From assembly GCF_024502345.1 (NCBI RefSeq), contig NZ_JALDNN010000001.1: a DNA stretch of 64,000 nt; one strand, written 5' to 3'. The position numbers and the translations under genes are program-made. Origin of the DNA: Escherichia coli. Lineage in GTDB: Bacteria > Pseudomonadota > Gammaproteobacteria > Enterobacterales > Enterobacteriaceae. The notes below the pieces were generated by a model. The model was not told the DNA's origin, searched no databases, and saw only the letters and a list, made by a program, of their open reading frames with translations. How positions within the stretch are numbered: position 1 is the stretch's first letter; each line of letters begins with the position of its first letter. Shown piece after piece: positions 1-64,000 of the stretch.

Positions 1-166
1 CACTTTGCGATGAAGGTGAAGCGTTGTATCACCGCATGACCGAGCAAGGAGTGCAATGTACCTGCCAACGCTACCCTGGCGTTATCCACGGATTTTTTCA
101 GTTAGGTGGTATCAGCGAGGCCGCGCGATCGGCACTACGGGATGTTGCCTGGAGAGCGGGAAGGTA
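1..166 (+). CDS. 3' end of an alpha/beta-hydrolase (esterase/lipase, HSL/Aes-like) gene; partial, start lies outside the window
   Basis: Open frame from position 3 to TAA at 164-166 gives ...LCDEGEALYHRMTEQGVQCTCQRYPGVIHGFFQLGGISEAARSALRDVAWRAGR*; a C-terminal HGF motif is typical of the catalytic His region of fold-3 esterases. Not in the ORF track because it is truncated. Confidence 0.45.
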
Positions 167-182
167 ACTTCGGACCTGGGCC

Positions 183-215
183 CTGAAAAGGTTTTCAGAT
201 TGAAAACCTTTTCAG
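183..215. repeat. Perfect 14-bp inverted repeat with 5-nt loop between convergent genes; possible bidirectional terminator
   Basis: ctgaaaaggttttc (183-196) / agatt / gaaaaccttttcag (202-215); lies between the esterase-like stop (166) and the yiiD stop (231). The stem is AT-rich, so terminator strength is uncertain. Confidence 0.4.
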
Positions 216-230
216 TCAAGTAAAACGCCC

Positions 231-1220
231 CTACTCTTCTTCGTTCCCGCCCTCTTCATACGGGCCAAATGGCTTCGCGGGCAGAACGATATACGTGCCT
301 TCAAACACTGCACCCGGCGTCTCGTCGCCAAAGATTTCAACTTGCATCTGCACCCGTGCTTTTCGTCCGCGCGCCAGACGGTCGAGATCGCCGCTTAAGG
401 CACCAAGGTCGGCTACCGCATGGGGTTTACCGCTAATCGGTTTGCTGTAGCGGATATGCGCATCCGCCAGAATAATCGTTCCGCCGAGGTGGCGTTCACG
501 CAGCATCAGCCAGATAAGCCCCCAACCGGTGAGCGTCGCCAGCGAGAATAAACTCCCGGCAAACAGCGTATGGTGCGGATTCTGATTGCCGGTTTCCGGC
601 ATGGTGGTGATAAATTTTTGCCCGGTATATTGTTGAATACGCACGCCCATTTTTTCACTAAGCGGGATATGTTCGTACCACGCCTGTTGCAGCTGCGCGC
701 ACCAGTCGCCGCGATGCAAAATATCATCCAGAGTGGCGACGGGCTTAATCATCAAAAAATGGCGAATCGGCGTGGTGGTTGGCGTGGTGATTTCTCCCTG
801 ATTAACAAACCCCAGCTTGGCGAAAAACTCCACCGCGTCTTCACGGGCGCTACAGGTCACGCGCTTAACGCCTTCCTGACGCGCCACCGACTCTAGGGTC
901 ATCGCCATCAGCGTTCCTAACCCTTTGTCCTGCACGTCCGGGTGAACGGCCATAAAGCGAATGGACGCTTCATTGTCGGCATTAATATACAGTCGGCCTA
1001 CCGCCACCAGATTACCCTGCTCGTCGACGACCATCTGGTGATGCGCCATCGCATCCCACGCGTCGCGTTCCGAACCTTTTGGTTGATGCAGGGGCTTACG
1101 CAACATTTCCCAGCGAAACTGATAGTAACGCTCTAATTCTTCTTCTGTTTGTGGAACCCGAAGGTGATACATAGCGATACTCTCTCTTGTTTCCCGTGAC
1201 AACCCTGGAAGCTGGCTCAT
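231..1220 (-). CDS. yiiD: GNAT acetyltransferase / thioesterase-like fusion protein YiiD (FabY)
   Basis: 329-aa ORF whose sequence I recognise as YiiD; start overlaps the dtd stop (ATGA), implying translational coupling. Confidence 0.9.
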
Positions 1221-1654
1221 ACCTGCAACCAGAATGTCACGGGGCCATCATTGACCAGCGATACCTGCATATCCGCAGCGAAGCGTCCTGTTTGCGTGTT
1301 CATCTCTTGCTGACGGCAGCGTTCGACGAAATAGTCATATAACGCCTCTGCGCGATCCGGTGATGCACCTTTGGAGAAACTTGGGCGCATCCCCCGTTCG
1401 GTATCTGCGGCGAGGGTAAACTGGGAAACCACCAGCACACTGCCGCCCGCCTGTTGCACGTTGAGATTCATCTTGCCTTCGGCATCGCTAAAGATGCGGT
1501 AGCCGAGCACACGCTCGCACAGACGGTTTGCTTTCTGTTCGTCGTCATCCTTTTCGACACCCAATAACACCAAAAGTCCCGCGCCAATTTCGCCCGTCAC
1601 TTCTCCCTCCACGGTGACGCTGGCACGGGTTACGCGTTGAATTAATGCAATCAT
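1217..1654 (-). CDS. dtd: D-aminoacyl-tRNA deacylase
   Basis: 145-aa [22 protein letters not shown]...; length and sequence match Dtd; 4-bp overlap with the upstream rbn stop. Confidence 0.95.
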
Positions 1655-2523
1655 GGTTCGTCGTCTTCTTCTTGTTCAGCTGCTTGTTTTAGTTTGCGGT
1701 ATTCCCCGAGAGTGACAGTAATTTCCGCGCCAAGCAAGACGATACACCATGTCCAGTAGACCCAAACAAAGAGAATGGGGATCACCGCCAGCACACCGTA
1801 AATGAGCTGATATGAGGGGAACATGGTGATATAAAGCGCGAAACCTTTCTTTCCTGCTTCGAACAGGAGTGCAGCAACAAACGCGCCGACAATCGCGTCG
1901 CGGTTAGGTACGCGGATGGTTGGAACAATGCTGTACAGCAACCAGAAGGAGATCCACGACAACAGCAGCGGAAAAATACGCAGCACGTTGTCGATGACAG
2001 TATTGAGATCGCTCGCCCAGCGCAGGGAGAGCAAATAGGAACTGATCGCCAGACTGGCCCCTGCCAGCAGCGGCCCCAGCGTTAAAATCATCCAGTACAC
2101 GGCGAACGAGTAAATTTTTGGTCGAGCTCGTTTACTGCGCCAGATGGTATTCAACGCGCTATCGATGGAGTACATCAACAATAACGCGGTGACGATCAGC
2201 CCGCACGCCCCAACGGCGGTCATCTTGTTGGAATTGGCAACAAATTGTTCGATATACCGCTGAATAACATCGCCAGTAGCAGGCAGAAAGTTGGCAAAAA
2301 TAAAGTGACGCAACTGAATGCTGACGTCGGAAAACATGGGAAAAGCGGCGAAAAGCGCAAAAACAACGGCAACCAGCGGCACTAATGAGAGCAACGACAC
2401 ATAGGCAAGGTTACCTGCCAGGGTTGTCATGTTGTCCTCATCAATGCGTTGCCAGAGTAGTTTCAGCCAGGCCCATAGCGGACGGGTACGGTGCCTGGCT
2501 TTGTCCTGAATGGTTTTTAGCAT
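1651..2523 (-). CDS. yihY: BrkB/YihY family inner-membrane protein
   Basis: 290-aa hydrophobic ORF with multiple predicted TM segments; position between yihX and dtd as in K-12. Confidence 0.9.
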
Positions 2524-3116
2524 AACACCTTCGCGAAATAGTCCGGGATGGTGGTTTTATCTTTCACCAGAATACTGGTAATGCCCAGCTGATTAGCTCC
2601 TTCTATATTATCGGCGTTATCGTCGAAAAAGGCCGTATCGCTGGGTGAAAAACCTTCCGCCTGCAAAACATGCTGGTAAATTCGAGCTTCAGGTTTGCGC
2701 ATCCCCAGATCTTGCGACAGATAGATATGGTCAGCAGCATCACGAATTTCCGGGTATTCTTCCGGCCAGAAGGTGGTATGCAGGCGGTTGGTATTGGAAA
2801 GCACCACCACGCGATGCTCCTGCTCACGCAGTTTATGCATGATGGCGATCACTTCCGGGCGCAGCGCAACAAACACCGCCTGCCAGCCGTGAGAGAACTG
2901 CTCGTAGCTTAGCGGTAGAGCCATCTCATGACACAGCGCCTCTGCGAACGCTTCGTCGCTAATTTCCCCGCGCTCATGCTGATGAAACGCCTCCCCCATA
3001 TGAAAACTCTTCTTAAGCGATGCCAGCGGAATACGCGTTAAATCGCTCCAGGCTCCCAGCACACGGTTAAAGTCGATATCGACAATCACATTACCTAAAT
3101 CAAAGATATAGAGCAT
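2517..3116 (-). CDS. yihX: HAD-superfamily phosphatase (alpha-D-glucose-1-phosphate phosphatase YihX)
   Basis: ORF-track frame 2517..3137; I place the start at the ATG at 3114-3116 ([18 protein letters not shown] motif I DxG) preceded by GGAGG; the track's upstream start is a GTG. Gives 199 aa. Confidence 0.9.
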
Positions 3117-3226
3117 TTTTGCCTCCTTTCGCGCCACAAGAAATTAACTGTAGCGGGAAAGGATGGGTTTGGCTATGTGGCAAGGTATGAAGCCAGGTCA
3201 ACGGTCACAAAAATCTACGCGTCTTC

Positions 3227-4000
3227 CTAGGGAAGAATGATTTCAATTTGGCTGTCTTGTAAGCGTGATTTTAGCGCAGCGGGCGGCAGCTCGTCGGTGA
3301 AGAGCGCGGTGACCTGTGCCACGTTACCAATTTCAACCGCCGCCGAAGCATGATACTTAGTGTGATCGGCGACCAGCAGGATATTTCTCGCGTGCGCCAT
3401 CATCGTTTTCACCACGTTAGCTTCGTTTACATCAAACTCCATCAACGCGCCATCGCTCTCGATTGCGCCTACGCTTGTTACCAGATAATCAGCACGAAAA
3501 TCGGCCACAAAGGACGCCGCTGAAGGGCCAATGATCCCGCTATTATGAGAGCGCAACGTACCGCCGGGCACCATCACTTCAAAGCGCGGGTTGTGGTAAA
3601 GAATATGCGCCACACGCAGGCTGTTGGTGATTATCCGCAAATGATTATGGTTAAGTAACGCCCGGGCGACATGCTCAACGGTCGTACCAATGGTGATAAA
3701 TATTGTTGAACCATCAGGAATATAGTCTGCCACCGCTTCGGCAATCGCTTTTTTTTCCTCGGTTTGCGAAACCTCACGCTGCTCGAACGCCGTATTAACG
3801 ACGCTGGAAGCCCGACCCGCGCCACCGTGATGGCGCGTAATCAGGCCTTGCTCGCTTAATTTACGAATATCCCGGCGCACCGTCTGCGTGGAGACATCCA
3901 GCAGATTTGCCAGCTCATCAATATTCATATACCCACGCTCGGCGATCAGCATGAGGAGTTGGTCGTGCCGCGGGTTACCGGTTAGTTCGGTAAGGCTCAT
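3227..4000 (-). CDS. yihW: DeoR-family transcriptional regulator of the sulfoquinovose cluster (CsqR/YihW)
   Basis: N-terminal HTH (MNIDELANLLDVSTQTVRRDIRKL) plus DeoR C-terminal sugar-binding domain; start chosen at ATG 3998-4000 (MSLTEL...) with GAGGAA 6 nt upstream; the track's longer start is a GTG. Confidence 0.85.
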   Translation of the reverse strand: MSLTELTGNPRHDQLLMLIAERGYMNIDELANLLDVSTQTVRRDIRKLSEQGLITRHHGGAGRASSVVNTAFEQREVSQTEEKKAIAEAVADYIPDGSTIFITIGTTVEHVARALLNHNHLRIITNSLRVAHILYHNPRFEVMVPGGTLRSHNSGIIGPSAASFVADFRADYLVTSVGAIESDGALMEFDVNEANVVKTMMAHARNILLVADHTKYHASAAVEIGNVAQVTALFTDELPPAALKSRLQDSQIEIILP

Positions 4001-4033
4001 GAAAATTCCTCGAAAAACCATCACCCTGGCATT

Positions 4034-4930
4034 TTATACAAAAAGTGACAAAAAAGATCGGGTTTGATCACAGTCAGGGATCCCGGCTCGTCCACCGGGA
4101 CGCGTGCATTTCAACGCCGCTACACCGCTGGCGAAGCGGACTGACTCCGCTAAATCCCCACCTGTTGCCAGCGCCACCGCCAATGCGCCGTGAAAAACAT
4201 CACCCGCACCTGTGGTATCTACCACATCAACTTTGAAGGCCGGTTGATGTTGACGCCCGCCATTTTCCAGCCAGTCACAGCCTGCGCTGCCCTGGGTCAC
4301 ATAGACATGACCATTTGTGAGCGTTTGTGCCTGTTTTAGCGCACTGGCCATCTCTTTCACACCCGTTAAGCGCGCCAGACCCGGTTCTGAAAAGGCCGCA
4401 TGATCGCTTAATGCCACCAGCTCGCTGATATCCTGCGGCGTAATATCACCGTCCAGAACGGTCATCACGCCCGCCTGCCGGGCCAGAGTGAAGGCTTTTT
4501 TAGCGCCGTCGTGCCAGCGTACATCTGCCAGCACAACATCCCACTGAGAGAAATCAATTTCCTCCAACCACTCTGCGTCAGGCAGCAGGTCCGGGCTGGG
4601 GTAGTTAATGATTATCCGCTCGCCTGTGGCATCCACCATGATGGCGGATTGCGATGATTTCGCCTGGTTATACCGTTTGGTGTAACGGGTGTTAACGCCC
4701 CAGGATTCCAGCTCTGCCAGCAGGCTGTTGCCCGTGTCGTCATCACCTACGCGACCCATAAAATCAACCTGCGCCCCCAGCCTTGCCGCCGCAACCGCTG
4801 CCGTCGCCGCTGGCCCGCCACCAACTTCCGTATAATTTCTCGCCACGTATTTACCGCTCTCCGTCGGTAACCCTTCCACGTAATAGATGCGATCCATCAC
4901 GGTTATACCTACACAAGCAACACGAATCAT
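4034..4930 (-). CDS. yihV: PfkB-family sugar kinase (6-deoxy-6-sulfofructose kinase YihV)
   Basis: PfkB ribokinase-like ORF with GAGD motif (DTTGAGDVFHGA); start set at the third Met (MIRVACVG...), 298 aa, with AAGGA upstream. Confidence 0.9.
   Translation of the reverse strand: MIRVACVGITVMDRIYYVEGLPTESGKYVARNYTEVGGGPAATAAVAAARLGAQVDFMGRVGDDDTGNSLLAELESWGVNTRYTKRYNQAKSSQSAIMVDATGERIIINYPSPDLLPDAEWLEEIDFSQWDVVLADVRWHDGAKKAFTLARQAGVMTVLDGDITPQDISELVALSDHAAFSEPGLARLTGVKEMASALKQAQTLTNGHVYVTQGSAGCDWLENGGRQHQPAFKVDVVDTTGAGDVFHGALAVALATGGDLAESVRFASGVAALKCTRPGGRAGIPDCDQTRSFLSLFV
4038..4050. promoter_or_regulatory. Copy 1 of exact 13-bp motif ACAAAAAGTGACA, upstream of yihW inside the 3' end of yihV; candidate regulator-binding element
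   Basis: Exact repeat of the 13-mer at 5063-5075; a chance exact 13-mer match in 64 kb is unlikely (about 1e-3). Confidence 0.4.
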
Positions 4931-4981
4931 GGTCATTCCTTAAACATTTTGGGATGCGTTCATTTTAATTTCACCAATTGT

Positions 4982-5075
4982 TTAAAAAGTGACGGCTGTC
5001 AATTTTTTGACTATAAATTACAAATACGATCAAAAACAGACAATCAAAGCGTGTCATAAATGACAAAAAGTGACA
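4982..5075. promoter_or_regulatory. yihV/yihU divergent control region with repeated AAAAAGTGAC motifs and the palindrome TGTCATAAATGACA
   Basis: AAAAAGTGAC at 4984-4993 and 5065-5074; palindrome TGTCATAAATGACA at 5052-5065; 13-mer ACAAAAAGTGACA at 5063-5075; TTGACT at 5007-5012. Lies between the divergent yihV and yihU starts. Confidence 0.45.
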
Positions 5076-5097
5076 TCGCTGTATTCAGGAGAAGGTT

Positions 5098-5994
5098 ATG
5101 GCAGCAATCGCGTTTATCGGTTTAGGACAAATGGGTTCGCCAATGGCGAGCAATTTATTGCAGCAAGGGCACCAACTTCGCGTCTTTGATGTGAATGCCG
5201 AGGCTGTGCGGCATCTGGTAGACAAAGGCGCGACTCCCGCCGCCAACCCGGCGCAGGCCGCTAAAGATGCCGAATTTATCATTACCATGTTGCCGAATGG
5301 CGATCTGGTGCGCAGCGTGTTGTTCGGTGAGAACGGCGTTTGCGAAAGCTTATCTACCGATGCGCTGGTCATTGATATGTCGACCATCCATCCGCTGCAA
5401 ACCGATAAATTGATTGCCGATATGCAAGCCAAAGGCTTCAGCATGATGGATGTTCCGGTAGGCCGTACTTCTGCAAATGCCATTACCGGTACTCTGTTAC
5501 TGCTGGCTGGCGGCACCGCTGAACAAGTTGAACGTGCCACGCCGATCCTGATGGCGATGGGCAGTGAGTTGATCAACGCTGGCGGTCCGGGCATGGGGAT
5601 CCGCGTTAAGCTCATCAACAACTATATGAGCATCGCACTCAATGCGCTTTCGGCAGAAGCTGCCGTTTTGTGCGAAGCCCTGAATCTTCCCTTCGATGTT
5701 GCCGTCAAAGTGATGAGCGGTACCGCCGCCGGTAAAGGCCACTTCACCACTTCCTGGCCAAACAAAGTCCTCAGCGGAGATCTTTCTCCCGCCTTCATGA
5801 TCGATCTTGCCCATAAGGATCTTGGCATCGCCCTTGATGTCGCCAACCAGCTGCATGTGCCAATGCCGCTGGGGGCCGCCTCACGGGAGGTTTATAGCCA
5901 GGCGCGCGCAGCGGGTCGCGGTCGCCAGGACTGGTCCGCCATTCTGGAACAGGTCCGTGTCAGTGCCGGGATGACTGCCAAAGTAAAAATGTAA
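5098..5994 (+). CDS. yihU: 3-sulfolactaldehyde reductase (3-hydroxyisobutyrate dehydrogenase family)
   Basis: 298-aa ORF with N-terminal Rossmann motif [10 protein letters not shown]; AGGAGAAGG SD upstream; matches YihU. Confidence 0.95.
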
Positions 5995-6017
5995 CGACTG
6001 GATAAAGGAATAAATGA

Positions 6018-6896
6018 ATGAATAAGTACACCATCAACGACATTACGCGCGCATCGGGCGGTTTTGCCATGCTGGCGGTCGATCAGCGCGAAGCCATGCG
6101 CATGATGTTTGCCGCGGCTGGGGCACCCGCTCCGGTAGCCGATAGCGTTTTAACTGATTTCAAAGTTAACGCGGCGAAGACCCTCTCGCCTTATGCCTCG
6201 GCGATTCTGGTAGATCAACAATTCTGTTACCGCCAGGTGGTTGAGCAAAACGCGATTGCCAAAAGTTGCGCCATGATTGTCGCCGCCGATGAGTTCATTC
6301 CTGGCAACGGTATTCCGGTAGATAGCGTGGTCATTGACCGCAAAATCAATCCGCTACAGATCAAACAAGACGGTGGCAAAGCCTTAAAACTGCTGGTGCT
6401 GTGGCGTAGTGATGAAGATGCGCAGCAACGCCTGGATATGGTGAAAGAGTTTAACGAACTGTGCCACTCACACGGCCTGGTAAGCATTATTGAGCCAGTC
6501 GTCCGCCCACCACGTCGTGGCGATAAATTCGATCGCGAACAAGCGATCATCGATGCCGCCAAAGAGCTGGGCGACAGTGGCGCTGACCTCTACAAAGTTG
6601 AAATGCCGCTTTACGGTAAAGGTCCGCAACAAGAGCTTCTCAGTGCTTCACAACGTCTGAATAACCATATCAATATGCCGTGGGTGATCCTCTCTTCCGG
6701 TGTCGACGAAAAACTGTTCCCGCGTGCCGTACGCGTGGCAATGACAGCGGGTGCATCGGGCTTCCTGGCTGGTCGTGCCGTCTGGGCATCGGTCGTCGGT
6801 TTACCAGACAACGAGTTGATGCTGCGTGACGTTTGTGCACCGAAATTACAACAACTGGGCGATATCGTCGACGAAATGATGGCTAAACGCCGTTAA
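6018..6896 (+). CDS. yihT: 6-deoxy-6-sulfofructose-1-phosphate aldolase (class I aldolase, LacD/DeoC-like)
   Basis: 292-aa ORF 24 bp downstream of yihU; matches YihT. Confidence 0.95.
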
Positions 6897-6911
6897 GATG
6901 GGGATACAAAA

Positions 6912-8153
6912 ATGAAATGGTTTAACACTTTAAGTCACAACCGTTGGCTGGAACAGGAAACCGATCGCATCTTTGATTTTGGTAAAAATTCCGTAGTACC
7001 GACCGGATTTGGCTGGTTAGGCAATAAAGGGCAAATCAAAGAAGAGATGGGCACCCATCTGTGGATCACAGCTCGTATGTTGCACGTTTATTCCGTTGCT
7101 GCGGCGATGGGTCGACCTGGCGCTTACTCGTTGGTTGATCACGGTATTAAAGCCATGAACGGCGCACTGCGCGATAAAAAATATGGCGGCTGGTATGCCT
7201 GTGTGAATGACGAGGGCGTGGTGGATGCCTCCAAACAGGGCTATCAACATTTCTTTGCTCTGCTGGGTGCTGCCAGCGCCGTCACTACCGGTCATCCGGA
7301 AGCGCGCAAGCTGCTCGATTACACCATTGAAATTATCGAGAAATACTTCTGGAGCGAAGAAGAGCAGATGTGCCTGGAGTCCTGGGACGAAGCCTTCAGC
7401 AAAACCGAAGAGTACCGCGGCGGCAATGCCAATATGCACGCAGTGGAAGCTTTCTTAATTGTTTATGACGTAACGCATGACAAAAAATGGCTGGATCGCG
7501 CGATTCGCGTGGCTTCCGTGATTATCCACGACGTCGCAAGAAATAATCATTATCGCGTTAACGAACACTTCGATACCCAGTGGAATCCGCTGCCGGATTA
7601 CAACAAAGATAACCCGGCGCACCGCTTCCGCGCGTTCGGAGGTACACCAGGCCACTGGATCGAATGGGGCCGTTTAATGCTGCACATCCACGCGGCCCTG
7701 GAAGCCCGTTGCGAACAACCGCCAGCATGGTTGCTAGAAGATGCCAAAGGTCTGTTTAACGCCACCGTGCGTGATGCCTGGGCACCCGATGGTGCGGACG
7801 GGATTGTTTATACCGTTGACTGGGAAGGAAAACCGGTGGTCCGCGAACGTGTGCGTTGGCCTATCGTCGAAGCGATAGGTACGGCCTACGCGCTCTACAC
7901 CGTCACCGGCGATCGCCAGTATGAAACCTGGTATCAGACATGGTGGGACTACTGCATTAAGTACCTGATGGACTATGAAAATGGTTCCTGGTGGCAGGAG
8001 CTGGATGCGGACAATAAAGTCACCACGAAAGTCTGGGACGGCAAACAGGATATTTATCACCTGCTGCATTGCCTGGTGATCCCGCGTATCCCGTTAGCGC
8101 CAGGCCTGGCTCCGGCAGTTGCGGCGGGTCTGCTGGATATTAACGCGAAATAA
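6912..8153 (+). CDS. yihS: Sulfoquinovose isomerase (N-acylglucosamine 2-epimerase fold)
   Basis: 413-aa ORF; matches YihS. Confidence 0.95.
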
Positions 8154-8333
8154 CTGACTAAAAAAAAACGACATATCAGGCTGCACGCCGGGTATGTCGT
8201 TATTCAATAAAGGTACCTCGTATGCAAATCACCAACATGCATTGCAGTGGACAGACCGTTTCACTTGCCGCGGGGGATTATCACGCGACCATTGTGACCG
8301 TCGGTGCAGGTCTGGCTGAATTAACCTTTCAGG

Positions 8334-9554
8334 TGTAGATTCAATTGGTCAACGCAACAGTTATGTGAAAACATGGGGTTGCGGAGGTTTTTTGAATGAG
8401 ACGAACATTTACAGCAGAGGAAAAAGCCTCTGTTTTTGAACTATGGAAGAACGGAACAGGCTTCAGTGAAATAGCGAATATCCTGGGTTCAAAACCCGGA
8501 ACGATCTTCACTATGTTAAGGGATACTGGCGGCATAAAACCCCATGAGCGTAAGCGGGCTGTAGCTCACCTGACACTGTCTGAGCGCGAGGAGATACGAG
8601 CTGGTTTGTCAGCCAAAATGAGCATTCGTGCGATAGCTACTGCGCTGAATCGCAGTCCTTCGACGATCTCACGTGAAGTTCAGCGTAATCGGGGCAGACG
8701 CTATTACAAAGCTGTTGATGCTAATAACCGAGCCAACAGAATGGCGAAAAGGCCAAAACCGTGCTTACTGGATCAAAATTTACCATTGCGAAAGCTTGTT
8801 CTGGAAAAGCTGGAGATGAAATGGTCTCCAGAGCAAATATCAGGATGGTTAAGGCGAACAAAACCACGTCAAAAAACGCTGCGAATATCACCTGAGACAA
8901 TTTATAAAACGCTGTACTTTCGTAGCCGTGAAGCGCTACACCACCTGAATATACAGCATCTGCGACGGTCGCATAGCCTTCGCCATGGCAGGCGTCATAC
9001 CCGCAAAGGCGAAAGAGGTACGATTAACATAGTGAACGGAACACCAATTCACGAACGTTCCCGAAATATCGATAACAGACGCTCTCTGGGGCATTGGGAG
9101 GGCGATTTAGTCTCAGGTACAAAAAACTCTCATATAGCCACACTTGTAGACCGAAAATCACGTTATACGATCATCCTTAGACTCAGGGGCAAAGATTCTG
9201 TCTCAGTAAATCAGGCTCTTACCGACAAATTCCTGAGTTTACCGTCAGAACTCAGAAAATCACTGACATGGGACAGAGGAATGGAACTGGCCAGACATCT
9301 AGAATTTACTGTCAGCACCGGCGTTAAAGTTTACTTCTGCGATCCTCAGAGTCCTTGGCAGCGGGGAACAAATGAGAACACAAATGGGCTAATTCGGCAG
9401 TACTTTCCTAAAAAGACATGTCTTGCCCAATATACTCAACATGAACTAGATCTGGTTGCTGCTCAGCTAAACAACAGACCGAGAAAGACACTGAAGTTCA
9501 AAACACCGAAAGAGATAATTGAAAGGGGTGTTGCATTGACAGATTGAATCTACA
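8334..9554 (+). mobile_element. Insertion sequence IS30, complete 1221-bp copy, flanked by 2-bp target-site duplication GG
   Basis: Left end TGTAGATTCAATTGGTCAACGCAACAGTTATGTG..., right end ...TTGACAGATTGAATCTACA (terminal inverted repeats); length 1221 bp; GG at 8332-8333 and 9555-9556; encodes a 383-aa transposase. Confidence 0.95.
8396..9547 (+). CDS. insI: IS30 transposase (DDE family)
   Basis: 383-aa ORF MRRTFTAEEKASVFELWKNGTGF... with N-terminal HTH and C-terminal DDE domain; recognised as the IS30 transposase. Confidence 0.95.
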   Translation: MRRTFTAEEKASVFELWKNGTGFSEIANILGSKPGTIFTMLRDTGGIKPHERKRAVAHLTLSEREEIRAGLSAKMSIRAIATALNRSPSTISREVQRNRGRRYYKAVDANNRANRMAKRPKPCLLDQNLPLRKLVLEKLEMKWSPEQISGWLRRTKPRQKTLRISPETIYKTLYFRSREALHHLNIQHLRRSHSLRHGRRHTRKGERGTINIVNGTPIHERSRNIDNRRSLGHWEGDLVSGTKNSHIATLVDRKSRYTIILRLRGKDSVSVNQALTDKFLSLPSELRKSLTWDRGMELARHLEFTVSTGVKVYFCDPQSPWQRGTNENTNGLIRQYFPKKTCLAQYTQHELDLVAAQLNNRPRKTLKFKTPKEIIERGVALTD

Positions 9555-10407
9555 GGGCTGTCATTTAGTTATTCCACATAAACCCGAAGAGATGCCGCTG
9601 GCACATCTGGGCAAAGTCCTTATTCCGTGGCCGAACCGGATCGCCAACGGCTGTTATCGCTATCAGGGGCAGGAATATCAGTTACCCATTAATGAACATG
9701 GTTCAAAAGCCGCTATTCATGGGCTGCTCGCCTGGCGTGACTGGCAAATCAGCGAATTAACCGCCACCAGCGTTACCCTGACAGCTTTTCTGCCACCCAG
9801 TTACGGCTATCCGTTTATGCTGGCTTCGCAGGTTGTTTATTCGCTCAATGCACGCACGGGTCTTTCCGTTGAGATCGCAAGTCAGAATATTGGTACTGTG
9901 ACCGCACCCTATGGTGTGGGTATTCATCCTTATTTAACCTGCAACTTAACATCTGTTGATGAATATCTGTTCCAGCTTCCGGCAAACCAGGTTTATGCCG
10001 TCGATGAGCACGCTAATCCGACAACGCTTCACCACGTTGATGAGCTGGATTTAAATTTCACGCAGGCGAAAAAAATAGCCGCGACAAAAATCGACCACAC
10101 CTTTAAAACCGCTAATGATCTGTGGGAAATAACCATTACCCATCCACAACAGGCGCTTTCGGTAAGCCTTTGTTCCGATCAACCCTGGGTGCAGATTTAT
10201 AGCGGCGAAAAATTACAGCGTCAGGGACTGGCAGTTGAACCTATGAGTTGCCCACCTAACGCCTTTAATTCAGGTCTCGACTTATTATTACTGGAACCAG
10301 GGAAAACGCACCGCCTGTTTTTTAATATTTACGGGCAGCACAATTAATTTTATTAAGAAAAGAACGAGATCATTGTTTAGGGTTGTATTTACACAACAGG
10401 AAATATC

Positions 10408-11283
10408 ATGGACTTTTTTACGTTATTTTCACCGGATGGGGTCATGCTGGAAACAAACGTGGTATGTATCGTTATCGCGTTAATGTTTCTTTATACCTTT
10501 GTGGGGATATGCGCGGGATTTGGCGGTGGTTTAACCACCATGCCGCTCGTCACGTTAATGCTCCCCGTAAAAATGGCAACTCCGCTCTCGGTGATTGTCG
10601 GCACCGCGACCGCCTTGTACGCCACCTGGCTGTCACGTAAAGAAACGGATTGGCGATCGGCAATGGTACTGATTATTTTCTCGTTTCTGGGAATACCCGT
10701 CGGTTTATATGCGCTGTCATATTTACCCGACCATTTTATGAAAGTGGGCTTAGGCGGATTCCTTATCCTGTACTCCTTTTACAGTATGTTTATTCCACGC
10801 CTGCCGATTTATGACCGCAACTGGATCGCCGCACCTATCGGCGCTGTGGCAGGAGCGTTAGGGGCAGCGTTTTCAACCAACGGACCGCCGATGGTTATCT
10901 ACGGTATGCTGCGTAACTTAGGCCCGGCGGCATTTCGTGGCACTCTGAACGCTTTCTTCACCGCAAACAACATCGCGGTGATCGGCGGGCTGGCGACCAG
11001 CGGAATTTTGACTGTTTCTATCTTTAAACTGGTGCTGTTTTGTATTCCCACCATGATCCTCGGTTCACTGGTTGGACAATATGTGCATAAACGCATTTCA
11101 GTCAAAGTGTTCCGTGTGATGGTCTTTTTGTTGCTGATTGCCTCCGGTTCTATGTTGATAAAAGGCGCGCTGGGAATTCCCGCTGCTGCCGCGCTTCTGC
11201 CTCCTTTTACCTTGTTAGTTATACTGCAACTGGCATTTGGTAAAAAAGTGGCGGCAATCCGCCGGGCTGAAGAAAGTAAATAA
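10408..11283 (+). CDS. TauE/SafE (TSUP, DUF81) family anion permease; putative sulfite or organosulfonate exporter
   Basis: 291-aa polytopic membrane protein with the family hallmark glycine motif (GICAGFGGGLTTMPL) and a second repeat (GAVAGALGAAFSTNGPP); AGGAAA SD 6 nt before the ATG; host-like GC and codon usage. Sits between yihR and yihQ. Confidence 0.8.
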   Translation: MDFFTLFSPDGVMLETNVVCIVIALMFLYTFVGICAGFGGGLTTMPLVTLMLPVKMATPLSVIVGTATALYATWLSRKETDWRSAMVLIIFSFLGIPVGLYALSYLPDHFMKVGLGGFLILYSFYSMFIPRLPIYDRNWIAAPIGAVAGALGAAFSTNGPPMVIYGMLRNLGPAAFRGTLNAFFTANNIAVIGGLATSGILTVSIFKLVLFCIPTMILGSLVGQYVHKRISVKVFRVMVFLLLIASGSMLIKGALGIPAAAALLPPFTLLVILQLAFGKKVAAIRRAEESK

Positions 11284-11391
11284 TCACTTATGCGGGTTTT
11301 AATTTATACCAGCACCACATTCTTTAATTAATGAAACCTGTAACAACAGGATGGCATGAAATATTAGCTTTATACTCTATGGAGATTATTT

Positions 11392-13424
11392 ATGGATACG
11401 CCACGCCCACAATTACCAGATTTTCAGTTTCATCAGAATAACGACAGTTTTACCCTACATTTTCAACAGCGTCTTATTTTAACCCATAGCAAAGATAATC
11501 CTTGTTTATGGATTGGTTCAGGTATTGCGGATATCGATATGTTCCGCGGCAATTTCAGCATTAAAGATAAACTACAGGAGAAAATTGCGCTTACCGACGC
11601 CATCGTCAGCCAGTCGCCGGATGGTTGGTTAATCCATTTCAGCCGTGGTTCTGACATTAGCGCCACGCTGAATATCTCTGCCGACGATCAGGGCCGTTTA
11701 TTGCTGGAACTACAAAACGACAACCTTAACCACAACCGTATCTGGCTGCGCCTTGCCGCTCAACCAGAGGACCATATCTACGGCTGCGGCGAACAGTTTT
11801 CCTACTTCGATCTGCGTGGCAAACCGTTCCCGCTATGGACCAGTGAACAAGGCGTTGGTCGCAATAAACAAACCTATGTCACCTGGCAGGCCGACTGCAA
11901 AGAAAATGCGGGCGGCGACTATTACTGGACTTTCTTCCCACAGCCTACGTTTGTCAGCACGCAGAAGTATTACTGCCATGTTGATAACAGTTGCTATATG
12001 AACTTCGACTTTAGTGCCCCGGAATACCATGAACTGGCGCTGTGGGAAGACAAAGCAACGCTGCGTTTTGAATGTGCTGACACATACATCTCCCTGCTGG
12101 AAAAATTAACCGCCCTGCTGGGACGCCAGCCAGAACTGCCCGACTGGATTTATGACGGAGTAACGCTCGGCATTCAGGGCGGGACGGAAGTGTGCCAGAA
12201 GAAACTGGACACCATGCGTAACGCGGGCGTGAAGGTCAACGGCATCTGGGCGCAGGACTGGTCCGGTATTCGTATGACCTCTTTTGGCAAACGCGTGATG
12301 TGGAACTGGAAGTGGAACAGCGAAAACTACCCGCAACTGGATTCGCGTATCAAGCAGTGGAACAAAGAGGGCGTGCAGTTCCTTGCCTATATCAACCCGT
12401 ATGTTGCCAGTGATAAAGATCTCTGCGAAGAGGCGGCAAAGCGCGGTTATCTGGCAAAAGATGTCGCCGGTGGCGACTATCTGGTGGAGTTTGGCGAGTT
12501 CTACGGCGGCGTTGTCGATCTCACCAATCCGGAAGCCTACGCCTGGTTCAAGGAAGTTATCAAAAAGAACATGATTGAACTCGGCTGCGGCGGCTGGATG
12601 GCTGACTTCGGCGAGTATCTGCCCACCGACACGTACCTGCATAACGGCATCAGCGCGGAAATTATGCATAACGCCTGGCCCGCGCTGTGGGCGAAATGTA
12701 ACTACGAAGCCTTGAAGAAACGGGCAAGCTCGGCGAGATCCTCTTCTTTATGCGCGCCGGTTCTACCGGTAGCCAGAAATACTCCACCATGATGTGGGCG
12801 GGTGACCAGAACGTGGACTGGAGTCTGGACGATGGCCTGGCGTCGGTTGTCCCGGCGGCGCTATCTCTGGCAATGACCGGACATGGCCTGCATCACAGCG
12901 ACATTGGCGGTTATACCACCCTGTTTGAGATGAAGCGCAGCAAAGAGCTGCTGCGCTGGTGCGATTTCAGCGCCTTCACGCCGATGATGCGCACCCACGA
13001 AGGTAACCGTCCTGGCGACAACTGGCAGTTTGACGGCGACGCGGAAACCATCGCCCATTTCGCCCGTATGACCACCGTCTTCACCACCCTGAAACCTTAC
13101 CTGAAAGAGGCCGTCGCGCTGAATGCGAAGTCCGGCCTGCCGGTTATGCGCCCGCTGTTCCTGCATTACGAAGACGACGCGCAGACCTATTCCCTGAAAT
13201 ATCAGTACCTGTTAGGTCGCGACATTCTGATTGCTCCGGTACACGAAGAAGGTCGCAGCGACTGGACGCTCTATCTGCCAGAGGATAACTGGGTCCACGC
13301 CTGGACCGGAGAAACCTTCCACGGTGGAGAAATAACTGTTGAAGCGCCCATCGGCAAGCCGCCGGTCTTTTATCGCGCCGACAGCGAATGGGCTGCACTG
13401 TTCGCCTCGTTAAAAAACATCTAA
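11392..13424 (+). pseudogene. yihQ: Sulfoquinovosidase (GH31) gene with a -1 frameshift
   Basis: Two overlapping ORFs (11392-12792 and 12750-13424) in different frames both match YihQ. Frame 1 reads ...CNYEAL through 12712-12714; frame 2 reads EETGKLGEILFFMRAGS from 12714. Continuity needs GCC TTG GAA GAA where the sequence has GCC TTG AAG AAA, i.e. one G missing at 12714/12715. Confidence 0.8.
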
Positions 13425-13469
13425 TCATGCCCGCCCGTGGGGAAACTCACGGGCAAATGGAGAATAACG

Positions 13470-14855
13470 ATGAGTCACATCACAACGGAAGATCCGGCAA
13501 CTTTGCGCCTGCCCTTTAAAGAGAAACTCTCTTACGGTATCGGCGATCTGGCCTCTAACATCCTGCTGGATATTGGTACGCTTTATCTTTTGAAGTTTTA
13601 TACCGACGTTCTGGGGCTACCTGGCACCTATGGCGGCATTATCTTTTTGATCTCGAAATTCTTTACCGCCTTTACCGATATGGGAACCGGCATCATGTTG
13701 GATTCCCGGCGTAAGATTGGCCCGAAAGGTAAGTTCCGCCCTTTCATTTTGTACGCGTCATTCCCGGTCACCTTATTGGCAATCGCTAACTTTATCGGCA
13801 CACCGTTCGATGTCACTGGTAAAACGGTGATGGCCACTATTCTATTTATGCTCTACGGGCTGTTTTTCAGCATGATGAACTGCTCCTACGGCGCAATGGT
13901 TCCCGCCATTACCAAAAACCCCAACGAACGCGCATCGCTGGCGGCATGGCGTCAGGGTGGTGCTACATTGGGCCTGCTGCTGTGTACGGTGGGATTCGTG
14001 CCGGTGATGAACCTTATCGAAGGTAATCCGCAACTGAGCTACGTTTTCGCCGCCACGCTATTTTCACTGTTCGGCCTGCTGTTTATGTGGATCTGCTACT
14101 CGGGCGTGAAAGAGCGTTATGTCGAAACCCAACCTGCTAATCAGGCGCAAAAGCCAGGCTTGCTGCAATCTTTCCGCGCAATTGCCGGTAACCGCCCACT
14201 GTTCATTCTGTGTATTGCCAACCTCTGCACCTTAGGGGCGTTTAACGTCAAGCTCGCCATTCAGGTCTATTACACCCAGTACGTGCTTAACGATCCCATC
14301 CTGTTGTCGTATATGGGATTTTTTAGCATGGGCTGTATTTTCATCGGCGTGTTCCTGATGCCTGGCGCAGTTAGACGTTTTGGTAAGAAGAAGGTCTATA
14401 TCGGCGGCCTGCTGATTTGGGTGCTTGGCGATCTGCTCAACTATTTCTTCGGCGGCGGCTCGGTCAGTTTTGTGGCGTTCTCCTGCCTGGCATTCTTTGG
14501 CTCGGCGTTTGTTAACAGCCTGAACTGGGCGCTGGTTTCCGACACCGTCGAGTACGGCGAGTGGCGCACCGGTGTCCGTTCTGAAGGGACGGTCTACACC
14601 GGCTTCACCTTCTTTCGCAAAGTGTCTCAGGCGCTGGCTGGTTTCTTCCCCGGCTGGATGCTGACGCAAATCGGCTATGTGCCGAACGTGGCGCAGGCTG
14701 ACCACACCATTGAAGGGTTGCGCCAGCTGATCTTCATCTACCCAAGCGCACTGGCGGTAGTCACCATTGTGGCGATGGGTTGCTTCTACAGTCTGAACGA
14801 GAAGATGTACGTCCGCATTGTTGAAGAAATAGAAGCCCGTAAACGCACGGCGTAA
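13470..14855 (+). CDS. yihP: GPH-family (glycoside-pentoside-hexuronide:cation symporter) transporter
   Basis: Start set at ATG 13470 (MSHITTEDPATLRL...) preceded by GGAG; 461 aa; paralogous to the adjacent yihO. Confidence 0.9.
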   Translation: MSHITTEDPATLRLPFKEKLSYGIGDLASNILLDIGTLYLLKFYTDVLGLPGTYGGIIFLISKFFTAFTDMGTGIMLDSRRKIGPKGKFRPFILYASFPVTLLAIANFIGTPFDVTGKTVMATILFMLYGLFFSMMNCSYGAMVPAITKNPNERASLAAWRQGGATLGLLLCTVGFVPVMNLIEGNPQLSYVFAATLFSLFGLLFMWICYSGVKERYVETQPANQAQKPGLLQSFRAIAGNRPLFILCIANLCTLGAFNVKLAIQVYYTQYVLNDPILLSYMGFFSMGCIFIGVFLMPGAVRRFGKKKVYIGGLLIWVLGDLLNYFFGGGSVSFVAFSCLAFFGSAFVNSLNWALVSDTVEYGEWRTGVRSEGTVYTGFTFFRKVSQALAGFFPGWMLTQIGYVPNVAQADHTIEGLRQLIFIYPSALAVVTIVAMGCFYSLNEKMYVRIVEEIEARKRTA

Positions 14856-14894
14856 TAATAAACGACGCCCTGCGGGGCGTTATAAGGAGTGATT

Positions 14895-16298
14895 ATGTCT
14901 GACCATAATCCACTGACATTAAAACTGAATCTGCGGGAAAAAATCGCCTATGGTATGGGCGACGTTGGTTCGAATTTAATGCTTAGCATCGGTACTCTGT
15001 ATCTCCTCAAATTTTATACCGATGAATTAGGGATGCCAGCTTACTATGGCGGGATTATCTTTCTGGTGGCGAAGTTTTTTACCGCGTTTACCGATATGCT
15101 CACCGGATTTTTACTCGACTCGCGGAAAAATATTGGGCCTAAAGGCAAATTTCGTCCCTTTATTTTATATGCAGCGGTTCCGGCGGCGTTAATTGCAACG
15201 CTCCAGTTTATCGCCACCACTTTTAGTTTGCCGGTTAAAACGACGATTGCCACGGCGCTGTTTATGATGTTTGGGCTTTCATACAGTCTGATGAACTGCT
15301 CGTATGGCGCGATGATCCCGGCAATTACCAAAAACCCGAATGAGCGCGCGCAGCTCGCTGCTTACCGCCAGGGTGGTGCAACCATAGGGCTATTGATTTG
15401 TACCGTGGCGTTTATTCCGTTGCAGTCGCTTTTTTCTGACTCAACCGTCGGTTATGCCTGTGCGGCACTTATGTTCTCCATTGGCGGCTTTATTTTTATG
15501 ATGCTGTGCTACAGAGGCGTCAAAGAGCATTATGTGGACACAGCGCCAACCGGACATAAAGCCAGTATTCTCAAATCATTTTGCGCGATATTTCGGAATC
15601 CGCCATTGCTGGTTTTATGCATTGCTAACTTGTGTACCCTGGCGGCATTTAATATCAAACTGGCGATTCAGGTCTATTACACCCAGTATGTGCTGCATGA
15701 TATTAATTTATTGTCGTGGATGGGATTCTTCAGTATGGGATGCATCCTCATCGGCGTATTACTGGTGCCATTAACTGTAAAATGTTTTGGTAAAAAACAG
15801 GTTTATTTAGCTGGCATGGTGCTATGGGCGGTTGGTGATATCCTGAATTATTTCTGGGGAAGTAACTCTTTCACTTTCGTCATGTTCTCTTGTGTCGCCT
15901 TTTTTGGCACGGCCTTTGTAAACAGCCTGAACTGGGCGCTGGTACCAGATACCGTAGATTACGGTGAATGGAAAACCGGTATTCGTGCCGAAGGTTCTGT
16001 TTATACCGGTTATACCTTCTTTCGTAAAATTTCTGCCGCACTTGCTGGCTTCTTGCCAGGCATTATGCTGACGCAAATCGGTTATGTTCCCAACATCGCG
16101 CAAAGTGATGCGACATTACAGGGTTTGCGTCAGCTCATTTTTATCTGGCCTTGTGCACTGGCAATTATTGCTGCATTGACGATGGGATTCTTTTACACAC
16201 TCAATGAAAAACGGTTTGCGTTGATTATTGAGGAAATCAACCAACGCAAAAATAAAGAAATTGAGACAGAAGAAAAAACGGCTTCCGTAACGTTATAA
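14895..16298 (+). CDS. yihO: GPH-family transporter (sulfoquinovose / SQ-glycerol importer)
   Basis: Start set at ATG 14895 (MSDHNPLTLKL...) with AAGGAG 5 nt upstream; 467 aa. Confidence 0.9.
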   Translation: MSDHNPLTLKLNLREKIAYGMGDVGSNLMLSIGTLYLLKFYTDELGMPAYYGGIIFLVAKFFTAFTDMLTGFLLDSRKNIGPKGKFRPFILYAAVPAALIATLQFIATTFSLPVKTTIATALFMMFGLSYSLMNCSYGAMIPAITKNPNERAQLAAYRQGGATIGLLICTVAFIPLQSLFSDSTVGYACAALMFSIGGFIFMMLCYRGVKEHYVDTAPTGHKASILKSFCAIFRNPPLLVLCIANLCTLAAFNIKLAIQVYYTQYVLHDINLLSWMGFFSMGCILIGVLLVPLTVKCFGKKQVYLAGMVLWAVGDILNYFWGSNSFTFVMFSCVAFFGTAFVNSLNWALVPDTVDYGEWKTGIRAEGSVYTGYTFFRKISAALAGFLPGIMLTQIGYVPNIAQSDATLQGLRQLIFIWPCALAIIAALTMGFFYTLNEKRFALIIEEINQRKNKEIETEEKTASVTL

Positions 16299-16364
16299 AT
16301 GTCAATAGCCGCTATTTCCATCCTGGTGGGTGGCGGCCTCCCTACGTTTAAAAATGGACTTATT

Positions 16365-17057
16365 ATGAAAAATATTAATGCAATAATTTTATTATCTTCT
16401 CTGACCTCTGCCTCAGTATTCGCTGGCGCATACGTCGAAAACAGGGAGGCATATAATCTCGCCTCCGATCAGGGCGAGGTTATGCTACGTGTGGGTTATA
16501 ACTTCGATATGGGCGCGGGTATTATGTTAACCAATACCTACACCTTTCAGCGAGAAGATGAACTAAAACATGGATATAACGAAATCGAAGGTTGGTATCC
16601 GTTATTTAAACCAACCGATAAATTAACCATCCAGCCCGGTGGCTTAATTAATGATAAGAGTATCGGTTCGGGTGGTGCAGTGTATCTGGACGTCAACTAT
16701 AAATTTGTACCATGGTTTAATCTGACAGTACGAAATCGCTATAACCATAATAACTATAGTTCAACAGATTTGAGCGGGGAACTGGATAATAATGACACCT
16801 ATGAAATTGGTACCTACTGGAATTTTAAAATCACCGATAAGTTCTCCTATACATTTGAGCCACATTATTTTATACGCGTAAATGACTTTAATAGCAGCAA
16901 TGGAAAAGATCATCACTGGGAAATCACTAACACCTTCCGTTATCGCATTAATGAACACTGGCTGCCTTATTTCGAATTACGCTGGTTAGATCGTAATGTC
17001 GAACCGTACCACCGCGAGCAAAACCAGATTCGTATCGGGACGAAGTATTTCTTCTGA
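16365..17057 (+). CDS. ompL: Outer-membrane porin OmpL
   Basis: Start set at ATG 16365 (MKNINAIILLSSLTSASVFA, signal peptide); 230 aa; ends in an aromatic C-terminal residue (F) typical of beta-barrel proteins. Confidence 0.85.
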   Translation: MKNINAIILLSSLTSASVFAGAYVENREAYNLASDQGEVMLRVGYNFDMGAGIMLTNTYTFQREDELKHGYNEIEGWYPLFKPTDKLTIQPGGLINDKSIGSGGAVYLDVNYKFVPWFNLTVRNRYNHNNYSSTDLSGELDNNDTYEIGTYWNFKITDKFSYTFEPHYFIRVNDFNSSNGKDHHWEITNTFRYRINEHWLPYFELRWLDRNVEPYHREQNQIRIGTKYFF

Positions 17058-17066
17058 TGTGAAACT

Positions 17067-17142
<76 letters not shown>

Positions 17143-17147
17143 ATTAA

Positions 17148-18413
17148 TTAAGCTTCAGCCGCCAGCATCTCTTTCTTACGTTGGCTAATACGCTTAACCA
17201 GCATTACGGAAACCACCGCACCACAGAATGCGAAGCAGGCCATAATGCCAAACACGATTTTGTAGCCAATAATCCCCGGATTTAAATCCAGAATGTAGCC
17301 ATACAGACTGAAGCAGAACATCGCCGGGGCGTAACCAATAAAGCTACCCAACGCCATCGCCGCGCCTGTTTTATTTTCAGCAATTTTTGCTTCGCCGATA
17401 GGTGCAAAAAATACGGCTCGCTGTGTAAAGACTATCGCGCCAAAGCCCAGCGTACATGCCATCCCTAAATAGACCGGCATACTTTCGTGCGGCAGCATAA
17501 TCAACAGTACGAGCGCAGCGGTACTGATGATAAAGGTGTAGCATAGATATTTACTCGGCGATTTCAGGATCTTATCTGAAATCATGCCACCAATCGGTCC
17601 ACCAATCATTTTCAGACAGTATTGGTTAATGATGCCGTAAGCCCCCACCAGCGCAACGGGCAATAGATAGATGTTTTTCAGGAATGGAATGAAGAATGTC
17701 AGGCCACAGTAAACCGCGTAAACGAAGAAGACGTTGAAAGCGATAAGCCAGATAGTTTTGTCTTTCAGCACCGAGGTCATACTGGTGTTTTGCGATGCCC
17801 CGTCTTCTTTTTTCACCTCAACGGACGGTGCCTCTTCTTTGTCATTCAGGACAAAGAAAATAATAATGCCTACGGCAATCACAATAAGGGAATAGAACCA
17901 GATGCCTGCTTTAAAACCTAATAAGCCACTGCCAAACCAGGTAAATACTGCCAACGCAGAAAATGCCACCACGGTATCGACAATGCCACGCCCTGTTTCG
18001 AAGAAGCCAAACAACCGACCTTGTTGTTCGCTATTGCCCAATCGACTTACCGACTTGAGCAAGACCGGCCAGTTCATCATGTCGCAAGTAACGCCAAATA
18101 GCGCCCAGACAAAGAGGATGCCCCAATACCCCGGCATTGTCGTCAAATAAACACCCAGTAATCCTGTCGCAATGAGTGAGAATGACATGGTGTATCTGCG
18201 CGGTAGTTTATCGGCAAAATAAATAGACAGAAAAAAGCCCACTGTGGTGACAAATGAGTTTACCGACATAGCATTACCAATTTGACCATTGGTCAAATGG
18301 AAATATTCCTGCATCGGGATATAAAACGCATCTTTCAGCGACGGTAATTTATAAATTGTACCGCCACACAGTGTTAATAGACTAAATAACGCCCATTTCT
18401 TTTTCGTGAGCAT
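17148..18413 (-). CDS. yihN: MFS transporter
   Basis: 421-aa ORF with about 12 predicted TM segments; matches YihN. Confidence 0.9.
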   Translation of the reverse strand: MLTKKKWALFSLLTLCGGTIYKLPSLKDAFYIPMQEYFHLTNGQIGNAMSVNSFVTTVGFFLSIYFADKLPRRYTMSFSLIATGLLGVYLTTMPGYWGILFVWALFGVTCDMMNWPVLLKSVSRLGNSEQQGRLFGFFETGRGIVDTVVAFSALAVFTWFGSGLLGFKAGIWFYSLIVIAVGIIIFFVLNDKEEAPSVEVKKEDGASQNTSMTSVLKDKTIWLIAFNVFFVYAVYCGLTFFIPFLKNIYLLPVALVGAYGIINQYCLKMIGGPIGGMISDKILKSPSKYLCYTFIISTAALVLLIMLPHESMPVYLGMACTLGFGAIVFTQRAVFFAPIGEAKIAENKTGAAMALGSFIGYAPAMFCFSLYGYILDLNPGIIGYKIVFGIMACFAFCGAVVSVMLVKRISQRKKEMLAAEA

Positions 18414-18514
18414 AACATCCCCTAAGCGATTTTTAAAATCACTGTTTTAAAGGCAATAAGATACCGACCATTCATATAGAATGGTTTTATTAACTGCGTA
18501 TGAGTTAAAACTTA

Positions 18515-19495
18515 TTAGTGGTTCAGAAGATGGTTTGCCTCTTGTTTGATTTGTTGTAGTACGTTACGCACATGATTTATCTGATTAATTGCATCTTCTT
18601 TTTCTTTACGTAACCGCGCATCCAGTAAATGATTTTCTGGTAGGGGTGTTTCACTCATCTGGCGATAAGGGATCCACGGATTATCATCTTCGTCTTCAAA
18701 GCGGAACGCCGGCGCATAGTAATCAACCTCTTCTTCCAGGCCATATGCCGTCACCTGCGGCTCATCATCACCAAGGCAGATAAGGTGCGTTAATAACGCT
18801 TTGAACGGCATATCACCCTGACCTGAAATACAGGCTTTATGACCCAGGCCACCCTGTTCTTTAACGATCAAGGCATCTTTAATATGGACCTGGGTAATAT
18901 GCGGTGCCATCGTTTTTAAGGCGTCGATGGGATGCTCATTTGCATTGATCATGTTCGCAAAATCAAACAGTAAGGAAAGAGACTCCATCTCACTTTCTTT
19001 GACCAGCGACACCAACTCATGACTTTTTAAATCTTCATGCTGCTCGATCGTAAAAGTCAGGCCGCTGTCCTGATACGTTTCCCGTACATAGGCAATGTCG
19101 TTAGCGATAATCGATAATACGTCGCGCAAATTACCTTCATAACGTGGATAAAAACGTACGGACGATGCCCCAGTTTTCAACGCGATGGCGACGGCTTCGT
19201 CAATAGATGCCTTATCTGAGGCGCTGGTTTCAATATGAATATCAAGGTTCAGACGGCGGGCTTTATCCCCAAAGGCAGAGAGTTCTTTATCGTCCATATT
19301 ACCAAGAGAAAAACGCTCGCCATCCAGAACATGGATTTTGACGCCACGTAGATTATTTTCACTTGCGATATCAAGTAAATCAGCAGGCAACACTCTTTCC
19401 AGCCGCATATTTAAATGAAAGGCATAAGCATGTAAATAAAGAGGAAGAGTGTCGACACGTTGTAGAATCTTTCTTGCGTTATTTATTGTCACCAT
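18515..19495 (-). CDS. yihM: Sugar-phosphate isomerase/epimerase (xylose-isomerase-like TIM barrel)
   Basis: 326-aa ORF; matches YihM. Confidence 0.9.
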   Translation of the reverse strand: MVTINNARKILQRVDTLPLYLHAYAFHLNMRLERVLPADLLDIASENNLRGVKIHVLDGERFSLGNMDDKELSAFGDKARRLNLDIHIETSASDKASIDEAVAIALKTGASSVRFYPRYEGNLRDVLSIIANDIAYVRETYQDSGLTFTIEQHEDLKSHELVSLVKESEMESLSLLFDFANMINANEHPIDALKTMAPHITQVHIKDALIVKEQGGLGHKACISGQGDMPFKALLTHLICLGDDEPQVTAYGLEEEVDYYAPAFRFEDEDDNPWIPYRQMSETPLPENHLLDARLRKEKEDAINQINHVRNVLQQIKQEANHLLNH

Positions 19496-19502
19496 AAAAC
19501 AC

Positions 19503-20213
19503 CTACAGATTAATGATGAGGTCTACGGCCTCAAATCGCCAATATTCAATATCTATCTGGACAATATTGCCTTGCTGGTCGGCGCGATGCTTTTCAATTA
19601 AGATCGCTGGCATACCCGCAGAACCGCCAAGATACTTGCTGATATCGCCCGGCATTCTGACGGGTTTGAAAATCAATTTTTTTACTACCGTCTCTTTTTG
19701 GTAGCACTTTTCCCAGACTGCAGAAAATGAGTGGTTTTCAAGTTGTTCAATAAAACCCGGAGCAACTTCAGGATTAATATATGTTTCGTGATAGAAAACT
19801 TTATGTCCTTCCAGCGCCCCCCAGCCGGTGATGCGATAGAGTTCAGTTGATGGCGTCACTGCAATCAGTGGCGCGAGCGTCTGGGGAATGTCGCTGGTAC
19901 GGCTTTTCTCGGTAAACCCCCAGGAAGGTTCCCGCCCTTGCTCAATTGCGGCCCGCTGAAAGCTCGCCGACAGCTCCGGACTGTAATTAAATCGCGGCTG
20001 GGTCACGAACCACCCCTTACGATCCTTACGGAAGATTTTGGATTCTGCCTCGAGGTTCAACAACGCCTGGCGCAGCGTCATACGTTTAATGCCCAGCAGT
20101 TCTCCCAGCTCTCTTTCTGAAGGGAGTTTTCCACCCGGCGTGGTGATGCCATCTTTCAACCACCGATCCAGTTTCTCTTTTGCATTTTCTACGGTGGATT
20201 GATTCTCCGCCAT
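19503..20213 (-). CDS. yihL: GntR-family transcriptional regulator (HTH plus UTRA domain)
   Basis: 236-aa ORF; N-terminal GntR HTH (LPSERELGELLGIKRMTLRQAL); 7 bp upstream of yihM. Confidence 0.9.
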   Translation of the reverse strand: MAENQSTVENAKEKLDRWLKDGITTPGGKLPSERELGELLGIKRMTLRQALLNLEAESKIFRKDRKGWFVTQPRFNYSPELSASFQRAAIEQGREPSWGFTEKSRTSDIPQTLAPLIAVTPSTELYRITGWGALEGHKVFYHETYINPEVAPGFIEQLENHSFSAVWEKCYQKETVVKKLIFKPVRMPGDISKYLGGSAGMPAILIEKHRADQQGNIVQIDIEYWRFEAVDLIINL

Positions 20214-20379
20214 TGTTTAATCCTTTTGGTTTAAACCAGATGAAGCATCTTACGCTTACGCCAAAAAAGAAAGCAATTAACGGTGTATGACTTTGCAGAT
20301 AATTGTGACAAAGCTCTCTATTGACGTAATCCCAGACTTATAAGGGAGATACTCGCATTGGTGTGCGCTCACGACAGGT

Positions 20380-20412
20380 AAAAAAAAACCTGCCAGCGAT
20401 GGCAGGTTTTTT
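20380..20412 (-). terminator. Rho-independent terminator of typA
   Basis: Hairpin CCTGCCAGCGATGGCAGG (20389-20406) flanked by an A-run and a T-run; on the minus strand the stem is followed by a U-run. Confidence 0.8.
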
Positions 20413-20429
20413 ATAACTAAAAAACGAAA

Positions 20430-22253
20430 TTAATCGTCTTTCGGTGCGCGGTTAGCGCGACGACGATCGTTTTCCGTCAGGTGACGTTTACGAATACGGA
20501 TAGAGGTCGGAGTCACTTCTACCAGTTCGTCATCATCGATGAACTCCAGAGCTTGTTCCAGAGTCATGCGGATAGGCGGAACCAGAACAACAGCTTCGTC
20601 AGTACCGGAAGCACGCATGTTGGTCAGTTTCTTACCGGTCAGGCAGTTTACAGTCAGGTCGTTAGAGCGGCTATGAATACCGATAATCTGACCTTCGTAA
20701 ACTTCTGCACCGTGACCGAGGAACAGCTTACCGCGATCCTGCAGACCGAACAGCGCGAACGCGACCGCTTTACCCTGACCGTTAGAGATCAGTACACCGT
20801 TCTGACGCTGACCCACTTCGCCCGGACGTACGTCGTCGTAGTGGCTGAAGGTGGAGTACAGCAGACCAGTACCGGAAGTCATGGTCATGAACTCAGAACG
20901 GAAGCCAATCAGACCACGGCTTGGGATCACGTAGTCGAGACGTACGCGGCCTTTACCGTCTGGATTCATGTTTTTCAGGTCGCCTTTACGTTCGCCCAGC
21001 GCCTGCATTACAGAACCCTGATGCTGTTCTTCAACGTCCAGAGTCACGTTTTCATATGGCTCTTGTTTACGACCGTCGATTTCACGGAAGATAACTTTCG
21101 GACGGGATACCGCCAGTTCGAAACCTTCACGACGCATGTTTTCGATCAGAACAGACAGGTGTAGTTCGCCACGACCAGAAACGCGGAACGCATCAGCGTC
21201 TTCGGTTTCTTCTACGCGCAGCGCAACGTTGTGTACCAGTTCTTTGTTCAGACGATCCAGGATCTGACGAGACGTTACGAACTTACCTTCTTTACCGCAG
21301 AACGGCGAGGTGTTAACGCAGAAGAACATAGAAACGGTCGGCTCATCAACGGAGAGTGCCGGCAGCGCTTCAACGTTTTGCGTGTCGCAAACGGTGTCAG
21401 AAATGTTCAGTTCGCCAAGGCCCGTGATCGCAACGATATCGCCAGCTTCCGCCAGATCGGTTTCGATACGTTCCAGACCGAGGTGGCCCAGCACTTTACC
21501 GACTTTCGCGTTGCGGGTTTTGCCTTCGCTATCGATGATAGTAACCTGCTGGTTCGGCTTCACTTTACCGCGCTTGATGCGGCCAATGCCGATAACGCCA
21601 ACATAGCTGTTGTAATCGAGCTGAGAAATCTGCATCTGGAACGGACCGTCAAGGTCAACGTCCGGCGCAGGAACGTGGTCAACAATCGCCTGGTACAGCG
21701 GGGTCATGTCTTCCGCCATATCTTCGTGGTCCAGACCCGCGATACCGTTCAGCGCAGAAGCGTAAACGATCGGGAAGTCCAGCTGCTCGTCGGTCGCGTC
21801 GAGGTTAACGAACAGATCGAATACCTGATCCACAACCCAATCAGGACGCGCGCCAGGGCGGTCAACTTTGTTGATAACAACAATCGGCTTCAGGCCGTAA
21901 GCAAACGCTTTTTTGGTTACGAAGCGCGTTTGCGGCATCGGGCCGTCAAATGCGTCAACCACCAGCAGCACTGAGTCTACCATGGACATTACACGTTCAA
22001 CTTCACCACCGAAGTCGGCGTGCCCCGGGGTATCAACGATGTTGATACGGTAATCATTCCATTTGATAGCGGTGTTTTTCGCGAGGATGGTAATCCCACG
22101 CTCTTTCTCCAAATCGTTGGAGTCCATCACGCGCTCTTGGGTTTCGGCACGAGAGTCGAACGTACCGGATTGTTGGAGCAGCTTGTCTACCAGGGTGGTT
22201 TTACCATGGTCTACGTGCGCGATGATGGCGATATTACGCAATTTTTCGATCAC
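20430..22253 (-). CDS. typA: Ribosome-binding translational GTPase TypA/BipA
   Basis: 607-aa ORF with G1 motif AHVDHGKTT; EF-G/LepA-like. Confidence 0.95.
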
Positions 22254-22404
22254 AACTTTGCCTCAGGCATTAGAAATAGCGCGTTATTGTACACGGATTA
22301 ATCGCACTACAAAACAGGATCACAAACATCCTCCGCAAACAAGTATTGCAGAGTCCCTTTGTGATCGCTTTCACGGAGCATAAAAAGGGTTATCCAAAGG
22401 TCAT

Positions 22405-22494
22405 TGCACCAATATAGTGCTTAATGTTTCCATTGAAGCACTATATTGGTGCAACATTCACATCGTGGTGCAGCCCTTTTGCACGATGGTGCGC
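22405..22494 (+). promoter_or_regulatory. glnA enhancer: NtrC (NRI) binding sites
   Basis: TGCACCAATATAGTGCT (22405-22421), GCACTATATTGGTGCA (22438-22453), TGGTGCAGCCCTTTTGCACGATGGTGCGC (22466-22494); each matches the TGCACC-N5-GGTGCA NtrC consensus. Confidence 0.85.
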
Positions 22495-22525
22495 ATGATA
22501 ACGCCTTTTAGGGGCAATTTAAAAG

Positions 22526-22542
22526 TTGGCACAGTTTTCGCT
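22526..22542 (+). promoter_or_regulatory. sigma54 promoter glnAp2
   Basis: TTGGCACAGTTTTCGCT: -24 GG (22528-22529) and -12 GC (22540-22541) with canonical spacing. Confidence 0.9.
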
Positions 22543-22625
22543 TTATCTTTTTTACGGCGACACGGCCAAAATAATTGCAGATTTCGTTACCACGACGACA
22601 ATGACCAATCCAGGAGAGTTAAAGT

Positions 22626-24035
22626 ATGTCCGCTGAACACGTACTGACGATGCTGAACGAGCACGAAGTGAAGTTTGTTGATTTGCGCTTCACCGATACC
22701 AAAGGTAAAGAACAGCACGTCACTATCCCTGCTCATCAGGTGAATGCTGAATTCTTCGAAGAAGGCAAAATGTTTGACGGCTCCTCGATTGGCGGCTGGA
22801 AAGGCATTAACGAATCCGACATGGTGCTGATGCCAGACGCATCCACCGCAGTGATTGACCCGTTCTTCGCCGACTCCACCCTGATTATCCGTTGCGACAT
22901 CCTTGAACCTGGCACCCTGCAAGGCTATGACCGTGACCCGCGCTCCATCGCGAAGCGCGCTGAAGATTACCTGCGTTCTACTGGCATTGCCGACACCGTA
23001 CTGTTCGGGCCAGAACCTGAATTCTTCCTGTTCGATGACATCCGTTTCGGATCATCTATCTCCGGTTCTCATGTTGCTATCGACGATATCGAAGGCGCAT
23101 GGAACTCCTCCACCCAATATGAAGGTGGTAACAAAGGTCACCGTCCGGCAGTGAAAGGCGGTTACTTCCCGGTTCCGCCGGTAGACTCTGCTCAGGATAT
23201 TCGTTCTGAAATGTGTCTGGTGATGGAACAGATGGGTCTGGTGGTTGAAGCCCATCACCACGAAGTAGCGACTGCTGGTCAGAACGAAGTGGCTACCCGC
23301 TTCAATACCATGACCAAAAAAGCTGACGAAATTCAGATCTACAAATATGTTGTGCACAACGTAGCGCACCGCTTCGGTAAAACCGCGACCTTTATGCCAA
23401 AACCGATGTTCGGTGATAACGGCTCCGGTATGCACTGCCACATGTCTCTGTCTAAAAACGGCGTTAACCTGTTCGCAGGCGACAAATACGCAGGTCTGTC
23501 TGAGCAGGCGCTGTACTACATTGGCGGCGTAATCAAACACGCTAAAGCGATTAACGCCCTGGCAAACCCGACCACCAACTCTTATAAGCGTCTGGTCCCG
23601 GGCTACGAAGCACCGGTAATGCTGGCTTACTCTGCACGCAACCGTTCTGCGTCTATCCGTATTCCGGTGGTTTCTTCTCCGAAAGCGCGTCGTATCGAAG
23701 TGCGTTTCCCGGACCCGGCGGCTAACCCGTACCTGTGCTTTGCTGCCCTGCTGATGGCCGGTCTTGATGGCATCAAGAACAAGATCCATCCGGGCGAAGC
23801 CATGGACAAAAACCTGTATGACCTGCCGCCAGAAGAAGCGAAAGAGATCCCACAAGTTGCAGGCTCTCTGGAAGAAGCACTGAACGAGCTGGATCTGGAC
23901 CGCGAGTTCCTGAAAGCCGGTGGCGTGTTCACGGATGAAGCGATCGATGCGTACATCGCTCTGCGTCGCGAAGAAGATGACCGCGTGCGTATGACTCCGC
24001 ATCCGGTAGAGTTTGAGCTGTACTACAGCGTCTAA
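22626..24035 (+). CDS. glnA: Glutamine synthetase
   Basis: 469-aa [27 protein letters not shown]...; adenylylation site Tyr within NLYDLP. Confidence 0.97.
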
Positions 24036-24095
24036 TAGTTGAAGTTGTACTACCCGGCGCAACAACGCCGGGATTTAGTTGCCGTGGAAACTTTC

Positions 24096-24121
24096 AGCCC
24101 ATCTCTGCATGGGCTTTTTTC
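24096..24121 (+). terminator. glnA rho-independent terminator (3'UTR, source of the GlnZ 3'UTR-derived sRNA)
   Basis: Hairpin AGCCCAT-CTCTGC-ATGGGCT followed by TTTTTT; a second GC hairpin CCCGGCGCAACAACGCCGGG lies at 24052-24071. Confidence 0.8.
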
Positions 24122-24165
24122 TCCGTCAATTCTCTGATGCTTCGCGCTTTTTATCCGTAAAAAGC

Positions 24166-24187
24166 TATAATGCACTAAAATGGTGCA
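24166..24187 (+). promoter_or_regulatory. glnL promoter -10 overlapped by an NtrC operator
   Basis: TATAAT at 24166-24171 overlapping TGCACTAAAATGGTGCA (24171-24187). Confidence 0.75.
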
Positions 24188-24208
24188 ACCTGTTCAGGAG
24201 ACTGCTTT

Positions 24209-25258
24209 ATGGCAACAGGCACGCAGCCCGATGCTGGGCAGATCCTCAACTCGCTGATTAACAGTATTTTGTTAATCGATGACAACCTGGCGATCCATTA
24301 CGCCAACCCCGCCGCGCAACAACTGCTCGCCCAAAGCTCCCGCAAATTGTTTGGTACGCCGTTACCGGAACTGTTGAGCTACTTCTCATTAAATATTGAG
24401 CTGATGCAAGAAAGTCTGGAGGCGGGGCAAGGTTTTACCGATAACGAAGTGACGCTGGTGATCGACGGTCGCTCGCATATCCTTTCTGTGACGGCCCAGC
24501 GTATGCCGGACGGCATGATCCTGCTGGAGATGGCGCCGATGGATAACCAGCGCCGCTTAAGTCAGGAACAGCTACAGCACGCCCAGCAGGTTGCTGCCCG
24601 TGATTTAGTGCGCGGCCTGGCACATGAGATTAAAAATCCGCTTGGCGGTTTACGTGGCGCGGCGCAGCTACTCAGCAAAGCATTACCTGACCCGTCACTA
24701 CTGGAATATACCAAAGTGATTATCGAACAGGCGGACCGGCTGCGAAATCTGGTCGACCGTCTGTTGGGGCCGCAGCTGCCCGGTACGCGCGTGACCGAAA
24801 GTATTCACAAAGTAGCTGAACGCGTGGTAACGCTGGTGTCGATGGAACTGCCGGACAACGTGCGGTTGATTCGTGATTACGATCCCAGCCTGCCGGAACT
24901 GGCGCACGACCCGGATCAAATTGAACAGGTCTTGCTGAATATTGTGCGCAATGCGCTACAGGCGCTGGGGCCGGAGGGTGGTGAAATCATTCTGCGTACC
25001 CGCACCGCGTTTCAACTGACCTTACACGGCGAGCGCTACCGGCTGGCGGCGCGGATTGATGTGGAAGATAACGGGCCAGGCATTCCGCCTCATTTGCAGG
25101 ATACGCTGTTTTACCCGATGGTCAGCGGCCGCGAAGGTGGCACCGGGCTTGGCTTATCCATCGCTCGTAATTTGATTGATCAGCATTCAGGCAAAATTGA
25201 ATTTACCAGTTGGCCAGGGCATACCGAGTTCTCGGTTTACCTGCCTATCAGGAAATAA
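24209..25258 (+). CDS. glnL: Nitrogen regulation sensor histidine kinase NtrB (NRII)
   Basis: 349-aa ORF with H-box ([11 protein letters not shown]) and ATPase G-boxes; AGGAG SD upstream. Confidence 0.95.
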
Positions 25259-25269
25259 AGGTGACGTTT

Positions 25270-26679
25270 ATGCAACGAGGGATAGTCTGGGTAGTCGATG
25301 ACGATAGTTCCATCCGTTGGGTGCTTGAACGTGCGCTCGCTGGAGCGGGTTTAACCTGTACGACATTTGAGAACGGCGCGGAGGTACTGGAGGCGCTGGC
25401 GAGCAAAACGCCGGATGTGCTGCTTTCAGATATCCGTATGCCGGGAATGGACGGGCTGGCGCTGCTCAAGCAGATTAAACAGCGCCATCCGATGCTTCCG
25501 GTCATCATTATGACCGCACATTCCGATCTGGATGCTGCCGTCAGCGCCTATCAACAAGGGGCGTTCGATTATCTGCCCAAACCGTTTGATATCGACGAAG
25601 CCGTGGCGCTGGTTGAGCGCGCCATCAGTCATTACCAGGAACAGCAGCAGCCGCGTAATGTTCAGCTTAACGGCCCAACGACCGATATCATCGGCGAAGC
25701 GCCAGCCATGCAGGACGTGTTCCGTATTATCGGTCGGCTTTCGCGTTCTTCTATTAGCGTGCTGATTAACGGCGAATCCGGTACCGGTAAAGAACTGGTC
25801 GCTCATGCCCTGCATCGCCACAGTCCGCGAGCCAAAGCGCCGTTTATCGCGCTGAATATGGCAGCTATCCCAAAAGATTTGATCGAATCAGAACTGTTTG
25901 GTCACGAGAAAGGCGCGTTTACCGGCGCGAATACCATTCGTCAGGGGCGTTTTGAACAGGCTGATGGCGGTACATTATTTCTCGATGAAATTGGCGATAT
26001 GCCGCTGGATGTGCAGACGCGTTTGCTGCGCGTGCTGGCAGACGGTCAGTTTTACCGCGTTGGCGGCTATGCGCCGGTGAAAGTGGATGTGCGGATTATC
26101 GCTGCCACTCACCAGAATCTCGAACAGCGGGTGCAGGAAGGTAAGTTCCGTGAGGATCTGTTCCACCGCCTGAACGTTATCCGCGTTCATCTGCCGCCAC
26201 TGCGTGAGCGTCGGGAAGATATTCCCCGCCTGGCACGCCATTTTTTACAGGTTGCTGCGCGCGAACTGGGCGTAGAAGCGAAGTTGCTGCATCCGGAAAC
26301 CGAAGCTGCTCTGACGCGTCTGGCGTGGCCGGGTAACGTACGCCAGCTGGAAAACACCTGTCGCTGGCTAACAGTGATGGCCGCCGGGCAGGAAGTGTTG
26401 ATTCAGGATTTGCCCGGTGAACTGTTTGAATCAACGGTTGCGGAGAGTACTTCGCAAATGCAACCGGACAGTTGGGCAACGCTGTTAGCACAGTGGGCAG
26501 ATCGGGCGCTACGTTCCGGTCATCAAAATCTGCTTTCCGAAGCGCAGCCAGAGCTGGAGCGGACGTTACTGACGACCGCGTTGCGACATACGCAGGGGCA
26601 TAAACAGGAAGCGGCGCGGCTACTCGGCTGGGGCCGCAACACTCTGACGCGTAAGTTAAAAGAGTTAGGGATGGAGTGA
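25270..26679 (+). CDS. glnG: Nitrogen regulation response regulator NtrC (NRI), sigma54 activator
   Basis: Start set at ATG 25270 ([12 protein letters not shown]...), 469 aa; receiver domain, AAA+ GAFTGA motif ([10 protein letters not shown]), C-terminal HTH. Confidence 0.95.
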
Positions 26680-26790
26680 TTCACGGCTTGTGTGTAAAGA
26701 TTGATTATTGAGCGCAAATTGCTGGTATTTTGCGCTTTACTGTTCCGATAAGTTCAGTATGATCTTGCCCGGAAAACGGGGAGAGTCATT

Positions 26791-26901
26791 ATGCTGGAAT
26801 CAATAATTAATCTGGTATCGAGTGGCGCAGTTGACAGCCACACACCGCAAACTGCCGTTGCTGCCGTGCTGTGTGCCGCGATGATTGGGCTGTTTAGTTG
26901 A
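26791..26901 (+). CDS. yshB: Small protein YshB (36 aa)
   Basis: ATG 26791 preceded by GGGGAGAG; MLESIINLVSSGAVDSHTPQTAVAAVLCAAMIGLFS*; too short for the ORF track; recognised by recall of the K-12 small-protein annotation. Confidence 0.6.
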   Translation: MLESIINLVSSGAVDSHTPQTAVAAVLCAAMIGLFS

Positions 26902-26935
26902 GTTTCAGATTGCTGATGAAGTGCTCTTTGTTCAT

Positions 26936-27023
26936 GCCGGATGCGGCGTGAACGCCTTATCCGGTCTACAAAAGCAATATTTTCAACAGGTTTTGTAGGC
27001 CTGATAAGCGTAGCGCATCAGGC
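26936..27023. repeat. REP elements
   Basis: GCCGGATGCGGCGTGAACGCCTTATCCGGTCTAC and GTAGGCCTGATAAGCGTAGCGCATCAGGC. Confidence 0.85.
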
Positions 27024-27090
27024 AATCTTGTTCTCAGCACATTGATGGCGCTTTCGTTTTCTACTTTGTAAACGAAGCGCCATTCACTAT

Positions 27091-28464
27091 TTAAATCACC
27101 CGAGAGAACTGCTGCATCCGCGCTTTCTGGCGCAGATAGGTATCAAAGCACATGCAAATGTTGCGGATCAGCAAGCGACCTTTCGCCGTCACCTGTATTC
27201 CCTTCTCATCCACATCCACCAGCCCATCTTTTGCTAACGGGGCGAGCAGCTTGAGATCTTCCGCAAAGTAATCAGCGAAGTGCAAATCCCACTGTTTCTC
27301 AATAGGGGCGTAATCCAGACGGAAGTTGCAGATGAGCGACTTAATCACATCGCGGCGAATACAATCATCACGCGTTAGCGCAATACCACGCCACAGCGCA
27401 TTGCCTTGTTCATCCACTTGCTGATAGTACTGTTTCAACTCTTTCTGGTTCTGCGCGTAGCAGTCGCCAATCATGCTGATGGCGGAAACGCCCATCCCCA
27501 GCAGATCGGTATCGCCCTGAGTGGTGTAGCCCTGGAAATTACGATGCAGCACGCCTTCACGCTGGGCCACCGCCAGCTCGTCATCCGGACGGGCAAAGTG
27601 ATCCATACCGATAAACTGATAGCCCGATTGCGTCAGGAAGGCGATGGTTTCCTGCAGGATATCGAGTTTTTGCTGCGGACTCGGCAGGTCAGCATCTTTG
27701 ATTTTGCGCTGAGCAGCAAAAATGGTCGGCAGATGCGCGTAGTTAAAGACACTCAGACGATCGGGGTTCAGCTCCGCCACACGTTTCAGGGTAAAGGCGA
27801 AACTCTCCGGCGTCTGTTTCGGCAGGCCGTAAATCAGGTCGATGTTGGTGGAGGTAAAACCAATCTCACGCGCATGGTTAAGCAGTGCAAAGATGAACTC
27901 TTCATCCTGCTCGCGGTTAACCAGACGTTGCACTTCTTTGTTGAAGTCCTGCACGCCCATGCTCAGGCGATTAAAGCCTTCGGCGCGTAAATGATCGAGT
28001 ACATCCAGTTCGATTTCCCGCGGATCGACTTCGATCGAAATCTCCGCATCGGCATTGAACTGGAAGTTTTCGTGCAGCAGCTTCATCAGGCGGCTGATTT
28101 GCGCTTTATTAAGATACGTCGGCGTTCCGCCGCCCCAGTGCAATTGGCTGACGTGACGCCCGGCGAACAGCGGTGCACGATGGACGATTTCTTGCTCCAG
28201 CGCGTCCAGATACTGATCGGCCTTGTGCTGTTGGCGAGTAACAATCTTATTGCAGCCGCAGAAGTAACAAAGCTTATGGCAGAACGGGATATGTACGTAG
28301 AGAGATAATGGACGCTCAGGATAGCGCGCCACGGCTTGTAAAAACGCCTGTTCGCCGAAGTCTTCTGAAAACTCCAGCGCGGTCGGGTACGAGGTGTATC
28401 GTGGCCCGGAATAGTTATATTTCTGGATCAGGGCCAGATCCCAGTCGATTTGCTGTACAGACAT
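27091..28464 (-). CDS. hemN: Oxygen-independent coproporphyrinogen-III oxidase (radical SAM)
   Basis: ORF-track frame 27091..28470; start set at the Met of MSVQQIDW..., 457 aa; radical-SAM CxxxCxxC motif (CHKLCYFCGC). Confidence 0.9.
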   Translation of the reverse strand: MSVQQIDWDLALIQKYNYSGPRYTSYPTALEFSEDFGEQAFLQAVARYPERPLSLYVHIPFCHKLCYFCGCNKIVTRQQHKADQYLDALEQEIVHRAPLFAGRHVSQLHWGGGTPTYLNKAQISRLMKLLHENFQFNADAEISIEVDPREIELDVLDHLRAEGFNRLSMGVQDFNKEVQRLVNREQDEEFIFALLNHAREIGFTSTNIDLIYGLPKQTPESFAFTLKRVAELNPDRLSVFNYAHLPTIFAAQRKIKDADLPSPQQKLDILQETIAFLTQSGYQFIGMDHFARPDDELAVAQREGVLHRNFQGYTTQGDTDLLGMGVSAISMIGDCYAQNQKELKQYYQQVDEQGNALWRGIALTRDDCIRRDVIKSLICNFRLDYAPIEKQWDLHFADYFAEDLKLLAPLAKDGLVDVDEKGIQVTAKGRLLIRNICMCFDTYLRQKARMQQFSRVI

Positions 28465-28652
28465 GCTCACTCCTTCCGATGGCGTCTCTGGCGGCTACGG
28501 CGTACCGGCGGATGCCCGTTTCGGGTCATCAGCCGGTTGCGCAGCCACTTTTGTCGCCGCGACAACCGCTGTAGTTTAACGAATAACCACACCAGATAAC
28601 ATATAACCGGAAGGGTTATCAGCAGAACGGGAAGGCCCACGGCGGCAATCCG

Positions 28653-29159
28653 TTAGTTGCCCCGCAGCAGACGCATCATGTCTTCTTGCTTCTCGTCTTC
28701 TTCCTCTTCTTCGTCATCGTCATAAGAGAGGCCGAGTTTCTGCATCAACTCATCAATACGATCCAGTTTAGCATCCACCCAGGATTGCTCTTCGGCACTC
28801 AGGGTTTCGCCTGCTTCCAGACGTTCCAGCAGCGCATCCAGACGCTCATCCGTTTCCAGTAATTCCAACTCCGCCTGCGGTGAAAGCATAGGTTTCTCAC
28901 TCTTCGGTTTGTGCTGTTTGGTGACTTTTTCAGTCACGCCCAATGGAATAGGGGTTTTACTGCCAATACGTGGATCTTTTGGTGCGTTCTGGCCTTTGCT
29001 GCCTGACGTGGTGTTACCGCCCGCTGCGCGGCTGCCCGGCGCATGACCACGACGTTTTTTCTGACGCTTGCGGTCACGTGCTTCCTGATTCAGCTCTTCG
29101 CGCGTTTTGCGACGCGCTTTTGCATGACCTTTGCTGCGTGATGGTGAAGATGGTTTCAT
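28653..29159 (-). CDS. yihI: Der GTPase-activating protein YihI
   Basis: Start set at the Met of [18 protein letters not shown]...; basic N-terminus and acidic C-terminus ([10 protein letters not shown]). Confidence 0.9.
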
Positions 29160-29227
29160 AATGGTTCGTCTTTTAGCCGTTTTATTCAGTATAGATTTGC
29201 GGCGGAATCTAACAGAAAGCAAGCAAA

Positions 29228-29470
29228 GAAAAAAGGCGACAGATTACTCTGTCGCCTTTTTTCCTGACTCATAACCCTTAACGGGTCTTACAATCCTTGC
29301 AGGCCGCCAACACACCCTGTTTTTCCATTAGCCGGAACAATCCGTGTTGATTCCATTTCCGTTTAATTACGTCTCCGGACGTTTGTCTTCCTGACAATCC
29401 TCTGTCTTCGCCTCCTGGCGCTCCTGACCCTCATCCTGAGTCATTGTTCCTGTTAGCGTCCTCGCTCTAT
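29228..29470 (-). ncRNA. csrC: CsrC sRNA (CsrA-sequestering)
   Basis: Minus-strand transcript beginning ATAGAGCGAGGACGCTAACAGGAACAATGACTCAGGATGAGGGTCAGGAGCGCCAGGAGG... with more than a dozen GGA triplets, ending in hairpin GGCGACAGAGTAATCTGTCGCC plus U-run. Lies in the yihI-engB intergenic region; sequence recognised as CsrC. Confidence 0.85.
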
Positions 29471-29740
29471 GGGTGCTACTTTACGCCTTTGCTTTAAACA
29501 AACAATCAACCGCCATCAGTATTTGCACATTTTCAGAGTTTTATATAAAAGCAATTAACTGATTTATATAGCTTATTTGACATGCATCGCAGAATTTTCT
29601 CTGCTATTTCGCATAAAGACTATCGGCAATGTCTCACAAAGCGTATGGCTTTTACTTACAACGCTCACGCCGAAAAATCCGCCTTTTATTATGGTTCAGG
29701 TATAATCGCCGCAAAGCTTTGACTGACGGAGACGACCGCT

Positions 29741-30373
29741 TTGACTAATTTGAATTATCAACAGACGCATTTTGTGATGAGTGCGCCTGATATTCGCCAC
29801 CTACCTTCCGATACCGGAATTGAAGTGGCTTTTGCAGGCCGTTCCAACGCAGGTAAATCCAGCGCGCTGAACACGCTGACTAACCAGAAAAGCCTGGCTC
29901 GTACCTCAAAAACCCCTGGACGCACCCAGCTTATCAACCTGTTTGAAGTGGCTGACGGCAAGCGTCTGGTTGACTTGCCTGGGTACGGTTATGCGGAAGT
30001 CCCGGAAGAGATGAAGCGCAAATGGCAGCGCGCGCTCGGCGAGTACCTCGAAAAACGTCAGAGCCTACAAGGTCTGGTAGTGCTAATGGATATTCGCCAT
30101 CCGCTGAAAGATTTGGATCAGCAGATGATTGAGTGGGCGGTAGACAGCAATATCGCCGTGTTGGTACTGCTGACCAAAGCGGACAAACTGGCAAGTGGCG
30201 CACGTAAAGCGCAATTGAATATGGTGCGTGAAGCGGTGCTGGCGTTTAACGGTGATGTGCAGGTTGAAACGTTTTCTTCGCTGAAGAAACAAGGCGTGGA
30301 CAAGCTGCGGCAGAAACTGGATACCTGGTTTAGCGAGATGCAGCCTGTAGAAGAAACGCAGGACGGCGAATAA
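29741..30373 (+). CDS. engB: Ribosome biogenesis GTP-binding protein EngB (YihA)
   Basis: 210-aa [24 protein letters not shown]... with P-loop GRSNAGKSS; frame begins at a TTG codon. Confidence 0.9.
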
Positions 30374-30393
30374 TTTTCTTGCCTTAATGCTTG

Positions 30394-30473
30394 TGCCGGA
30401 TGTGGCGTATCCGGCCCGTAAATTCAATAGATTACAATTCTACCGTTGGCCTGATAAACATGGCGCATCAGGC
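30394..30473. repeat. REP elements
   Basis: TGCCGGATGTGGCGTATCCGGC and GGCCTGATAAACATGGCGCATCAGGC. Confidence 0.8.
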
Positions 30474-30498
30474 ATTGCGGATTTTTTCTTTCGCCCAA

Positions 30499-30607
30499 TA
30501 AAAAACGCCCCAGTCATTACTGACTGGGGCGGCTAAAATATTCAGCCAAATCCGATTACGTGAAGTAAAAGGTCTGAAAGATAGAACATCTTACCTCTGT
30601 ACCCTAC
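30499..30607 (-). ncRNA. spf: Spot 42 sRNA
   Basis: Minus-strand 109-nt sequence GTAGGGTACAGAGGTAAGATGTTCTATCTTTCAGACCTTTTACTTCACGTAATCGGATTTGGCTGAATATTTTAGCCGCCCCAGTCAGTAATGACTGGGGCGTTTTTTA, ending in a terminator hairpin plus U-run; recognised as Spot 42. Confidence 0.92.
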
Positions 30608-30754
30608 GCGACTAACTTTACTCTTTTTTGTTCAGTTCAGAAAGCACTTTTTGTAATTTTTTTTCAGTTGTTGCATAGGAATTTCTAATAGCCATCACAA
30701 AACGTGACAGCTTATGTTGCTTACTTACGAAAAAAGGGCATGTTCAGGCGAATC

Positions 30755-33541
30755 TTAGTGCGCCTGATCCCAGTTTTCGCCACTCCCCACTTCCACCAGC
30801 AACGGCACATCCAGACGGGTACAGTTTTCCATCAGTTGATGAATCTGCTTCGCGACGGCATCAACATCATCTTTATGAACTTCAAATACCAGTTCATCGT
30901 GTACTTGCATGATCATACGTACACGCGGTTGCTCAGCCTGTAACCACGCATCAACGGCAATCATCGCCCGTTTGATAATGTCGGCGGCGGTTCCCTGCAT
31001 TGGCGCGTTAATGGCTGCACGTTCAGCCGCTGCACGACGAGCACCATTGCTGGATTTGATATCCGGCAGATACAGACGGCGTCCGTCCAGCGTTTCAACG
31101 TAGCCCTGCTCTTTCGCCTGAGCACGGGTGCGTTCCATATACTCCAGCACGCCAGGGTAGCGTTCGAAGTAAAGGTCCATGTACTTCTGCGCTTCTTTAC
31201 GTGGAATGTTCAATTGCCGCGCCAGACCGAAAGCACTCATGCCATAAATCAGACCAAAGTTGATCGCTTTCGCGCTACGGCGTTGCTCGCTGGTGACGGT
31301 TTCCAGTGGCAAACCAAACACTTCTGCCGCCGTTGCCCGGTGGATATCTTTTCCTTCCGCGAATGCGGTCAGCAAGCCTTTGTCACGCGAAAGATGCGCC
31401 ATAATGCGCAGTTCAATCTGCGAGTAGTCCGCTGAGACAATCACATAATCCTCTGGCGCAATAAACGCCTGGCGGATACGACGACCTTCTTCGTTACGCA
31501 CCGGAATGTTTTGCAGGTTAGGATCGGTTGACGATAAACGTCCCGTTGCAGTTACTGCCTGGTGATAAGAGGTATGCACACGCCCGGTTTTCGGGTTGAT
31601 CATCAGCGGCAGCTTGTCGGTGTAGGTCGATTTCAGCTTCGCCAGACCACGATACTCCAGAATCACTTTTGGCAACGGATAGTCCAGCGCCAGTTCTTCC
31701 AGTACCTCTTCCGACGTTGACGGCGCGCCACCCGGCGTTTTCTTCAGCGGTTTAATGCCCTGTTTTTCAAAGAGAATGGTTTGTAACTGCTTGGTGGAAG
31801 AAAGGTTAAATTCCTCACCTGCAATTTCATGCGCTTTCTTTTCCAGCTCAGCCAGACGAAGGGTGAGCTCTTCAGAATGATTGTGCAGCACTTTCGGATC
31901 GATCTTCACACCGTTACGTTCAATGCGTGAAAGCACCGGCACCAGCGGCATTTCGATATTCTCGAAGACGTTCAACGGCCCTTTGTGTTTTTGCAGATCC
32001 GGCCACATTTTCAGATGCAACTGCAAGGTGACATCTGCATCTTCGGCGGCGTAACGTCCGGCTTCTTCGAGGGCAATCTGGTTAAAGGTCAGTTGATTTT
32101 TGCCTTTACCAGCAATCTCTTCAAAAGTGATGGTTTTGTGCTTCAACCAACGTTCCGCGAGGCTGTCCATATCGTGACGCCCGGCAACGCTATTGAGAAT
32201 GTAGGACTCCAGCATGGTATCAAACGCAATCCCACGCAGTTCAATGCCGTAGTTCGCCAGAATACCGCGATCGTATTTCAGGTTTTGCCCGACCTTCAGC
32301 GCCTTTTCATCTTCCAGCAGCGGTTTTAGCAACTCGAGTGCACGCTCGCGAGAGATTTGATCGGGCGCATCAAGATAATCATGAGCAACCGGAATATATG
32401 CCGCTACGCCTGGCTCGATAGCAAAAGAAAGCCCGACCAGGTTAGCAGAGATGTTATCAAGGCTGTCGGTTTCGGTATCAAATGCAAATACCGGCGCTTT
32501 TTCCAGCTTCGCAATCCACGCTTTCAGTGTTTCTTCATCAAGGATGGTGACGTAGTTGTCATAAGAAATCACCGTTGCCGTCACTTCTGGTGCTTCGTCT
32601 GCAACACTGGTTTCCTGTGGCTTCGCGGCTGGTTTTGCCCCTTTGGCCTGTAACCATTTGCCCGCTTCGACATCAGCAGTCCAGCGTTTGAACTCATACT
32701 TTTTGAACAGCCCCAACAACTCTTCCGCTGCCGGTTGCTGCACTTCCAGTTGTTCACAGGTCAGCTCCAGTTCAACGTCGGTTTTAATCGTCGCCAGCTG
32801 GTATGAGAGATAAGCAACTTCTTTGTTTTGCTCGAGCTTCGCTGCCATTGTTTTCGCGCCACGGAAGCTCAACCCAGCAATTTTTTCTGGCTCGGCATAC
32901 AGCGTATCCAGCCCGCCCAGACCTTGCAGCAATGCCTGCGCGGTTTTTTCACCGACGCCCGGTACGCCAGGGATGTTATCGGAGGAGTCACCCATCAGCG
33001 CCAGGAAATCGATGATCAGTTCTGGCGGCACGCCGTACTTATTCACCACCTCTTCCGGTCCGAGGATGGTATTCGTCATGGTATTGATAAGCGTAATATT
33101 TGGCGTCACCAGCTGCGCCATATCTTTATCGCCAGTGCTGATCAGCACCGGACGCCCGGCTTTTTCGGCTTCGCGCGCCAGAGTACCGATAACGTCGTCC
33201 GCTTCTACGCCAGAAACCGCCAGCAGCGGCAGTCCCATCGCTTTAACCATCGCGTGCAGAGGTTCGATTTGTGCTCGCAGATCGTCCGGCATTGGCGGGC
33301 GATGTGATTTGTAATGTTCAAACAGTTCATCACGAAAGGTTTTTCCCTTGGCGTCAAAGACCACCGCTGCATGCGTCGGTTTATATTGCATGATCAGACT
33401 GCGCAGCATGTTGAGGACACCATACATCGCACCGGTCGGCTCGCCTGCGCTGTTAGTCAGCGGGGGAAACGCGTGATATGCGCGATAAAGATAAGATGAA
33501 CCATCTACAAGGATAAGTGGATTTTGGGGGATCTGAACCAT
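30755..33541 (-). CDS. polA: DNA polymerase I
   Basis: 928-aa ORF with 5'-3' exonuclease, 3'-5' exonuclease and polymerase (Klenow) domains. Confidence 0.97.
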
Positions 33542-33904
33542 AATGTCCGTGCCTGTTTATCAGATTATAGGTAAAGGATGCCACAGACAGGATAAAAACA
33601 TGAGTTTTTCACCGCTTTTCGTGAAAATCTTTTGTAGATCTTCTGGATCGCTCGCAAATCGTCATGTGGATAACTTTGTGCATAAATTATTTACATCGCT
33701 TTTAATTTATTATCATGCTTTTTGCAGTATGATGTTTGTCTTTGTTTTTCATGTAGTTAAAAATAAAGCCATCCCTAATAATTGAGATAATGGGATTTTT
33801 TCTAATGTGGATAGATATGAATTATTTTTCTCCTTAAGGATCATCCGTTATTTGGGTCGTTTTCTGCTAAAATCTGCGCCTTGCGCTTCTTTAGCGCACT
33901 GTCT

Positions 33905-34837
33905 ATGGCTAACCTTTTGAATAAATTCATTATGACGAGAATACTCGCTGCGATAACCCTTTTGCTGAGTATCGTATTGACCATTTTGGTCACTATTTTT
34001 TGCTCCGTTCCGATCATCATTGCCGGGATTGTAAAACTATTGCTACCTGTGCCAGTCATTTGGCGAAAGGTTTCGCGTTTTTGTGATTTTATGATGTATT
34101 GCTGGTGTGAAGGTCTGGCGGTATTACTGCATCTGAACCCACACCTGCAATGGGAAGTTCACGGGCTGGAAGGGTTAAGTAAGAAGAACTGGTATCTGCT
34201 TATTTGTAACCACCGTAGTTGGGCAGATATTGTCGTACTGTGCGTGCTGTTTCGTAAGCACATTCCGATGAATAAATATTTCCTCAAGCAGCAGCTGGCC
34301 TGGGTGCCTTTTCTTGGCCTGGCGTGCTGGGCGCTGGATATGCCGTTTATGAAGCGTTATTCCCGCGCTTATTTATTACGTCATCCGGAGCGACGTGGTA
34401 AAGATGTTGAAACCACTCGGCGTTCTTGTGAAAAGTTTCGCCTGCATCCCACCACCATTGTCAATTTCGTTGAAGGCTCCCGTTTCACGCAAGAAAAACA
34501 TCAGCAAACCCACTCCACTTTTCAAAACTTGTTGCCACCAAAGGCGGCAGGCATTGCGATGGCGCTAAATGTACTGGGTAAACAATTCGATAAACTGCTT
34601 AATGTTACGTTGTGTTATCCGGACAATAACCGTCAGCCGTTCTTCGATATGTTAAGCGGTAAACTGACGCGGATTGTCGTACATGTGGATTTACAACCTA
34701 TTGCCGATGAGTTACATGGCGACTACATCAATGACAAAAGCTTTAAGCGCCATTTTCAGCAATGGCTGAACTCACTGTGGCAGGAAAAAGACCGGCTTCT
34801 GACGTCGTTGATGTCATCACAGCGGCAGGACAAGTAA
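33905..34837 (+). CDS. yihG: Acyltransferase (PlsC/LPLAT family) YihG
   Basis: Start set at the Met of [14 protein letters not shown]..., 310 aa; HxxxxD acyltransferase motif (NHRSWAD). Confidence 0.85.
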
Positions 34838-34843
34838 ATTTTG

Positions 34844-34869
34844 CTCGCCTCTGAATGAGCAGAGGCGAG
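34844..34869. terminator. Hairpin between convergent yihG and yihF; likely bidirectional terminator
   Basis: CTCGCCTCTG-AATGAG-CAGAGGCGAG; the flanking T/A runs are weak. Confidence 0.5.
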
Positions 34870-34877
34870 TGAGTATT

Positions 34878-36308
34878 TTAATGAACAAAACGTCCGGCAC
34901 GAGACATAAATTCTTCTTCGCTCATCTCCTGTCCGTTAAAAACAACTTTACCCGGTGTATAACGCAGTTGCAGCGAGGCGGTATTGTTGTCAATCGTGAT
35001 TAACTGAAACATCTGACCTAATGTCATCATCCCGCTGATTTGTTTATCCGCCTGCTTTTGCGCTTTTTCCGCATCCATTCCTTCAGATAAATTAAGCTGT
35101 TTTGCGGTTTCTGTGACGACATTAAGCGGTAACTTCACATCAAAATTGAGCGATTTGATATCTTTGTTTGTGGATGATGAAGATTTGGCTGGGTCGGCAA
35201 TACTGATATCCAGATTGGCATTTAGTTCGCCGAGTGCGTTCTTCCATCTTACCGGTTGTTTAATGGTCGGCTCACTTTTTTGTAATAACGGTAAATACTC
35301 TTTGAACAATGCAGCATTCACTTCTTGCAGAGCAACTTCATCGTTTGCTAACTCAGGGTGTGCAGCAAGCTGCTTCTGCATCGCAATGTTATACTGGATG
35401 ATAAATTGGCGCACTGCTGAGGGATCAATAGATTCAGCAATCAATGACCACTCACCACTACCGAGTTGCTGATTCCCTTTTGTTAACTTATCAAGTTCGT
35501 AGGTCAGATTGACATTGATATAATCTTTGTCTTTAACGCGATCCAGCCTGGTTTTTGCAACGAAAGCATCGATTTGGGCAACGTCTTCCCCGTGATTGAT
35601 AATGTTAATCTGATTAAATTTCGACTCGCTTTCACCAACCGGAAATTTCTTTTCTTCTAATCGCGCCAGAGAATCAATGGTAAAACTTTTTGCCGTTACT
35701 TTGTTCATTGGTGATAATTGCAGAACAATATCTTCGACTTTGCCTTCAATATCCAGGTTAGACAATGAACTACCATCACCATTAAAAGTAAACTGGCCCT
35801 CACCAAAAGAAAACTTTCCATACTCTGCAGGGGCAACATCTAATGTCGTAGAGAATGAGCCACCAAACGCGAATCGCAATGTCGCTTCCACGGGCGATTT
35901 ATTTTTCACGGCGATAAATAGCGGTTGTGTCAGTTCATTATTCACTAAGTTCACTTTTGCCGCTGCCAGTGCTGGGATGACATTACCATGCATTAACATT
36001 GTGATGGGCAACGGACCGTGCTCAACATCCACATCAAATACAACTTTCTGGCCTGGCTTGATATTGAGATCGGGTGCACCGTTATCGAATGTCATTTGCA
36101 TTTGAAAACGAGAATTAAAAAAACCTTTGTCAAAATTTTTATAACTTAACGTCATATCGTAGGCATGTTCACCTTTCTTTTTAGCATCGTTAAAATCTTT
36201 AATAAACTTTTCGACACCAGGCTGAATTTGCGTACCTGTGTACCATGTGCCACCACCCCAGATTACGGCTAACGCAACAATAACACCTGTAGCTGACTTA
36301 CGTATCAT
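34878..36308 (-). CDS. yihF: DUF945-family protein YihF
   Basis: 476-aa ORF with an N-terminal signal/TM segment; matches YihF. Confidence 0.85.
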   Translation of the reverse strand: MIRKSATGVIVALAVIWGGGTWYTGTQIQPGVEKFIKDFNDAKKKGEHAYDMTLSYKNFDKGFFNSRFQMQMTFDNGAPDLNIKPGQKVVFDVDVEHGPLPITMLMHGNVIPALAAAKVNLVNNELTQPLFIAVKNKSPVEATLRFAFGGSFSTTLDVAPAEYGKFSFGEGQFTFNGDGSSLSNLDIEGKVEDIVLQLSPMNKVTAKSFTIDSLARLEEKKFPVGESESKFNQINIINHGEDVAQIDAFVAKTRLDRVKDKDYINVNLTYELDKLTKGNQQLGSGEWSLIAESIDPSAVRQFIIQYNIAMQKQLAAHPELANDEVALQEVNAALFKEYLPLLQKSEPTIKQPVRWKNALGELNANLDISIADPAKSSSSTNKDIKSLNFDVKLPLNVVTETAKQLNLSEGMDAEKAQKQADKQISGMMTLGQMFQLITIDNNTASLQLRYTPGKVVFNGQEMSEEEFMSRAGRFVH

Positions 36309-36413
36309 ATAAATATTCCCTGATAAAACAGCAAAACTTTAAATATCCGCTTATGCTGAAATAATGTCCAGCGGCAGGACGCATTATCAGAATGTATTTA
36401 TATTTATTAAATA

Positions 36414-36441
36414 ATAAAAAAAACCCGTGAATATTCACGGG
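36414..36441 (-). terminator. dsbA rho-independent terminator
   Basis: Hairpin CCCGTGAATATTCACGGG preceded on the plus strand by an A-run, which is a U-run after the stem on the minus strand. Confidence 0.8.
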
Positions 36442-36462
36442 CCTTATGTAATTTACATTGAA

Positions 36463-37089
36463 TTATTTTTTCTCGGACAGATATTTCACTGTATCAGCAT
36501 ACTGCTTAACAAAAACATCCATATTGCTGGTATCCATACCCTGCGGATTCAGCTGATATTTACCGTTAACAAACATCGCCGGAACGCCACGCAATTGCAC
36601 GTCAGCTGCAGCTTTTTCCTGCTGAGCGACCAGAGATTTGACCACGAAGCTGTTCCACGCCGCGTCGTACTCTTCACCTTTAATACCTGCGTTGATAAAT
36701 ACATCGCGGATATCAGATGCTGAACGAATGGTCTGGGTTTTCTGTACGCCTTCAAACAGCGGAACAGTGACTTTGTCTTCCACGCCCAGCGCCATCGCCA
36801 CAGCCCATGCCTGAGTCAGATCTTTGCCCAGGTCACCACCCATGAAGTCGACGTGGTATTTAGTCATCTTCACGCCTTCCGGCAGTTTTTTCTTCACATT
36901 ATCAGAAATATGCAGAACTTCTTCAAACTGATAGCAGTGCGGACAGAAGAAAGAGAAAAACTCCAGCACTTGCGGCGCGCCAGCTACCGGTTTTTCCAGG
37001 GTAGTGTACTGTTTACCATCTTCATACTGCGCCGCCGATGCGCTAAACGCTAAAACTAAACCAGCCAGCGCCAGCCAAATCTTTTTCAT
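36463..37089 (-). CDS. dsbA: Periplasmic thiol:disulfide oxidoreductase DsbA
   Basis: 208-aa ORF with signal peptide and active-site CPHC ([12 protein letters not shown]). Confidence 0.95.
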
Positions 37090-37105
37090 GATCTACTCTC
37101 TCCGA

Positions 37106-38092
37106 TTAATACATAGGTGTTAATTGTAAAGGGGGTTCTTGTAGAACTTTTGCCTGTTCTATAAAAGTCGCCGTTTGTCGCAGCCAGTAATCTTCCCCGG
37201 TTAACCACGGGAAATTTTTCGGGAACGCGGGATCAGCCCAACGCCGCATTAGCCAGGCAAGATAATAAACCAAACGCATGGCGCGTAAAGGTTCAATCAG
37301 TCCGATTTCAGCGGTGTCGAACTCGCTAAATTCTTCATAAGCTTCAATAATAGTTTCCAGTTGCATCCGCTGCTCGGCTTTATCGCCATTGAGCAACATC
37401 CACAAATCCTGAATAGCTGGACCATTACGTGCATCATCCAGATCAACAAACATTGGACCATCGCGCCAGAGAATATTCCCGGCGTGGCAGTCTCCATGTA
37501 GCCGCAGAACGGTGAAATCTTCCCGCCAGTGTGCTGTAACGGCGGCGATCAGCTCATCTGTCGCTTTCAGGAATGCCGCTTTCAACCCGGAAGGTATCAG
37601 TGTAGCGTCCTCAAACAGCTTGCGTGGCTCAATGAGATATTCATTCAGACCGATGGTCGGGCGATGGATAAAAAGCTGTTTGTGCCCCGTCTGGTGCATA
37701 CGCCCTAAATAACGCCCAACCGCTTCCGTCTGATCGATATTATCAGCTTCGAACTGGCGACCACCGACGCTTGGAAAAACAGCGAAATAAAATCCCTGAT
37801 GATTCAATAAAGTCTGACCGTTAAAGGCCACAGGTGCTGCGACCGGAACTTCATCATTTACCAGCTGCAACGCAAATTGATGTTCTTCGAGGATTTGATC
37901 GGCTGTCCAACGTTCAGGGCGATAAAATTTGACGACAAAACGTCGACGCTCTTCGTCCTGAAATTGATAGACACGGTTTTCATAGCTGTTAAGCGGGGTA
38001 AGACCGGAATCCACCCGGATCCCTTGCTCAAACAGAGCGTCCATGATGGTATCCGGGTGTAGTGTCTGGAAAGTAAAAGCGCTGTTGTTCAT
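37106..38092 (-). CDS. srkA: Stress-response Ser/Thr kinase SrkA (YihE/RdoA)
   Basis: 328-aa ORF, aminoglycoside-phosphotransferase-like kinase fold (HGDCHAGNILW); 16 bp upstream of dsbA. Confidence 0.9.
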   Translation of the reverse strand: MNNSAFTFQTLHPDTIMDALFEQGIRVDSGLTPLNSYENRVYQFQDEERRRFVVKFYRPERWTADQILEEHQFALQLVNDEVPVAAPVAFNGQTLLNHQGFYFAVFPSVGGRQFEADNIDQTEAVGRYLGRMHQTGHKQLFIHRPTIGLNEYLIEPRKLFEDATLIPSGLKAAFLKATDELIAAVTAHWREDFTVLRLHGDCHAGNILWRDGPMFVDLDDARNGPAIQDLWMLLNGDKAEQRMQLETIIEAYEEFSEFDTAEIGLIEPLRAMRLVYYLAWLMRRWADPAFPKNFPWLTGEDYWLRQTATFIEQAKVLQEPPLQLTPMY

Positions 38093-38168
38093 CCCATCAT
38101 CCGGAAAACATTACGAATGATGAAGGATATCATTTCACGATGATTTTGGTGGCGCCGCTTACAAGCTT

Positions 38169-38438
38169 TTACTCTTTAATTACGCCGCGAGCGCGTAACA
38201 GCGCCGTTTTGAAGTCTTCTTCATAATCTTTCTGCAAACCCGGGATCACCGCATCTTTCGCGGAATCACGCATTTTCAGGTGATAGATCAGAATGTCATC
38301 CGTCAAATCCGCCAGTTCGCCGTCAAAACCTGACTCTTTCGCCAGTTTCTGCAAAAATTGCAACAGGTTAAGGTCTGGCTCTTTTTGCCAGGCTGGCTGG
38401 AGGAGTTCAATAACTTCATTCAGACGTTTACATTTCAT
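38169..38438 (-). CDS. yihD: Small conserved protein YihD (DUF1040)
   Basis: Start set at the Met of [14 protein letters not shown]..., 89 aa. Confidence 0.85.
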
Positions 38439-38507
38439 AGTGATGCTCCTTACTCTTGAGACAGACACGTTAGCAGGGTCAATCCCACAATAAAAGAGGC
38501 GATATCG

Positions 38508-39092
38508 GTGAATCTGATGACGACGATAACAGGCGTTGTGCTGGCAGGCGGTAAAGCCAGACGAATGGGCGGCGTAGATAAAGGATTGCTGGAATTAAAT
38601 GGCAAACCGCTGTGGCAACATGTCGCTGACGCGCTTATGGCGCAGCTCTCTCACGTCGTGGTTAATGCTAATCGTCATCAGGAAATCTATCAGGCAAGCG
38701 GTCTGAAAGTGATTGAAGATTCACTGGCGGATTACCCAGGCCCTCTGGCAGGAATGCTTTCAGTAATGCAGCAGGAAGCAGGCGAGTGGTTTTTGTTTTG
38801 TCCGTGCGATACTCCTTATATTCCCGAGGATTTAGCAGCCCGGCTTAATCATCAGCGCAAAGATGCGCCTGTCGTGTGGGTCCATGACGGTGAACGCGAT
38901 CACCCGACTATTGCTCTGGTAAACCGCGCTATTGAGCCTTTATTACTGGAATATCTGCAAGCAGGAGAACGCCGGGTAATGGCATTTATGCGTCTGGCTG
39001 GCGGTCATGCGGTTGATTTCAGCGATCATAAAGATGCATTTGTTAACGTGAATACGCCAGAGGAGCTTGCCCGATGGCAGGAAAAACGATGA
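38508..39092 (+). CDS. mobA: Molybdenum cofactor guanylyltransferase MobA
   Basis: 194-aa ORF (GTG start in the track) with [11 protein letters not shown] nucleotide-binding motif. Confidence 0.9.
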
Positions 39093-39601
39093 TACCGTTA
39101 CTCGCCTTTGCCGCGTGGAGTGGTACCGGAAAAACTACGCTTTTGAAAAAACTGATCCCGGCATTATGCGCCAGAGGGATCCGTCCAGGGCTGATTAAGC
39201 ATACGCACCATGATATGGATGTTGATAAGCCAGGCAAAGATAGCTATGAGCTGCGCAAGGCTGGCGCGGCACAAACCATCGTTGCCAGCCAGCAACGATG
39301 GGCCTTGATGACGGAAACACCAGACGAAGAAGAGCTGGATCTACAGTTTCTCGCAAGTCGAATGGATACCTCAAAGCTGGATTTGATTCTGGTCGAAGGG
39401 TTTAAGCATGAAGAGATCGCAAAGATTGTGCTGTTTCGCGATGGAGCCGGACATCGACCTGAAGAATTAGTGATAGACAGGCATGTTATTGCTGTAGCCA
39501 GTGATGTGCCGCTTAATCTTGATGTCGCATTACTGGATATTAATGATGTTGAGGGGCTGGCTGATTTTGTGGTGGAGTGGATGCAAAAGCAGAACGGATA
39601 A
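39074..39601 (+). CDS. mobB: Molybdopterin-guanine dinucleotide biosynthesis adapter MobB
   Basis: 175-aa ORF with P-loop GTGKTT; overlaps the mobA 3' end. Confidence 0.9.
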
Positions 39602-39614
39602 GCAAGAGTAGGCT

Positions 39615-39643
39615 GGATAAGACGCGCCAGCGTCGCATCCGGC
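39615..39643. repeat. REP element
   Basis: GGATAAGACGCGCCAGCGTCGCATCCGGC. Confidence 0.7.
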
Positions 39644-39660
39644 ATTTTTCTGCACCAGCG

Positions 39661-39690
39661 CAAAAAGGCCCAGTCTTCCGACCGGGCCTT
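39661..39690 (-). terminator. rrn operon terminator downstream of the 5S gene
   Basis: Minus-strand hairpin AAGGCCCGGTCGGAAGACTGGGCC followed by UUUUUG. Confidence 0.75.
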
Positions 39691-39702
39691 CTGCTTAATT
39701 TG

Positions 39703-39822
39703 ATGCCTGGCAGTTCCCTACTCTCGCATGGGGAGACCCCACACTACCATCGGCGCTACGGCGTTTCACTTCTGAGTTCGGCATGGGGTCAGGTGGGACC
39801 ACCGCGCTACGGCCGCCAGGCA
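39703..39822 (-). rRNA. rrfA: 5S ribosomal RNA
   Basis: 120-nt reverse complement matches the E. coli 5S sequence (TGCCTGGCGGCCGTAGCGCGGTGGTCCCACCTGACC...CTGCCAGGCAT). Confidence 0.95.
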
Positions 39823-39914
39823 AATTCTGTTTTATCAGACCGCTTCTGCGTTCTGATTTAATCTGTATCAGGCTGAAAATCTTCTCTCATCCGCCAAAAC
39901 ATCTTCGGCGTTGT

Positions 39915-42817
<2,903 letters not shown>

Positions 42818-43000
42818 TCACAACCCGAAGATGTTTCTTGCGATCCATCATCGTGTTGCGAAAATTTGAGAGACTCACGAACAACTTTCGTTGTTCAGTG
42901 TTTCAATTTTCAGCTTGATCCAGATTTTTAAAGAGCAAAACTTCGCAGTGAACCTTTTCAGGTACACTCTGAAGTATTTTTTATTTAATCACTACAGAGA

Positions 43001-43076
43001 TGGTGGAGCTATGCGGGATCGAACCGCAGACCTCCTGCGTGCAAAGCAGGCGCTCTCCCAGCTGAGCTATAGCCCC
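43001..43076 (-). tRNA. alaT: tRNA-Ala (UGC), 16S-23S spacer tRNA
   Basis: Reverse complement GGGGCTATAGCTCAGCTGGGAGAGCGCCTGCTTTGCACGCAGGAGGTCTGCGGTTCGATCCCGCATAGCTCCACCA. Confidence 0.95.
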
Positions 43077-43118
43077 ATAACATGTAGTTAAAACCTCTTC
43101 AAATTTGCCGTGCAAATT

Positions 43119-43195
<77 letters not shown>

Positions 43196-43263
43196 GTAGA
43201 GGTTTTACTGCTCATTTTCATCAGACAATCTGTGTGAGCACTGCAAAGAACGCTTCTTTAAGG

Positions 43264-44805
<1,542 letters not shown>

Positions 44806-44984
44806 AAGTTTGATGCTCAAAGAATTAAACTTCGTAATGAATTACGTGTTCACTCTTGAGACTTGGTATTCATTTTTCGTCTTGCGACGTTAAGAATCCG
44901 TATCTTCGAGTGCCCACACAGATTGTCTGATAAATTGTTAAAGAGCAGTGCCGCTTCGCTTTTTCTCAGCGGCGCGGGGTGTGC

Positions 44985-45160
44985 ATAATACGCTTTCCCG
45001 CCACAGAGTCAAGCATTTATTTTTGCTTTCTCTGTTGAGATTCTCAGGAGAACCCCGCTGACCCGGCGGCGTGTTTGCCGTTGTTCCGTGTCAGTGGTGG
45101 CGCATTATAGGGAGTTATTCCGGCCTGACAAGAGGAAATTTAAAATAATTTTCTGACCGC
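44985..45160 (-). promoter_or_regulatory. rrn tandem promoters P2 and P1 with A/T-rich UP element
   Basis: Minus-strand P1: -35 TTGTCA (45126-45131), 16-bp spacer, -10 TATAAT (45104-45109), A/T-rich UP region 45132-45155. P2: -35 TTGACT (45007-45012), -10 TATTAT (44985-44990). Confidence 0.8.
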
Positions 45161-45180
45161 GCATTTTTTATTCTTTATGC

Positions 45181-45726
45181 TTATTTCAGCGTCGGTTTGT
45201 CGGTTAAATGGGCGATTTCTCGGGCGAAATTCGCCACCTGCTCCCAATCGGTATAGACAACTTCTTTGCGCGTATCCGTTTCACCGCCTGACATCTTCAT
45301 AATCAGCTTGATCATAAAACGGTCGTACCAGCGATAACGTGGGTAACGCAGCGCCCCGGCAATGACCGCGCAGCGATCGGGACGCCATTGCGAGTTCATC
45401 AGAAACTTCCGCGCGTAGCTGTTGGTCTGTGGAGTACGCTTCTCCGGTTTGCGCGCCACCAGGTTTACGGAATAAAAGGCGCTCGGCATCGAATTCAGTC
45501 GCGTCGCATGTTTTTTGACAAATTCCTGGAACGCAGAGTGGTAGTGACCATAGCGAATAGAAGCACCAATGACCACACGGTCATAATTTTCCCATTGTGG
45601 TTCTTCAATGCGGTGCACATTGGCGACATCCGTCTGGATCCCCAGTTCTTTCAGTTCCGAAGCCAGGTAGGAGGCAATCTCGCGCGTTTGTCCGTCCCTT
45701 GTTGAGAAAAGAATTAATGTTTTCAC
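45181..45726 (-). CDS. hemG: Protoporphyrinogen IX dehydrogenase (menaquinone-dependent, flavodoxin-like)
   Basis: 181-aa [21 protein letters not shown]... (flavodoxin fold). Confidence 0.9.
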
Positions 45727-45737
45727 GTATTACTCCA

Positions 45738-47189
45738 TCATTCACGCCAGAAAGTCGGGGTAAAGAGCACCAGCAATGTAAAGACCTCGAGACGACCAAA
45801 CAGCATGTTGGCAATCAGGATCCATTTAGCCACCGGGTTCATACTGGTAAAGTTATCAGCAACCACGCCAAGCCCTGGCCCCAGGTTATTCAATGTCGCA
45901 ACAACTGAGGCAAAGGCAGAAAAATCATCCACGCCCGTGGCGATAATCGCCAGCATACTGACAATAAACACCAATGCATAGGCGGAGAAAAATCCCCAAA
46001 CGGCTTCGAGGATACGTTCCGGCAGTGCGCGATTCCCCAGCTTAATGCTATAGACGGCGTTCGGATGCACCAGTCGTTTCAGCTCACGGTTCCCCTGCTT
46101 AAACAGCAGCAGGATGCGGATCACTTTCAGGCCACCGCCCGTTGATCCGGCGCAACCGCCGATAAAAGCTGAACATAAAAGCAGTACCGGCAAAAAGAGC
46201 GGCCAGCGGGCAATGCTGTCAGTCGTAAACCCGGCGGTTGTCGCCATCGATACCACCTGGAAAAACGCCTGGTTAATTGTCATCAGCGCCGAACTGTAGA
46301 CATTATGAAACCACAGTACGAGTGTACAAATAACCACCAGCGTAAACTGTACGCCGATAAACATGCGAAATTCCGGATCGCGCCAATAAACCTTCAGACT
46401 ACGCCCACTTAACAGTGAAAAGTGCAGACCGTAGTTACAGCCGGAGATCAGCAGGAAGATAGCAATGATAGTGTTAATAGTCGGGCTGTCGAAATAACCG
46501 ATACTGGCATCATGTGTCGAGAAGCCGCCAATAGCGATAGTCGCAAAGCTATGGCCGATGGCATCAAAGGCATCCATTCCGGCAAACCACAACGCCAGCG
46601 CACAGGCGACGGTCAGCAAGACATAAATCAACCACAGGGTTTTCGCCGTTTCCGCAATTCGCGGGCGCATTTTGTTATCTTTCAGCGGGCCGGGCATTTC
46701 TGCGCGATAGAGCTGCATCCCACCCACGCCGAGGATAGGCAGTATCGCAACCGCTAACACGATGATCCCCATCCCGCCAAACCATTGCAGCATCTGGCGA
46801 TAAAAGAGGATGGCATGAGGGAGCGAATCCAGCCCCACCAGCGTAGTGGCCCCGGTGGTGGTCAGGCCAGAGAAAGATTCAAAAAACGCATCGGTAATCG
46901 TGAGGTTCGGGCTTTCCGAGAAGATAAAAGGGAGCGCACCGACACTACCCAGCACGGTCCAGAACAGCACCACTATCAGAAACCCCTCACGGGATTTCAG
47001 TTCGCCCTTCTCTTTACGGTTCGGCCACCACAGCATAGAACCAATGGCGAGGGCGACAAAAAAGGTCTGGGTAAAAGCGCGGCCCGCTCCATCCCGGTAG
47101 ATGAGTGCTACCAGCCCAGGGATAATCATGGTCCCTGAAAATAAGATGACCAGTAGTCCAACGATTCGGGTAATGGCGCGAAAATGCAT
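45738..47189 (-). CDS. trkH: Trk-system potassium uptake protein TrkH
   Basis: 483-aa polytopic membrane ORF; matches TrkH. Confidence 0.9.
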   Translation of the reverse strand: MHFRAITRIVGLLVILFSGTMIIPGLVALIYRDGAGRAFTQTFFVALAIGSMLWWPNRKEKGELKSREGFLIVVLFWTVLGSVGALPFIFSESPNLTITDAFFESFSGLTTTGATTLVGLDSLPHAILFYRQMLQWFGGMGIIVLAVAILPILGVGGMQLYRAEMPGPLKDNKMRPRIAETAKTLWLIYVLLTVACALALWFAGMDAFDAIGHSFATIAIGGFSTHDASIGYFDSPTINTIIAIFLLISGCNYGLHFSLLSGRSLKVYWRDPEFRMFIGVQFTLVVICTLVLWFHNVYSSALMTINQAFFQVVSMATTAGFTTDSIARWPLFLPVLLLCSAFIGGCAGSTGGGLKVIRILLLFKQGNRELKRLVHPNAVYSIKLGNRALPERILEAVWGFFSAYALVFIVSMLAIIATGVDDFSAFASVVATLNNLGPGLGVVADNFTSMNPVAKWILIANMLFGRLEVFTLLVLFTPTFWRE

Positions 47190-47227
47190 CTCTGCCGCTT
47201 CCTTAGTTCTGCAAAACGAAGTGGGGA

Positions 47228-47845
47228 TTATTCTTCAATCGCTAACAATTGCAATGAACCACGGCTAAAATCCGCCAGCTTTGCGGAAAATTCAGCCACT
47301 TTCGCCGCCGGAAGCGCCACCCGCAGCAGAACGAATGCCTGATAATCACTGTTGATAATTTTGCCGTCACACTGCCCCAGCAACGCTTCAATGCCGGTTA
47401 ACTGATGATATTCACATTGCAAAGTATATTCGGTTAATGGCGTCTTGCGTTGGGTCGTTAGCTGGCGCAGCGCCTGATTCACGCCGCCGCCATACGCTTT
47501 CACTAACCCACCGGTGCCAAGCAATATGCCGCCGTAGTAGCGCACTACCACAGCGGTAATTTCCCCGACGCCGCTGCCCATTAGCTGGGCGAGCATCGGT
47601 TTACCTGCCGTTCCTGCCGGCTCCCCGTCGTCAGAGAAACCCAGCTGTTGAGAATCATCCGGCGCACCCGCCACCCACGCCACGCAATGGTGGCGGGCAT
47701 CGGGGTGTTCTGCCCGCACCGATTCAACAAACGCTTTCGCCGCCTCAACGCCATCGGTATGCGCCAACATCGTTATGAAGCGGCTTTTTTTGATCTCTTC
47801 AACGACCGTGACCGGTGCCGCAGGAATTAACCAGCTTTCCATCAC
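47228..47845 (-). CDS. yigZ: IMPACT-family protein YigZ
   Basis: 205-aa ORF; start overlaps the pepQ stop (ATGA). Confidence 0.85.
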
Positions 47846-49173
47846 GCCAGTTTCAGATCCCGGGTCATGTTTTCCACGTTGTTTTCGTGGATCACCACGT
47901 TGTCTTCGATACGAATGCCGCCGAACGGTTTCAGTGCTTCAATTTTCTGCCAGTTGAAGTGCTTGCTGAACTGCCCTTCACGCCACGGTGCCAGTAGCGA
48001 TTCAATGAAGTAGATACCCGGTTCGATGGTTAACACCATACCCGGCTGGAGAATACGGGTGCAGCGCAGGTACGGATATTTTGCCGGTGCCGCGAGGTGT
48101 GTACCGCTATCATCCTGCATAAAACCGGCTACGTCATGCACCTGCAGGCCCAGCGGATGACCGATACCGTGCGGCATAAACGGTCCGGTGAGATCGTTTT
48201 CGACCATCGCTTCTTCACTCATATCGGTGATGATTTGATGTTTACGCAGCAGTTTGGCGATGCGCTGATGGAACTGGATGTGGTAATCCACATAGCTAAC
48301 GCCTGCTTTCATGGTGGCGATCAGCGCCAGTTGTTCATCATTTACGTCTTTCACCAGCTGTGCGTAGTCGTTGTCGCTTTTTGCCGACCAGGTACGAGTC
48401 AGGTCAGCCGCATAGCCGTTATATTCGGCCCCGGCATCCAGCAGGAAGCTGCGCATCTCTTCCGGTGCCTGGTGGTCCAGTTTGGTGTAATGCAGCACCG
48501 CAGCGTGTTCGTTAAGCGCCACAATGTTGCTGTAAGGTACGTCGGTATCACGATGACCGGTCGCGGTCAGATAGGCAATGTTGATATCGAACTCGCTCAT
48601 GCCAGAACGGAACGCTTCTTCTGCCGCGCGATGACCGTTGACCGCCATTTTCTGCGCTTCACGCATACAGGCCAGTTCGTACTCGGTTTTGAAGGAGCGG
48701 TAGTAATGCAGGTAGTCGATCACCCCTTTCGGGTTGATGTTGCTGGCCTCAATACCCAGTTGCAGCGCACGTTCCGGCACCGGACCGATATAACCGATAT
48801 TGCCGCGCGCAGCAGGCAGCAGGCTACCAATGCCATCGGCTTTCGGCAGCGCGATCACTTCCACATCTTCAGTCCAGAAGGAGGTCGGCAGCGGTTCGAC
48901 GTTGTGCCAGTAATCAACCGGCAGATAGAACCACAGTTTCGGCTTGTTCACGCCATCCACCAGCAACCAGCAGTTTGGCACCTGAGTTACCGGCACCCAC
49001 GCTTTGAATTGCGGGTTCACTTTAAACGGATAGGGATGATCGTCGAGAAAAACGTTGAACAGCTCGCCGGAGTGAATAAGTAATGCATCCAGCTTGAAGC
49101 GCGCCAGCGCATCGCGAGTCCGTTCTTGTAAGGTAGCTATATGATTTTTATAGAGCGAGGCCAGTGATTCCAT
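47842..49173 (-). CDS. pepQ: Xaa-Pro dipeptidase (prolidase)
   Basis: 443-aa ORF, M24 metallopeptidase fold; matches PepQ. Confidence 0.9.
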
Positions 49174-49320
49174 TTTTTACCCTTCTGTTTTTTTGACCTT
49201 AAGTCTCCGCATCTTAGCACATCGTTCATCCAGAGCGTGATTTCTGCCGAGCGTGATCAGATCGGCATTTCTTTAATCTTTTATTTGCATATTTTTAACA
49301 CAAAATACAGACTTCGATGC

Positions 49321-49337
49321 ATCTGGTACGACCAGAT
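49321..49337 (+). promoter_or_regulatory. FadR operator upstream of fadB
   Basis: ATCTGGTACGACCAGAT, palindromic FadR-type site 26 bp upstream of the fadB ATG. Confidence 0.75.
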
Positions 49338-49362
49338 CACCTTGCGGATTCAGGAGACTGAC

Positions 49363-51552
49363 ATGCTTTACAAAGGCGACACCCTGTACCTTGACTGGCT
49401 GGAAGATGGCATTGCCGAACTGGTATTTGATGCCCCAGGTTCAGTTAATAAACTCGACACTGCGACCGTCGCCAGCCTCGGCGAGGCCATCGGCGTGCTG
49501 GAACAGCAATCAGATCTAAAAGGGCTGCTGCTGCGTTCGAACAAAGCAGCCTTTATCGTCGGTGCTGATATCACCGAATTTTTGTCCCTGTTCCTCGTTC
49601 CTGAAGAACAGTTAAGTCAGTGGCTGCACTTTGCCAATAGCGTGTTTAATCGCCTGGAAGATCTGCCGGTGCCGACCATTGCTGCCGTCAACGGCTATGC
49701 GCTGGGTGGTGGCTGCGAATGCGTGCTGGCGACCGATTATCGTCTGGCGACGCCGGATCTGCGCATCGGTCTGCCGGAAACCAAACTGGGCATCATGCCG
49801 GGCTTTGGCGGTTCTGTACGTATGCCACGTATGCTGGGCGCTGACAGTGCGCTGGAAATCATTGCCGCCGGTAAAGATGTCGGCGCGGATCAGGCGCTGA
49901 AAATCGGTCTGGTGGATGGGGTAGTCAAAGCAGAAAAACTGGTTGAAGGCGCAAAGGCGGTTTTACGCCAGGCCATTAACGGCGACCTCGACTGGAAAGC
50001 GAAACGCCAGCCGAAGCTGGAACCGCTAAAACTGAGCAAGATTGAAGCCACCATGAGCTTCACCATCGCTAAAGGAATGGTCGCGCAAACGGCGGGGAAA
50101 CATTATCCGGCCCCCATCACCGCAGTAAAAACCATTGAAGCTGCGGCCCGTTTTGGTCGTGAAGAAGCCTTAAATCTGGAAAACAAAAGTTTTGTCCCGC
50201 TGGCGCATACCAACGAAGCTCGCGCACTGGTCGGCATTTTCCTTAACGATCAATATGTAAAAGGCAAAGCGAAGAAACTCACCAAAGACGTTGAAACCCC
50301 GAAACAGGCCGCGGTGCTGGGTGCAGGCATTATGGGCGGCGGCATCGCTTACCAGTCTGCGTGGAAAGGCGTGCCGGTTGTCATGAAAGATATCAACGAC
50401 AAGTCGTTAACCCTCGGCATGACCGAAGCCGCGAAACTGCTGAACAAGCAGCTTGAGCGCGGCAAGATCGATGGTCTGAAACTGGCTGGCGTGATCTCCA
50501 CAATCCACCCAACGCTCGACTACGCCGGGTTTGACCGCGTGGATGTTGTGGTAGAAGCGGTTGTCGAAAACCCGAAAGTGAAAAAAGCCGTACTGGCAGA
50601 AACCGAACAAAAAGTACGCCCGGATACCGTGCTGGCGTCTAACACTTCAACCATTCCTATCAGCGAACTGGCCAACGCGCTGGAACGCCCGGAAAACTTC
50701 TGCGGAATGCACTTTTTTAACCCGGTACACCGGATGCCGTTGGTAGAAATTATTCGCGGCGAGAAAAGCTCCGACGAAACCATCGCGAAAGTTGTCGCCT
50801 GGGCGAGCAAGATGGGCAAGACGCCGATTGTGGTTAACGACTGCCCCGGCTTCTTTGTTAACCGCGTGCTGTTCCCGTATTTCGCCGGTTTCAGCCAGCT
50901 GCTGCGCGACGGCGCGGATTTCCGCAAGATCGACAAAGTGATGGAAAAACAGTTTGGCTGGCCTATGGGTCCGACATATCTGCTGGATGTCGTGGGCATT
51001 GATACCGCGCATCACGCTCAGGCTGTCATGGCAGCAGGCTTCCCGCAGCGGATGCAGAAAGATTACCGCGATGCCATCGACGCGCTGTTTGATGCCAACC
51101 GCTTTGGTCAGAAGAACGGCCTCGGTTTCTGGCGTTATAAAGAAGACAGCAAAGGTAAGCCGAAGAAAGAAGAAGACGCCGCCGTTGAAGACCTGCTGGC
51201 AGAAGTGAGCCAGCCGAAGCGCGATTTCAGCGAAGAAGAGATTATCGCCCGCATGATGATCCCGATGGTCAACGAAGTGGTGCGCTGTCTGGAGGAAGGC
51301 ATTATCGCCACTCCGGCGGAAGCGGATATGGCGCTGGTCTACGGCCTGGGCTTCCCTCCGTTCCACGGCGGCGCGTTCCGCTGGCTGGACACCCTCGGTA
51401 GCGCAAAATACCTCGATATGGCACAGCAATATCAGCACCTCGGCCCGCTGTATGAAGTGCCGGAAGGTCTGCGTAATAAAGCGCGTCATAACGAACCGTA
51501 CTATCCTCCGGTTGAGCCAGCCCGTCCGGTTGGCGACCTGAAAACGGCTTAA
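49363..51552 (+). CDS. fadB: Fatty-acid oxidation complex alpha subunit (enoyl-CoA hydratase / 3-hydroxyacyl-CoA dehydrogenase)
   Basis: ORF-track frame 49237..51552; start set at ATG 49363 ([13 protein letters not shown]...) with AGGAG SD, 729 aa. Confidence 0.95.
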
Positions 51553-52725
<1,173 letters not shown>

Positions 52726-52732
52726 CCACTTG

Positions 52733-52845
52733 CCGGATGCGGCGTGAACGCCTTATCCGGTCTACCGATCCGGCACCAATGTAGGCCTGATAAGACGCGC
52801 CAGCGTCGCATCAGGCGTCGTGCACCAATTGCCGGATGCGACATA
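52733..52845. repeat. Cluster of REP elements downstream of fadA
   Basis: GCCGGATGCGGCGTGAACGCCTTATCCGGTCTAC; GTAGGCCTGATAAGACGCGCCAGCGTCGCATCAGGC; partial TGCCGGATGCGACAT. Confidence 0.85.
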
Positions 52846-52885
52846 GATCTAAATGCCACTGAATAAAGTTTTAGTTGCCGTTCTT

Positions 52886-52911
52886 CCCGCCTGTCAGGGG
52901 CGGGTTTTTTT
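52886..52911 (+). terminator. Rho-independent terminator of the fadBA operon
   Basis: CCCGCC-TGTCAGG-GGCGGG followed by TTTTTTT. Confidence 0.8.
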
Positions 52912-52916
52912 ATATC

Positions 52917-53618
52917 TCAGATAAATGCAAACGCATCGCCAAACAGGCGATCTTCCCGCGCATTACGCTCACTGCAAAACAGGTCACGGGCAATTTTCGC
53001 CATCTCAAAACGTCCGGCAATATAGATATCATGCTCTGCCAGCGTACCATGATCCTGCAATACCGCCGTTAACACGGTACCAGTACGCCCACGCCAGCCT
53101 GCTTCCGGTTGTTCAACCACCGGCACCACTTGCAGACCAGGGTGCTTTAGCGAAAGCGCCTCAAGCTCGCAGAGATCATACAGATGTTGCTCTTCACGCC
53201 CGCCCCAGTAAATGGTGATATCGCGATTGGGATTACGCGCCAACGCCGTCAATAAAATCGAGCGCGCATAGGAGAACCCGGTGCCGCCCGCAATCAAAAT
53301 CATCGGACGCTCTTCATCATCGCGCAGCCACGCTTCTCCGTGGGGAATATCGACCACGATTTGATGATCTTTGAGGATGCGGTCCATGACTGCTTTCGCG
53401 TAAAGGTTGATTTCAGAAGCGCCAATATGCAGCTCGATAAACCCTTTTTCATCCGGCGTCGAAGCCATTGAAAACGGACGTTTGTCGCGCTCATCCATCA
53501 CTACCATCAAATACTGACCAGCACGAAAAGAAAAGGCCGCGTCTGGCACGATGCGGACACGATATACGGTATCCGTGATAGCTTCTACCGAGGTCACTTT
53601 ACAGCTTAAGGTTGTCAT
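52917..53618 (-). CDS. fre: NAD(P)H-flavin reductase
   Basis: Start set at the Met of [21 protein letters not shown]..., 233 aa; ferredoxin-NADP reductase fold. Confidence 0.9.
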
Positions 53619-53663
53619 GCGCTTTCTCTGTCGGATCGATAAATAGGGCAAAACAAACGCGCA

Positions 53664-55157
53664 TCAGGCGCTTTTACCGTTGTTAAAAATAGCCAGTTCA
53701 TCCCAGATGGCGTCAATATGCGCGACAACATCTGGATCTTTTTTGATGGGACGTCCCCATTCACGCTGGGTTTCCCCCGGCCATTTATTCGTGGCATCCA
53801 GCCCCATTTTTGAACCCAGCCCGGAGACAGGCGAGGCAAAATCCAGATAATCAATAGGCGTATTTTCTACCAGAACAGTATCCCGCGCCGGGTCCATACG
53901 GGTGGTAATCGCCCAAATCACATCGTTCCAGTCGCGTGCGTTGACGTCATCATCGCAAACGATCACAAATTTAGTGTACATAAACTGGCGTAAGAACGAC
54001 CAGACGCCCATCATGACGCGCTTCGCGTGTCCGGCGTACTGTTTTTTGATCGTCACTACCGCCAGACGATAAGAACAGCCTTCCGGCGGCAGGTAAAAAT
54101 CGACAATTTCCGGGAACTGTTTTTGCAGAATCGGTACAAACACTTCGTTCAACGCCACGCCCAGTACCGCGGGCTCATCTGGCGGACGCCCGGTATAGGT
54201 GGAATGGTAAATCGCATCTTCACGCTGGGTAATATGCGTCACGGTAAATACCGGGAAACTATCGACTTCGTTATAGTAACCGGTGTGGTCGCCATACGGC
54301 CCTTCCGGCGCCGTTTCACCTTGTTCGATATACCCTTCCAGCACAATCTCCGCACTGGCGGGCACTTCAAGGTCATTGGAGATACACTTCACCACTTCGG
54401 TCTTGGTACCGCGCAGCAATCCGGCAAACGCATACTCTGAAAGTGTATCCGGAACGGGGGTGACTGCACCGAGAATCGTGGCGGGATCGGCACCCAGCGC
54501 CACAGAAACCGGGAAACGTTCGCCCGGATGCGCCGCACACCACTCCTGATAATCCAGCGCGCCGCCGCGATGCGACAGCCAGCGCATAATCAGTTTGTTT
54601 TTACCAATCAGCTGCTGGCGATAAATGCCCAGATTCTGCCGCTCTTTATGCGGGCCGCGCGTCACTGTCAGCCCCCAGGTAATCAGCGGCGCGGCATCTT
54701 CCGGCCAGCAGGTCATAATGGGAATGCGATTGAGATCGACGTCATCGCCAGAGACGATTTTTTGTTGGCAGGGCGCACCACGCAGCCGCTTTGTCGGCAT
54801 GTTCAATACTTGCTTAAACTGCGGCAGTTTATCAAACAGGTCGCGGAAACCTTTTGGCGGCTCCGGCTCTTTCAGAAACGCCAATAATTTACCAACTTCA
54901 CGCAGCGCCGAAACATCTTCCTGCCCCATGCCCATCGCCACGCGCTTTGGCGTACCGAACAGGTTGCACAGCACCGGCATTGAGTAGCCTTTAGGGTTTT
55001 CGAACAACAGCGCAGGCCCACCGGCACGCAAAGTGCGGTCAGCAATTTCAGTGATTTCCAGATGCGGATCCACCGGGAGCGTGATACGTTTTAGCTCACC
55101 CTGCAGTTCAAGCAGCGTCAAGAAGTCGCGTAAATCGTTATATTTCATGGCGTCCAT
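53664..55157 (-). CDS. ubiD: 3-octaprenyl-4-hydroxybenzoate decarboxylase (prFMN-dependent)
   Basis: 497-aa ORF; matches UbiD. Confidence 0.9.
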
Positions 55158-55278
55158 TGTAGCCTCTTAATCTACGCCCATTATACGGCGTTCATCTTTG
55201 CGATGCTGTAAATTTGTTAAATTAGCGTGAACTCTGACGGTATAACGCAAACCGGGGAATATAATTAACTTAGCGTAA

Positions 55279-56591
<1,313 letters not shown>

Positions 56592-56632
56592 CCTGTACTC
56601 CATATGACAACCGCCCTGACGGGCGGTTGAAT

Positions 56633-57409
56633 TTATTCTTCAGTTTTTTCGCTTTCTGCTTCAGCGTCGTTTTCCTCTTCCCGATTTCGCCCTTTACCAA
56701 CGTAAAAGCGTGAGAAGAAGACACCGATTTCAAACAGACAGTACATCGGGATCGCCAACAGCGTTTGCGAGAAGACATCCGGCGGCGTCAGCAACATCCC
56801 GACAACGAATGCACCAACCAGCACATACGGGCGTTTTTTGCGTAAGTCTTCTGGCGAGGTAATCCCCATCCAGCACAGCAGCACTATTGCCACAGGCACT
56901 TCAAAGGAGACACCAAACGCCATAAACAACGCCATAACGAAGCTTAAATAACTGGCGATGTCGGTGGATACCTGTACCCCTTCCGGCGCGGTATTGGCAA
57001 GGAAGCCAAATGCCAGCGGAAAGACCACAAAGTAGGCGAACGCCATACCGATATAAAACAGCAGAGAGCTGGAAACCAGCAGCGGCACCACCAGGCGACG
57101 CTCATGCTTATACAGCGCTGGGGCGATAAATGCCCACACCTGATAGAGAATCACCGGCGCTGACAGAATCAGCGACACCATAAAGGTCAGTTTGATCGGC
57201 GTAAAGAACGGCGAGGCCACGTCGGTGGCGATCATCGTTGAACCTTGCGGCAACTGCTTGATCAATGGCGCGGATACCAGGTGATAGATGTCATTGGCGA
57301 AATAGACCAGACACAGGAATATCACGATCACCGCGATAATGCAGTTCAGCAGACGCTTACGCAGCTCAATCAGATGCGTGATAAGCGGTTGAGTATCTTC
57401 TACAGACAT
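56633..57409 (-). CDS. tatC: Twin-arginine translocase subunit TatC
   Basis: 258-aa polytopic membrane ORF. Confidence 0.92.
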
Positions 57410-57411
57410 GT

Positions 57412-57927
57412 TTACGGTTTATCACTCGACGAAGGGGAAGGTGCAGCGGTTTTCGGTTCAGCGTCCGCAGCAGGTTTTACCACCGGCTCTGGCGTGGTTT
57501 CTGGCTTCTGTTCCGGCGAACTGGCCTGCGTTTGTGCAGCGGCAGGCGTTACGCCTTCATGCGCAGCTTCATTGTCTTTCACCACCGGGTTATGGATGGT
57601 GTGCGCTTCATCGCTCGCCTTTTCAGGATCGTTTGCAACGTAGGAACGCTTCATCGACTCCGCGGCCTGGCGTAATTCATCCATCGACGCTTTCAGTTCG
57701 GGCGTCAGGTTAGTGAGGCTCGCCTTTTCAACCTTTTTCAGACTGTCCTGAAACTCCTGGAGTTTTAACTCCTGGGTCAGTTCGTTCTGCACCGTTGTCG
57801 CCAGTGAACGCAACGCGCGAATCCAGCCCGCTACCGTTTTTACCGCCACAGGCAGTCGTTGCGGCCCCAGAACGACGAGGCCGATGATGAACACCAATAG
57901 CAGTTCGCTAAAACCGATATCAAACAC
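57412..57927 (-). CDS. tatB: Twin-arginine translocase subunit TatB
   Basis: 171-aa [29 protein letters not shown].... Confidence 0.92.
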
Positions 57928-57930
57928 GGA

Positions 57931-58200
57931 TTACACCTGCTCTTTATCGTGGCGCTTCGCGTCTTCTGTTTTAGCCTGTTCCTGATTCGTATCCGCCTGC
58001 TTATCGGCGATAGTTTTCGCAGTAAAATCAGCATCCTGACTGGTTTTATCCTGCTTTGGTTCATCATCGCTCATTGCTTTTTTAAAGCCTTTGATCGACG
58101 CACCAAGATCGGAACCGATGGAGCCGAGCTTTTTGGTGCCAAAAAGCAGTACAACGATGACGGCAATAATCAATAACTGCCAAATACTGATACCACCCAT
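57931..58200 (-). CDS. tatA: Twin-arginine translocase subunit TatA
   Basis: Start set at the Met of [26 protein letters not shown]..., 89 aa. Confidence 0.92.
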
Positions 58201-58278
58201 ACATGTTCCTCTGTGGTAGATGATGATTAAACAAAGCCGCATTATACGTTACACGGCCCGCCTTGAGCGATGAAAAAA

Positions 58279-60521
<2,243 letters not shown>

Positions 60522-60534
60522 TTCCGGTCTCCTG

Positions 60535-61290
60535 TCAGAACTTATAACCACGATGCAGCGCCACAACCCCTGCCGTCAGATTGTAGTAGTCGACACTTTC
60601 GAATCCGGCATCCTGCATCATGGCTTTCAGGGTATCCTGATCGGGATGCATACGGATGGATTCTGCCAGATAACGGTAGCTGTCGGCGTCGTTCGCGACC
60701 AGTGAGCCAATACGCGGCAGCACATGGAAGGAGTATGCATCATAGGCTTTGCTCAGCGGCTCGATAATTGGCTTCGAGAACTCAAGCACCAGCAGGCGGC
60801 CGCCGGGTTTCAGCACGCGATACATTGAACGCAGTGCTTTATCTTTGTCGGTGACGTTACGCAGACCAAACGAAATGGTGATGCAATCAAAGGTGTTATC
60901 CGGGAACGGCAGCGCCTCAGCGTTCGCCTGAACATACTCAACGTTGCCAATCACACCGATATTACGCAGCTTCTCGCGGCCCATTTTGAGCATGGATTCA
61001 TTGATATCAGCAAGGACCACTTTGCCAGTTTCTCCGACCAGGCGGGAGAATTTCGCTGTCAGGTCGCCGGTGCCACCAGCCAGATCCAGCACGGTCTGCC
61101 CACGGCGTACGCCGCTGCAATCAATCGTGAATCGCTTCCACAAACGATGAATACCAAATGACATCAAATCATTCATGACATCGTATTTTGATGCCACGGA
61201 ATGGAAAACGTGGGCGACCATATCCGCTTTTTGTTCCTTCGCGACGGTCTGAAAACCAAAGTGCGTCGTTTCTTGTGACTTATCCACCAT
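60535..61290 (-). CDS. ubiE: Ubiquinone/menaquinone C-methyltransferase
   Basis: 251-aa ORF with SAM-binding motif [10 protein letters not shown]. Confidence 0.92.
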
Positions 61291-61384
61291 CTCAATGCCT
61301 GCTCATCAAAAAATTGTTCCAGAAGTGTAACAGATTGGGCGTCGATGCCCTAGATTTCTACCCGGCTTAACTACTCCCAATGGG

Positions 61385-62812
61385 CTAGCGCGACTGCTGA
61401 TTATATTCATCATCGCGTTGATAAGCTTCATCATTCGGCTGCTCCGGAACCGACCGAAGTCGATACTCTTCATCCTGGCTCACCGCCTGTTCAGCCAAAT
61501 CCGGATTAATCTCGCGTTTAATTTCTACTCCTAAACCGCGAAACGCTTCTGCCTGCGCCAGCACATTTCCGCGACCTGAAGAGAGTTTTTTCATTGCCTG
61601 GCGGTAGTTATCCTGCGCTTTGTCGAGACTTTGACCAATCGCTGACATGTCATCGATGAACAAACGCATCTTGTCGTACAGCTTGCTGGCACGATCGGCG
61701 ATTTGCTGGGCGTTGCGGCTTTGATGCTCATAACGCCACAGGTTGGCGATAGTGCGCAGCGCCACCAGCAGCGTAGTCGGGCTAACCAGCATGATATTGT
61801 TTTTCAACGCTTCGGTGATCAGCTCCGGCTGGCGGTCAAGCGCCAGTAAAAAAGCGGGTTCAACGGGAATAAACATCAGCACGTAATCCAGAGTTCGCAG
61901 CCCCGGCAGCTGTTGATAATCTTTGCGTCCCAGCAAACGGATATGGTTACGCACCGACGCGATATGTTCCTGTAGCGCGCTTTCGCGGGTGTAGTCGTCT
62001 TCGGCGTTAAAATAGCGTTCATAGGCGACCAGCGTCATTTTGGCGTCGATCACCACATCTTTTCCCTGCGGCAGCCGCACGATGACATCCGGCTGCATCC
62101 GCGAGCGGGCGTCATTTTCGATGCTGACCTGGGTTTCATATTCATACCCTTCACGCAGACCGGAAGCCTCCAGCACCCGCGTCAATACTACCTCGCCCCA
62201 GTTGCCCTGGGTTTTATTGTCGCCTTTCAGCGCGCGCGTCAGGTTGATCGCTTCCTGGGCCATTTGCGCGTTGAGTTGCTGGAGATTGCGAATTTCGTGG
62301 GTCAGGGTATGGCGTTCTTGTGCTTCTTTACCGAAGCTGTCCTGAACCTGACGGCGGAAACCGTCCAGTTGTTCACGTAGCGGCGACAACAGGCTGTTCA
62401 GACTCTGACGGTTTTGCTCATCAACCCGGCGATTGCTGTGCTCAAAAATACGGTTGGCGAGGTTTTCAAACTGCTCACTGAGGCGCTGCTCGCTGTTAAT
62501 CATCTGGCGAATTTTATCGTCAGCATGTTGCTGTGCGGCTTCCATCCGCGTGGTTACTTCACGCAGATCGGCCTCCAGAGAGGTGTTAATACTTTGCAGG
62601 CTGCGCACTTCGTTATTGAGTAACTCGCACTCTGCACGCCAGTGCTCGCTTTGGGTAATTTGTTGTTTTGCCGCGCTTAACTCCGCGACCATCTCTTCAC
62701 GTTCAGCTAATTGCTCGGCTTTTTGCTGCGCATGTTGATAACTGGCAAACAGCCAGCCAATTGCCACACCCACCAACGCAATAACTGCGTAAACCATGAT
62801 TGAGAAATCCAC
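61385..62812 (-). CDS. rmuC: DNA recombination protein RmuC
   Basis: 475-aa ORF with N-terminal TM segment and coiled-coil region. Confidence 0.9.
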   Translation of the reverse strand: MDFSIMVYAVIALVGVAIGWLFASYQHAQQKAEQLAEREEMVAELSAAKQQITQSEHWRAECELLNNEVRSLQSINTSLEADLREVTTRMEAAQQHADDKIRQMINSEQRLSEQFENLANRIFEHSNRRVDEQNRQSLNSLLSPLREQLDGFRRQVQDSFGKEAQERHTLTHEIRNLQQLNAQMAQEAINLTRALKGDNKTQGNWGEVVLTRVLEASGLREGYEYETQVSIENDARSRMQPDVIVRLPQGKDVVIDAKMTLVAYERYFNAEDDYTRESALQEHIASVRNHIRLLGRKDYQQLPGLRTLDYVLMFIPVEPAFLLALDRQPELITEALKNNIMLVSPTTLLVALRTIANLWRYEHQSRNAQQIADRASKLYDKMRLFIDDMSAIGQSLDKAQDNYRQAMKKLSSGRGNVLAQAEAFRGLGVEIKREINPDLAEQAVSQDEEYRLRSVPEQPNDEAYQRDDEYNQQSR

Positions 62813-62902
62813 AACGCCTCCTGACGCAACAACTTACCCGCACAAAATAGAATTGTGCTGTACAAACGTCCAGTTGGAAAGGCATTTCCTGCGAGGCGCT
62901 AC

Positions 62903-62933
62903 GCAAAAATACAAAAGGCCGAACGCGTCGGCC
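62903..62933 (-). terminator. udp rho-independent terminator
   Basis: Hairpin GGCCGAACGCGTCGGCC (62917-62933); on the minus strand it is followed by UUUUGUAUUUUUG. Confidence 0.75.
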
Positions 62934-62952
62934 TTCAGACAGGAGAAGAGAA

Positions 62953-63714
62953 TTACAGCAGACGACGCGCCGCTTCCACCACGATTTTCACCGCTTGGCT
63001 TTCAGTTTGTTTCATCGTCTCAGCATTCGGGATCTCTTGCTGGGTGCGGTTAACGATAACACCCGCTACCATACCGGCACGCAGGCCCTGACTTGCACAC
63101 ATGGTCAGCAGGGTTGCAGATTCCATTTCATAGTTCATTACGCCCATCGCCTGCCACTCTTCCATAGAACCTTTAAAGTGACGAACTACGCGACCAGAGT
63201 AAGTATCGTAACGTTCCTGACCTGGGTAGAAGGTATCAGAAGAAGCTGTCACGCCAACGTGAGTTGTCGCGCCAATGGATTTCGCAGCTTCAACCAGCGC
63301 AGTCGTACATTCGAAATCAGCGACAGCCGGGAATTCCAGCGGTGCGAAGTGCAGGCTCGCGCCATCCAGACGGACAGACGCCGTGGTAACCAGGACATCA
63401 CCCACATTAATATGCGGCTGAATAGCGCCCGTTGTACCGATACGCAGGAAGGTGCGAATGCCCAGCTGTGCCAGCTCTTCAACAGCAATAGAGGTAGACG
63501 GGCCGCCGATACCGGTAGAGCAGACGATAACAGGTTTACCATCCAGCTCTGCACGCCAGGTAGTGAATTCGCGGTGAGATGCCAGCTTAACCGGCTTATC
63601 CATCAGCGCGGCGATCTTTTCCACACGATCCGGGTCGCCAGGGACGATGGCAAGCGTAGCCCCTTGTAAATCGTTTTTAGTGAGGCCGAGATGAAAAACA
63701 TCAGACTTGGACAT
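62953..63714 (-). CDS. udp: Uridine phosphorylase
   Basis: Start set at the Met of [31 protein letters not shown]..., 253 aa. Confidence 0.92.
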
Positions 63715-63836
63715 ATACAACTCCTCTGTGAATCGGTTTAGTCAGAAGAAGCAAAAAGACACTTTACCGAAGGGTTTAACATTTTTTCGTGATACTCATC
63801 ACCATGACGCAAATGCGTTGCATAAATTTACCCACC

Positions 63837-63858
63837 AAAAGTGATGCAAATCACATAA
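63837..63858. promoter_or_regulatory. CRP-like site in the udp promoter region
   Basis: AAAAGTGATGCAAATCACATAA, resembling the TGTGA-N6-TCACA CRP consensus. Confidence 0.5.
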
Positions 63859-63976
63859 ATCACTCTTCATTCTGCAGGACTGCATAAAAGATGAGCCGAT
63901 TCAGGCAATGTGATTTGTTGCATGCTGACTATAGTTAACATTGCGCAACATTTTTATAAGGGTACGGAGAATACCA

Positions 63977-64000
63977 TGGCAACAACACAACAATCTGGAT
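63977..64000 (+). CDS. 5' start of an unidentified gene (MATTQQSG...), truncated by the window end
   Basis: ATG at 63977 preceded by GGAGAATACC; only 8 codons are visible. Confidence 0.35.

What the first reader, a model, noticed from the sequence alone, without database searches (positions are those of the whole stretch)
1..233. Truncated esterase/lipase-like gene converging on yiiD with a perfect 14-bp palindrome in the gap
The window opens inside a plus-strand ORF whose C-terminus (…YPGVIHGFFQ…) resembles HSL/Aes-type alpha/beta-hydrolases. I do not recall a convergent gene immediately downstream of yiiD in K-12, so this may be strain-specific accessory content or a gene remnant. The 64-bp gap holds a perfect inverted repeat (183-215) that could serve as a bidirectional terminator.
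Basis: partly seen in the sequence, partly recalled or inferred. Interest (0 to 1): 0.35.

Follow-up and report, generated by a model that had tools for sequence, protein, structure and literature searches.

The report
TspE4.C2 esterase gene end, toxin-antitoxin scar
The window opens in the last 54 codons of the well-known E. coli "TspE4.C2" lipase/esterase gene, the phylogrouping PCR marker that K-12 lacks, and the palindrome behind it is most likely a leftover repressor-binding site from a deleted higBA toxin-antitoxin cassette, so the finding is real but ordinary.

Summary
Window 3-167 (+) is the 3' end of a 302-aa family IV (hormone-sensitive-lipase-type, Pfam Abhydrolase_3) esterase gene. 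It converges on fabY/yiiD across a 63-bp gap. The gap holds a perfect inverted repeat with 15-nt arms (183-197 and 201-215) and a 3-nt loop.

Only the window edge truncates the gene. It is full length next to fabY in about 2,300-2,600 of 5,426 complete E. coli genomes and is absent from K-12. It is the Clermont phylotyping marker TspE4.C2: both published quadruplex primers match it exactly and give the 152-bp product.

It is not a recent acquisition. The esterase-fabY convergent pair also occurs in Klebsiella, Citrobacter, Kosakonia, Enterobacter, Superficieibacter and a Salmonella record.

The palindrome core (191-207, GTTTTCA-N3-TGAAAAC) equals the twice-repeated operator-like motif of a higBA promoter. 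That cassette sits exactly here, intact, in the Salmonella record, in E. whittamii and in 34 E. coli genomes. It is half-decayed in Superficieibacter. The gap is therefore best read as a higBA deletion scar.

As a terminator it is non-canonical: an AU-rich 8-bp inner stem (-6.8 kcal/mol) with only 4 U. It may act as a weak two-way RNA hairpin.

Novelty: already known. Interest: low.

The parts
1..167 (+). 3' end (54 codons plus TAA, frame 3) of the TspE4.C2 family IV / HSL-type carboxylesterase gene. The catalytic His277 codon is at 87-89 (IHGFF). The catalytic Asp247 codon lies just upstream of the window start.
   Evidence: PF07859. Searches show the full 302-aa gene in related genomes. Searches show the Clermont primers matching that gene. 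One search shows the catalytic residues invariant in orthologs.
168..230 (.). 63-bp spacer between the convergent esterase and fabY genes, read as the scar of a deleted higBA toxin-antitoxin cassette.
   Evidence: The spacer occurs only in the 2,308 genomes of this haplotype. Its left part aligns with the higBA promoter, and its right end with the higA stop region, of loci that carry higBA at this same position.
183..215 (.). Perfect inverted repeat CTGAAAAGGTTTTCA-GAT-TGAAAACCTTTTCAG. The RNA hairpin is -18.2 kcal/mol on either strand.
   Evidence: B2 strains such as CFT073 carry A at position 184, which breaks one pair with no compensating change.
191..207 (.). Core GTTTTCAGATTGAAAAC, an exact match to the operator-like motif GTTTTCA-N3-TGAAAAC found twice in the promoters of this higBA subfamily.
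   Evidence: The motif is conserved in Salmonella L035, Serratia plasmid L036, E. whittamii L032, E. coli UPEC132 L033 and Superficieibacter L011. The K-12 higBA promoter has the same architecture.
200..205 (+). TTGAAA, the relic of the -35 box of the lost higBA promoter. No -10 box follows it, so the promoter is dead.
   Evidence: Inference from alignment A3 and from the intact promoters. The promoter scan finds nothing in 1-1500.
218..230 (+). AAGTAAAACGCCC, homologous to the last codon, stop codon and short spacer of higA in E. whittamii (AAGTAAAAACGCC, then the fabY stop).
   Evidence: One search compared. The two differ only in the lengths of an A-run and a C-run.
231..1220 (-). fabY (yiiD), a core gene. 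The longest ORF is 329 aa; the RefSeq start corresponds to window 1172. Similarity to K-12-type genomes begins exactly at its stop codon, position 231.

Best explanation
Shown: window 1-167 is the tail of the TspE4.C2 'putative lipase esterase' gene. It encodes a cytoplasmic family IV (HSL-type) serine carboxylesterase with a Ser153 (GDSAG) / Asp247 / His277 triad. It sits convergent to fabY, a pairing that is old in Enterobacteriaceae. E. coli retains it in roughly half of complete genomes and has lost it from K-12-type, O157-type and other haplotypes of a highly rearranged yiiE-fabY hot spot.

Inferred, well supported: a higBA toxin-antitoxin cassette once sat between the esterase and fabY. 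In this lineage it was deleted. What remains is the first HigA operator-like palindrome with the promoter's -35 box, plus the last few bases of higA. That leftover is the 63-bp gap.

Inferred, weakly supported: with no cognate HigA present, the palindrome now acts only at the RNA level. It would form a stable 15-bp hairpin at the 3' ends of both convergent transcripts, giving a weak, non-canonical two-way terminator or a block to 3' exonucleases.
For: Gene identity:
- Pfam Abhydrolase_3 at E 4e-69. Best PDB relatives are family IV esterases, E about 1e-50.
- The triad is invariant in 9 orthologs.
- Primers TspE4C2.2b and TspE4C2.1b, as printed in Table 1 of PMC5322314, match L001 11296-11315 (+) and 11428-11447 (-) with no mismatch, giving 152 bp.

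Distribution:
- 2,307-2,308 of 5,426 genomes carry this junction.
- 2,599 carry at least 80% of the 2,010-bp segment.
- K-12 lacks it.

Ancient synteny:
- Orthologs of 70-83% amino-acid identity occur in more than 8 genera.
- The fabY 3' end lies directly downstream and convergent in at least 10 of those loci.
- The Salmonella record carries fdhE, a NadS/toxin pair, lipase, higB, higA, then fabY and dtd on the opposite strand.

Scar:
- higBA occupies this exact position in E. whittamii and in 34 E. coli genomes. HigB matches PF09907 at E 1e-19.
- GTTTTCA-N3-TGAAAAC occurs twice in those promoters, and also in a Serratia plasmid homolog whose HigB is only 58% identical.
- The HigA helix-turn-helix region is nearly invariant across these loci.
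- More distant HigB loci use a different motif. K-12 higBA has the same two-site layout with GTTGCCA-N3-TGGCAAC.
- The window core 191-207 matches the motif exactly, and the flanks align.
- Superficieibacter shows an independent intermediate: intact esterase, one palindrome, a 5'-truncated higA with no higB, then fabY.

Hairpin: -18.2 kcal/mol on both strands.
Against: - The window does not contain the 5' 85% of the gene. Intactness in this strain and the presence of the primer sites are inferred from relatives.
- HigA binding to GTTTTCA-N3-TGAAAAC is inferred from conservation and from analogy with K-12. It was not measured.
- The outer 7-8 bp of each arm have no counterpart in intact higBA promoters, whose arms are only 7-8 bp. 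How the palindrome grew to 15 bp is unexplained.
- The right-hand homology is short (13 nt).
- The RNA-level role is untested. There is no canonical U-tract on either strand, one pair is broken without compensation in B2 strains, and a 1-nt deletion occurs in one strain.
- E. coli alleles carry Tyr instead of His in the HGG oxyanion motif, so enzymatic activity itself is uncertain.
Confidence: 0.8

Rival explanations
1. The palindrome is a purpose-built bidirectional intrinsic terminator that insulates the convergent esterase and fabY genes.
For: - It sits between convergent stop codons.
- It can be read as A4, then an 8-bp stem (GGUUUUCA), a 3-nt loop, the return stem, then U4. That is the layout of bidirectional terminators.
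- The fold z-score is -3 to -4.
- The orphan palindromes of E. coli and Superficieibacter are both longer (15 and 11 bp) than the 7-8 bp sites of intact higBA promoters. That could reflect selection for a stronger hairpin.
Against: - The terminator scan does not call it.
- The inner stem is only -6.8 kcal/mol with 3 G-C pairs and 4 U. Two canonical bidirectional terminators in the same window have -11.9 and -15.0 kcal/mol and 6 U.
- After the full stem the tails are UCAAGUAA (+) and GGCCCAGG (-).
- Klebsiella and one Citrobacter have an 11-13 bp gap with no hairpin, so the gene pair does not need one.
- The sequence is explained by homology to a higBA operator.
- About half of the carriers have a mismatch in the stem.
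Confidence: 0.25
2. The palindrome is still a working protein-binding site. A HigA-type antitoxin encoded elsewhere, for example the chromosomal K-12-type HigA, would bind it, making it a decoy or a roadblock between the two genes.
For: - The core is an exact operator consensus.
- K-12 HigA is 43% identical to the cognate HigA, with a similar helix-turn-helix region.
- K-12 HigA's own operators share 5 of 7 bases per half-site and the same 7-3-7 geometry.
Against: - The cognate higBA is detectable in only 35 of 5,426 genomes, so nearly all carriers of the palindrome lack it.
- The two central half-site bases differ (TT against GC), and these probably set specificity.
- A single site without a promoter has no obvious regulatory target.
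- No binding data exist.
Confidence: 0.07
3. The esterase and its flank are horizontally acquired accessory DNA, and the palindrome marks a mobile-element end or an integration site.
For: - Presence and absence vary among strains.
- Similarity to K-12-type genomes breaks exactly at the fabY stop.
- The region is crowded with toxin-antitoxin modules.
- One haplotype carries a gene annotated as 'transposase'.
Against: - The esterase-fabY synteny spans several genera.
- Divergence between B1 and B2 alleles (96-97%) resembles that of the flanking core genes.
- The palindrome is single-copy, with no second inverted or direct repeat copy at the other boundary.
- The 'transposase' module of haplotype T4 does not carry the palindrome at its ends.
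- No integrase or tRNA gene is annotated in the neighbourhood.
Confidence: 0.04

Closest known systems
TspE4.C2, the 'putative lipase esterase gene' used in the Clermont triplex and quadruplex E. coli phylogroup PCR
   Same: It is the same gene. Primers TspE4C2.1b and TspE4C2.2b (PMC5322314, Table 1) match the full-length copy exactly with the published 152-bp spacing. That copy is contiguous with, and 99% identical to, the window fragment. The presence/absence pattern fits the marker: present in B1-type and B2-type strains such as O111:H8, CFT073 and ST131, absent from K-12.
   Different: The window holds only the last 165 nt, downstream of the amplicon. The window allele has two amino-acid differences (E262, P273) from the common allele.
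E. coli Aes (acetyl esterase, ybaC) and bacterial HSL / family IV esterases such as Est8 (4YPV), PestE (2YH2) and EST2 (1EVQ)
   Same: Abhydrolase_3 fold, the GDSAG nucleophile elbow, the DPL Asp and the HGF His. E values are 1e-44 to 1e-51 against solved family IV esterases and 5e-29 against Aes 4KRX.
   Different: It is a paralogue of Aes, not Aes itself: NCBIfam acetyl esterase scores 138.6 bits against a cut-off of 389. No NCBIfam equivalog cut-off is reached; the best is LipP1, 239 against 350. E. coli alleles read YGGC where the family has HGGG. The substrate is unknown.
E. coli K-12 higBA (ygjN-ygjM) autoregulated promoter with paired HigA operators
   Same: Two 7-3-7 palindromes bracket the -10 box upstream of higB. 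HigB belongs to PF09907 and HigA is a helix-turn-helix antitoxin 43% identical to K-12 HigA.
   Different: The half-site is GTTTTCA rather than GTTGCCA. In the window only one site survives, with no higB, higA or -10 box, and its arms are extended to 15 bp.
Bidirectional intrinsic terminators between convergent genes (from my own knowledge of the literature; examples in this window at 20383-20412 and 29228-29263)
   Same: A palindrome between convergent stop codons, with an A-run and a T-run flanking an inner stem.
   Different: The inner stem is AU-rich and weak (-6.8 kcal/mol), and the runs are 4 nt rather than 6. The consensus scan does not detect it.

Membership tests
Family IV / HSL-type esterases (Pfam Abhydrolase_3, PF07859) | Profile match above the curated cut-off | tested here: met
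   The full-length ortholog scores 232.9 bits (cut-off 25). The 54-aa window fragment scores 27.1 bits.
Family IV / HSL-type esterases (Pfam Abhydrolase_3, PF07859) | Catalytic triad: Ser in G-x-S-x-G, Asp in DPL, His in HGF | tested here: met
   GDSAG Ser153, Asp247 and His277 are invariant in 9 orthologs. Only His277 (codon 87-89) lies inside the window.
Family IV / HSL-type esterases (Pfam Abhydrolase_3, PF07859) | HGG(G) oxyanion-hole motif | tested here: not met
   E. coli alleles read YYYGGCF (Tyr79). Orthologs in 7 other genera read Y(Y/F)HGGCF. The motif lies outside the window, and its effect on activity is not testable here.
Aes / acetyl esterase equivalog (NCBIfam NF007547) | Score above the equivalog cut-off | tested here: not met
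   138.6 bits against a cut-off of 389.
TspE4.C2 phylogrouping marker | Both quadruplex primers anneal in the gene and give 152 bp | tested here: met
   Exact matches at L001 11296-11315 and 11428-11447. The primer sequences come from PMC5322314. This was tested on the closest full-length copies, not on the window, which lacks that part.
Intrinsic (Rho-independent) terminator | G+C-rich stem-loop followed directly by a U-tract of about 5-8 | tested here: not met
   The scan reports no site here. No U-run follows the full stem. The inner reading gives -6.8 kcal/mol and U4.
Intrinsic (Rho-independent) terminator | Transcript 3' ends map at the hairpin | not testable with these tools
   This needs Term-seq or 3' RACE in a carrier strain.
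HigA operator of a higBA promoter | Palindrome matching the subfamily motif GTTTTCA-N3-TGAAAAC | tested here: met
   Exact match at 191-207. The motif recurs in 5 independent higBA contexts.
HigA operator of a higBA promoter | Located in a promoter directly upstream of higB-higA | tested here: not met
   No higBA follows; fabY's stop is 16 bp after the palindrome. The site is an orphan.
HigA operator of a higBA promoter | Bound by HigA | not testable with these tools
   This needs EMSA or footprinting.
Dispersed palindromic repeats (REP/BIME, ERIC, MITEs) | Multiple copies per genome | tested here: not met
   One place per genome in 2,308 genomes. One copy in the window allowing up to 3 mismatches. 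No Rfam match.

The most novel reading that the evidence does not exclude
After higBA was lost, the orphan operator was not just left to decay. It was extended from 7-8 bp arms to 15 bp, and independently to 11 bp in Superficieibacter, and was reused. It would now serve either as a two-way transcript-end hairpin for the esterase and fabY, or as a cross-talk or decoy site for the chromosomal HigA paralogue. That would be an example of a toxin-antitoxin operator exapted into a host regulatory element.
Probability: 0.1. Interest if true: 0.4.

Novelty: already known. Interest (0 to 1): 0.2.

Why it matters
The gene is one of the most frequently PCR-tested loci in E. coli epidemiology, yet its genomic setting is rarely described. 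I found no paper in the searchable library that mentions TspE4.C2 together with yiiD, fabY or yiiE.

This analysis places TspE4.C2 at the fabY-yiiE hot spot. It shows that presence is the ancestral state and absence the derived one. It also shows that the locus exists in at least five structural haplotypes, some with only a 35-codon remnant.

These points help explain false negatives and odd Clermont profiles. Beyond that, the locus gives a tidy natural series of stages in the decay of a toxin-antitoxin cassette. Nothing here overturns current understanding.

Tried and rejected
- Dispersed repeat or REP element: rejected, because the palindrome is single-copy.
- Known RNA family: no Rfam match in window 1-1400 at E <= 1.
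- Live promoter in the gap: no sigma-70-like site.
- Footprint of the 'transposase'-annotated two-gene module seen in haplotype T4 and in O157: its ends were read and do not contain the palindrome.
- LacI/Cra-type operator: considered because TGAAAA..TTTTCA resembles such sites. I dropped the idea once the higBA homology explained the sequence. It was not tested further.
- RNA-structure conservation: no compensatory change was seen. The only stem variants, A184 in B2 strains and a 1-nt deletion in strain L1PEag1, break pairing, so covariation gives no support.
- Polarity of the T184/A184 change: it could not be decided, because alignment to the higBA promoters is ambiguous at that column.
- Direction of the event from the HigA C-terminus: 'FID' is intrinsic to HigA, but the final Lys codon is Escherichia-specific. 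This argument is therefore only supportive.
- Technical: most fetched loci (all but L001, L003, L004 and L033, including L010-L032) never reached the Python sandbox. Those loci were compared by reading sequence and with the alignment and search tools.

Full report
**What is in the sequence**

The window begins inside a + strand ORF (frame 3) that ends with TAA at 165-167. Its 54 residues are LCDEGEALYHRMTEQGVQCTCQRYPGVIHGFFQLGGISEAARSALRDVAWRAGR.

fabY (yiiD) is on the - strand with its stop codon at 231-233, followed by dtd, yihY, yihX and csqR. The two genes converge across 63 bp (168-230).

The repeat finder reports a perfect inverted repeat with arms 183-197 and 201-215 (15 nt) and a 3-nt loop.

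The repeat is not a chance feature:
- It is the second-longest perfect hairpin in the 64 kb.
- Thirty Markov simulations of the window reached arms of only 8-12 nt.
- The 76-nt region folds with a z-score of -3.95 (+) and -3.0 (-).

**Identity of the gene**

The fragment alone passes Pfam's Abhydrolase_3 threshold. A megablast of window 1-400 against 5,426 complete E. coli genomes found the whole query in 2,307 of them. It is always annotated 'alpha/beta hydrolase | fabY'. All other genomes match only from base 231 onward, which is the fabY stop.

In these genomes the hydrolase is an intact 909-bp, 302-aa gene. This includes the closest relative of the window, which is 99.2% identical over 6 kb.

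The full-length protein shows these matches:
- PF07859 at E 4e-69.
- Solved family IV / HSL-type esterases at E about 1e-50, and E. coli Aes only at 5e-29.
- No NCBIfam equivalog cut-off is reached. Acetyl esterase scores 138.6 against 389, and LipP1 scores 239 against 350.

Ser153 (GDSAG), Asp247 (DPL) and His277 (HGF) are invariant across nine orthologs. His277 is window codon 87-89. The Asp codon lies just before base 1.

**It is the TspE4.C2 marker**

I recalled the Clermont primers from memory and then checked them. TspE4C2.2b (AGTTTATCGCTGCGGGTCGC) and TspE4C2.1b (CACTATTCGTAAGGTCATCC) are printed in Table 1 of PMC5322314. They match the full-length gene at L001 11296-11315 (+) and 11428-11447 (-) with no mismatch. 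That gives the published 152-bp product.

K-12 MG1655 indeed has only an 852-bp gap between fabY and yiiE.

**A multi-haplotype hot spot**

Comparing loci shows at least five arrangements between yiiE and fabY.

| Type | Content between yiiE and fabY | Example or count |
|---|---|---|
| T1 (the window) | RelE/ParE-like toxin + NadS antitoxin, esterase, then the 63-bp palindrome gap | 2,308 genomes |
| T2 (K-12-like) | An unrelated 478-bp AT-rich filler in place of the 2,010-bp segment | NC19, MG1655 |
| T3 (O157:H7) | Two hypothetical genes and no esterase | strain TT12A |
| T4 | Toxin-antitoxin pair + esterase + the two-gene module | strain 3059; about 290 genomes (2,599 minus 2,308) |
| T5 | Esterase reduced to a roughly 35-codon remnant, followed by higB-higA | 34 E. 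coli genomes and E. whittamii |

The K-12 filler is the fabY-proximal end of the two-gene module.

**The esterase-fabY pairing is ancestral**

A scan of one genome per species found orthologs of 70-83% identity in Citrobacter, Superficieibacter, Lelliottia, Klebsiella (including K. pneumoniae ATCC 13883), Kosakonia, Franconibacter and Enterobacter.

The fabY 3' end lies directly downstream and convergent in at least ten of those loci. The gap is about 11-13 bp in K. pneumoniae and one Citrobacter, 185 bp in another Citrobacter, and about 410 bp in Kosakonia, where it holds a small unrelated ORF.

A Salmonella record (deposited as plasmid pRM11060-1, but syntenic with the chromosome) carries this order: fdhE, a regulator plus HigB-2-like toxin, lipase, higB, higA, then fabY, dtd and a yihY-like gene on the opposite strand. 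The gene is variable in E. coli, but its presence is the old state and K-12's absence is derived.

**What the palindrome is**

None of the Klebsiella or Citrobacter gaps contains the palindrome. In T5 E. coli, E. whittamii and the Salmonella record, the space between the esterase (or its remnant) and fabY holds a higBA cassette. HigB matches PF09907 at E 1e-19, and HigA is a helix-turn-helix protein.

The cassette's promoter carries two copies of GTTTTCA-N3-TGAAAAC (site 1 in the two Escherichia loci is slightly degenerate, ending TGAAAAT). Site 1 overlaps a TTGAAA -35 box. Site 2 follows the -10 box.

Several observations support reading this motif as the HigA operator:
- The same two sites occur upstream of a Serratia plasmid higBA whose HigB is only 58% identical.
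- The HigA helix-turn-helix segment is nearly invariant across these loci.
- More distant HigB loci use a different motif.
- The experimentally known K-12 higBA has the same two-site 7-3-7 layout with GTTGCCA-N3-TGGCAAC.

Window 191-207 (GTTTTCAGATTGAAAAC) matches the motif exactly. The left flank of the gap aligns with the T5 sequence between the esterase stop and site 1. The last 13 nt (AAGTAAAACGCCC) match the last higA codon, stop and spacer of E. whittamii.

Because the motif travels with higBA in unrelated contexts, the orphan copy in T1 is best explained as what remained after higBA was deleted. Superficieibacter provides an independent intermediate: intact esterase, one palindrome (TGTTGTTTTCA-TAT-TGAAAACAACA), a 5'-truncated higA with no higB, then fabY.

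**Does it terminate transcription?**

The consensus scan does not call it. No U-run follows the full 15-bp stem on either strand.

It can be read as A4, an 8-bp stem, a loop, the return stem, then U4. That inner stem is only -6.8 kcal/mol. Two textbook bidirectional terminators in the same window (20383-20412 and 29228-29263) have stems of -11.9 and -15.0 kcal/mol with 6 U.

About half of the carriers, the B2-type alleles, have A184, which breaks a pair with no compensation. One strain has a 1-nt deletion in an arm. Genera with an 11-13 bp gap manage without any hairpin.

A stable 33-nt hairpin (-18.2 kcal/mol) would still form in both transcripts. It could slow 3' exonucleases or cause weak termination. 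That remains an untested inference. There is no Rfam match and no promoter-like site.

**Verdict**

The HSL-type assignment and 'not in K-12' are right. 'Remnant' is wrong, because the truncation is only the window edge. 'Accessory' needs the qualifier that the gene is ancestral but often lost. 'Bidirectional terminator' is at best a weak secondary role of what is primarily a higBA deletion scar.

The gene is already known and annotated in thousands of genomes. The scar reading and the haplotype series are small new details. Interest is low.

Noticed in passing
L001 11493-11495 (esterase codon 79; outside the window): E. coli alleles of the TspE4.C2 esterase, both B1-type and CFT073, have Tyr (TAC) where orthologs from seven other genera have the His of the family's HGG oxyanion-hole motif (YYYGGCF against Y(Y/F)HGGCF). 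The E. coli enzyme may be impaired, which would fit its frequent loss.
   Followed up: partly
window 36-41 and 73-78: The window allele differs from the best of 5,426 complete genomes at three bases, all within 1-160. The changes give E262, which is the state seen in other genera, and P273. P273 is Leu in 8 of 9 aligned orthologs and lies four residues before the catalytic His. No complete genome is more than 99.2% identical over the first 6 kb, so the strain is not closely represented.
   Followed up: partly
L008 6070-6155 and 7886-7971: In haplotype T4 the nadS-toxin-esterase unit (1,816 bp) is bracketed by 86-bp direct repeats that are 90% identical. Recombination between them would delete TspE4.C2 and produce an O157-like arrangement.
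   Followed up: partly
L003 1580-2057, equivalent to K-12 downstream of fabY: K-12's 478-bp AT-rich filler, including a RefSeq 'incomplete hypothetical protein', is the promoter and first codons of a two-gene module (304 and 297 aa, no Pfam family). That module is intact in O157:H7 (L009 3297-5111) and in strain 3059, where one of the genes is annotated 'transposase'.
   Followed up: partly
L011 5923-5947 (Superficieibacter sp.): The orphan operator next to a truncated higA is also extended, to 11-bp arms (TGTTGTTTTCA-TAT-TGAAAACAACA). Sites in intact higBA promoters have 7-8 bp arms. Two independent orphan sites with lengthened arms remain unexplained. Template-switch 'perfecting' of palindromes or selection for a hairpin are both possible.
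   Followed up: no
window 176-185: The 10-mer next to the palindrome occurs as CTGGGCCCTG (window, O128:H27), CTGGGCCCAG (strain AVS0456, itself a perfect palindrome) and CAGGGCCCAG (CFT073). The two variable bases are symmetric about GGGCCC, so the window and CFT073 forms are reverse complements of each other.
   Followed up: no
window 20383-20412 and 29228-29263: Two textbook bidirectional terminator palindromes: AAAAAACCTGCCAGCGATGGCAGGTTTTTT and GAAAAAAGGCGACAGATTACTCTGTCGCCTTTTTTC. I used them only as internal comparators.
   Followed up: no
L001 11066-11082: A perfect palindrome GTACGTCA-T-TGACGTAC lies in the divergent region between the RelE/ParE-like toxin gene and the esterase gene. 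It is a likely operator of the NadS antitoxin and could also affect esterase transcription.
   Followed up: no
L001 10221-10427: Between yiiE and nadS, on the - strand, there is a 30-codon ORF (MTRNRAERRHPMMRLKKLIVALMIDVNAIG). Nearby is a conserved about 60-nt element (CACTATGCCGCTTTCACAGGAGTTCTGAATGCT...). This stretch is also kept at about 90% identity in O157:H7. It gave no Rfam hit in the scan of L001 8800-12300.
   Followed up: partly
L001 9016-9098 (between fdhE and yiiF): Sub-threshold Rfam matches to ES036/CssrF (35.9 bits against a gathering score of 37.6) and to naRNA4. These are REP-like elements.
   Followed up: no

Follow-up and report, generated by a model that had tools for sequence, protein, structure and literature searches.

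The window, by which we mean the whole stretch of 64 000 nucleotides that was analysed, is E. coli-like DNA, the region being 99% identical to E. coli genomes, and it carries four genes, yihX, yihY, dtd and fabY, on its minus strand between positions 231 and 3116, with the gene order of E. coli K-12 preserved. A tblastn comparison with K-12 gave 99–100% identity for the four proteins and an identical gene order. The first gene, yihX (2517–3116, minus strand), encodes an alpha-D-glucose-1-phosphate phosphatase of the HAD family (199 residues; NF006991 equivalog, E = 3e-120) and is annotated in the same way in K-12 and by PGAP; yihY (1651–2523, minus strand) encodes an inner-membrane protein of the BrkB/YihY family (290 residues; NF002457 equivalog, E = 1.7e-143), and dtd (1217–1654, minus strand) encodes a D-aminoacyl-tRNA deacylase (145 residues; TIGR00256 equivalog, E = 9e-77). 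For the product of fabY, also known as yiiD or madA, the NCBIfam search returned a GNAT domain and a YiiD C-terminal thioesterase-like domain. These matches agree with a first-pass annotation of the DNA, which had named a phosphatase, a membrane protein, a deacylase and an acyltransferase/thioesterase and had placed them in one operon. The operon reading is also correct: it corresponds to yihXY-dtd-yiiD (yiiD being fabY), which RegulonDB, as cited in PMC4421995, lists as a single four-gene transcription unit. The locus is an E. coli operon, yihX-yihY-dtd-fabY, that had been catalogued before, and as a finding it is ordinary.

The start of yihX is the ATG at 3116, before which stands AAGGAGG (3122–3128, minus strand), a strong Shine–Dalgarno (SD) sequence with an anti-SD duplex energy of −11.6 kcal/mol and a 4-nt spacer, through which ribosomes would enter the operon; the median SD energy for yihX over 61 relatives was −8.7 kcal/mol. 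The GTG at 3137, given in the ORF listing, was rejected as the start, as it has no SD and it is the ATG with its AAGGAGG that is conserved. Further upstream we identified a putative promoter, made up of a −35-like hexamer, TAGCCA (3170–3175, minus strand), and a −10-like hexamer, TACAGT (3147–3152, minus strand, in the context GCTACAGTTAA), with 17 nt between them, from which transcription of a sigma-70 type would begin. Conservation is what points to this site: at 46 of 61 related loci, T[AG][GT][TC]CA is found 16–18 nt upstream of TA[CGA]AGT, 28–34 nt before the yihX ATG, and this pattern is kept whatever gene stands upstream; in many relatives it is immediately preceded by the terminator of a gene that is not related to the operon. 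The −10 element reads TACAGT at 34 of these loci, TAGAGT at nine and TAAAGT at three. The site scores 8/12 and so falls below the cut-off of our generic scan (9/12); at that threshold the minus strand between 1 and 4200 showed no promoter-like site. Nor did the scan place a terminator-like site between yihX and the fabY start, and over the minus strand its promoter and terminator calls gave nothing beyond chance. An Rfam search of positions 1–4200 (E ≤ 1) found no element, and the SMRT-Cappable-seq supplements hold no entry for these genes. A hairpin that would sequester the SD of yihX was also considered as a regulator and rejected because its 5′ arm is promoter spacer and −10 DNA, which confines the hairpin to transcripts reading through from csqR.

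The coding sequences of yihX and yihY overlap by 7 nt at 2517–2523 (ATGCTAA, combining the yihY ATG with the yihX TAA), and those of yihY and dtd by 4 nt at 1651–1654 (ATGA, combining the dtd ATG with the yihY TGA), both on the minus strand between co-directional genes and both as previously reported from the sequence. Among the 26 loci at which the yihY start is unambiguous, with YihY aligning from residue 1, the yihX/yihY spacing was −7 in 21, −4 in four and −1 in one, and within core Enterobacteriaceae this −7 arrangement is conserved. The yihY/dtd junction has been maintained more widely in evolution; a spacing of −4 was found at 45 of 66 loci (44 ATGA and one GTGA), spanning four orders of the Gammaproteobacteria (Enterobacterales, Vibrionales, Pasteurellales and Orbales) and including Photobacterium, Vibrio, Aggregatibacter and Zophobihabitans.

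The SD energies fall away along the operon, from −11.6 kcal/mol at yihX to −3.9 kcal/mol at yihY, the weak AAGGTG of which (2526–2531) is not conserved, and −1.9 kcal/mol at dtd, where an SD is nearly absent. Across loci, the median SD energy of dtd was −3.3 kcal/mol where the gene overlaps or abuts yihY (n = 49), vs. −6.0 kcal/mol where it is spaced from its upstream gene (n = 29; Mann–Whitney p = 2e-5, with loci taken as independent and shared ancestry ignored). In the supplement of Burkhardt 2017, in which dtd is the only one of the four genes present, its translation efficiency is average, at 0.80, despite an SD score of −0.88. Both overlaps are real and conserved, and they probably couple translation; the −4 and −7 junctions are kept more faithfully than would be expected from inertia alone. 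Conserved overlaps, weak downstream SDs and stronger SDs where the genes are spaced fit termination–reinitiation coupling, while falling short of proof, and yihY and dtd have almost no SDs, with start codons that precede the stop of the gene before them by 7 and 4 nt, respectively. Most likely, the bulk of their translation would come from ribosomes fresh from termination on the preceding cistron. The first-pass annotation had proposed tight coupling at every junction; this is plausible at yihX/yihY and yihY/dtd, but not at dtd/yiiD.

It is possible, although we think it rather unlikely, that genome compaction, together with the ease with which NTGA junctions evolve, produced the overlaps as neutral by-products, with free 30S subunits starting each cistron de novo, dtd by way of its A-rich, unstructured start region, and with no function resting on translation of the preceding gene. 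The conserved Met-Ile N-terminus of the deacylase supplies the ATGA at dtd at no cost, and the −4 class as a whole is thought to be abundant partly through easy evolution (Brown and Wade 2025). The start region of dtd is, moreover, A-rich and unusually unstructured (z = +1.8), so that SD-independent de novo initiation would be possible from that alone, and when five ATGA pairs native to E. coli were put to experiment, one of them, bioBF, was uncoupled (Huber 2019, PMC6728339). The other four pairs in the same study were coupled, however, and a neutral origin sits poorly with YihY tails of 12 different lengths (21–56 residues) that all terminate exactly at the dtd ATGA, with a dtd SD that is stronger where the overlap has been lost, and with the possession by yihX, the leading gene, of by far the strongest SD.

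A third coupled junction, between dtd and yiiD, is not supported. An ATGA is indeed present at 1217–1220 (minus strand), containing the TGA stop of dtd and the start of fabY annotated in K-12, but a stop/start overlap exists only if that start is used, and it is probably not the main one. In the PGAP record for strain R1 the start is placed 48 nt downstream, at codon M17 (window position 1172; MYHLRVP...), giving a fabY of 313 codons (231–1172, minus strand). With this start, which is both conserved and supported by experiment, the overlap geometry is lost, M17 lying 44 nt past the dtd stop and having its own purine-rich ribosome-binding site. A conserved MY/MF start could be located at 71 of the 72 loci carrying both genes, and the upstream ATG is absent or its frame closed in many genera. 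The 44-nt spacer (1173–1216, minus strand), which in K-12 would be FabY codons 2–16, contains a conserved purine block, AAGAGAGAG (1180–1188), at the position where other genera have SDs of the GGAG/GGGG type, and M17 has an SD energy of −5.1 kcal/mol at a spacing of 5 nt; at the K-12 ATG, an SD-like CAGGT directly abuts the start codon with a spacer of 0 nt. Nor does the extension evolve as coding sequence, since the ratio of divergence at codon positions 1 and 2 to that at position 3 is 0.84, compared with a maximum of 0.34 over all 15-codon windows of dtd and fabY, and the spacer shows no codon periodicity and an amino-acid identity of 0.61 vs. 0.93. A small hairpin, CUGGUUGCAGGUAUGAGCCAG (1212–1232, minus strand), which encloses the dtd stop and the ATGA, emerged when 18 sequences from Enterobacteriaceae were folded to a consensus, with weak support; one of its pairs covaries (C-G in seven, U-A in six and U-G in five) and the others are invariant. 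It was rejected as an intrinsic terminator because it lacks a U tract.

Published measurements agree with the comparative result. In the TetRP data with which Nakahigashi 2016 (PMC4909307) remapped the N-termini of K-12 proteins, the three read values are 7.2, 0 and 0 at the annotated fabY start, compared with 30.1, 22.0 and 6.1 at the ATG at +48, and yiiD appears as row 111 of Table S2 with the new start ATG +48, in the class ‘1. new site’. The counts are low and some signal at the annotated start is seen in one replicate, which leaves room for a minor long form of FabY. A published expression study with pET28a found M17 to act as an internal start of FabY, with an apparent ribosome-binding site, even behind the ribosome-binding site of the vector; none of the four genes is listed in the N-terminomics supplements of TRAINSPOTTER. 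The long form is still carried by the K-12 reference, whereas PGAP records have the short one. The fabY start codon in K-12 is thus probably wrong and the third overlap probably an artefact of annotation. With support from these published data, fabY is placed outside the coupled chain, initiating at M17 from its own ribosome-binding site, the ATGA at 1217–1220 representing the Val and stop codons of dtd (GTA TGA) followed by an open spacer of 16 codons. This correction is the useful outcome of the analysis: the K-12 start is at odds with the comparative data, with PGAP, with ribosome profiling and with an expression artefact, and the malonyl-ACP decarboxylase MadA, or FabY, is best regarded as a protein of 313 residues beginning MYHLRVP.

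The depth to which the yihY-dtd ATGA is conserved offers a modest lead to the as yet unassigned function of the membrane protein YihY. More speculatively, and with a low probability in our estimation, the junction may mean that YihY and the deacylase are tied together in function or in stoichiometry, for example in the handling or export of D-amino acids, and in Escherichia and its relatives ribosomes that finish dtd may occasionally reinitiate at the ATGA of 1217–1220 and make a minor FabY of 329 residues; within the searched literature that mentions both, we found no functional link between YihY/BrkB and the deacylase.

Turning to transcription, a single transcript would extend over yihX, yihY, dtd and fabY, with no terminator evident inside the cluster. 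That there is instead no single operon, and that every gene, or at a minimum dtd and fabY, is transcribed separately from an internal promoter, we regard as improbable. Internal promoters are frequent within E. coli operons, fabY has its own ribosome-binding site behind a 44-nt spacer, and in some Aeromonas and Aliivibrio loci it lies hundreds of nucleotides from dtd. Against separate transcripts stand the empty scan of the minus strand described above, the overlap of the coding sequences, which leaves no intergenic space, the conserved gene synteny, and the single four-gene unit of RegulonDB.

The least probable reading, and a very doubtful one, is that all three junctions are coupled overlaps and the 329-residue FabY is the main product, for although that form is annotated with its −4 overlap in K-12, the ATGA and open frame are kept at about 22 loci of Enterobacteriaceae and at some of Pantoea/Erwinia, the changes in length within that clade, of +3 and −12 nt, leave the frame intact, and one TetRP replicate has reads at the 1220 start, the ATG is missing or the frame closed in many Enterobacterales, the ATG itself lies inside a hairpin, and the MYHLRVP start, together with the coding pattern, SD spacing, PGAP, TetRP and expression results given above, all favour M17. 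The reading that we prefer, and consider reasonably probable as a whole, is of one housekeeping operon at 231–3175 on the minus strand, in which yihY and dtd are coupled by reinitiation and fabY is translated from M17.

Overlaps had also been listed elsewhere in the window. The ATGA at ubiJ/ubiB (59916–59919) is borne out by the sequence, as is the convergent 4-bp overlap of rfaH and tatD (55809–55812), which reads CTAA, but the supposed ATGA at yigZ/pepQ (47842–47845) is in fact GTGA; in K-12 the next ATG is annotated, giving a 1-nt TGATG overlap. By a hand count of the K-12 annotation, 6 of 32 co-directional neighbour pairs overlap in the part of the region that the count covered. ATGA-type overlaps are the commonest class of gene junction in prokaryotes and, as they are so commonplace and the operon is catalogued, the overall importance of the locus is small. 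Overlapping gene pairs make up around 15% in a typical prokaryote (Huber 2019, PMC6728339).

The operon itself does not differ materially from the K-12 unit yihXY-dtd-yiiD (b3885–b3888; RegulonDB/EcoCyc), with which it shares genes, order and orientation, and the junction sequences are identical to those of K-12 (−7, −4 and −4 as annotated there); an alpha/beta-hydrolase gene lies downstream of fabY in the present strain and is absent from K-12. The coupled pairs of Huber 2019 (PMC6728339) differ in several respects. Coupling of those pairs was assayed with premature-stop constructs, whereas that of yihX-yihY-dtd is proposed here from sequence comparison; most of them depend on an intragenic SD, whereas dtd has virtually none; the −7 spacing of yihX/yihY is rarer than their −4; and no common complex is known to contain the four products of yihX-yihY-dtd-fabY. 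In geometry, however, yihY/dtd is the same as hyfHI, astDB, ydbH/ynbE as well as menDH, all of which are co-directional pairs with a −4 NTGA junction.

Over its first 4.1 kb, the window is matched at 95-99% identity by 5,425 of 5,426 complete E. coli genomes, and the annotation beneath these matches reads fabY, dtd, yihY, yihX and csqR. On the minus strand, NCBIfam equivalogs identified yihX (3116..2517, glucose-1-phosphatase), yihY (2523..1651, a BrkB/YihY-family membrane protein) and dtd (1654..1217, D-aminoacyl-tRNA deacylase); fabY (yiiD), on the same strand, ends at 231 and begins at either 1220 (K-12, 329 aa) or 1172 (PGAP, strain R1, 313 aa), and by NCBIfam its product comprises a GNAT domain and a YiiD C-terminal thioesterase-like domain. 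The terminator scan gave no terminator-like site between yihX and the fabY start, and the operon region had no Rfam matches. The first-pass annotation was right to read these genes as an operon, and RegulonDB has a four-gene yihXY-dtd-yiiD transcription unit, in the form quoted by Esquerre et al. 2015 (PMC4421995). An alpha/beta-hydrolase gene convergent with fabY has its 3' end in window 1-230; the strain R1 annotation includes this gene, and K-12 lacks it. This end of the window is uncovered in about one-quarter of E. coli genomes, and a perfect 15-bp palindrome, CTGAAAAGGTTTTCA-GAT-TGAAAACCTTTTCAG (183-215), without a U tract, lies between the two stops.

We compared 80 loci, each surrounding a Dtd homologue, taken from species-representative genomes. 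The order yihX-yihY-dtd-fabY is retained in most Enterobacterales, yihY-dtd-fabY in Vibrionaceae and Aeromonas, and yihY-dtd in Pasteurellales and Orbales. Dickeya, Pectobacterium, Brenneria, Photorhabdus, Xenorhabdus, Providencia and Morganella have lost yihY from between yihX and dtd; in the sampled loci without yihY (L031-L033, L035, L038, L041, L042, L045, L047, L053, L061 and L063) dtd lies 7-189 nt 3' of yihX, mostly with its own Shine-Dalgarno (SD) sequence, of AAGGA/CAGGAG type where yihY was lost.

Just 5' of yihX we found a promoter-like element (-35 T[AG][GT][TC]CA, 16-18 nt, -10 TA[CGA]AGT), placed 28-34 nt from the yihX ATG in 46 of 61 loci irrespective of the upstream gene, whose rho-independent terminator often directly precedes it. 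The putative hexamers in the window, TAGCCA (3175..3170, minus) and TACAGT (3152..3147, minus), score 8/12, and the generic promoter scan, with its threshold of 9/12, gave no site on the operon's strand. The spacer, CTTTCCCGC, is unusually conserved among Enterobacterales; the conserved -10 region, GCTACAGTTAA (3144-3154, minus), has a C immediately 5' of the hexamer, and we take it to resemble the sigma-S-preferred extended -10 (KCTAYRCTTAA). A predicted hairpin (z = -2.5) sequesters the yihX SD; because its 5' arm consists of the promoter spacer and -10 region, it would be present only in csqR read-through transcripts.

The minus-strand stop/start motifs were located correctly in the first-pass annotation: ATGCTAA at 2523..2517 (yihX/yihY), ATGA at 1654..1651 (yihY/dtd) and ATGA at 1220..1217 (dtd stop and K-12 fabY start). 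At yihX/yihY, counted in the 26 loci with YihY aligned from residue 1, the overlap is 7 nt in 21, 4 nt in four and 1 nt in one; Serratia, Yersinia, Hafnia and Budvicia have a gap of 40-170 nt. At yihY/dtd the overlap is 4 nt in 45 of 66 loci (44 ATGA, 1 GTGA) and 1 nt in two, and 13 of the remaining 19 have gaps of 0-21 nt. The YihY tail past the last conserved motif is variable in sequence and has 12 different lengths (21-56 residues), yet it ends precisely at the dtd ATGA in all 45 loci of the 4-nt class, which argues for an overlap that is maintained and not merely inherited.

SD/anti-SD energies in the window are -11.6 kcal/mol for yihX (AAGGAGG; median among relatives -8.7), -3.9 for yihY and -1.9 for dtd. 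Among relatives, dtd genes that overlap or abut yihY have weaker SDs (median -3.3, n = 49) than those separated from their upstream gene by a spacer (-6.0, n = 29; Mann-Whitney p = 2e-5, a statistic that ignores phylogeny). Published in vivo data put the translation efficiency of dtd at 0.80 and its SD score at just -0.88 (Burkhardt 2017, supplementary file 1). This ribosome-binding-site pattern fits coupling. However, the 100-nt region spanning the dtd start has unusually little structure (z = +1.8; of 200 shuffles, 198 fold at least equally well), a property from which SD-independent de novo initiation of dtd would benefit as well, and of five ATGA pairs native to E. coli, one proved uncoupled when tested (Huber 2019, PMC6728339). 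With conserved overlaps and weak SDs at both yihX/yihY and yihY/dtd, coupling there is plausible and, as far as sequence can tell, the best-supported reading.

Coupling had also been claimed at dtd/yiiD, wrongly in our analysis. PGAP places the fabY start 48 nt downstream of the K-12 ATG, at Met 17 (M17) of the 329-aa form, and five lines of evidence favour M17 over 1220. First, a conserved MY/MF start, mostly 15-124 nt past the dtd stop, was found in 71 of the 72 loci having both genes (MYHLRVP in most Enterobacterales, MF or other MY variants in Vibrionaceae and Aeromonas), whereas many genera (Cedecea, Serratia, Yersinia, Dickeya and Photorhabdus among them) lack the stop-overlapping ATG or have its frame closed. 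Second, a purine block, AAGAGAGAG (1188..1180, minus), lies 8-16 nt 5' of M17 and is nucleotide-conserved also in genomes with the closed frame, other genera having GGAG/GGGG-type SDs in its position; the M17 SD has -5.1 kcal/mol and a 5-nt spacer, against a 0-nt spacer for the CAGGT of the upstream ATG. Third, in 18 Enterobacteriaceae sequences sharing one spacer length, divergence by codon position was 0.19/0.26/0.27 over the 15 'extension' codons, compared with 0.06/0.03/0.42 in fabY and 0.06/0.04/0.39 in dtd; the ratio of position-1/2 to position-3 divergence was 0.84, and at most 0.34 in every real coding 15-codon window, with amino-acid identities of 0.61 (extension) and 0.93. Fourth, tetracycline ribosome profiling lists ATG +48 as a '1. 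new site' for yiiD, with reads of 30.1/22.0/6.1 there and 7.2/0/0 at the annotated site (Nakahigashi 2016, PMC4909307, Table S2 row 111). Fifth, expression of the cloned 329-aa gene from pET28a yielded two bands of protein, with an internal start at M17 that has an apparent ribosome-binding site (Whaley et al. 2021). We therefore prefer to see in the ATGA at 1217-1220 the dtd codons GTA TGA and, beyond them, an open spacer. Some reinitiation may still occur at this ATGA, since the frame is open throughout the Escherichia/Citrobacter/Enterobacter clade, where two indels are multiples of three, and one profiling replicate has signal at the annotated start; according to a review, some coupling to M17 is still possible across the 44-nt gap, at reduced efficiency. 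A hairpin around the dtd stop (1232..1212), inside a longer window-specific stem (1240..1196; z = -2.3), has one covarying pair in 18 sequences, and we assign no function to it or to the yihX-SD hairpin.

ATGA coupling is textbook knowledge. Further overlaps had been proposed in the window, and two stand: ubiJ/ubiB is ATGA (a 4-nt overlap in K-12 annotation), and the convergent genes rfaH and tatD share 4 bp. The yigZ/pepQ motif (47842-47845) is GTGA, not ATGA; in the yigZ start region, GCGTGATGG (47839-47848, minus), adjacent GTG (-4, GTGA) and ATG (-1, TGATG) candidates both overlap the pepQ stop, and K-12 uses the ATG, giving a 1-nt overlap. A 19-nt same-strand overlap of mobA and mobB (39074-39092; ORFs 38508-39092 and 39074-39601) had been missed. 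Brief overlaps of same-strand genes are common. By hand count in K-12 annotation, over the fetched part of the region, six of 32 co-directional neighbour pairs overlap; about 15% of gene pairs do so in most prokaryotic groups, and NTGA (-4) is by far the commonest spacing class (Huber 2019, PMC6728339; Brown and Wade 2025).

Elsewhere in this strain, an IS30-family element (8334-9554; 26-nt terminal inverted repeats 8334-8359 and 9529-9554; transposase ORF 8396-9547, NF033563, E = 3e-82) sits in the 5' end of yihR, whose residual ORF (9544-10347) covers aldose-1-epimerase profile positions 36-299 of 300. yihQ (11392-13424; alpha-glucosidase PRK10426, sulfoquinovosidase) is broken into two overlapping ORFs, 11392-12792 (profile positions 3-446 of 683) and 12750-13424 (455-680). 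A frameshift has probably made it a pseudogene, and the sulfoquinovose cluster accordingly looks degraded. The approximately 1 kb between yihR and yihQ (10348-11391) is apparently absent from K-12, and its 291-aa ORF (10408-11283, plus) had no NCBIfam match.

None of the searched literature mentioning both YihY/BrkB and the deacylase describes a functional link between them. The yihX-yihY-dtd-fabY cluster is a known K-12 operon whose junction geometry is already visible in the reference annotation; the problem with the fabY start has likewise been published before, and PGAP records carry the corrected position. Mildly novel in the operon analysis is only how deeply the exact yihY-dtd ATGA junction is conserved, a hint that YihY, an uncharacterised membrane protein, may be functionally linked to Dtd.

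Follow-up and report, generated by a model that had tools for sequence, protein, structure and literature searches.

The E. coli DNA analyzed here (a stretch of 64 kb, in the following "the window") carries the TauE-containing form of the long yih (sulfo-EMP) cassette for catabolism of sulfoquinovose (SQ). Taken as a whole, we consider it likely that two genuine, recent, and lineage-specific mutations have broken the gene pair through which SQ glycosides enter this pathway, i.e., yihR and yihQ, and that this represents the early decay of a dispensable module. The cluster spans positions 3215-17057 based on open reading frames, synteny with annotated E. coli genomes, and NCBIfam/Pfam matches (Table 1), which agree with the gene content and order that a previous sequence-only reading of this DNA had proposed.

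Table 1. Features of the yih cluster in the window.
Feature	Position	Strand	Remarks
csqR (yihW), DeoR-family repressor	3227..4000	-	early end at Q258*
yihV, sulfofructose kinase	4034..4930	-	intact, 298 aa; clade-marker substitution I58M
yihU, sulfolactaldehyde reductase	5098..5994	+	intact, 298 aa; identical to L001
yihT, sulfofructose-1-phosphate aldolase	6018..6896	+	intact, 292 aa
yihS, SQ isomerase	6912..8153	+	intact, 413 aa
yihR 5' fragment, codons 1-37	8222..8333	+	runs into IS30, stop after one extra codon
IS30, complete	8334..9554	+	1221 bp; inverted repeats 8334-8359 and 9529-9554
yihR 3' fragment, codons 38-300	9557..10347	+	no further damage; profile positions 36-299 of 300
TauE/SafE (TSUP) family permease gene	10408..11283	+	intact, 291 aa; between yihR and yihQ
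yihQ pseudogene, sulfoquinovosidase, GH31	11392..13424	+	1-bp deletion and in-frame 3-bp deletion
yihP, GPH-family transporter, putative DHPS exporter	13470..14855	+	intact here, 461 aa
yihO, SQ importer	14895..16298	+	intact, 467 aa
ompL, porin	16365..17057	+	intact, 230 aa; NF007434, 471 bits versus cutoff 288

Order, orientation, and the flanking genes yihX and yihN are the same as for the K-12 cluster ompL-yihOPQRSTUVW (Denger et al. 2014, as relayed in PMC6278857 and PMC8006165), and the proteins of the window share 94-99.7% identity with those of K-12. Unlike K-12, the window has an additional TauE/SafE gene, a yihR split by IS30, a frameshifted yihQ, and a CsqR that is four residues shorter. 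Full-length genes comprise yihV, yihU, yihT, yihS, yihP, yihO, and ompL (protein identity to K-12 at least 98.5%), with a divergent, mosaic tract at 13619-14810 in yihP. The isomerase, kinase, aldolase, and reductase genes had already been called intact, and YihS, YihV, YihT, and YihU are indeed present together without damage (98.9-99.7% identity to K-12 and 99.7-100% to an annotated intact locus); for YihU, the NCBIfam equivalog model scores well above its cutoff (NF012005, 603 bits versus 348), and the yihT allele is common with at least 1000 contigs carrying it. The remaining 41 protein genes of the window are all full length with zero stops or frameshifts, and every coding lesion of the 64 kb falls within the yih cluster.

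The sequence-only reading had described the locus as full on the basis of K-12. All genes that it named are there, but it omitted a nonsense codon in csqR as well as the TauE/SafE gene, the latter because this gene is absent from the K-12 cluster. The TauE/SafE protein matches PF01925 across its membrane domain (E = 4.7e-35, residues 23-248 of 291) and is annotated in RefSeq as "sulfite exporter TauE/SafE family protein", with an only putative substrate (DHPS, sulfite, or other); the gene is found in 1295 of 5426 complete genomes. CsqR, the predicted DeoR-type repressor adjoining the cluster, lacks its last four residues (257 instead of 261 aa, C-terminus ...IILP*EDA) because Q258*, a SNP at 3229, shifts the end of the reading frame from 3215 to 3227. 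It otherwise matches K-12 and the annotated locus L001 (261 of 262 positions identical, i.e., apart from Q258*). The exact 257-aa protein occurs on 214 contigs, and the Q258* allele also accompanies fully intact yih loci.

An active-looking IS30 sits in codon 38 of yihR, the gene of the putative SQ mutarotase, as had been recognized before. It interrupts the gene 112 nt from its start, after codon 37 of 300, and forms a 38-aa hybrid peptide at the junction, which leaves no intact aldose-1-epimerase YihR. All hallmarks of an IS30 element are in place: a length of ca. 1.2 kb, inverted repeats of ca. 26 bp (26 nt with 88% complementarity), a 2-bp target duplication, and a single, intact IS30-family DDE transposase (383 aa, 8396-9547; NF033563, 276 bits versus cutoff 80). 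The duplicated target is GG (8332-8333 and 9555-9556) because the uninterrupted site reads CAGGGCTG, while the window has CAGG-IS30-GGGCTG. With IS30 removed, the rebuilt YihR is identical to the functional allele of L001 (301/301). Compared to known IS30 (IS30 family, E. coli), the element itself is the same, with 100% identity to the annotated IS30 of strain C9, and its insertion site alone is new: none of the 5426 complete RefSeq E. coli genomes searched has an IS30 at this point of yihR.

The frameshift in the sulfoquinovosidase gene yihQ, also noticed previously, is due to one missing C of a CCC run after 12709. The truncated product comprises 441 native residues followed by 25 out-of-frame ones up to a stop at 12790-12792, and in the profile match the first fragment covers positions 3-446 and the second one 455-680 of 683. 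In an alignment to PDB 5AED/5AEE, the break interrupts the catalytic domain between Asp405 and Asp472, and Asp472, which had been mutated to Asn in 5AEE, lies downstream of the frameshift and is lost; what remains is not a functional GH31 sulfoquinovosidase. The gene also has a second, in-frame deletion of 3 bp after 12946 (loss of L520) that the sequence-only reading had overlooked. Like the IS30 insertion, the 1-bp deletion was not found in the 5426 complete RefSeq E. coli genomes searched.

The evidence supports that both lesions are real and, as far as the reading frames predict, inactivating. One might suspect a sequencing or assembly artefact in yihR and/or yihQ, given that the yihQ frameshift sits in a short (3-nt) homopolymer and that neither lesion is found in any complete RefSeq E. 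coli genome, but this is hardly credible: identical alleles turned up in dozens of Illumina-type assemblies that are independent of each other, from isolates as well as from human-gut metagenomes, with the exact 466-aa YihQ fragment on at least 23 contigs (49 index blocks of public assemblies) and the exact yihR-IS30 hybrid peptide in 85 index blocks. Both lesions are found together in ERZ27263756, GCA_050029375.1, and ERR1600703, two further sequences (L009 and L025) match the window with 100% identity, and short-read contigs terminate within IS30 at the identical yihR junction. The IS30 insertion with its 2-bp duplication is also canonical, and the rest of the 64 kb is free of coding frameshifts and stops. 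The concern that both lesions could be assembly errors, raised already in the sequence-only reading, fails against this recurrence. We give just as little credence to the idea that YihQ activity is kept because its two fragments (1-441 plus tail and 454-677) assemble or because ribosomes shift frame. Although a downstream 224-aa open reading frame starts at an in-frame ATG (12750, native Met454) that lies before the first fragment has ended, the break splits the catalytic domain and neither fragment covers native residues 442-453. The sequence also shows no obvious slippery motif or ribosome-binding site, and the downstream part of yihQ has gained a 3-bp deletion that the intact sister allele does not have.

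The lesions are recent because sister haplotypes with ca. 99.9% identity to the window have an intact locus and because the rebuilt YihR is identical to a functional allele. One of these haplotypes (L032) is separated from the window by 7 SNPs in 15 kb, with both yihR and yihQ intact. To call the locus "apparently decaying", as had been done, is therefore fair, though this decay is very young. In public sampling, the disrupted lineage (85 or 49 index blocks) outnumbers its intact sister (10 contigs), and it includes a sublineage with an additional yihP frameshift (extra T at 13998). The same 1-bp deletion in yihQ is present on a second haplotype (L013), and the alleles at the 12709 deletion and at a SNP at 13230 occur in all four possible combinations. 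Another lineage (L029/L030) has independent yihQ and yihP lesions. More broadly, yihQ DNA was detected in 3891 of the 5426 complete genomes, and the 28% without it are consistent with the polymorphism of long and short cassettes described in PMC12608037.

Loss of SQ-glycoside cleavage, i.e., of SQ-glycerol and SQDG hydrolysis, is a straightforward prediction for cells of this lineage, and catalyzed alpha-to-beta anomerization of SQ would be missing as well. The product of YihQ is alpha-SQ, the preferred substrate of YihS is beta-SQ, and YihR connects the two (PMC8006165); spontaneous mutarotation of SQ has a half-life of 50-299 min, and E. coli YihR has never been characterized biochemically (PMC5902678), so that the cost of its loss is assumed. 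With YihQ making alpha-SQ and YihR feeding beta-SQ to YihS, the second lesion was probably near-neutral after the first. The steps for free SQ, i.e., import by YihO followed by YihS, YihV, YihT, and YihU, still appear to be encoded: Keio knockouts of each of the five corresponding genes no longer grow on free SQ (PMC6278857), and all five are intact in the window. Free beta-SQ could then be converted to DHAP and DHPS if yihO transcription survives the IS30 inserted 5.3 kb upstream. The effect of this locus on phenotype may be subtle, given that one report found growth on SQ to be similarly poor for K-12 and for Nissle, which has the short cassette (PMC12608037).

Polarity of the insertion could silence yihO and kill the pathway altogether because yihP, yihO, and ompL are strongly SQ-induced in K-12 (PMC12608037). 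It is possible, though we lean against it, that IS30 already blocks SQ-induced transcription of tauE-yihQ-yihP-yihO-ompL so that SQ is not imported, with the core genes intact simply because there has been too little time for them to decay. The mapped promoters of K-12 are all located upstream of the insertion point (PMC5816610), consensus promoter scans downstream of IS30 revealed no convincing sigma-70 site, and yihO has acquired two nonsynonymous changes (P82S and A93V) and zero synonymous ones within the IS30 lineage, though these numbers are tiny. With lesions as young as these, intact reading frames also say little about current function. Against such a block, the right inverted repeat of IS30 carries an outward-facing TTGACA (9536-9541) with a weak but possible candidate -10 element, TGTCAT, at 9559-9564, and fusion promoters of IS30 are documented (PMC9330008). 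Moreover, internal promoters are predicted for yihQ and yihO (PMC5816610), and yihO, tauE, and ompL are full length in every member of the lineage that was inspected.

Relaxed selection on the pathway, as suggested by the sequence-only reading from two independent inactivating events, is plausible. These events are independent as mutations but not with regard to selection, given that YihQ and YihR are functionally coupled: the loss of YihQ strips YihR of most of its value and vice versa, so that two hits count for less than two and are weaker evidence than had been implied. We regard it as rather unlikely that the loss was itself selected, i.e., that inactivating the glycoside route from periplasm to cytoplasm (yihQ/yihR and later yihP) benefits gut E. 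coli, possibly by avoiding costly expression or toxic intermediates or by scavenging free SQ from other microbes. The stronger sampling of the disrupted lineage, three mutational events in yihR-yihQ on a branch with merely 7 SNPs per 15 kb, the recurrence or transfer implied by the second haplotype and the four 12709/13230 combinations, the independent lesions of L029/L030, and the enrichment of short cassettes in host-adapted strains (PMC12608037) could all be cited in its favor. However, mutation pressure on a dispensable locus, together with clonal expansion for unrelated reasons, would lead one to expect all of these points just as much, public assemblies are sampled non-randomly, and there is no indication that the core genes were targeted. 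Less probable still is a scenario in which positive selection made a widely sampled human-gut lineage shed yihQ/yihR, followed by yihP in one sublineage, while the free-SQ core was kept, so that it lives as a scavenger of SQ set free by the sulfoquinovosidases of other microbes; if true, repeated selection for a null allele, or its horizontal spread, would account for the identical 1-bp deletion of yihQ on two haplotypes. The data fit relaxed selection, selected loss, and full failure through IS30 polarity alike. Most simply, the pattern would reflect a dispensable accessory module that has begun to decay in a gut-associated lineage.

This decay shares its theme with the polymorphism of long and short cassettes in E. 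coli and Shigella (Kaznadzey et al. 2025, PMC12608037), where the genes for SQ entry (yihO-S) can be dispensed with and have been lost repeatedly from a locus termed evolutionarily labile. That study describes replacement by a short yihTUVW form and mentions no TauE, pseudogenes, or IS elements, whereas the loss in the window consists of a point lesion and an IS insertion inside a long cassette. Inactivation of individual genes in an otherwise kept cluster is also seen in Shigella flexneri (yihP frameshift; PMC12330013), E. coli C9 (internal stop in yihT and IS30 in ompL), PSS-08-2 (IS1 at tauE), and L029/L030 (yihQ and yihP). These involve other genes or mutations and none has the yihR::IS30 junction; among the other naturally damaged clusters compared, L013 alone shares the 1-bp deletion in yihQ. 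The window thus offers a real yet ordinary case of gene decay, at a locus whose instability was known before.

The practical value of these observations is modest. The E. coli literature on sulfoglycolysis is founded on K-12 and leaves the TauE/SafE permease undiscussed, though about one third of long E. coli cassettes carry it as an overlooked form of this locus. A yih cluster in an E. coli genome or a gut metagenome is no guarantee that plant sulfolipid can be used, and the lineage studied here would be overcounted in surveys based on the number of yihQ or yihS homologs. The intact sister and the disrupted lineage, only ca. 0.05% apart, constitute a dated natural experiment and a pair that could be used to study the in vivo roles of YihQ and YihR as well as the poorly understood operon structure 3' of yihS.

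The yih cluster, the well-known sulfo-EMP system of sulfoquinovose (SQ) catabolism, occupies positions 3215-17057 of the window, in a gene run from fabY through the yih cluster, glnALG, polA, rrn and fadBA to udp that is typical of an E. coli-type chromosome segment. We laid out its genes by synteny with annotated intact loci (K-12 and L001, a TauE-containing locus used as reference) together with NCBIfam/Pfam matches (see table). The sequence-only reading had listed the K-12-type genes correctly but left out three features, an intact TauE/SafE (TSUP) permease gene between yihR and yihQ, a nonsense codon in csqR (yihW) and a 3-bp deletion in yihQ. The permease gene was overlooked because that inventory was modelled on K-12, whose cluster is without it.

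Features of the yih cluster in the window
Feature	Position	Strand	State
csqR	3227-4000	-	Q258*, 257 aa
yihV	4034-4930	-	intact
yihU	5098-5994	+	intact
yihT	6018-6896	+	intact
yihS	6912-8153	+	intact
yihR 5' part	8222-8333	+	codons 1-37
IS30	8334-9554	+	complete
yihR 3' part	9557-10347	+	codons 38-300
TauE/SafE permease	10408-11283	+	intact
yihQ	11392-13424	+	frameshifted
yihP	13470-14855	+	intact
yihO	14895-16298	+	intact
ompL	16365-17057	+	intact

Insertion of a 1221-bp element, 100% identical to annotated IS30 in the alignment to L001, breaks yihR 112 nt from its start. This is an ordinary IS30 element whose inverted repeats measure 26 nt and whose 383-aa transposase is intact. Without the insertion the site reads CAGGGCTG, against CAGG-IS30-GGGCTG in the window, i.e., a GG target duplication, and removal of IS30 and one GG restores a YihR with 301/301 identity to the L001 protein. 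In yihQ, one C of a CCC run is missing after 12709, and the resulting frameshift leaves a protein of 441 native and 25 out-of-frame residues that keeps Asp405, while Asp472 lies downstream of the lesion. In the work of Speciale et al. 2016, Asp405 is reportedly the nucleophile and Asp472 the acid/base of this enzyme. Asp472 is changed to Asn in the YihQ sequence of PDB 5AEE (D472N). A second change in yihQ removes 3 bp in frame after 12946, and with them L520; it falls in the part that is already untranslated.

Both lesions are real and the assembly is clean, which bears out the earlier claim that yihR and yihQ are both disrupted. Beyond the alignment to L001, the same alleles recur in isolate assemblies from NCBI, human-gut metagenome assemblies from ENA, and Logan assemblies. 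At least 23 contigs carry an exact match to the 466-aa YihQ fragment, which is listed in 49 index blocks of public assemblies, and the 38-aa yihR-IS30 hybrid peptide is matched exactly in 85 index blocks. Short-read contigs begin or end within the IS30 termini, at the very junctions seen in the window, both lesions occur together in ERZ27263756, GCA_050029375.1 and ERR1600703, and two loci match the window at 100% identity over 9.3 kb (GCA_050022275.1) and 14.8 kb (GCA_001484085.1). An assembly error is rejected on this recurrence and on the undamaged state of the remaining coding sequence: no coding frameshift was found outside the yih cluster in the 64-kb window, where 41 of 41 other proteins are full length and without stops, so that all coding lesions are confined to the cluster. 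An apparent yihO deletion in one metagenome scaffold (L012) was likewise dismissed as an N-gap. Both this scaffold and L011, which carry the frameshifted yihQ, begin with 52 nt of unrelated sequence (1-52) that run into the yihR 3' fragment midway, at window position ~10104. In a 208-kb contig (L034; GCA_035582165.1, 1-6600), IS30 in yihR is followed not by the yihR 3' part but by yicL, nlpA, yicS, nepI, yicN and adeQ-like genes, which suggests that two IS30 copies mediated an inversion ending on one side in the yih locus, unless the assembly was misjoined at the repeat.

Neither the yihR-IS30 junction nor the yihQ frameshift was found in any of the 5426 complete RefSeq E. coli genomes, the nearest of which are only about 99.2-99.4% identical to the window over 17-64 kb (flanks). 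Human-gut metagenome assemblies often contain near-identical contigs, and the lineage seems to be under-represented among finished genomes. We tracked its clade by YihV-I58M (124 blocks) and the exact 257-aa CsqR (214 contigs) as marker alleles. Two members of this clade (L032 and L033) share 99.9% identity with the window, with 7 SNPs in 15 kb for L032. Both lack IS30 and encode a 300-aa YihR and a 678-aa YihQ in which neither the C nor the GCT is missing, and their tauE, yihP and yihO are intact. IS30 and the 1-bp and 3-bp deletions all date from a very short branch. The YihQ allele of the intact sister, of which assembly GCA_009868655.1 is an example, was seen on 10 contigs, always beside intact yihR, and the disrupted lineage turns up more frequently in sampling. 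No record of a "repaired" YihQ with the L520 deletion was found, the frameshifted yihQ was never seen with intact yihR among contigs carrying that allele, and no intermediates between IS30 insertion and the 1-bp deletion turned up in either direction.

The 1-bp deletion also occurs on another haplotype (L013; GCA_014329185.1, 1-3177), which is without the 3-bp deletion and has an L001-like yihP and an IS1 end abutting window position ~10360. At the 12709 deletion and the 13230 SNP, the window has the deletion with A, L013 the deletion with G, L032 the C with A, and L001 the C with G. As all four combinations are present, the 1-bp deletion either recurred or spread by recombination. In yihP, about 65 SNPs separate the window from L001 over 1.2 kb (13619-14810), while in the adjoining 4 kb one SNP and the two yihQ deletions are the only differences; judged by this pattern, the tract is a recombination mosaic inside yihP.

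The nonsense codon of csqR (codon 258, 3227-3229) removes the four C-terminal residues QEDA. Sister haplotypes whose yih loci are wholly intact, including L032 and L033, carry the truncated allele too; being older and found beside an intact locus, it is probably neutral. In the yihS-yihR spacer, a hairpin between an A-run and a T-rich tail (8157-8200) resembles a terminator on the minus strand, and the length of this spacer differs among strains (ca. 70 bp longer in strain C9, 1-bp indels in others). Outside the cluster, yihI shows a net 3-bp in-frame deletion near its 5' end (29146-29148) relative to the closest complete genome, with a full-length protein (one gap).

The TauE gene occurs in 1295 and yihQ in 3891 of the 5426 complete E. 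coli genomes, and TauE accompanies about a third of the long yih cassettes, i.e., those with the SQ-entry genes yihO-S. A tauE remnant in K-12 was considered and rejected, as the yihR-yihQ spacer there is a different sequence of ~150 bp. The encoded protein is a candidate sulfonate exporter, perhaps for DHPS. The paper describing the E. coli cassettes (PMC12608037) does not mention TauE, and another paper names TauE as setting actinobacterial clusters apart from the E. coli prototype. In two further members of the clade with intact yihR (L035 and L036), the contigs break off within tauE only a few nucleotides apart (~11127-11130), which suggests that a repeat (IS) has inserted into tauE in that sublineage.

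YihQ cleaves SQ glycosides by hydrolysis to give alpha-SQ, beta-SQ is the strongly preferred substrate of YihS, and the mutarotase joins the two (PMC8006165); mutarotation of SQ also proceeds spontaneously, with a half-life of 50-299 min (PMC5902678). Of free SQ, the lineage would promptly use no more than the beta fraction, and it would be unable to free SQ from SQ-glycerol or SQDG. This loss of glycoside use had already been predicted, and the prediction is sound. Use of free SQ would depend on expression of yihO, 5.3 kb downstream of IS30, and knockouts of yihO, yihS, yihV, yihT or yihU do not grow on this substrate (PMC6278857). IS30 polarity may cause complete failure of the pathway. In K-12, yihO, yihP and ompL are SQ-induced (PMC12608037), and our consensus promoter and terminator scans downstream of IS30 returned counts close to those of shuffled sequence. 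IS30 fusion promoters are documented (PMC9330008), and the right end carries an outward TTGACA (9536-9541) with a weak TGTCAT 17 nt downstream; this pair fails the -10 criterion of the scan, and a fusion promoter here would be a speculative, weak possibility.

The yih locus shows signs of continuing change. Inside the IS30 lineage, L010 (4447) and L014 (4474), from two independent datasets (ERZ28663999 and ERR12304324), share an extra T in yihP at 13998 whose frameshift splits the gene into ORFs of 185 and 282 aa. Elsewhere, a stop in yihT and an IS30 copy in ompL are present in strain C9, PSS-08-2 has IS1 at tauE, and a yihP frameshift is described in S. flexneri (PMC12330013). Two loci of another lineage with the window's YihO allele (L029 and L030; SRR29731086, GCA_044015955.1) have neither IS30 nor the yihQ 1-bp deletion, but their yihQ is split into ORFs of 384 and 285 aa and their yihP has lost ~58 bp (13710-13759) between 8-bp repeats. 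On a larger scale, yihQ is wholly absent from 28% of complete genomes, which matches the described polymorphism of long and short cassettes at a locus termed "evolutionarily labile" (PMC12608037).

Gene loss at the yih locus is already documented, and the window's specific alleles and TauE-bearing cassette form, not discussed in the literature that we searched, are strain-level variation. Since both lesions hit one functional pair, YihQ and YihR, the second was probably near-neutral. That loss of the glycoside-entry genes was itself selected is a possible alternative to the relaxed selection proposed from the sequence. Relaxed selection on the locus is a reasonable, tentative reading that gains some support from the yihP frameshift of the sublineage and from the lability of the locus.

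Follow-up and report, generated by a model that had tools for sequence, protein, structure and literature searches.

The window analysed here, a stretch of 64 kb (64,000 nucleotides) from Escherichia coli, carries three genes of the yih cluster around two control regions. The csqR gene (yihW), at 3227-4000 on the minus strand, codes for a DeoR-family repressor; yihV, at 4034-4930 on the minus strand with its stop codon at 4034-4036, codes for sulfofructose kinase; and yihU, at 5098-5994 on the plus strand, codes for sulfolactaldehyde reductase and is the first gene of the rightward operon. The regulator gene beside the sites is named csqR in RefSeq, and its product has 257 residues in this strain because of Q258*. 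It contains the HTH_DeoR (E = 4e-23) and DeoRC (E = 2e-49) domains, in agreement with the first-pass annotation, which had taken YihW for a DeoR-family regulator. Few organosulfur compounds are as abundant as sulfoquinovose, and the yih cluster is the model system for its degradation by gut bacteria.

The CsqR/yih system has been described in E. coli K-12 (Shimada 2019; Gao et al. 2021, PMC8464067), with the same genes and the same bound regions as in the window. Genomic SELEX and gel shifts of Shimada 2019, as relayed by later papers (PMC8006165, PMC8249747, PMC12608037), showed that purified CsqR binds the yihU/yihV spacer and its own upstream region. The same work (Shimada et al. 2019, Microbiology 165:78) is reported to show that CsqR represses yihUTS, yihV and csqR, and that sulfoquinovose relieves this repression. 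Published work also describes large cooperative high-molecular-weight complexes of CsqR on the yihU/yihV probe, seen by gel shift and atomic force microscopy, and in a 2025 study CsqR is described as binding more weakly upstream of csqR. Both autoregulation and the control of the two divergent units, which the first-pass annotation had put forward as predictions, are conclusions already in print. Since CsqR binding to both regions is already published, the present analysis is a base-level refinement and not a discovery: the regulation by CsqR is known, and the base-level operator model is possibly new. The K-12 literature resolves the binding to fragments or to 41 bp, and the papers on fragment-level or 41-bp ChIP-exo binding, Shimada 2019 aside, state no CsqR consensus box; the TGACA-N5-TGACA model is proposed from this analysis.

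The 13-mer ACAAAAAGTGACA was found in two exact copies on the plus strand, at 4038-4050 and 5063-5075, and in no further exact copy in the 64-kb window. On the csqR side, the copy falls within the last yihV codons (L-S-L-F-V), 38-50 nt upstream of the csqR ATG (4000, minus strand), and the 3' end of the yihU-side copy lies 23 nt before the yihU ATG (5098). Both copies, together with their positions in the 3' end of yihV upstream of the yihW start and 23 nt upstream of yihU, had been noticed at first pass and are confirmed. The K-12 sequence is the same as that of the window across both 13-mers. Among 80 orthologous loci, the exact 13-mer was present at the equivalent place in 39 on the csqR side and in just 3 on the yihU side, and the exact duplication was limited to Escherichia.

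The first-pass annotation had estimated the chance recurrence of the 13-mer at about 1e-3, a figure that fits one given 13-mer only. Across the 64-kb window we counted 64 maximal pairs of exact direct repeats 13 nt or longer, and with up to two mismatches the 13-mer had 4 matches in the window compared to 2.0 expected, a count reached in 12 of 100 shuffles. The rarity of the 13-mer in the window as a whole was rejected on these grounds. The coincidence is significant only because the copies are located in the two control regions: for an exact word of at least 13 nt common to 4001-4100 and 4931-5097, 20,000 dinucleotide-preserving shuffles gave a P of about 0.001 with either strand allowed. The repeated 13-mer is real and probably functional, and it is most likely part of CsqR-bound DNA sites.

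A motif search over the orthologous clusters, proposed at first pass, placed both copies on conserved islands, but what is conserved across about 75 orthologous clusters of Enterobacterales differs from the 13-mer: two TGACA pentamers at a spacing of 10 bp, with A-rich DNA of variable sequence between them (TGACA-N5-TGACA). In the yihU leader of the window this unit corresponds to the box pair TGACA-AAAAG-TGACA at 5061-5075 on the plus strand, which includes the second 13-mer. Of 74 distinct yihU leaders, 63 contain a TGACA-like pair at a distance of exactly 10 nt and at most 60 nt from the yihU ATG; like the other orthologue counts, this one overstates the independent support as the sequences are related by descent. 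Shuffles yielded 0.65 on average and never more than 4, and no other spacing was found in more than 6 of the 74 leaders. In the alignment of 74 distinct orthologous yihU/yihV spacers, the box columns were conserved in 58-69 sequences, with a variable spacer between the boxes and unconserved flanks. The counts of the 13-mer and of the box pair covered the window and 596 kb of DNA from orthologous loci: TGACA-N5-TGACA has a single occurrence in the 64-kb window, and 44 of its 48 occurrences in the 596 kb fall within these control regions. The pair is kept in Yersinia, Hafnia and Budviciaceae, though shifted relative to the ribosome-binding site and to the spacer core described below. In many species the second box directly adjoins the Shine-Dalgarno GGAG, and a consensus promoter scan was empty there; the boxes were rejected as -35 hexamers on this basis.

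Upstream of csqR, the box pair ATACA-N5-TGACA was found at 4036-4050 on the plus strand, with its first box (W1) at 4036-4040 and its second (W2) at 4046-4050. Of 78 aligned sequences, 71-78 keep the ATACA columns and 67-78 the TGACA columns, and 64 of 76 distinct csqR upstream regions of the orthologues contain TGACA; among the orthologous loci, those of Yersinia, Serratia and Hafnia lack the csqR-upstream pair. A position matrix built solely from non-Escherichia yihU-proximal sites ranked this site third among about 128,000 window positions, and the promoter region of spf, also within the window, gave chance matches of similar score. A site downstream of yihS (8157-8175, matrix score 14.75) was not counted, its boxes being 14 nt apart and part of a hairpin.

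The csqR transcription start was mapped by primer extension at -27/-28 from the ATG (PMC5816610), that is, at 4027/4028 of the window. From the sequence we assigned the csqR -10 hexamer to TATAAA at 4033-4038 on the minus strand, a block almost invariant in the orthologues. The ATACA-N5-TGACA pair overlaps this hexamer and the promoter spacer, from about -9 to -23 of the mapped start. The third-codon-position identity of yihV is 0.80 in the last 15 codons compared to 0.36-0.44 upstream, so that a non-coding constraint overlies these codons, which double as csqR promoter and proposed operator. The overlap with codons and with the -10 hexamer could explain part of the conservation of the csqR-side copy.

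In the yihU/yihV spacer, the in vivo CsqR site determined by ChIP-exo corresponds to 5011-5051 (signal/noise 168; PMC8464067 supplementary file 5), after transfer of the coordinates to the window by a conversion checked against NC_000913.3. The site ends 12 nt short of the yihU-side 13-mer, and the same file lists no peak upstream of csqR, including 4038-4050. The earlier claim that the copies are the CsqR operator holds at the level of regions, both copies being in CsqR-bound DNA; at base level the ChIP-exo site excludes 5063-5075. The spacer core, at about 5008-5043, is invariant from Escherichia to Serratia. Within this core and the ChIP-exo site lies a degenerate copy, CAAAAACAGACAA, at 5031-5043 on the plus strand, which matches CAAAAAGTGACAA at 11 of 13 positions and is invariant in the orthologues. 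Weaker boxes of the core, TTACA at 5018, GATCA at 5028 and AGACA at 5038, are in 10-bp register. The self-similarity of 5004-5080 peaks at a lag of 10 (z = 2.8, uncorrected p = 0.006), a significance lost after correction for 25 lags. Among the weaker ChIP-exo peaks, ssuE has TAACA-N4-TAACA and glpA has nothing comparable, neither of them showing a clear box pair.

Between the core and the second 13-mer, TGTCAT-AA-ATGACA (TGTCATAAATGACA) at 5052-5065 had been called a perfect palindrome. It is an inverted repeat with 6-nt arms and a non-symmetric AA centre, and so not strictly perfect. Its left arm is Escherichia-specific, with the base of the window present at columns 5052-5056 in fewer than half of the 74 sequences, and its right arm (5061-5065) is conserved. 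As a palindromic operator TGTCATAAATGACA was rejected because the left arm is unconserved in the orthologues.

The third near-copy reported at first pass, AAAAAGTGAC at 4984-4993 on the plus strand, is present, but half of a CRP site for yihV is the better reading of it. It falls within the CRP-like site AGTGA-CGGCTG-TCAAT at 4988-5003 on the plus strand (centre 4995.5), of which it supplies the left half. In class II CRP promoters TGTGA-N6-TCACA is found near -41.5; here the yihV start lies at -25/-27 from its ATG at 4930 (PMC5816610), or about 4955-4957, which places the site at about -40, at a distance similar to that from the yihU start at -62/-63. At least 85% of the orthologues keep the bases of the two halves (4988-4992 and 4998-5001), and positions 4994-4996 are variable. 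A second such site, TTTGA-TCACAG-TCAGG at 4063-4078 on the plus strand, has conserved columns and serves the class II csqR promoter, its placement agreeing within 1-2 nt with the conserved csqR CRP site published at -41.5 (PMC5816610).

These sites bear on a broader reading, in which all motif copies are CRP half-sites, AAAgTGA resembling the left half of AAATGTGA, and belong to catabolite control rather than to CsqR. The third copy fits it well, as does the published CRP binding to both regions, which for the yihU/yihV spacer was seen in gel shifts (PMC5816610). We nevertheless judge it very unlikely: the exact 13-mers have no usable CRP right half, AGATC (4057-4061) and TGTAT (5082-5086) each matching TCACA at 1 of 5 positions, a CRP site on the csqR copy would be centred at about -24 and one on the yihU copy downstream of the starts of yihU, the CRP site published for csqR is further upstream, and the conserved pattern is a direct repeat and not an inverted one. 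CRP was accepted as the account of the third copy alone. Another kind of reader, a winged-helix response regulator such as PhoB, OmpR or ArcA, is suggested by the reverse complement of the boxes, TGTCAC-TTTT-TGTCAT, which resembles a Pho box. The Pho box has the consensus CTGTCATA(A/T)A(T/A)CTGTCA(C/T), and OmpR and ArcA sites are phased direct repeats as well, here too of a TGTCA-like pentamer. Their readers, however, are not DeoR-type sugar repressors and their operators have no known link to the yih cluster. In 63 of 74 lineages the boxes repeat at 10 nt, not at the 11 nt of Pho and ArcA boxes, the motif is confined to the control regions of the cluster in 596 kb of orthologous DNA and recurs upstream of the cluster's own regulator gene, and the adjoining DNA is very strongly occupied by CsqR in vivo, all of which makes a response regulator the least probable reader considered here.

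The most serious alternative, though in our view an unlikely one, is that the invariant core, taken here as about 5008-5051, is the primary and sufficient CsqR operator, and that the 13-mers are uncontacted in vivo, being incidental or at most weak auxiliary sites. The extent of the ChIP-exo site, which leaves out 5063-5075, the missing csqR peak in the published list, the invariance of the core from Escherichia to Serratia and the weaker csqR binding described in the 2025 study all favour it. It leaves unexplained, however, why 63 of 74 yihU leaders keep two pentamers exactly 10 nt apart with a variable spacer between them, and why the spacer of the csqR promoter is conserved, and it sits poorly with the binding of purified CsqR to the csqR upstream fragment, as relayed from Shimada 2019. 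An absence of any operator function, with the identity arising by chance in A-rich promoter DNA and the conservation owed to promoter elements, to the ribosome-binding region and to the coding sequence of yihV, is less probable even than the CRP reading. It would agree with the 64 exact repeats of the window, with the restriction of the exact duplicate to Escherichia and with the overlap of the csqR copy with codons and -10 hexamer. Against it stand the P of about 0.001 for the sharing of a word between both control regions, the conserved TGACA islands at a fixed 10 nt within an otherwise variable leader, and the position of the second box against GGAG in some species, where no room is left for a -35 element.

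We consider it probable that TGACA followed by an A-rich spacer, repeated every 10 bp, is the recognition element of CsqR (YihW). Each exact 13-mer would then represent one and a half repeat units, the unit being roughly TGACAAAAAG. From their conservation and from their positions relative to the published starts and bound regions, we infer that the TGACA boxes are contacts of CsqR. At csqR, the ATACA-N5-TGACA pair covers the -10 hexamer and the spacer of a CRP-dependent class II promoter, so that bound CsqR would exclude RNA polymerase, with autorepression as the predicted result. At yihU, the TGACA-N5-TGACA pair stands between the mapped starts and the ribosome-binding site and might form a roadblock downstream of the starts or serve as an auxiliary site, in cooperation with the invariant core. 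The core, whose weaker boxes share the 10-bp register, is occupied in vivo. Binding of CsqR would spread cooperatively along these phased boxes, all on the same helix face, adjoining or overlapping the shared CRP site, and CsqR would be released by sulfoquinovose, its glycerol glycoside or sulforhamnose. The complete picture is more tentative, and we regard it as quite possible, if somewhat doubtful as a whole, that CsqR reads a phased single-orientation array of TGACA boxes, one per helical turn, and polymerises over about 70 bp between the divergent CRP-dependent promoters, with a separate two-box copy for autorepression in the last yihV codons.

A comparable arrangement is known for FruR, a DeoR-family regulator of the Bacillota, which binds arrays of the 10-bp repeat TGAWWGWTTT across its promoter (PMC11906611). 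The two regulators belong to one family and, on the model proposed here, would share tandem 10-bp units that span the promoter and start with TGA, cooperative binding and a sugar-phosphate-type effector, but they differ in the sequence of the unit, the effector itself and the phylum. The FruR units are contiguous and footprinted, whereas those proposed for CsqR are deduced from conservation and are interrupted by an unconserved gap at 5044-5060.

The locus illustrates well how regulatory DNA can be superimposed on the 3' end of a coding gene, and the gain over the published regulation is incremental. If true, the model would be the first at base level for a CsqR operator, and would add an enterobacterial equivalent to the tandem-repeat operators known from FruR-type regulators of the DeoR family. 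A defined TGACA-N5-TGACA box would explain the cooperative high-molecular-weight CsqR complexes, would permit clean operator mutants and sulfoquinovose biosensors, and would allow the CsqR regulon to be predicted across other Enterobacterales.

The strain of the window is an E. coli, not K-12, with an identity to MG1655 of 97.7% over 3900-5200 and to other E. coli strains of up to 99.8%, and the window is oriented opposite to the MG1655 map. The genes csqR (yihW, 3227-4000) and yihV (4034-4930) are located on the minus strand and yihU (5098-5994), followed by yihT and yihS, on the plus strand. The HTH_DeoR and DeoRC domains are present in CsqR, in which codon 258 is changed from CAG to TAG (3227-3232), giving a protein of 257 aa without the final four residues, QEDA, of K-12 and strain 510016. 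Two further genes of the cassette are interrupted. The sulfoquinovose mutarotase gene yihR (8222-10344) is split into residues 1-37 (8222-8332) and 28-300 (9526-10344) by an IS30-like element with a terminal repeat TGTAGATTCAATTGGTCAACGCAACA at 8335-8360 and a 383-aa transposase ORF at 8396-9547. The sulfoquinovosidase gene yihQ (11392-13424) is read in two frames, residues 1-443 in frame 1 and 439-678 in frame 3, with two gap openings relative to strain 510016. Together with the csqR change, these lesions suggest either a decay of the cassette in this strain or sequencing errors. Between yihR and yihQ, a TauE/SafE-family sulfite exporter gene (10408-11283) is found, annotated also in strain 510016; to our knowledge, it is not a member of the K-12 cassette.

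The exact 13-mer ACAAAAAGTGACA was found at 4038-4050, within the coding sequence of the YihV C-terminus (…S-L-F-V-stop) and 38-50 nt upstream of the ATG of csqR, and at 5063-5075, ending 23 nt before the yihU ATG, with no further exact copy in the 64-kb window. The first-pass annotation had located both copies, as well as the near-copy AAAAAGTGAC at 4984-4993, correctly. Its chance estimate of about 1e-3 fits a pre-specified word only. Over the whole window, 64 maximal pairs of exact direct repeats reach a length of 13 nt or more, and sites with up to two mismatches to the 13-mer numbered 4 for 2.0 expected. The question to ask is whether the two control regions, the yihV/yihU spacer of 167 nt and the stretch of 100 nt in front of csqR, have such a word in common: in 20,000 dinucleotide-preserving shuffles, this happened with a frequency of 0.001. 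The coincidence is therefore significant because of its location and not of window-wide rarity.

One scan with CsqR provided 80 orthologous loci from about 75 Enterobacterales species, ranging from Escherichia to Yersinia, Serratia, Pantoea, Rahnella and Budviciaceae, nearly all with the yihU<>yihV-csqR arrangement. Among the compared loci, an 885-bp contig labelled Bacillus coahuilensis, with a CsqR fragment 100% identical to that of E. coli, is almost certainly a contamination of that assembly. The motif is conserved at both control regions of the orthologous clusters, but the conserved unit is TGACA-N5-TGACA; only E. coli and E. whittamii carry the exact 13-mer at both positions, and its identity is a lineage-specific accident over a degenerate shared motif. 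In the yihV/yihU spacer, about 80 bp (4961-5043) are nearly invariant; conservation is then lost for about 18 nt and resumes with the pentamers TGACA 5061-5065 and TGACA 5071-5075, with a variable A-rich spacer between them and unconserved sequence after. Of the 74 distinct spacers, 63 have two TGACA-like pentamers at a distance of exactly 10 nt, at most 60 nt from the yihU ATG (shuffle control: mean 0.65, maximum 4; all other spacings, at most 6). This pair moves relative to the core (about 5008-5043) and to the ribosome-binding site among lineages, yet it is kept. The second box cannot be a -35 element, since in several genera it lies directly against GGAG. The palindrome noticed earlier across the 5063 copy was likewise rejected as operator, its left arm (5052-5056) being unconserved among orthologues.

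On the csqR side, the upstream block ATTTTATACAAAAAGTGACAnAAAAGAnCGGGTTTGATCACAGTCAGG hardly varies, in contrast to the divergent csqR leader beside it. The block shares positions with the final 15 codons of yihV (4037-4081), whose third-position identity is 0.80 among about 78 orthologues, compared to 0.36-0.44 for the four preceding 15-codon bins, which points to a non-coding constraint on top of the coding one. Promoter, CRP site and putative operator of csqR all lie over these codons. The five columns of the TGACA at 4046-4050 each retain their base in 67-78 of the 78 sequences. TGACA-N5-TGACA itself occurs once in the window, and in 596 kb of orthologous loci it was counted 48 times, of which 44 fall in these control regions. 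A matrix built from the non-Escherichia yihU-proximal sites alone, scored over about 128,000 window positions, ranked the csqR-upstream site 3rd and two core positions 6th and 12th. Two other high-scoring matches, of 16.75 and 14.66 and including ACAAAACGTGACA, fall at 30650-30711, in the interval from yihA to polA and upstream of spf, the gene for Spot 42, and are probably due to chance or CRP-related. At 8155-8210, an A-run right after the yihS stop precedes a hairpin, AACGACATA…TATGTCGTT, possibly a terminator or attenuator before yihR; the match there (14.75) has its boxes 14 nt apart. The divergent clusters L074 and L076-L080, whose CsqR is about 71-74% identical to that of the window and resembles the 'short cassette' regulator of PMC12608037, keep the core ATAAATTACAAATATGCTCAAAAACAGAC and the csqR-upstream AAAGTGACAAAAATGA, with TGTCA-N5-AGACA next to yihU in place of TGACA-N5-TGACA.

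The literature (PMC8006165, PMC8249747, PMC12608037) describes CsqR as a DeoR-family repressor of yihUTS, yihV and csqR. Its binding to the yihU/yihV spacer and to the csqR upstream region is reported from genomic SELEX and from gel shifts, and atomic force microscopy showed it in large cooperative complexes on the spacer probe. Sulfoquinovose, sulfoquinovosyl glycerol and sulforhamnose release it. By ChIP-exo, one strong site was reported, 4071641-4071681, with a signal/noise of 168 (PMC8464067). We read these positions in the older MG1655 numbering, since only then do the glpA and ssuE sites of the same table fit their promoters; the yihV start of PMC5816610 agrees with this numbering as well. 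The site then converts to 5011-5051, within the invariant core; it includes an 11-of-13 copy, CAAAAACAGACAA, at 5031-5043 and ends 12 nt before the exact 13-mer. The same table has no CsqR peak upstream of csqR. The earlier proposal of autoregulation and divergent control through the motif was right in outline and already published, but the strongest in vivo site adjoins the motif and is not on it. A stated CsqR box was not found in the literature searched, the primary paper, Shimada 2019, being outside that search.

Sequence, conservation, positions and, from the literature, binding at the level of the two regions are established. We infer that the functional unit of the proposed operator is TGACA-N5-TGACA rather than the 13-mer, with the boxes as CsqR contacts. 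The winged helix would read TGACA pentamers one helical turn apart in a single orientation, in a unit of about TGACAAAAAG. At csqR, with a published start at 4027/4028 (PMC5816610), a -10 hexamer TATAAA at 4033-4038 and a CRP site in place of the -35 element, ATACA-N5-TGACA (4036-4050) overlies the hexamer and about -19 to -23, so that bound CsqR should exclude RNA polymerase. The 5061-5075 pair, downstream of the yihU -62/-63 and -82/-92 starts and over the minor -15, -25 and -35 starts, might serve as a roadblock or an auxiliary anchor. Weaker boxes in the same register are present in the core (TGACT 5008, TTACA 5018, GATCA 5028 and AGACA 5038), which is separated from the proximal pair by 20-23 nt, about two helical turns, across species, and CsqR could polymerise along them. 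The self-similarity of 5004-5080 is highest at lag 10 (z = 2.8, uncorrected p = 0.006), a periodicity that is suggestive only. A precedent for such an architecture is FruR, also of the DeoR family, bound across its promoter to eight 10-bp repeats TGAWWGWTTT (PMC11906611).

An alternative, with the operator confined to the core and the exact 13-mers unoccupied, is unlikely but deserves the most weight among the rivals. That the motif copies are CRP half-sites holds for the third copy only, as both exact copies are without a right half, and as a general explanation it is improbable. The third near-copy, taken in the first pass for a CsqR motif, is better read as the left half of AGTGA-CGGCTG-TCAAT (4988-5003, centre 4995.5). 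Its two halves do not vary, in contrast to spacer positions 4994-4996, which differ between species, a pattern characteristic of CRP sites. The centre is about 40 nt upstream of the yihV start, published at -25/-27 from the ATG (PMC5816610) and so at about 4955-4957, and about equally far from the yihU -62/-63 start. CRP binding to the yihU/yihV spacer is reported, with a class II site at -41.5 of the csqR promoter (PMC5816610), which we placed at 4063-4078. T4997 and G4998 are conserved too, forming an inverted TGACA, so that CsqR and CRP sites may overlap there. A motif without function seems slightly less probable still than CRP half-sites throughout. Least probable of all is another direct-repeat reader, such as PhoB, OmpR or ArcA, as the period is 10 and not 11 and the motif is cluster-specific.

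A weak CsqR ChIP-exo peak at the MG1655 ssuE promoter (sulfonate-sulfur utilisation; 348-378 of that locus, L086) covers TTAACATTGATAACA, where two TAACA pentamers stand at a distance of 9 nt; if true, a connection of sulfoquinovose with sulfonate regulation would be of interest, but the evidence is thin. CsqR regulation of both regions of the yih cluster was already known, and the base-level refinement of its operator is modest and may be new.

What the first reader, a model, noticed from the sequence alone, without database searches (positions are those of the whole stretch)
8332..9556. IS30 insertion with 2-bp target duplication disrupts the sulfoquinovose mutarotase gene yihR
A complete 1221-bp IS30 (terminal inverted repeats TGTAGATTCAATTGGTCAACGC...) sits inside yihR, flanked by a GG duplication (8332-8333 and 9555-9556). 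Removing the element and one GG copy restores a continuous reading frame, so this is a clean transposition event. It truncates YihR after 37 residues and is expected to be polar on the downstream TauE-like gene, yihQ, yihP, yihO and ompL if these are transcribed from the yihU promoter.
Basis: seen in the sequence. Interest (0 to 1): 0.65.

Follow-up and report, generated by a model that had tools for sequence, protein, structure and literature searches.

The report
IS30 insertion knocks out yihR
A standard copy of the E. coli jumping gene IS30 has landed inside yihR, a sulfoquinovose-pathway gene, in a rare human-gut E. coli lineage whose neighbouring gene yihQ was already broken; this is real but ordinary gene decay.

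Summary
Window 8334-9554 is a complete 1221-bp IS30. It is identical to annotated IS30 copies in E. coli genomes, has 26-nt imperfect terminal repeats and an intact 383-aa transposase, and is flanked by GG/GG. Removing the element and one GG gives a yihR with no differences from the uninterrupted gene of E. coli strain 203740. The empty site is intact in 3994 of 5426 complete E. coli genomes, and none of them carries the insertion.

It is not an assembly artefact. At least 17 contigs from at least 14 other samples (drafts, gut metagenomes, Logan assemblies) cross the left or right junction.

YihR is cut after 37 native residues plus one Val. The stop codon TAG lies inside the IS30 end.

The same lesions occur in contigs with an intact yihR, so they very likely predate the IS30 insertion.

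Polarity on tauE, yihP, yihO and ompL is plausible. The stop codon is followed by a terminator-like hairpin, and I found no outward or downstream promoter. It remains untested, and K-12 data suggest partly independent transcription.

This is textbook insertional inactivation, of low interest.

The parts
8222..8333 (+). yihR 5' fragment: 37 native codons (8222-8332) plus the first base of codon 38
   Evidence: Translation. Identical to yihR of strain 203740.
8332..8333 (.). Left copy of the 2-bp target duplication (GG)
   Evidence: The empty site reads TTTCAGGGCTGTC.
8334..9554 (+). Complete IS30, 1221 bp, with its transposase in the same orientation as yihR
   Evidence: 100% identical to annotated IS30 copies.
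8334..8359 (+). IS30 left inverted repeat (26 nt). It contains the TAG at 8336-8338 that ends the YihR' reading frame.
8339..8397 (+). RNA hairpin at the IS30 left end, followed by or overlapping a U6 run. It pairs with the transposase ribosome-binding site (GGAGG, 8383-8387) and start codon (AUG, 8396). Terminator-like for transcripts entering from yihR.
   Evidence: -19.3 kcal/mol, z = -3.9, 0 of 200 shuffles fold as well. Function is inferred.
8396..9547 (+). IS30 transposase ORF, 383 aa, intact
   Evidence: NF033563, 276 bits against a cutoff of 80.
9529..9554 (+). IS30 right inverted repeat. It carries an outward-facing -35-like TTGACA at 9536-9541.
   Evidence: With a 17-nt spacer the -10 would be TGTCAT (9559-9564), which lacks the conserved A at position 2. 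The promoter scan did not report it.
9555..9556 (.). Right copy of the 2-bp target duplication (GG)
9557..10347 (+). yihR 3' fragment (rest of codon 38 to the stop codon)
   Evidence: NF011719 aldose-1-epimerase, 538 bits, profile positions 39-299 of 300. No differences from strain 203740.
10408..11283 (+). TauE/SafE-family membrane protein gene, 291 aa, intact. It is the first gene downstream of the insertion.
   Evidence: Pfam PF01925, E = 4.7e-35. Annotated as such in strain 203740. Absent from K-12.
11392..13424 (+). yihQ (sulfoquinovosidase) pseudogene. It has CC at 12710-12711 where intact alleles have CCC, so the frame is lost after residue 441. It has (CTG)2 at 12948-12953 where intact alleles have (CTG)3.
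   Evidence: NF007746 is split into profile positions 3-446 and 455-680. None of 3599 complete E. coli genomes shares the frameshift.
13470..14855 (+). yihP (MFS transporter), intact
14895..16298 (+). yihO (MFS transporter, putative sulfoquinovose importer), intact
16365..17057 (+). ompL (porin), intact
5098..8153 (+). yihU (5098-5994), yihT (6018-6896) and yihS (6912-8153), upstream of the insertion and intact
8167..8201 (+). Stable hairpin in the yihS-yihR spacer, preceded by A9 and followed by UUAUU
   Evidence: -19.9 kcal/mol, z = -4.0. flags it as terminator-like on the minus strand.

Best explanation
**What happened.** A canonical, apparently still functional IS30 transposed into codon 38 of yihR, the putative sulfoquinovose mutarotase gene, in an E. 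coli lineage with the TauE-containing long form of the yih cassette. Insertion used IS30's normal mechanism: a circular or dimer intermediate attacks the target with a 2-bp stagger, and repair leaves a 2-bp direct repeat, here GG.

**Effect on yihR.** This is a null allele. Translation stops after 37 native residues plus one Val, at a TAG inside the IS30 left end.

**Timing.** The insertion is fixed in a rare lineage seen repeatedly in human gut metagenomes and draft genomes. It came after an older 1-bp frameshift in yihQ. It is best read as a further step in the decay of the part of the cassette downstream of yihS.

**Effect on downstream genes (inferred, not shown).** Transcripts entering from upstream probably largely terminate within IS30. 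The early stop leaves the RNA free of ribosomes. A hairpin with a U-run follows immediately and hides the transposase start site. No usable outward promoter forms at the right end. SQ-inducible expression of tauE, yihP, yihO and ompL is then probably reduced, unless those genes have their own promoters.
For: **Shown here:**
- Identity, length, inverted repeats and transposase of IS30.
- The 2-bp duplication and perfect restoration to the uninterrupted allele.
- All four other IS30 insertions whose flanks I read also have 2-bp repeats: GC, GG, GT and GT.
- The 2-bp stagger mechanism is described in PMC9333248.
- Both junctions appear in many independent assemblies. The 38-aa truncated product is indexed in 85 blocks of the public collection.
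- The yihQ frameshift and CTG deletion occur together with an intact yihR in L015 and L016. The frameshift alone occurs in L011. This puts the yihQ lesion before the IS30 insertion.

**Supporting the polarity inference:**
- The stop codon is at 8336-8338.
- The left-end hairpin folds at -19.3 kcal/mol, z = -3.9.
- The scan finds no sigma-70-like site on the + strand between 8334 and 12076.
- CsqR has a single strong target, the yihU/yihV spacer, yet all long-cassette genes are induced on SQ (PMC8249747, PMC12608037).
Against: **Against polarity:**
- It has not been measured.
- In K-12, RNA polymerase binds the yihS/yihR spacer. A candidate promoter is predicted for yihQ, and the authors assume that yihR and yihQ are transcribed independently (PMC5816610).
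- IS30's right end carries a perfect -35 hexamer that is known to form fusion promoters in other contexts (PMC9330008).
- The consensus scan is crude and would miss activator-dependent promoters.

**Against the order of events:** it rests partly on metagenome contigs, which can be chimeric. The shared yihQ allele also shows recombination patches.
Confidence: 0.9

Rival explanations
1. Assembly artefact: IS30 reads from elsewhere in the genome were collapsed into yihR, and the real chromosome has an intact yihR.
For: IS30 is a multi-copy repeat. E. coli genomes that carry it have a median of 2 and up to 23 matching places. None of 5426 complete genomes has this insertion.
Against: - The IS ends are exact and there is a perfect 2-bp target duplication, which a mis-join would not create.
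- At least 17 contigs from independent projects (NCBI drafts, ENA metagenomes, Logan) cross the same left or right junction.
- Both junctions are recovered from the same samples: ERZ27263756, GCA_050029375.1 and ERR1600703.
Confidence: 0.02
2. The insertion is real but essentially non-polar. tauE, yihP, yihO and ompL are still expressed, either from their own promoters or from a fusion promoter that uses the outward -35 in the IS30 right end. Only the mutarotase is lost.
For: - K-12 data point to promoters in the yihS/yihR spacer and upstream of yihQ, and to independent transcription of yihR and yihQ (PMC5816610).
- IS30's right end has TTGACA at 9536-9541, and IS30 fusion promoters are documented (PMC9330008, PMC9783932).
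- About 57 nt upstream of yihQ, including a palindrome, are conserved with K-12.
Against: - The best -10 at the correct spacing is TGTCAT, which lacks the conserved A at position 2. The scan did not report it.
- No + strand promoter-like site lies between 8334 and 12076.
- The AT-rich K-12 yihR-yihQ spacer, where a yihQ promoter could lie, is replaced here by tauE.
- CsqR has only one strong target, upstream of yihU (PMC8249747), so SQ induction of the distal genes most simply needs read-through.
Confidence: 0.25
3. Selected silencing rather than neutral decay. Once YihQ was broken, importing sulfoquinovosyl glycerol that cannot be hydrolysed became wasteful or harmful. It is also an inducer of the cassette. 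Polar IS insertions upstream of the transporter genes were then favoured.
For: - Relatives with the same yihQ frameshift carry other mobile-element sequence within the same 2 kb: IS1 joined near 10360 in L011, and IS66-family sequence joined at 10103 in L009 and L010.
- SQGro and SQ derepress CsqR (PMC8006165).
Against: - Three events is a small number, and IS hits in dispensable DNA are expected under neutrality.
- The L009/L010 junction falls inside a tnpC gene and may be a scaffold artefact.
- Another strain, 1506, also has an IS1A in this region; I did not check its yihQ.
- No fitness or toxicity data exist.
Confidence: 0.1

Closest known systems
IS30 of E. coli K-12 (IS30 family prototype)
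   Same: - 1221 bp with 26-nt imperfect inverted repeats and a single 383-aa transposase ORF.
- A 2-bp target duplication.
- 0-1 nucleotide differences from annotated copies, including one in K-12 AB1157.
   Different: Nothing in the element itself. Only the insertion site is particular: yihR codon 38, which is absent from all 5426 complete RefSeq E. coli genomes.
Other chromosomal IS30 insertions in E. coli: next to or overlapping nfsA in many strains, and gene-disrupting in glpF (K-12 AB1157) and yecU
   Same: The same element and the same 2-bp repeats (GC, GG, GT). The flanks are loosely similar: a G-rich centre with a T-run about 10 nt to the right.
   Different: The gene hit is different. 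The nfsA-adjacent insertion recurs in many complete genomes, whereas yihR::IS30 is confined to one rare lineage. I did not score similarity to the published IS30 hot-spot consensus.
Structural variants of the E. coli yih (sulfo-EMP) cassette: long ompL-yihOPQRSTUVW and short yihTUVW (PMC12608037)
   Same: The same locus and gene order as the long form. It fits that paper's picture of the cassette as an evolutionarily labile module.
   Different: - This cassette has an extra TauE/SafE gene between yihR and yihQ, which the paper does not mention.
- It is decaying by point lesions and an IS insertion, not by the block replacement that produces the short form.

Membership tests
IS30 (the element itself; IS30 family) | Length of about 1221 bp bounded by 26-bp imperfect terminal inverted repeats | tested here: met
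   8334-9554 is 1221 bp. The repeats are 26 nt and 88% complementary.
IS30 (the element itself; IS30 family) | A single long ORF encoding an IS30-family transposase | tested here: met
   383 aa. NF033563, 276 bits against a cutoff of 80. DNA-identical copies are annotated WP_001254932.1, an IS30 family transposase. I did not inspect the catalytic residues individually.
IS30 (the element itself; IS30 family) | A 2-bp direct target duplication on insertion | tested here: met
   GG/GG. The empty-site allele has a single copy. The mechanism is described in PMC9333248.
IS30 (the element itself; IS30 family) | Near-identity to the reference IS30 sequence | tested here: met
   100% over 1221 nt to many annotated copies. 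One mismatch to a K-12 AB1157 copy.
IS30 (the element itself; IS30 family) | Insertion into a hot-spot-like, loosely palindromic target | tested here: inconclusive
   The right flank resembles other IS30 sites: BLAST extended 13-19 nt into flanks of other insertions (flanks). By eye the site is not clearly palindromic, and I did not have the published consensus to score it.
YihR / aldose-1-epimerase (putative sulfoquinovose mutarotase) | Full-length match to the equivalog model, at the yih cassette position between yihS and yihQ | tested here: met
   The 3' fragment matches NF011719 positions 39-299 of 300 at 538 bits. The restored gene has no differences from the annotated yihR of strain 203740 and differs from K-12 YihR at 11 of 300 aligned residues. 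Mutarotase activity of E. coli YihR itself was not tested here; K-12 annotation calls it 'putative'.
YihQ sulfoquinovosidase (GH31) | An uninterrupted polypeptide of about 678 aa carrying the sulfonate pocket Arg301/Trp304/Tyr508 together with the catalytic aspartates | tested here: not met
   The frame is lost after residue 441. R301, W304 and D405 fall in the N-terminal fragment; D472 and Y508 fall in the C-terminal fragment. The pocket residues are from PMC8006165. D405 and D472 as the catalytic pair is from my own recall of the literature.
TauE/SafE sulfite or sulfonate exporter family | Pfam PF01925 domain across a polytopic membrane protein | tested here: met
   PF01925, E = 4.7e-35, residues 23-248. 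The substrate is unknown. No NCBIfam model matched.

The most novel reading that the evidence does not exclude
The yih cassette of this lineage group is being dismantled in a directed way. After sulfoquinovosidase (yihQ) was lost, independent mobile-element insertions just upstream of the transporter genes were selected because they switch off import of sulfoquinovosyl glycerol that can no longer be metabolised and that also induces the cassette. These are IS30 in yihR here, IS1 in the yihR-tauE spacer, and IS66-like sequence in yihR in relatives. That would be a natural example of compensatory, polarity-based silencing.
Probability: 0.08. Interest if true: 0.45.

Novelty: already known. Interest (0 to 1): 0.15.

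Why it matters
The scientific weight is small. The case documents a null allele of the putative sulfoquinovose mutarotase gene, and probably a disabled distal half of the sulfo-EMP cassette, in a rare human-gut E. coli lineage. It adds an example of how this accessory pathway is lost.

It has practical uses:
- The two junction sequences and the yihQ CC frameshift are specific markers for tracking this lineage in metagenomes.
- Anyone predicting sulfoquinovose use from gene presence should score this strain as defective for sulfoquinovose glycosides (yihQ and yihR both broken), and possibly for import.
- The cassette form with an extra TauE gene, found in about a quarter of complete genomes, deserves mention in descriptions of yih cassette diversity.

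Tried and rejected
- **Searches for the same insertion.** I looked in 5426 complete RefSeq E. coli genomes and in the one-genome-per-species collection. Neither has it. I did not identify the source strain. The best identity of window 17000-41000 to any complete genome is only 99.2%.
- **My first reading of the truncated frame was wrong.** I had a 35-codon IS-encoded tail. Translation showed the frame ends at a TAG 3 nt into IS30.
- **Fusion promoter at the right end.** I considered TTGACA + 17 nt + TGTCAT and judged it poor. The scan did not report it.
- **Shigella as the source.** I considered this because no complete 'E. coli' shares either lesion. I set it aside. I found only one IS in the parts of the 64 kb I examined: the rest aligns colinearly with E. 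coli genomes or shows ordinary intact-length ORFs. The rarity of the lineage is enough to explain its absence. This was not formally tested.
- **A different lesion, not the same event.** L014 has a 466-aa YihQ fragment but keeps CCC at this site and is only 94% identical, so it carries a different lesion.
- **Papers I could not read.** The original IS30 papers (PMC557656, PMC554561) and Shimada et al. 2019 are not held. Statements about IS30's internal terminators remain unverified recall and are not used as evidence.
- **The 49-nt head of L009/L010.** It matches the interior of an IS66-family tnpC gene, not an IS end. That junction may be a scaffold artefact and is only weak evidence.
Full report
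**1. The observation**

The sequence at 8334-9554 begins TGTAGATTCAATTGGTCAACGC and ends with its imperfect inverse, giving exactly 1221 bp.
- The repeat finder reports 26-nt arms at 8334-8359 and 9529-9554, 88% complementary. The end sequence occurs nowhere else in the window, and none is expected by chance.
- The 1221 bp are 100% identical to IS30 copies annotated in many complete E. coli genomes. 3824 of 5426 genomes carry IS30 sequence.
- Of five copies I fetched and compared base by base, three had 0 mismatches and two had 1, one of them in K-12 AB1157.
- The internal ORF at 8396-9547 is 383 aa and matches NCBIfam's IS30 family transposase model at 276 bits, against a cutoff of 80.

The element is a complete and apparently intact IS30.

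**2. The insertion event**

The flanks read ...TTTCAGG | IS30 | GGGCTGTC.... I removed the IS and one GG and aligned the result to E. coli strain 203740, where the cassette is annotated as csqR, yihV, yihU, yihT, yihS, yihR, a TauE/SafE gene, yihQ, yihP, yihO and ompL.
- The alignment is colinear over 15.9 kb at 99.3% identity. It has no differences in yihR or the TauE gene and none around the junction.
- A 200-nt reconstruction of the empty site is present in one piece in 3994 of 5426 complete genomes, some at 100% identity.

The ancestral site therefore had GGG, and the insertion added exactly two G's. This is the 2-bp duplication expected of IS30, whose transposase attacks the target strands 2 bp apart (PMC9333248). 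All four other IS30 insertions whose flanks I read also have 2-bp repeats: GC, GG, GT and GT.

**3. The effect on yihR**

- The ATG is at 8222, the start NCBI's annotation uses for the 300-aa protein.
- Codons 1-37 are native. Codon 38 becomes GTG (Val), and the next codon is the TAG within IS30's TGTAGA terminus at 8336-8338. My first hand reading of this frame was wrong and was corrected by translation.
- The restored protein differs from K-12 YihR at 11 of 300 aligned residues.
- K-12's annotated start, eight codons further upstream, lies in a yihS-yihR spacer that is quite different in this strain.
- The remaining 262 codons still match the aldose-1-epimerase model over positions 39-299 of 300. 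They lack a start codon and the N-terminal strands.

**4. Real event or artefact?**

No complete RefSeq E. coli has the insertion, and neither does the one-genome-per-species collection. The junctions are nevertheless common in short-read assemblies.
- **Left junction.** An exact 33-nt left-junction string hits a 29.7-kb metagenome contig that is 100% identical to window 6850-8388 and stops 55 nt into IS30. The 38-aa truncated product can only arise with this junction. It is indexed in 85 blocks of the public collection. Nine contigs I read run from yihU through the junction and end 30-532 nt inside IS30, at 99.3-100% identity.
- **Right junction.** Contigs found through the frameshifted YihQ product begin 29-139 nt inside the IS30 right end and continue into yihR; one more begins only 2 nt inside it. 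One NCBI draft is 100% identical over 9.3 kb.
- **Both junctions together.** Three samples yield both junctions: ERZ27263756, GCA_050029375.1 and ERR1600703.
- **Contig length.** The right-hand contigs are all about 30.3 kb long. That is the distance from IS30 to the ribosomal RNA operon at 39705-44805. Contigs breaking at both repeats is what one expects from short reads.

The insertion is therefore real and fixed in a lineage found in human gut metagenomes, including a Crohn's disease cohort project.

**5.

The alignment to strain 203740 has only two indels, and both are in yihQ.
- CCC has become CC at 12710-12711.
- (CTG)3 has become (CTG)2 at 12948-12953.

The first lesion shifts the frame after residue 441. 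The gene now reads as a 466-aa fragment and a 224-aa fragment, matching positions 3-446 and 455-680 of the 683-position model. The sulfonate-pocket residues Arg301 and Trp304 are thereby separated from Tyr508 (PMC8006165). None of the 3599 complete E. coli genomes that match this stretch shares the frameshift.

Both lesions also occur on contigs with an intact yihR and no TauE gene (L015, L016). In those contigs the core of yihQ is identical and the differences cluster in distal patches, which looks like recombination. The frameshift alone occurs in L011. The simplest order is frameshift, then CTG deletion, then IS30. The caveat is that metagenome contigs can be chimeric.

In L011 an IS1 end is joined near window position 10360. 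In L009 and L010, IS66-family tnpC sequence is joined at 10103. That second junction falls inside a gene rather than at an IS end, so it may not be trustworthy. One complete genome, strain 1506, also has an IS1A in this region.

**6. Polarity**

This part is inference.

In favour:
- Ribosomes stop 3 nt into IS30.
- The next 60 nt fold into a stable hairpin (-19.3 kcal/mol, z = -3.9) that ends in a U-run and pairs with the transposase ribosome-binding site and start codon. Read-through RNA would then be largely untranslated for about 1.2 kb, the classic condition for Rho-dependent termination (general knowledge).
- The consensus scan finds no + strand promoter-like site between 8334 and 12076 and no fusion promoter at the right end. 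IS30's outward TTGACA at 9536-9541 faces TGTCAT at 17 nt.
- In K-12, CsqR has one strong binding target, the yihU/yihV spacer, yet ompL, yihO, yihP, yihQ and yihR are all strongly induced on sulfoquinovose (PMC8249747, PMC12608037). Read-through explains that most simply.

Against:
- The literature names yihUTS as an operon. It reports RNA polymerase binding in the yihS/yihR spacer, predicts a yihQ promoter, and assumes independent transcription of yihR and yihQ (PMC5816610, PMC8006165).
- Those K-12 results do not transfer cleanly. This strain's yihS-yihR spacer is different and holds a stable hairpin. The AT-rich K-12 spacer upstream of yihQ is replaced by the TauE gene, and only the last ~57 nt are conserved.
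- IS30 fusion promoters are documented elsewhere (PMC9330008).

**7. Expected physiology**

- YihS prefers beta-sulfoquinovose.
- YihQ releases the alpha anomer.
- Spontaneous mutarotation is slow, with a half-time of about 5 h.

The mutarotase therefore matters mainly for sugar released from glycosides (PMC8006165). With yihQ already broken, losing yihR adds little. The remaining question is whether the transporters downstream are still expressed. The core enzymes YihS, YihT, YihU and YihV and the regulator CsqR are intact by ORF length and carry only a few substitutions.

**8. Verdict**

This is a correct and carefully described finding of an ordinary kind: insertional inactivation by an exact copy of a textbook element, in an accessory cluster that was already decaying. 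The added value from this stage is:
- proof that the insertion is real and lineage-wide;
- the exact stop codon;
- the pre-existing yihQ pseudogene;
- a more cautious view of polarity.

Interest is low.

Noticed in passing
window 11392-13424 (lesions at 12710-12711 and 12948-12953): yihQ (sulfoquinovosidase) is a pseudogene, with a 1-bp deletion in a CCC run and an in-frame CTG deletion. No complete RefSeq E. coli shares the frameshift. It recurs in draft and metagenome contigs, including ones with an intact yihR.
   Followed up: yes
window 10408-11283: A TauE/SafE-family gene lies between yihR and yihQ. K-12 lacks it. About 1279 of 5426 complete E. coli genomes have this cassette form. The 2025 paper on long and short yih cassettes does not mention it. 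Its substrate is unknown; it could be a sulfonate or sulfite exporter for the pathway.
   Followed up: partly
window 13470-14855 (yihP): 67 of the 114 differences from strain 203740 across 15.9 kb fall in yihP. This looks like a recombination patch within an otherwise near-identical cassette.
   Followed up: no
window 8167-8201: A stable hairpin (-19.9 kcal/mol, z = -4.0) in the yihS-yihR spacer, with A9 before it and UUAUU after it. It is terminator-like, mainly on the minus strand. The K-12 spacer at this position is a different, longer sequence.
   Followed up: partly
L011:1-109, joined near window 10360; L009 and L010:1-49, joined at window 10103: Relatives carrying the same yihQ frameshift have other mobile-element sequence in the same 2 kb. 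L011 has an IS1 end in the yihR-tauE spacer. L009 and L010 have IS66-family tnpC sequence inside yihR, and that junction may be a scaffold artefact.
   Followed up: partly
window 8339-8397: The IS30 left end folds into a hairpin that pairs the inverted-repeat bases with the transposase ribosome-binding site and start codon, and ends in a U-run. This would shield the transposase from activation by outside transcription. I could not check whether it has been described for IS30.
   Followed up: partly
window 17000-41000: The best identity to any of 5426 complete RefSeq E. coli genomes is only 99.2% over 24 kb, although gene order is fully colinear. The source lineage has no close complete relative in that set.
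   Followed up: no
window ~11337-11350: The palindrome CCTGTAACAACAGG, about 45 nt upstream of the yihQ start, is conserved with K-12 although the rest of the upstream spacer is not. It may be a regulatory site or a small hairpin.
   Followed up: no
window 39705-44805 (minus strand); 29217-29470; 30499-30617: A ribosomal RNA operon (5S, 23S, two tRNAs, 16S), CsrC and Spot 42. These are ordinary landmarks. The rRNA operon explains why short-read contigs of this lineage end about 30.3 kb downstream of IS30.
   Followed up: yes

What the first reader, a model, noticed from the sequence alone, without database searches (positions are those of the whole stretch)
9529..9570. Outward-facing -35 hexamer in the IS30 right end could form a hybrid promoter for the downstream sulfoquinovose genes
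The IS30 right inverted repeat carries TTGACA at 9536-9541, pointing out of the element toward the yihR remainder, the TauE-like gene, yihQ, yihP and yihO. IS30 termini are known to contribute -35 boxes to hybrid promoters. The flanking DNA about 17 bp downstream (TGTCAT / CATTTA around 9559-9566) is only a weak -10, so any such promoter would be modest, but it could partly relieve polarity or make downstream expression independent of CsqR.
Basis: inference. Interest (0 to 1): 0.4.

Follow-up and report, generated by a model that had tools for sequence, protein, structure and literature searches.

The report
IS30 end forms possible hybrid promoter
A standard IS30 mobile element sits inside the sugar gene yihR, and the promoter half it carries at its right tip lines up with a mediocre second half in the neighbouring DNA; this is a long-known side effect of IS30, it could weakly switch on the genes downstream, and nothing here has been measured.

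Summary
A canonical 1221-bp IS30 (8334-9554, + strand) interrupts yihR at codon 38, with a 2-bp GG target duplication. Its 26-bp right inverted repeat (9529-9554) holds a perfect TTGACA at 9536-9541, facing outward and ending 13 bp from the tip. Exactly 17 bp downstream lies TGTCAT (9559-9564). That is 4 of 6 matches to TATAAT: T at -7 is present, but -11 is G instead of the key A.

The tool's strict consensus scan calls no promoter there. Three graded models do. They place the junction equal to, or about 2-fold below, IS30's own circle/dimer junction promoter (TTGACA-17-TAGATT), and about 3-fold below a full consensus. The predicted start is near 9571.

Two of the four -10 matches are T's that IS30's target preference puts there anyway, as 35 natural flanks show.

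The mechanism has been known since 1987, so this is one more instance of it. Activity is predicted, not shown. The practical effect is doubtful: yihR is destroyed, yihQ carries a lineage-wide frameshift, and read-through from the transposase promoter is an alternative source of transcripts. The same junction occurs in several draft assemblies but in none of 5,426 complete E. coli genomes. Interest is low.

The parts
8334..9554 (+). Complete IS30 element (1221 bp)
   Evidence: 100% identical over its full length to IS30 copies annotated in many E. coli genomes. The ends were read directly. It is the only copy in the window.
8334..8359 (+). IS30 left inverted repeat (IRL). It holds TAGATT (8336-8341), the -10 half of the circle/dimer junction promoter.
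   Evidence: Inverted-repeat pair I1, 26 nt, 88% complementary. In-silico IRR+2 bp+IRL junction gives TTGACA-17-TAGATT.
9529..9554 (+). IS30 right inverted repeat (IRR)
8396..9547 (+). IS30 transposase gene insI (383 aa). Its stop codon TGA at 9545-9547 lies inside the IRR.
   Evidence: ORF list. Pfam HTH_38 (1.6e-23) and rve (4.1e-14). RefSeq annotation of identical copies.
9536..9541 (+). Outward-facing consensus -35 hexamer TTGACA
   Evidence: Read directly. It is the -35 of the Pjunc model. Pjunc is described as strong in PMC9333248.
9542..9558 (+). 17-bp spacer: 13 bp of IS30 end, the 2-bp target duplication, and 2 bp of yihR
9559..9564 (+). Candidate -10 hexamer TGTCAT in yihR DNA (4/6; G at -11, T at -7)
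   Evidence: La Fleur parameters rank it 559/4096 (tri-nt model) or 210/4096 (mono-nt model).
9571..9571 (+). Predicted transcription start (A), 7 nt after the -10. This is inferred, not observed.
   Evidence: Register of the RNAP energy matrix, which covers -41 to -1.
8332..8333 (.). Target-site duplication GG, left copy
   Evidence: Removing 8334-9556 restores a colinear yihR, 99.2% identical to E. coli L73.
9555..9556 (.). Target-site duplication GG, right copy
8222..8338 (+). yihR 5' fragment: 38 codons, then TAG 8336-8338 supplied by the IS30 tip
   Evidence: Sequence read. yihR annotation in the IS-free relative L73.
9556..10347 (+). yihR 3' remainder. The ORF is open from TTG 9544 inside the IRR. 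Gene callers start it at ATG 9592 (251 aa).
   Evidence: ORF 9544-10347. Pfam Aldose_epim matches profile positions 50-296 only. Called genes in draft contigs.
10408..11283 (+). TauE/SafE-family gene, the first intact gene downstream
   Evidence: Pfam TauE 4.7e-35. Annotation in L73.
11392..13424 (+). yihQ (sulfoquinovosidase), broken into 466-aa and 224-aa ORFs by a 1-bp deletion near 12709
   Evidence: ORFs. Alignment gap against L73. The same 466-aa product occurs on contigs in 49 blocks of the assembly collection.
13470..14855 (+). yihP (MFS transporter)
   Evidence: ORF. Colinear with annotated L73.
14895..16298 (+). yihO (MFS transporter)
   Evidence: ORF. Colinear with annotated L73.
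8413..8434 (+). Hairpin followed by a U-run inside insI codons 6-13. It is a candidate attenuator or terminator for transcripts entering or starting at the left end.
   Evidence: dG -11.1 kcal/mol, z -3.4. Own relaxed scan.
8353..8383 (+). Hairpin just upstream of the insI ribosome-binding site (GGAGG), followed by U6
   Evidence: dG -13.8 kcal/mol, z -2.7.

Best explanation
This is an ordinary IS30 insertion. As a by-product, it places the element's built-in outward -35 next to host DNA that happens to resemble a -10.

The TTGACA in the right inverted repeat exists to serve IS30 itself. When the two ends are joined in the transposition circle or dimer, it pairs at 17 bp with TAGATT in the left end. 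Together they make a strong promoter (Pjunc) for the transposase.

In the chromosome the same hexamer is 17 bp from TGTCAT in yihR. This gives a sigma-70 hybrid site, TTGACA-N17-TGTCAT. I expect weak-to-moderate constitutive transcription from about 9571, running through the truncated yihR into tauE, yihQ (frameshifted), yihP, yihO and ompL, independent of the CsqR-controlled yihU promoter.

[quoted passage not shown] What is inferred: that RNA polymerase starts there, and that transcripts reach the downstream genes. The event looks incidental rather than selected.
For: Anatomy:
- Canonical IS30 with 26-bp IRs, a 383-aa HTH_38+rve transposase and a 2-bp duplication.
- The in-silico IRR+2 bp+IRL junction gives TTGACA-17-TAGATT. 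Pjunc is described as strong, citing Dalrymple 1987 (PMC9333248).
- IS30 is listed among the IS elements that form fusion promoters from an IRR -35 (PMC9330008; PMC11894529; PMC9783932).

Kinney/Brewster RNAP energy matrix (it reproduces the published WT -5.35 and UV5 -6.99 kT):
- Hybrid -6.77 kT, equal to my Pjunc model at -6.77.
- The native yihR sequence in the same register scores -5.11.
- Only 30 of 127,918 window positions score as well.

La Fleur et al. -10 parameters, trained on all 4,096 -10 hexamers behind TTGACA with a 17-bp spacer:
- TGTCAT is 3.0-3.3-fold below TATAAT and 1.8-1.9-fold below TAGATT.
- It falls in the top 5-14% of hexamers.

Other support:
- Rough PWM: the best + strand site between 8.1 and 16.3 kb.
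- Positive control. The recurrent IS30 insertion 118-119 bp upstream of mdfA in drug-selection experiments (PMC9783932) reconstructs to TTGACA-17-TATACT at -7.86 kT, if the right end faces mdfA.
- No convincing intrinsic terminator lies between 9571 and tauE.
Against: - The -10 lacks A at -11. From my own knowledge of sigma-70 structural and mutational work, this is the base most critical for strand opening. The tool's consensus scan therefore calls nothing.
- No register at 16-18 bp offers an A at position 2.
- The graded models are extrapolated. The energy matrix comes from lac variants with an 18-bp spacer, and I removed one neutral spacer row. It is also permissive: 661 window sites score at least as well as wild-type lac.
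- The La Fleur parameters come from in vitro transcription with a compressed 12-24-fold range.
- The directly measured TGTCAT row was not in the stored part of their table.
- Two of the four -10 matches are explained by IS30 target preference.
- Transposase bound to the IRR could occlude the -35 (inference).
- There are no transcription data of any kind.
Confidence: 0.55

Rival explanations
1. Silent junction. Without A at -11 the hybrid site does not open, so no significant initiation occurs. Any RNA over tauE-yihQ-yihP-yihO comes from read-through of transcripts that start at the IS30 transposase promoter or upstream in the yih operon, or from native internal promoters.
For: - The strict scan finds no promoter at the junction.
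- The insI reading frame runs to 7 bp from the IS tip, with no terminator-like structure at the right end. Transposase transcripts must therefore exit into yihR.
- A transposase-promoter candidate (TTGGTC-18-AAACAT, 8345-8374) scores -6.68 kT, as good as the hybrid.
- A candidate native site with -10 TATACT (11371-11376) lies just before yihQ.
- K-12 has an RNAP-binding promoter in the yihS/yihR spacer, and yihR/yihQ are reported as transcribed independently (PMC5816610).
Against: - Three graded models put the junction at or near Pjunc strength.
- Hairpins followed by U-runs at 8353-8383 and 8413-8434 may stop much of the transcription that enters or starts at the left end.
- The trp promoter (TTGACA-17-TTAACT) is a classical active promoter without A at the second -10 position (own knowledge). 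TTAACT and TGTCAT have similar La Fleur parameters.
Confidence: 0.35
2. Selected regulatory rewiring. The insertion was retained because the hybrid promoter gives CsqR-independent, constitutive expression of the TauE exporter and the YihP/YihO/OmpL transport genes.
For: - The same junction is present in at least four independent assemblies: GCA_050023715.1, GCA_050029375.1, GCA_050022275.1 and ENA ERZ27263756. It is therefore inherited within a lineage.
- tauE, yihP, yihO and ompL are intact in the window.
- The junction is among the better natural IS30 flanks.
Against: - Inheritance in a clone needs no selection.
- yihR is destroyed and yihQ is frameshifted in the same lineage. The cluster is also hit by other IS elements and indels elsewhere, which looks like decay.
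- The insertion site fits IS30's target preference.
- The junction is absent from 5,426 complete E. coli genomes.
Confidence: 0.07
3. A different register is used. TG at 9559-9560 acts as an extended -10 motif for CATTTA (9562-9567), largely independent of the -35.
For: TGnCATTTA has the TGn spacing and an A at position 2 of the hexamer.
Against: - CATTTA matches TATAAT at only 2/6 and lacks T at -7.
- The spacer to TTGACA would be 20 bp.
- The 18-bp register scores only -3.58 kT.
Confidence: 0.03

Closest known systems
IS30 junction promoter Pjunc (IRR-IRL joint of the IS30 circle or (IS30)2 dimer; Dalrymple 1987, as cited in PMC9333248)
   Same: It uses the identical -35 hexamer (TTGACA in the IRR), the identical first 13 bp of spacer and the same 17-bp spacing.
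   Different: The -10 here is host DNA (TGTCAT, no A at -11) instead of TAGATT from the IRL. It would drive host genes, not the transposase. There is no IR-IR joint in the window.
IS30 insertion 118-119 bp upstream of mdfA in E. coli K-12 evolution experiments (PMC9783932, which also cites Tirumalai 2019)
   Same: The IS30 end is placed next to host DNA, and the flank begins nnGCT in both cases. Reconstruction gives a hybrid at exactly 17 bp.
   Different: At mdfA the flank hexamer is TATACT (5/6, with A at -11), scoring -7.86 kT. That insertion arose repeatedly under drug selection. Its orientation is not stated in the text I could read, so the reconstruction is conditional. At yihR the hexamer is poorer and no selection is evident.
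ISAba125 (IS30 family) hybrid promoters for blaNDM-1 and aph(3')-VI (PMC9330008)
   Same: An IS30-family end supplies the -35 and the host or passenger DNA supplies the -10.
   Different: It is a different element, with a weaker -35 (TTGAAT) and experimentally measured effects on resistance genes.
Fusion promoters from IRR -35 boxes of IS1, IS2, IS5, IS6, IS21, IS256 and IS982 (reviewed in PMC9330008 and PMC11894529)
   Same: The same general mechanism and the same requirement for a correctly spaced -10 in the flank.
   Different: They belong to other IS families. Most documented cases sit upstream of an intact gene rather than inside an operon gene.
IS30 activation of an smp'-lacZ fusion (Neuwald & Stauffer 1990, cited in PMC9783932)
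   Same: Reported activation of a downstream gene by an IS30 insertion.
   Different: I could not read the paper, so the junction sequence is unknown to me.

Membership tests
IS30 (insertion sequence, IS30 family) | Length of about 1221 bp, identical to reference copies | tested here: met
   8334-9554 is 1221 bp and 100% identical to annotated IS30 copies in E. coli.
IS30 (insertion sequence, IS30 family) | 26-bp imperfect terminal inverted repeats | tested here: met
   8334-8359 pairs with 9529-9554, 26 nt, 88% complementary.
IS30 (insertion sequence, IS30 family) | Single long ORF encoding a DDE transposase with an N-terminal HTH | tested here: met
   383-aa ORF with Pfam HTH_38 and rve above their cut-offs.
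IS30 (insertion sequence, IS30 family) | 2-bp target-site duplication | tested here: met
   GG on both sides. Excising the element and one GG restores yihR colinear with strain L73. The 2-bp duplication is stated in PMC9333248.
IS-derived hybrid (fusion) sigma-70 promoter | Outward-facing -35 hexamer inside the terminal inverted repeat | tested here: met
   TTGACA 9536-9541, 13 bp from the tip.
IS-derived hybrid (fusion) sigma-70 promoter | Functional -10 hexamer in the flank at 16-18 bp | tested here: inconclusive
   TGTCAT lies at exactly 17 bp: 4/6 matches, T at -7 present, A at -11 absent. It is rejected by the strict scan but scored as moderate by three graded models.
IS-derived hybrid (fusion) sigma-70 promoter | Transcription start about 7 nt downstream of the -10 | not testable with these tools
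   Predicted at 9571 only. There are no RNA data.
IS-derived hybrid (fusion) sigma-70 promoter | Raised or deregulated expression of the downstream gene | not testable with these tools
   No expression data. The downstream genes are a truncated yihR, tauE, a frameshifted yihQ, yihP and yihO.
IS30 Pjunc (junction promoter of the transposition intermediate) | IRR abutting IRL with a 2-bp spacer | tested here: not met
   The window holds a single IS30 copy with its ends 1169 bp apart, and no IR-IR joint. The site shares Pjunc's -35 but is not Pjunc.

The most novel reading that the evidence does not exclude
The IS30 right end acts as a portable constitutive promoter half, and here it has uncoupled tauE-yihP-yihO-ompL from CsqR. 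A lineage that has lost sulfoquinovosidase and mutarotase would then still express a sulfonate exporter and transporters constitutively. More generally, IS30's target preference (T at flank positions 7, 10 and 11, A at 13) would systematically place T-rich, -10-like sequence opposite its consensus -35, making outward transcription a regular property of IS30 insertions.
Probability: 0.08. Interest if true: 0.4.

Novelty: new member of a known kind. Interest (0 to 1): 0.17.

Why it matters
If the junction is active, a lineage-fixed IS30 would turn part of the sulfoquinovose cluster (tauE, yihP, yihO, ompL) from sugar-induced to low-level constitutive expression. That would be a small, concrete example of an IS element rewiring an operon from within. 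It also bears on genome annotation: an IS30 insertion should not automatically be read as fully polar, because every copy carries a consensus -35 13 bp from its right tip. Beyond that the finding adds nothing new in principle. The mechanism has been textbook knowledge for IS30 since the 1980s, and the operon concerned appears to be decaying.

Tried and rejected
- Looked for the junction in 5,426 complete E. coli genomes. There were none. The best complete genome is only 99.1% identical over 24 kb, so the source lineage is not in that set.
- Scanned GTDB species representatives for the IS30 right end. The single hit was an unrelated flank on a contig labelled as a Collinsella MAG.
- Tried to name the source organism through the protein cluster of the frameshifted YihQ fragment.
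- Tried to read the primary IS30 papers (Dalrymple & Arber 1985, PMC554561; Dalrymple et al. 1984, PMC557656) and Tirumalai 2019 (PMC6336426). None is held. Statements about Pjunc strength and IS30 terminators therefore rest on secondary citations or on my memory.
- Searched for the published IS30 hot-spot consensus and found nothing usable. I derived a consensus from 35 natural flanks instead.
- Looked for the directly measured TTGACA-17-TGTCAT construct in La Fleur et al. Supplementary Data 1. The stored file is cut before the -10 series, so I used their fitted 3-mer and mono-nt parameters.
- Considered a read-through terminator formed by TGACAG (IRR) pairing with CTGTCA (flank). Its dG is -7.7 kcal/mol with z -0.28, no better than shuffles, so I rejected it.
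- Considered an alternative complete outward promoter inside the IS30 3' end (TTGAAA 9519-9524). No acceptable -10 follows it.
Full report
**1. What is in the sequence**

Positions 8334-9554 are a complete IS30. The element is 1221 bp and 100% identical to IS30 copies annotated in many E. coli genomes. It has 26-bp imperfect inverted repeats at 8334-8359 and 9529-9554. Its single 383-aa ORF (8396-9547) carries Pfam HTH_38 and rve domains.

It sits in yihR in the same orientation as the yihU-T-S-R-(tauE)-Q-P-O-ompL genes. The left flank ends in CAGG and the right flank starts with GGGC. Deleting the element plus one GG restores a sequence colinear with, and 99.2% identical to, the intact locus of E. 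coli L73. The target duplication is therefore the 2 bp expected for IS30 (PMC9333248). Only one IS30 copy is in the window.

**2. The observation**

TTGACA is at 9536-9541 on the + strand, inside the right inverted repeat. It faces outward and its last base is 13 bp from the tip. With a 17-bp spacer the flank hexamer is TGTCAT (9559-9564). It matches TATAAT at positions 1, 3, 5 and 6 and has G instead of A at position 2 (-11). Registers at 16 bp (CTGTCA) and 18 bp (GTCATT) are worse. CATTTA (9562-9567) would need a 20-bp spacer.

**3. Is it more than chance?**

The -35 is a fixed feature of IS30, not a chance hexamer. The -10 resemblance is only modestly unusual. When the IS30 end is placed at every position of the window, 7-10% of sites give an equal or better -10 at 16-18 bp.

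I collected natural IS30 right-end junctions from metagenome contigs and E. coli genomes. That gave 49 distinct flanks, or 35 after collapsing near-duplicates. They show a target preference: G at flank position 4, C at 5, T at 7, T at 10 (30 of 35), T at 11 (29 of 35) and A at 13. The yihR flank, GGGCTGTCATTTAG, has T7, T10, T11 and A13. The mirror-image left flank has G4, T10, T11 and A13 (read).

Flank positions 7 and 10 are hexamer positions 3 and 6. Half of the apparent -10 match is therefore what IS30's own target choice delivers. Among the 35 natural junctions, the yihR one ranks 7th by a rough PWM and 3rd by the RNAP energy matrix.

**4. What the -35 is for**

Joining the right end to the left end with a 2-bp spacer, as in the IS30 circle or (IS30)2 dimer, gives TTGACA-17-TAGATT. 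The literature calls this junction promoter (Pjunc) strong and says it drives transposase from ORF-A (PMC9333248, citing Dalrymple 1987). Reviews list IS30 among the elements whose IRR -35 can form fusion promoters with a suitably spaced host -10 (PMC9330008; PMC11894529). PMC9783932 states that this was shown experimentally for IS30.

So the hexamer's primary role is in the element's own life cycle. A hybrid promoter at a chromosomal junction is a by-product.

**5. How strong would this junction be?**

The four methods do not agree.

- *Strict consensus scan.* The tool's scan requires A at -10 position 2. It reports nothing at the junction and nothing on the + strand of 8000-11500.
- *Rough additive PWM.* The base frequencies come from my memory of promoter compilations, so this is approximate. 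It gives 10.2 bits, against 13.4 for Pjunc. That is the best + strand site between 8.1 and 16.3 kb, and only 7 positions in the window reach it.
- *Kinney/Brewster RNAP energy matrix.* I copied it from Text S2 of PMC3521663 and checked it by reproducing the published energies (lac WT -5.35 kT, lacUV5 -6.99 kT). It gives -6.77 kT for the junction, the same as my Pjunc model. The native yihR sequence scores -5.11 in the same register, and the junction with A at -11 would score -8.23. Thirty of 127,918 window positions score as well.
- *La Fleur et al. 2022 parameters.* They measured all 4,096 -10 hexamers behind TTGACA with a 17-bp spacer, which is exactly this architecture. Their fitted parameters put TGTCAT at -0.49 (tri-nt model) or -1.02 (mono-nt model). 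TATAAT is at -1.69 or -2.14, and TAGATT at -1.12 or -1.60. TGTCAT is thus about 3-fold below consensus and about 1.9-fold below the Pjunc -10. It ranks 559th or 210th of 4,096.

There are caveats. The energy matrix derives from lac variants with an 18-bp spacer, and I dropped one near-neutral spacer row. It is also permissive. The La Fleur parameters come from in vitro transcription with only a 12-24-fold range across all -10 hexamers. Neither model captures how badly loss of the -11 A can impair strand opening in vivo (own knowledge). The measured TGTCAT row itself was not in the stored part of the table.

**6. A calibration case**

PMC9783932 reports IS30 inserted 119 bp upstream of mdfA in two replicate drug-evolution lines. 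It also cites an insertion at -118 in an independent chloramphenicol experiment. I placed the IS30 right end at that position in the K-12 sequence. The result is TTGACA-17-TATACT at -7.86 kT, against -4.49 for the native sequence. This holds if the right end faces mdfA; the orientation is not stated in the text I could read.

That is what a selected IS30 hybrid looks like: the flank supplies a 5/6 hexamer with A at -11. The yihR junction is about 1.1 kT (3-fold) weaker in both models.

**7. Surroundings and rival transcript sources**

The interrupted yihR reading frame stops at TAG 8336-8338, supplied by the IS tip. Two hairpins followed by U-runs lie near the left end of IS30. One is at 8353-8383 (-13.8 kcal/mol), just before the insI ribosome-binding site. 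The other is at 8413-8434 (-11.1 kcal/mol, z -3.4), inside insI codons 6-13. They may limit transcription that enters from yihS/yihR or starts at the transposase promoter candidate (TTGGTC-18-AAACAT, -6.68 kT).

Past them, no terminator-like structure occurs before the right tip, and insI ends 7 bp from it. Transposase transcripts that get through must therefore run into the yihR remainder.

A strong hairpin between yihS and yihR (8167-8201, -19.9 kcal/mol, z -7) has only a poor U-tract on the + strand.

In K-12, all long-cassette genes rise by log2FC of 5 or more on sulfoquinovose, while CsqR sites are known only at yihU/V and yihV/W (PMC12608037). An RNAP-binding promoter has been reported in the yihS/R spacer (PMC5816610). 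A candidate native site with -10 TATACT (11371-11376) precedes yihQ.

**8. Biological consequence**

The first reading frame after the junction is a yihR fragment lacking the N-terminal 37-57 residues. Pfam Aldose_epim matches only from profile position 50, and gene callers start it at ATG 9592. yihQ has a 1-bp deletion near 12709 that splits it into 466-aa and 224-aa ORFs, plus a 3-bp in-frame deletion near 12947.

The frameshifted product occurs on contigs in 49 blocks of the assembly collection. Four contigs (three NCBI isolate assemblies and one ENA metagenome) carry the identical IS30-yihR junction and break inside the IS30 end, as short-read assemblies do at repeats. The insertion and the frameshift are thus inherited in a lineage.

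That lineage is absent from 5,426 complete E. coli RefSeq genomes, and the closest complete genome is 99.1% identical. Other strains carry IS1 between yihR and tauE. The picture is one of a dispensable, decaying cluster, not of a selected promoter. tauE, yihP, yihO and ompL remain intact in the window.

**9. Verdict**

My estimates are:

- about 0.55 that a detectable start exists near 9571;
- about 0.35 that the junction is effectively silent and read-through dominates;
- under 0.1 that the event was selected.

It is a new instance of a known kind and of low interest.

Noticed in passing
window 12709 and about 12947 (yihQ, 11392-13424): yihQ (sulfoquinovosidase) has a 1-bp deletion (GAAGCCCTTG becomes GAAGCCTTG) that splits it into 466-aa and 224-aa ORFs, plus a 3-bp in-frame deletion. 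The 466-aa product is found on contigs in 49 blocks of the assembly collection, so this is a real lineage trait and not an assembly error. No complete RefSeq E. coli genome has it.
   Followed up: partly
window 9544-9547: The transposase stop codon TGA (9545-9547) overlaps a TTG (9544-9546) that is in frame with the yihR remainder (ATTGA; ORF 9544-10347, 267 aa). Termination-reinitiation could in principle make an N-terminally truncated YihR. No Shine-Dalgarno sequence lies at a useful distance.
   Followed up: no
window 8347-8352, minus strand: The left inverted repeat also carries an outward-facing -35-like hexamer (TTGACC, 5/6), 13 bp from the left tip. Seventeen bp on lies AAAGGT (A at -11 and T at -7, but 2/6 overall). 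The energy matrix gives -4.75 to -5.31 kT. Any activity would be antisense to the yihR 5' fragment and yihS.
   Followed up: partly
window 8353-8383 and 8413-8434: Two hairpins followed by U-runs lie at the IS30 left end. One is just before the insI ribosome-binding site and one is inside codons 6-13 (-13.8 and -11.1 kcal/mol). They are candidates for blocking or attenuating incoming and transposase transcription. I recall a 1986 paper on IS30 terminators but could not read it.
   Followed up: partly
window 8167-8201: A very stable hairpin sits between yihS and yihR (-19.9 kcal/mol, z -7), flanked by A9 upstream and UUAUU downstream. It looks like a terminator that is better on the minus strand than on the plus strand, yet no minus-strand gene ends there.
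   Followed up: no
Loci L010-L134 (IS30 right-end flanks): 35 independent natural IS30 right flanks give a target preference: G at position 4, C at 5, T at 7, TT at 10-11 and A at 13, counted from the IS tip. Several very similar T-rich flanks (GTAGCCTTTTTTAATAT..., GCGGCTTTTTTTAATAT...) recur, suggesting a repeated hot-spot sequence family in gut bacteria.
   Followed up: partly
L009 1-109; hits H31/H32 (strains PK8277, PK8217): Other strains have an IS1 inserted between yihR and the tauE-like gene, at the window equivalent of about 10360. L009 shares the exact 466-aa YihQ fragment although it is only 99.0% identical to the window overall. The yih cluster seems to be a repeated target of IS insertion and decay.
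   Followed up: partly
L006 (yihP) and L008 (yihO): In two metagenome scaffolds of the same yihQ-frameshift type, yihP is split into 185-aa and 282-aa ORFs (L006) and about 220 bp of yihO is missing or replaced (L008). These may be further decay or scaffold and assembly artefacts.
   Followed up: no
window 11348-11376: A candidate native promoter lies just upstream of yihQ (-10 TATACT at 11371-11376, energy matrix -6.60 kT) in the tauE-yihQ spacer. K-12 lacks this spacer because it has no tauE-like gene there.
   Followed up: no
L010 (JAIJJM010000048.1, labelled as a Collinsella sp. MAG): A contig binned as Collinsella starts with the exact E. coli IS30 right end. This is probably a binning contaminant or a horizontally spread IS30 copy. 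It was the only exact 30-mer hit among the GTDB species representatives.
   Followed up: no
window 9555-34000: The best complete RefSeq E. coli genome is only 99.1% identical over 24 kb. The window therefore comes from a lineage not represented among 5,426 complete E. coli genomes. It could be a Shigella-type or otherwise unsampled lineage; I could not determine the organism.
   Followed up: partly
window 39705-44805 (minus strand); 29217-29470; 30499-30617: Ordinary features: an rRNA operon with two spacer tRNAs, and the CsrC and Spot 42 sRNA genes. All lie in the expected enterobacterial context (glnALG, polA, typA).
   Followed up: no
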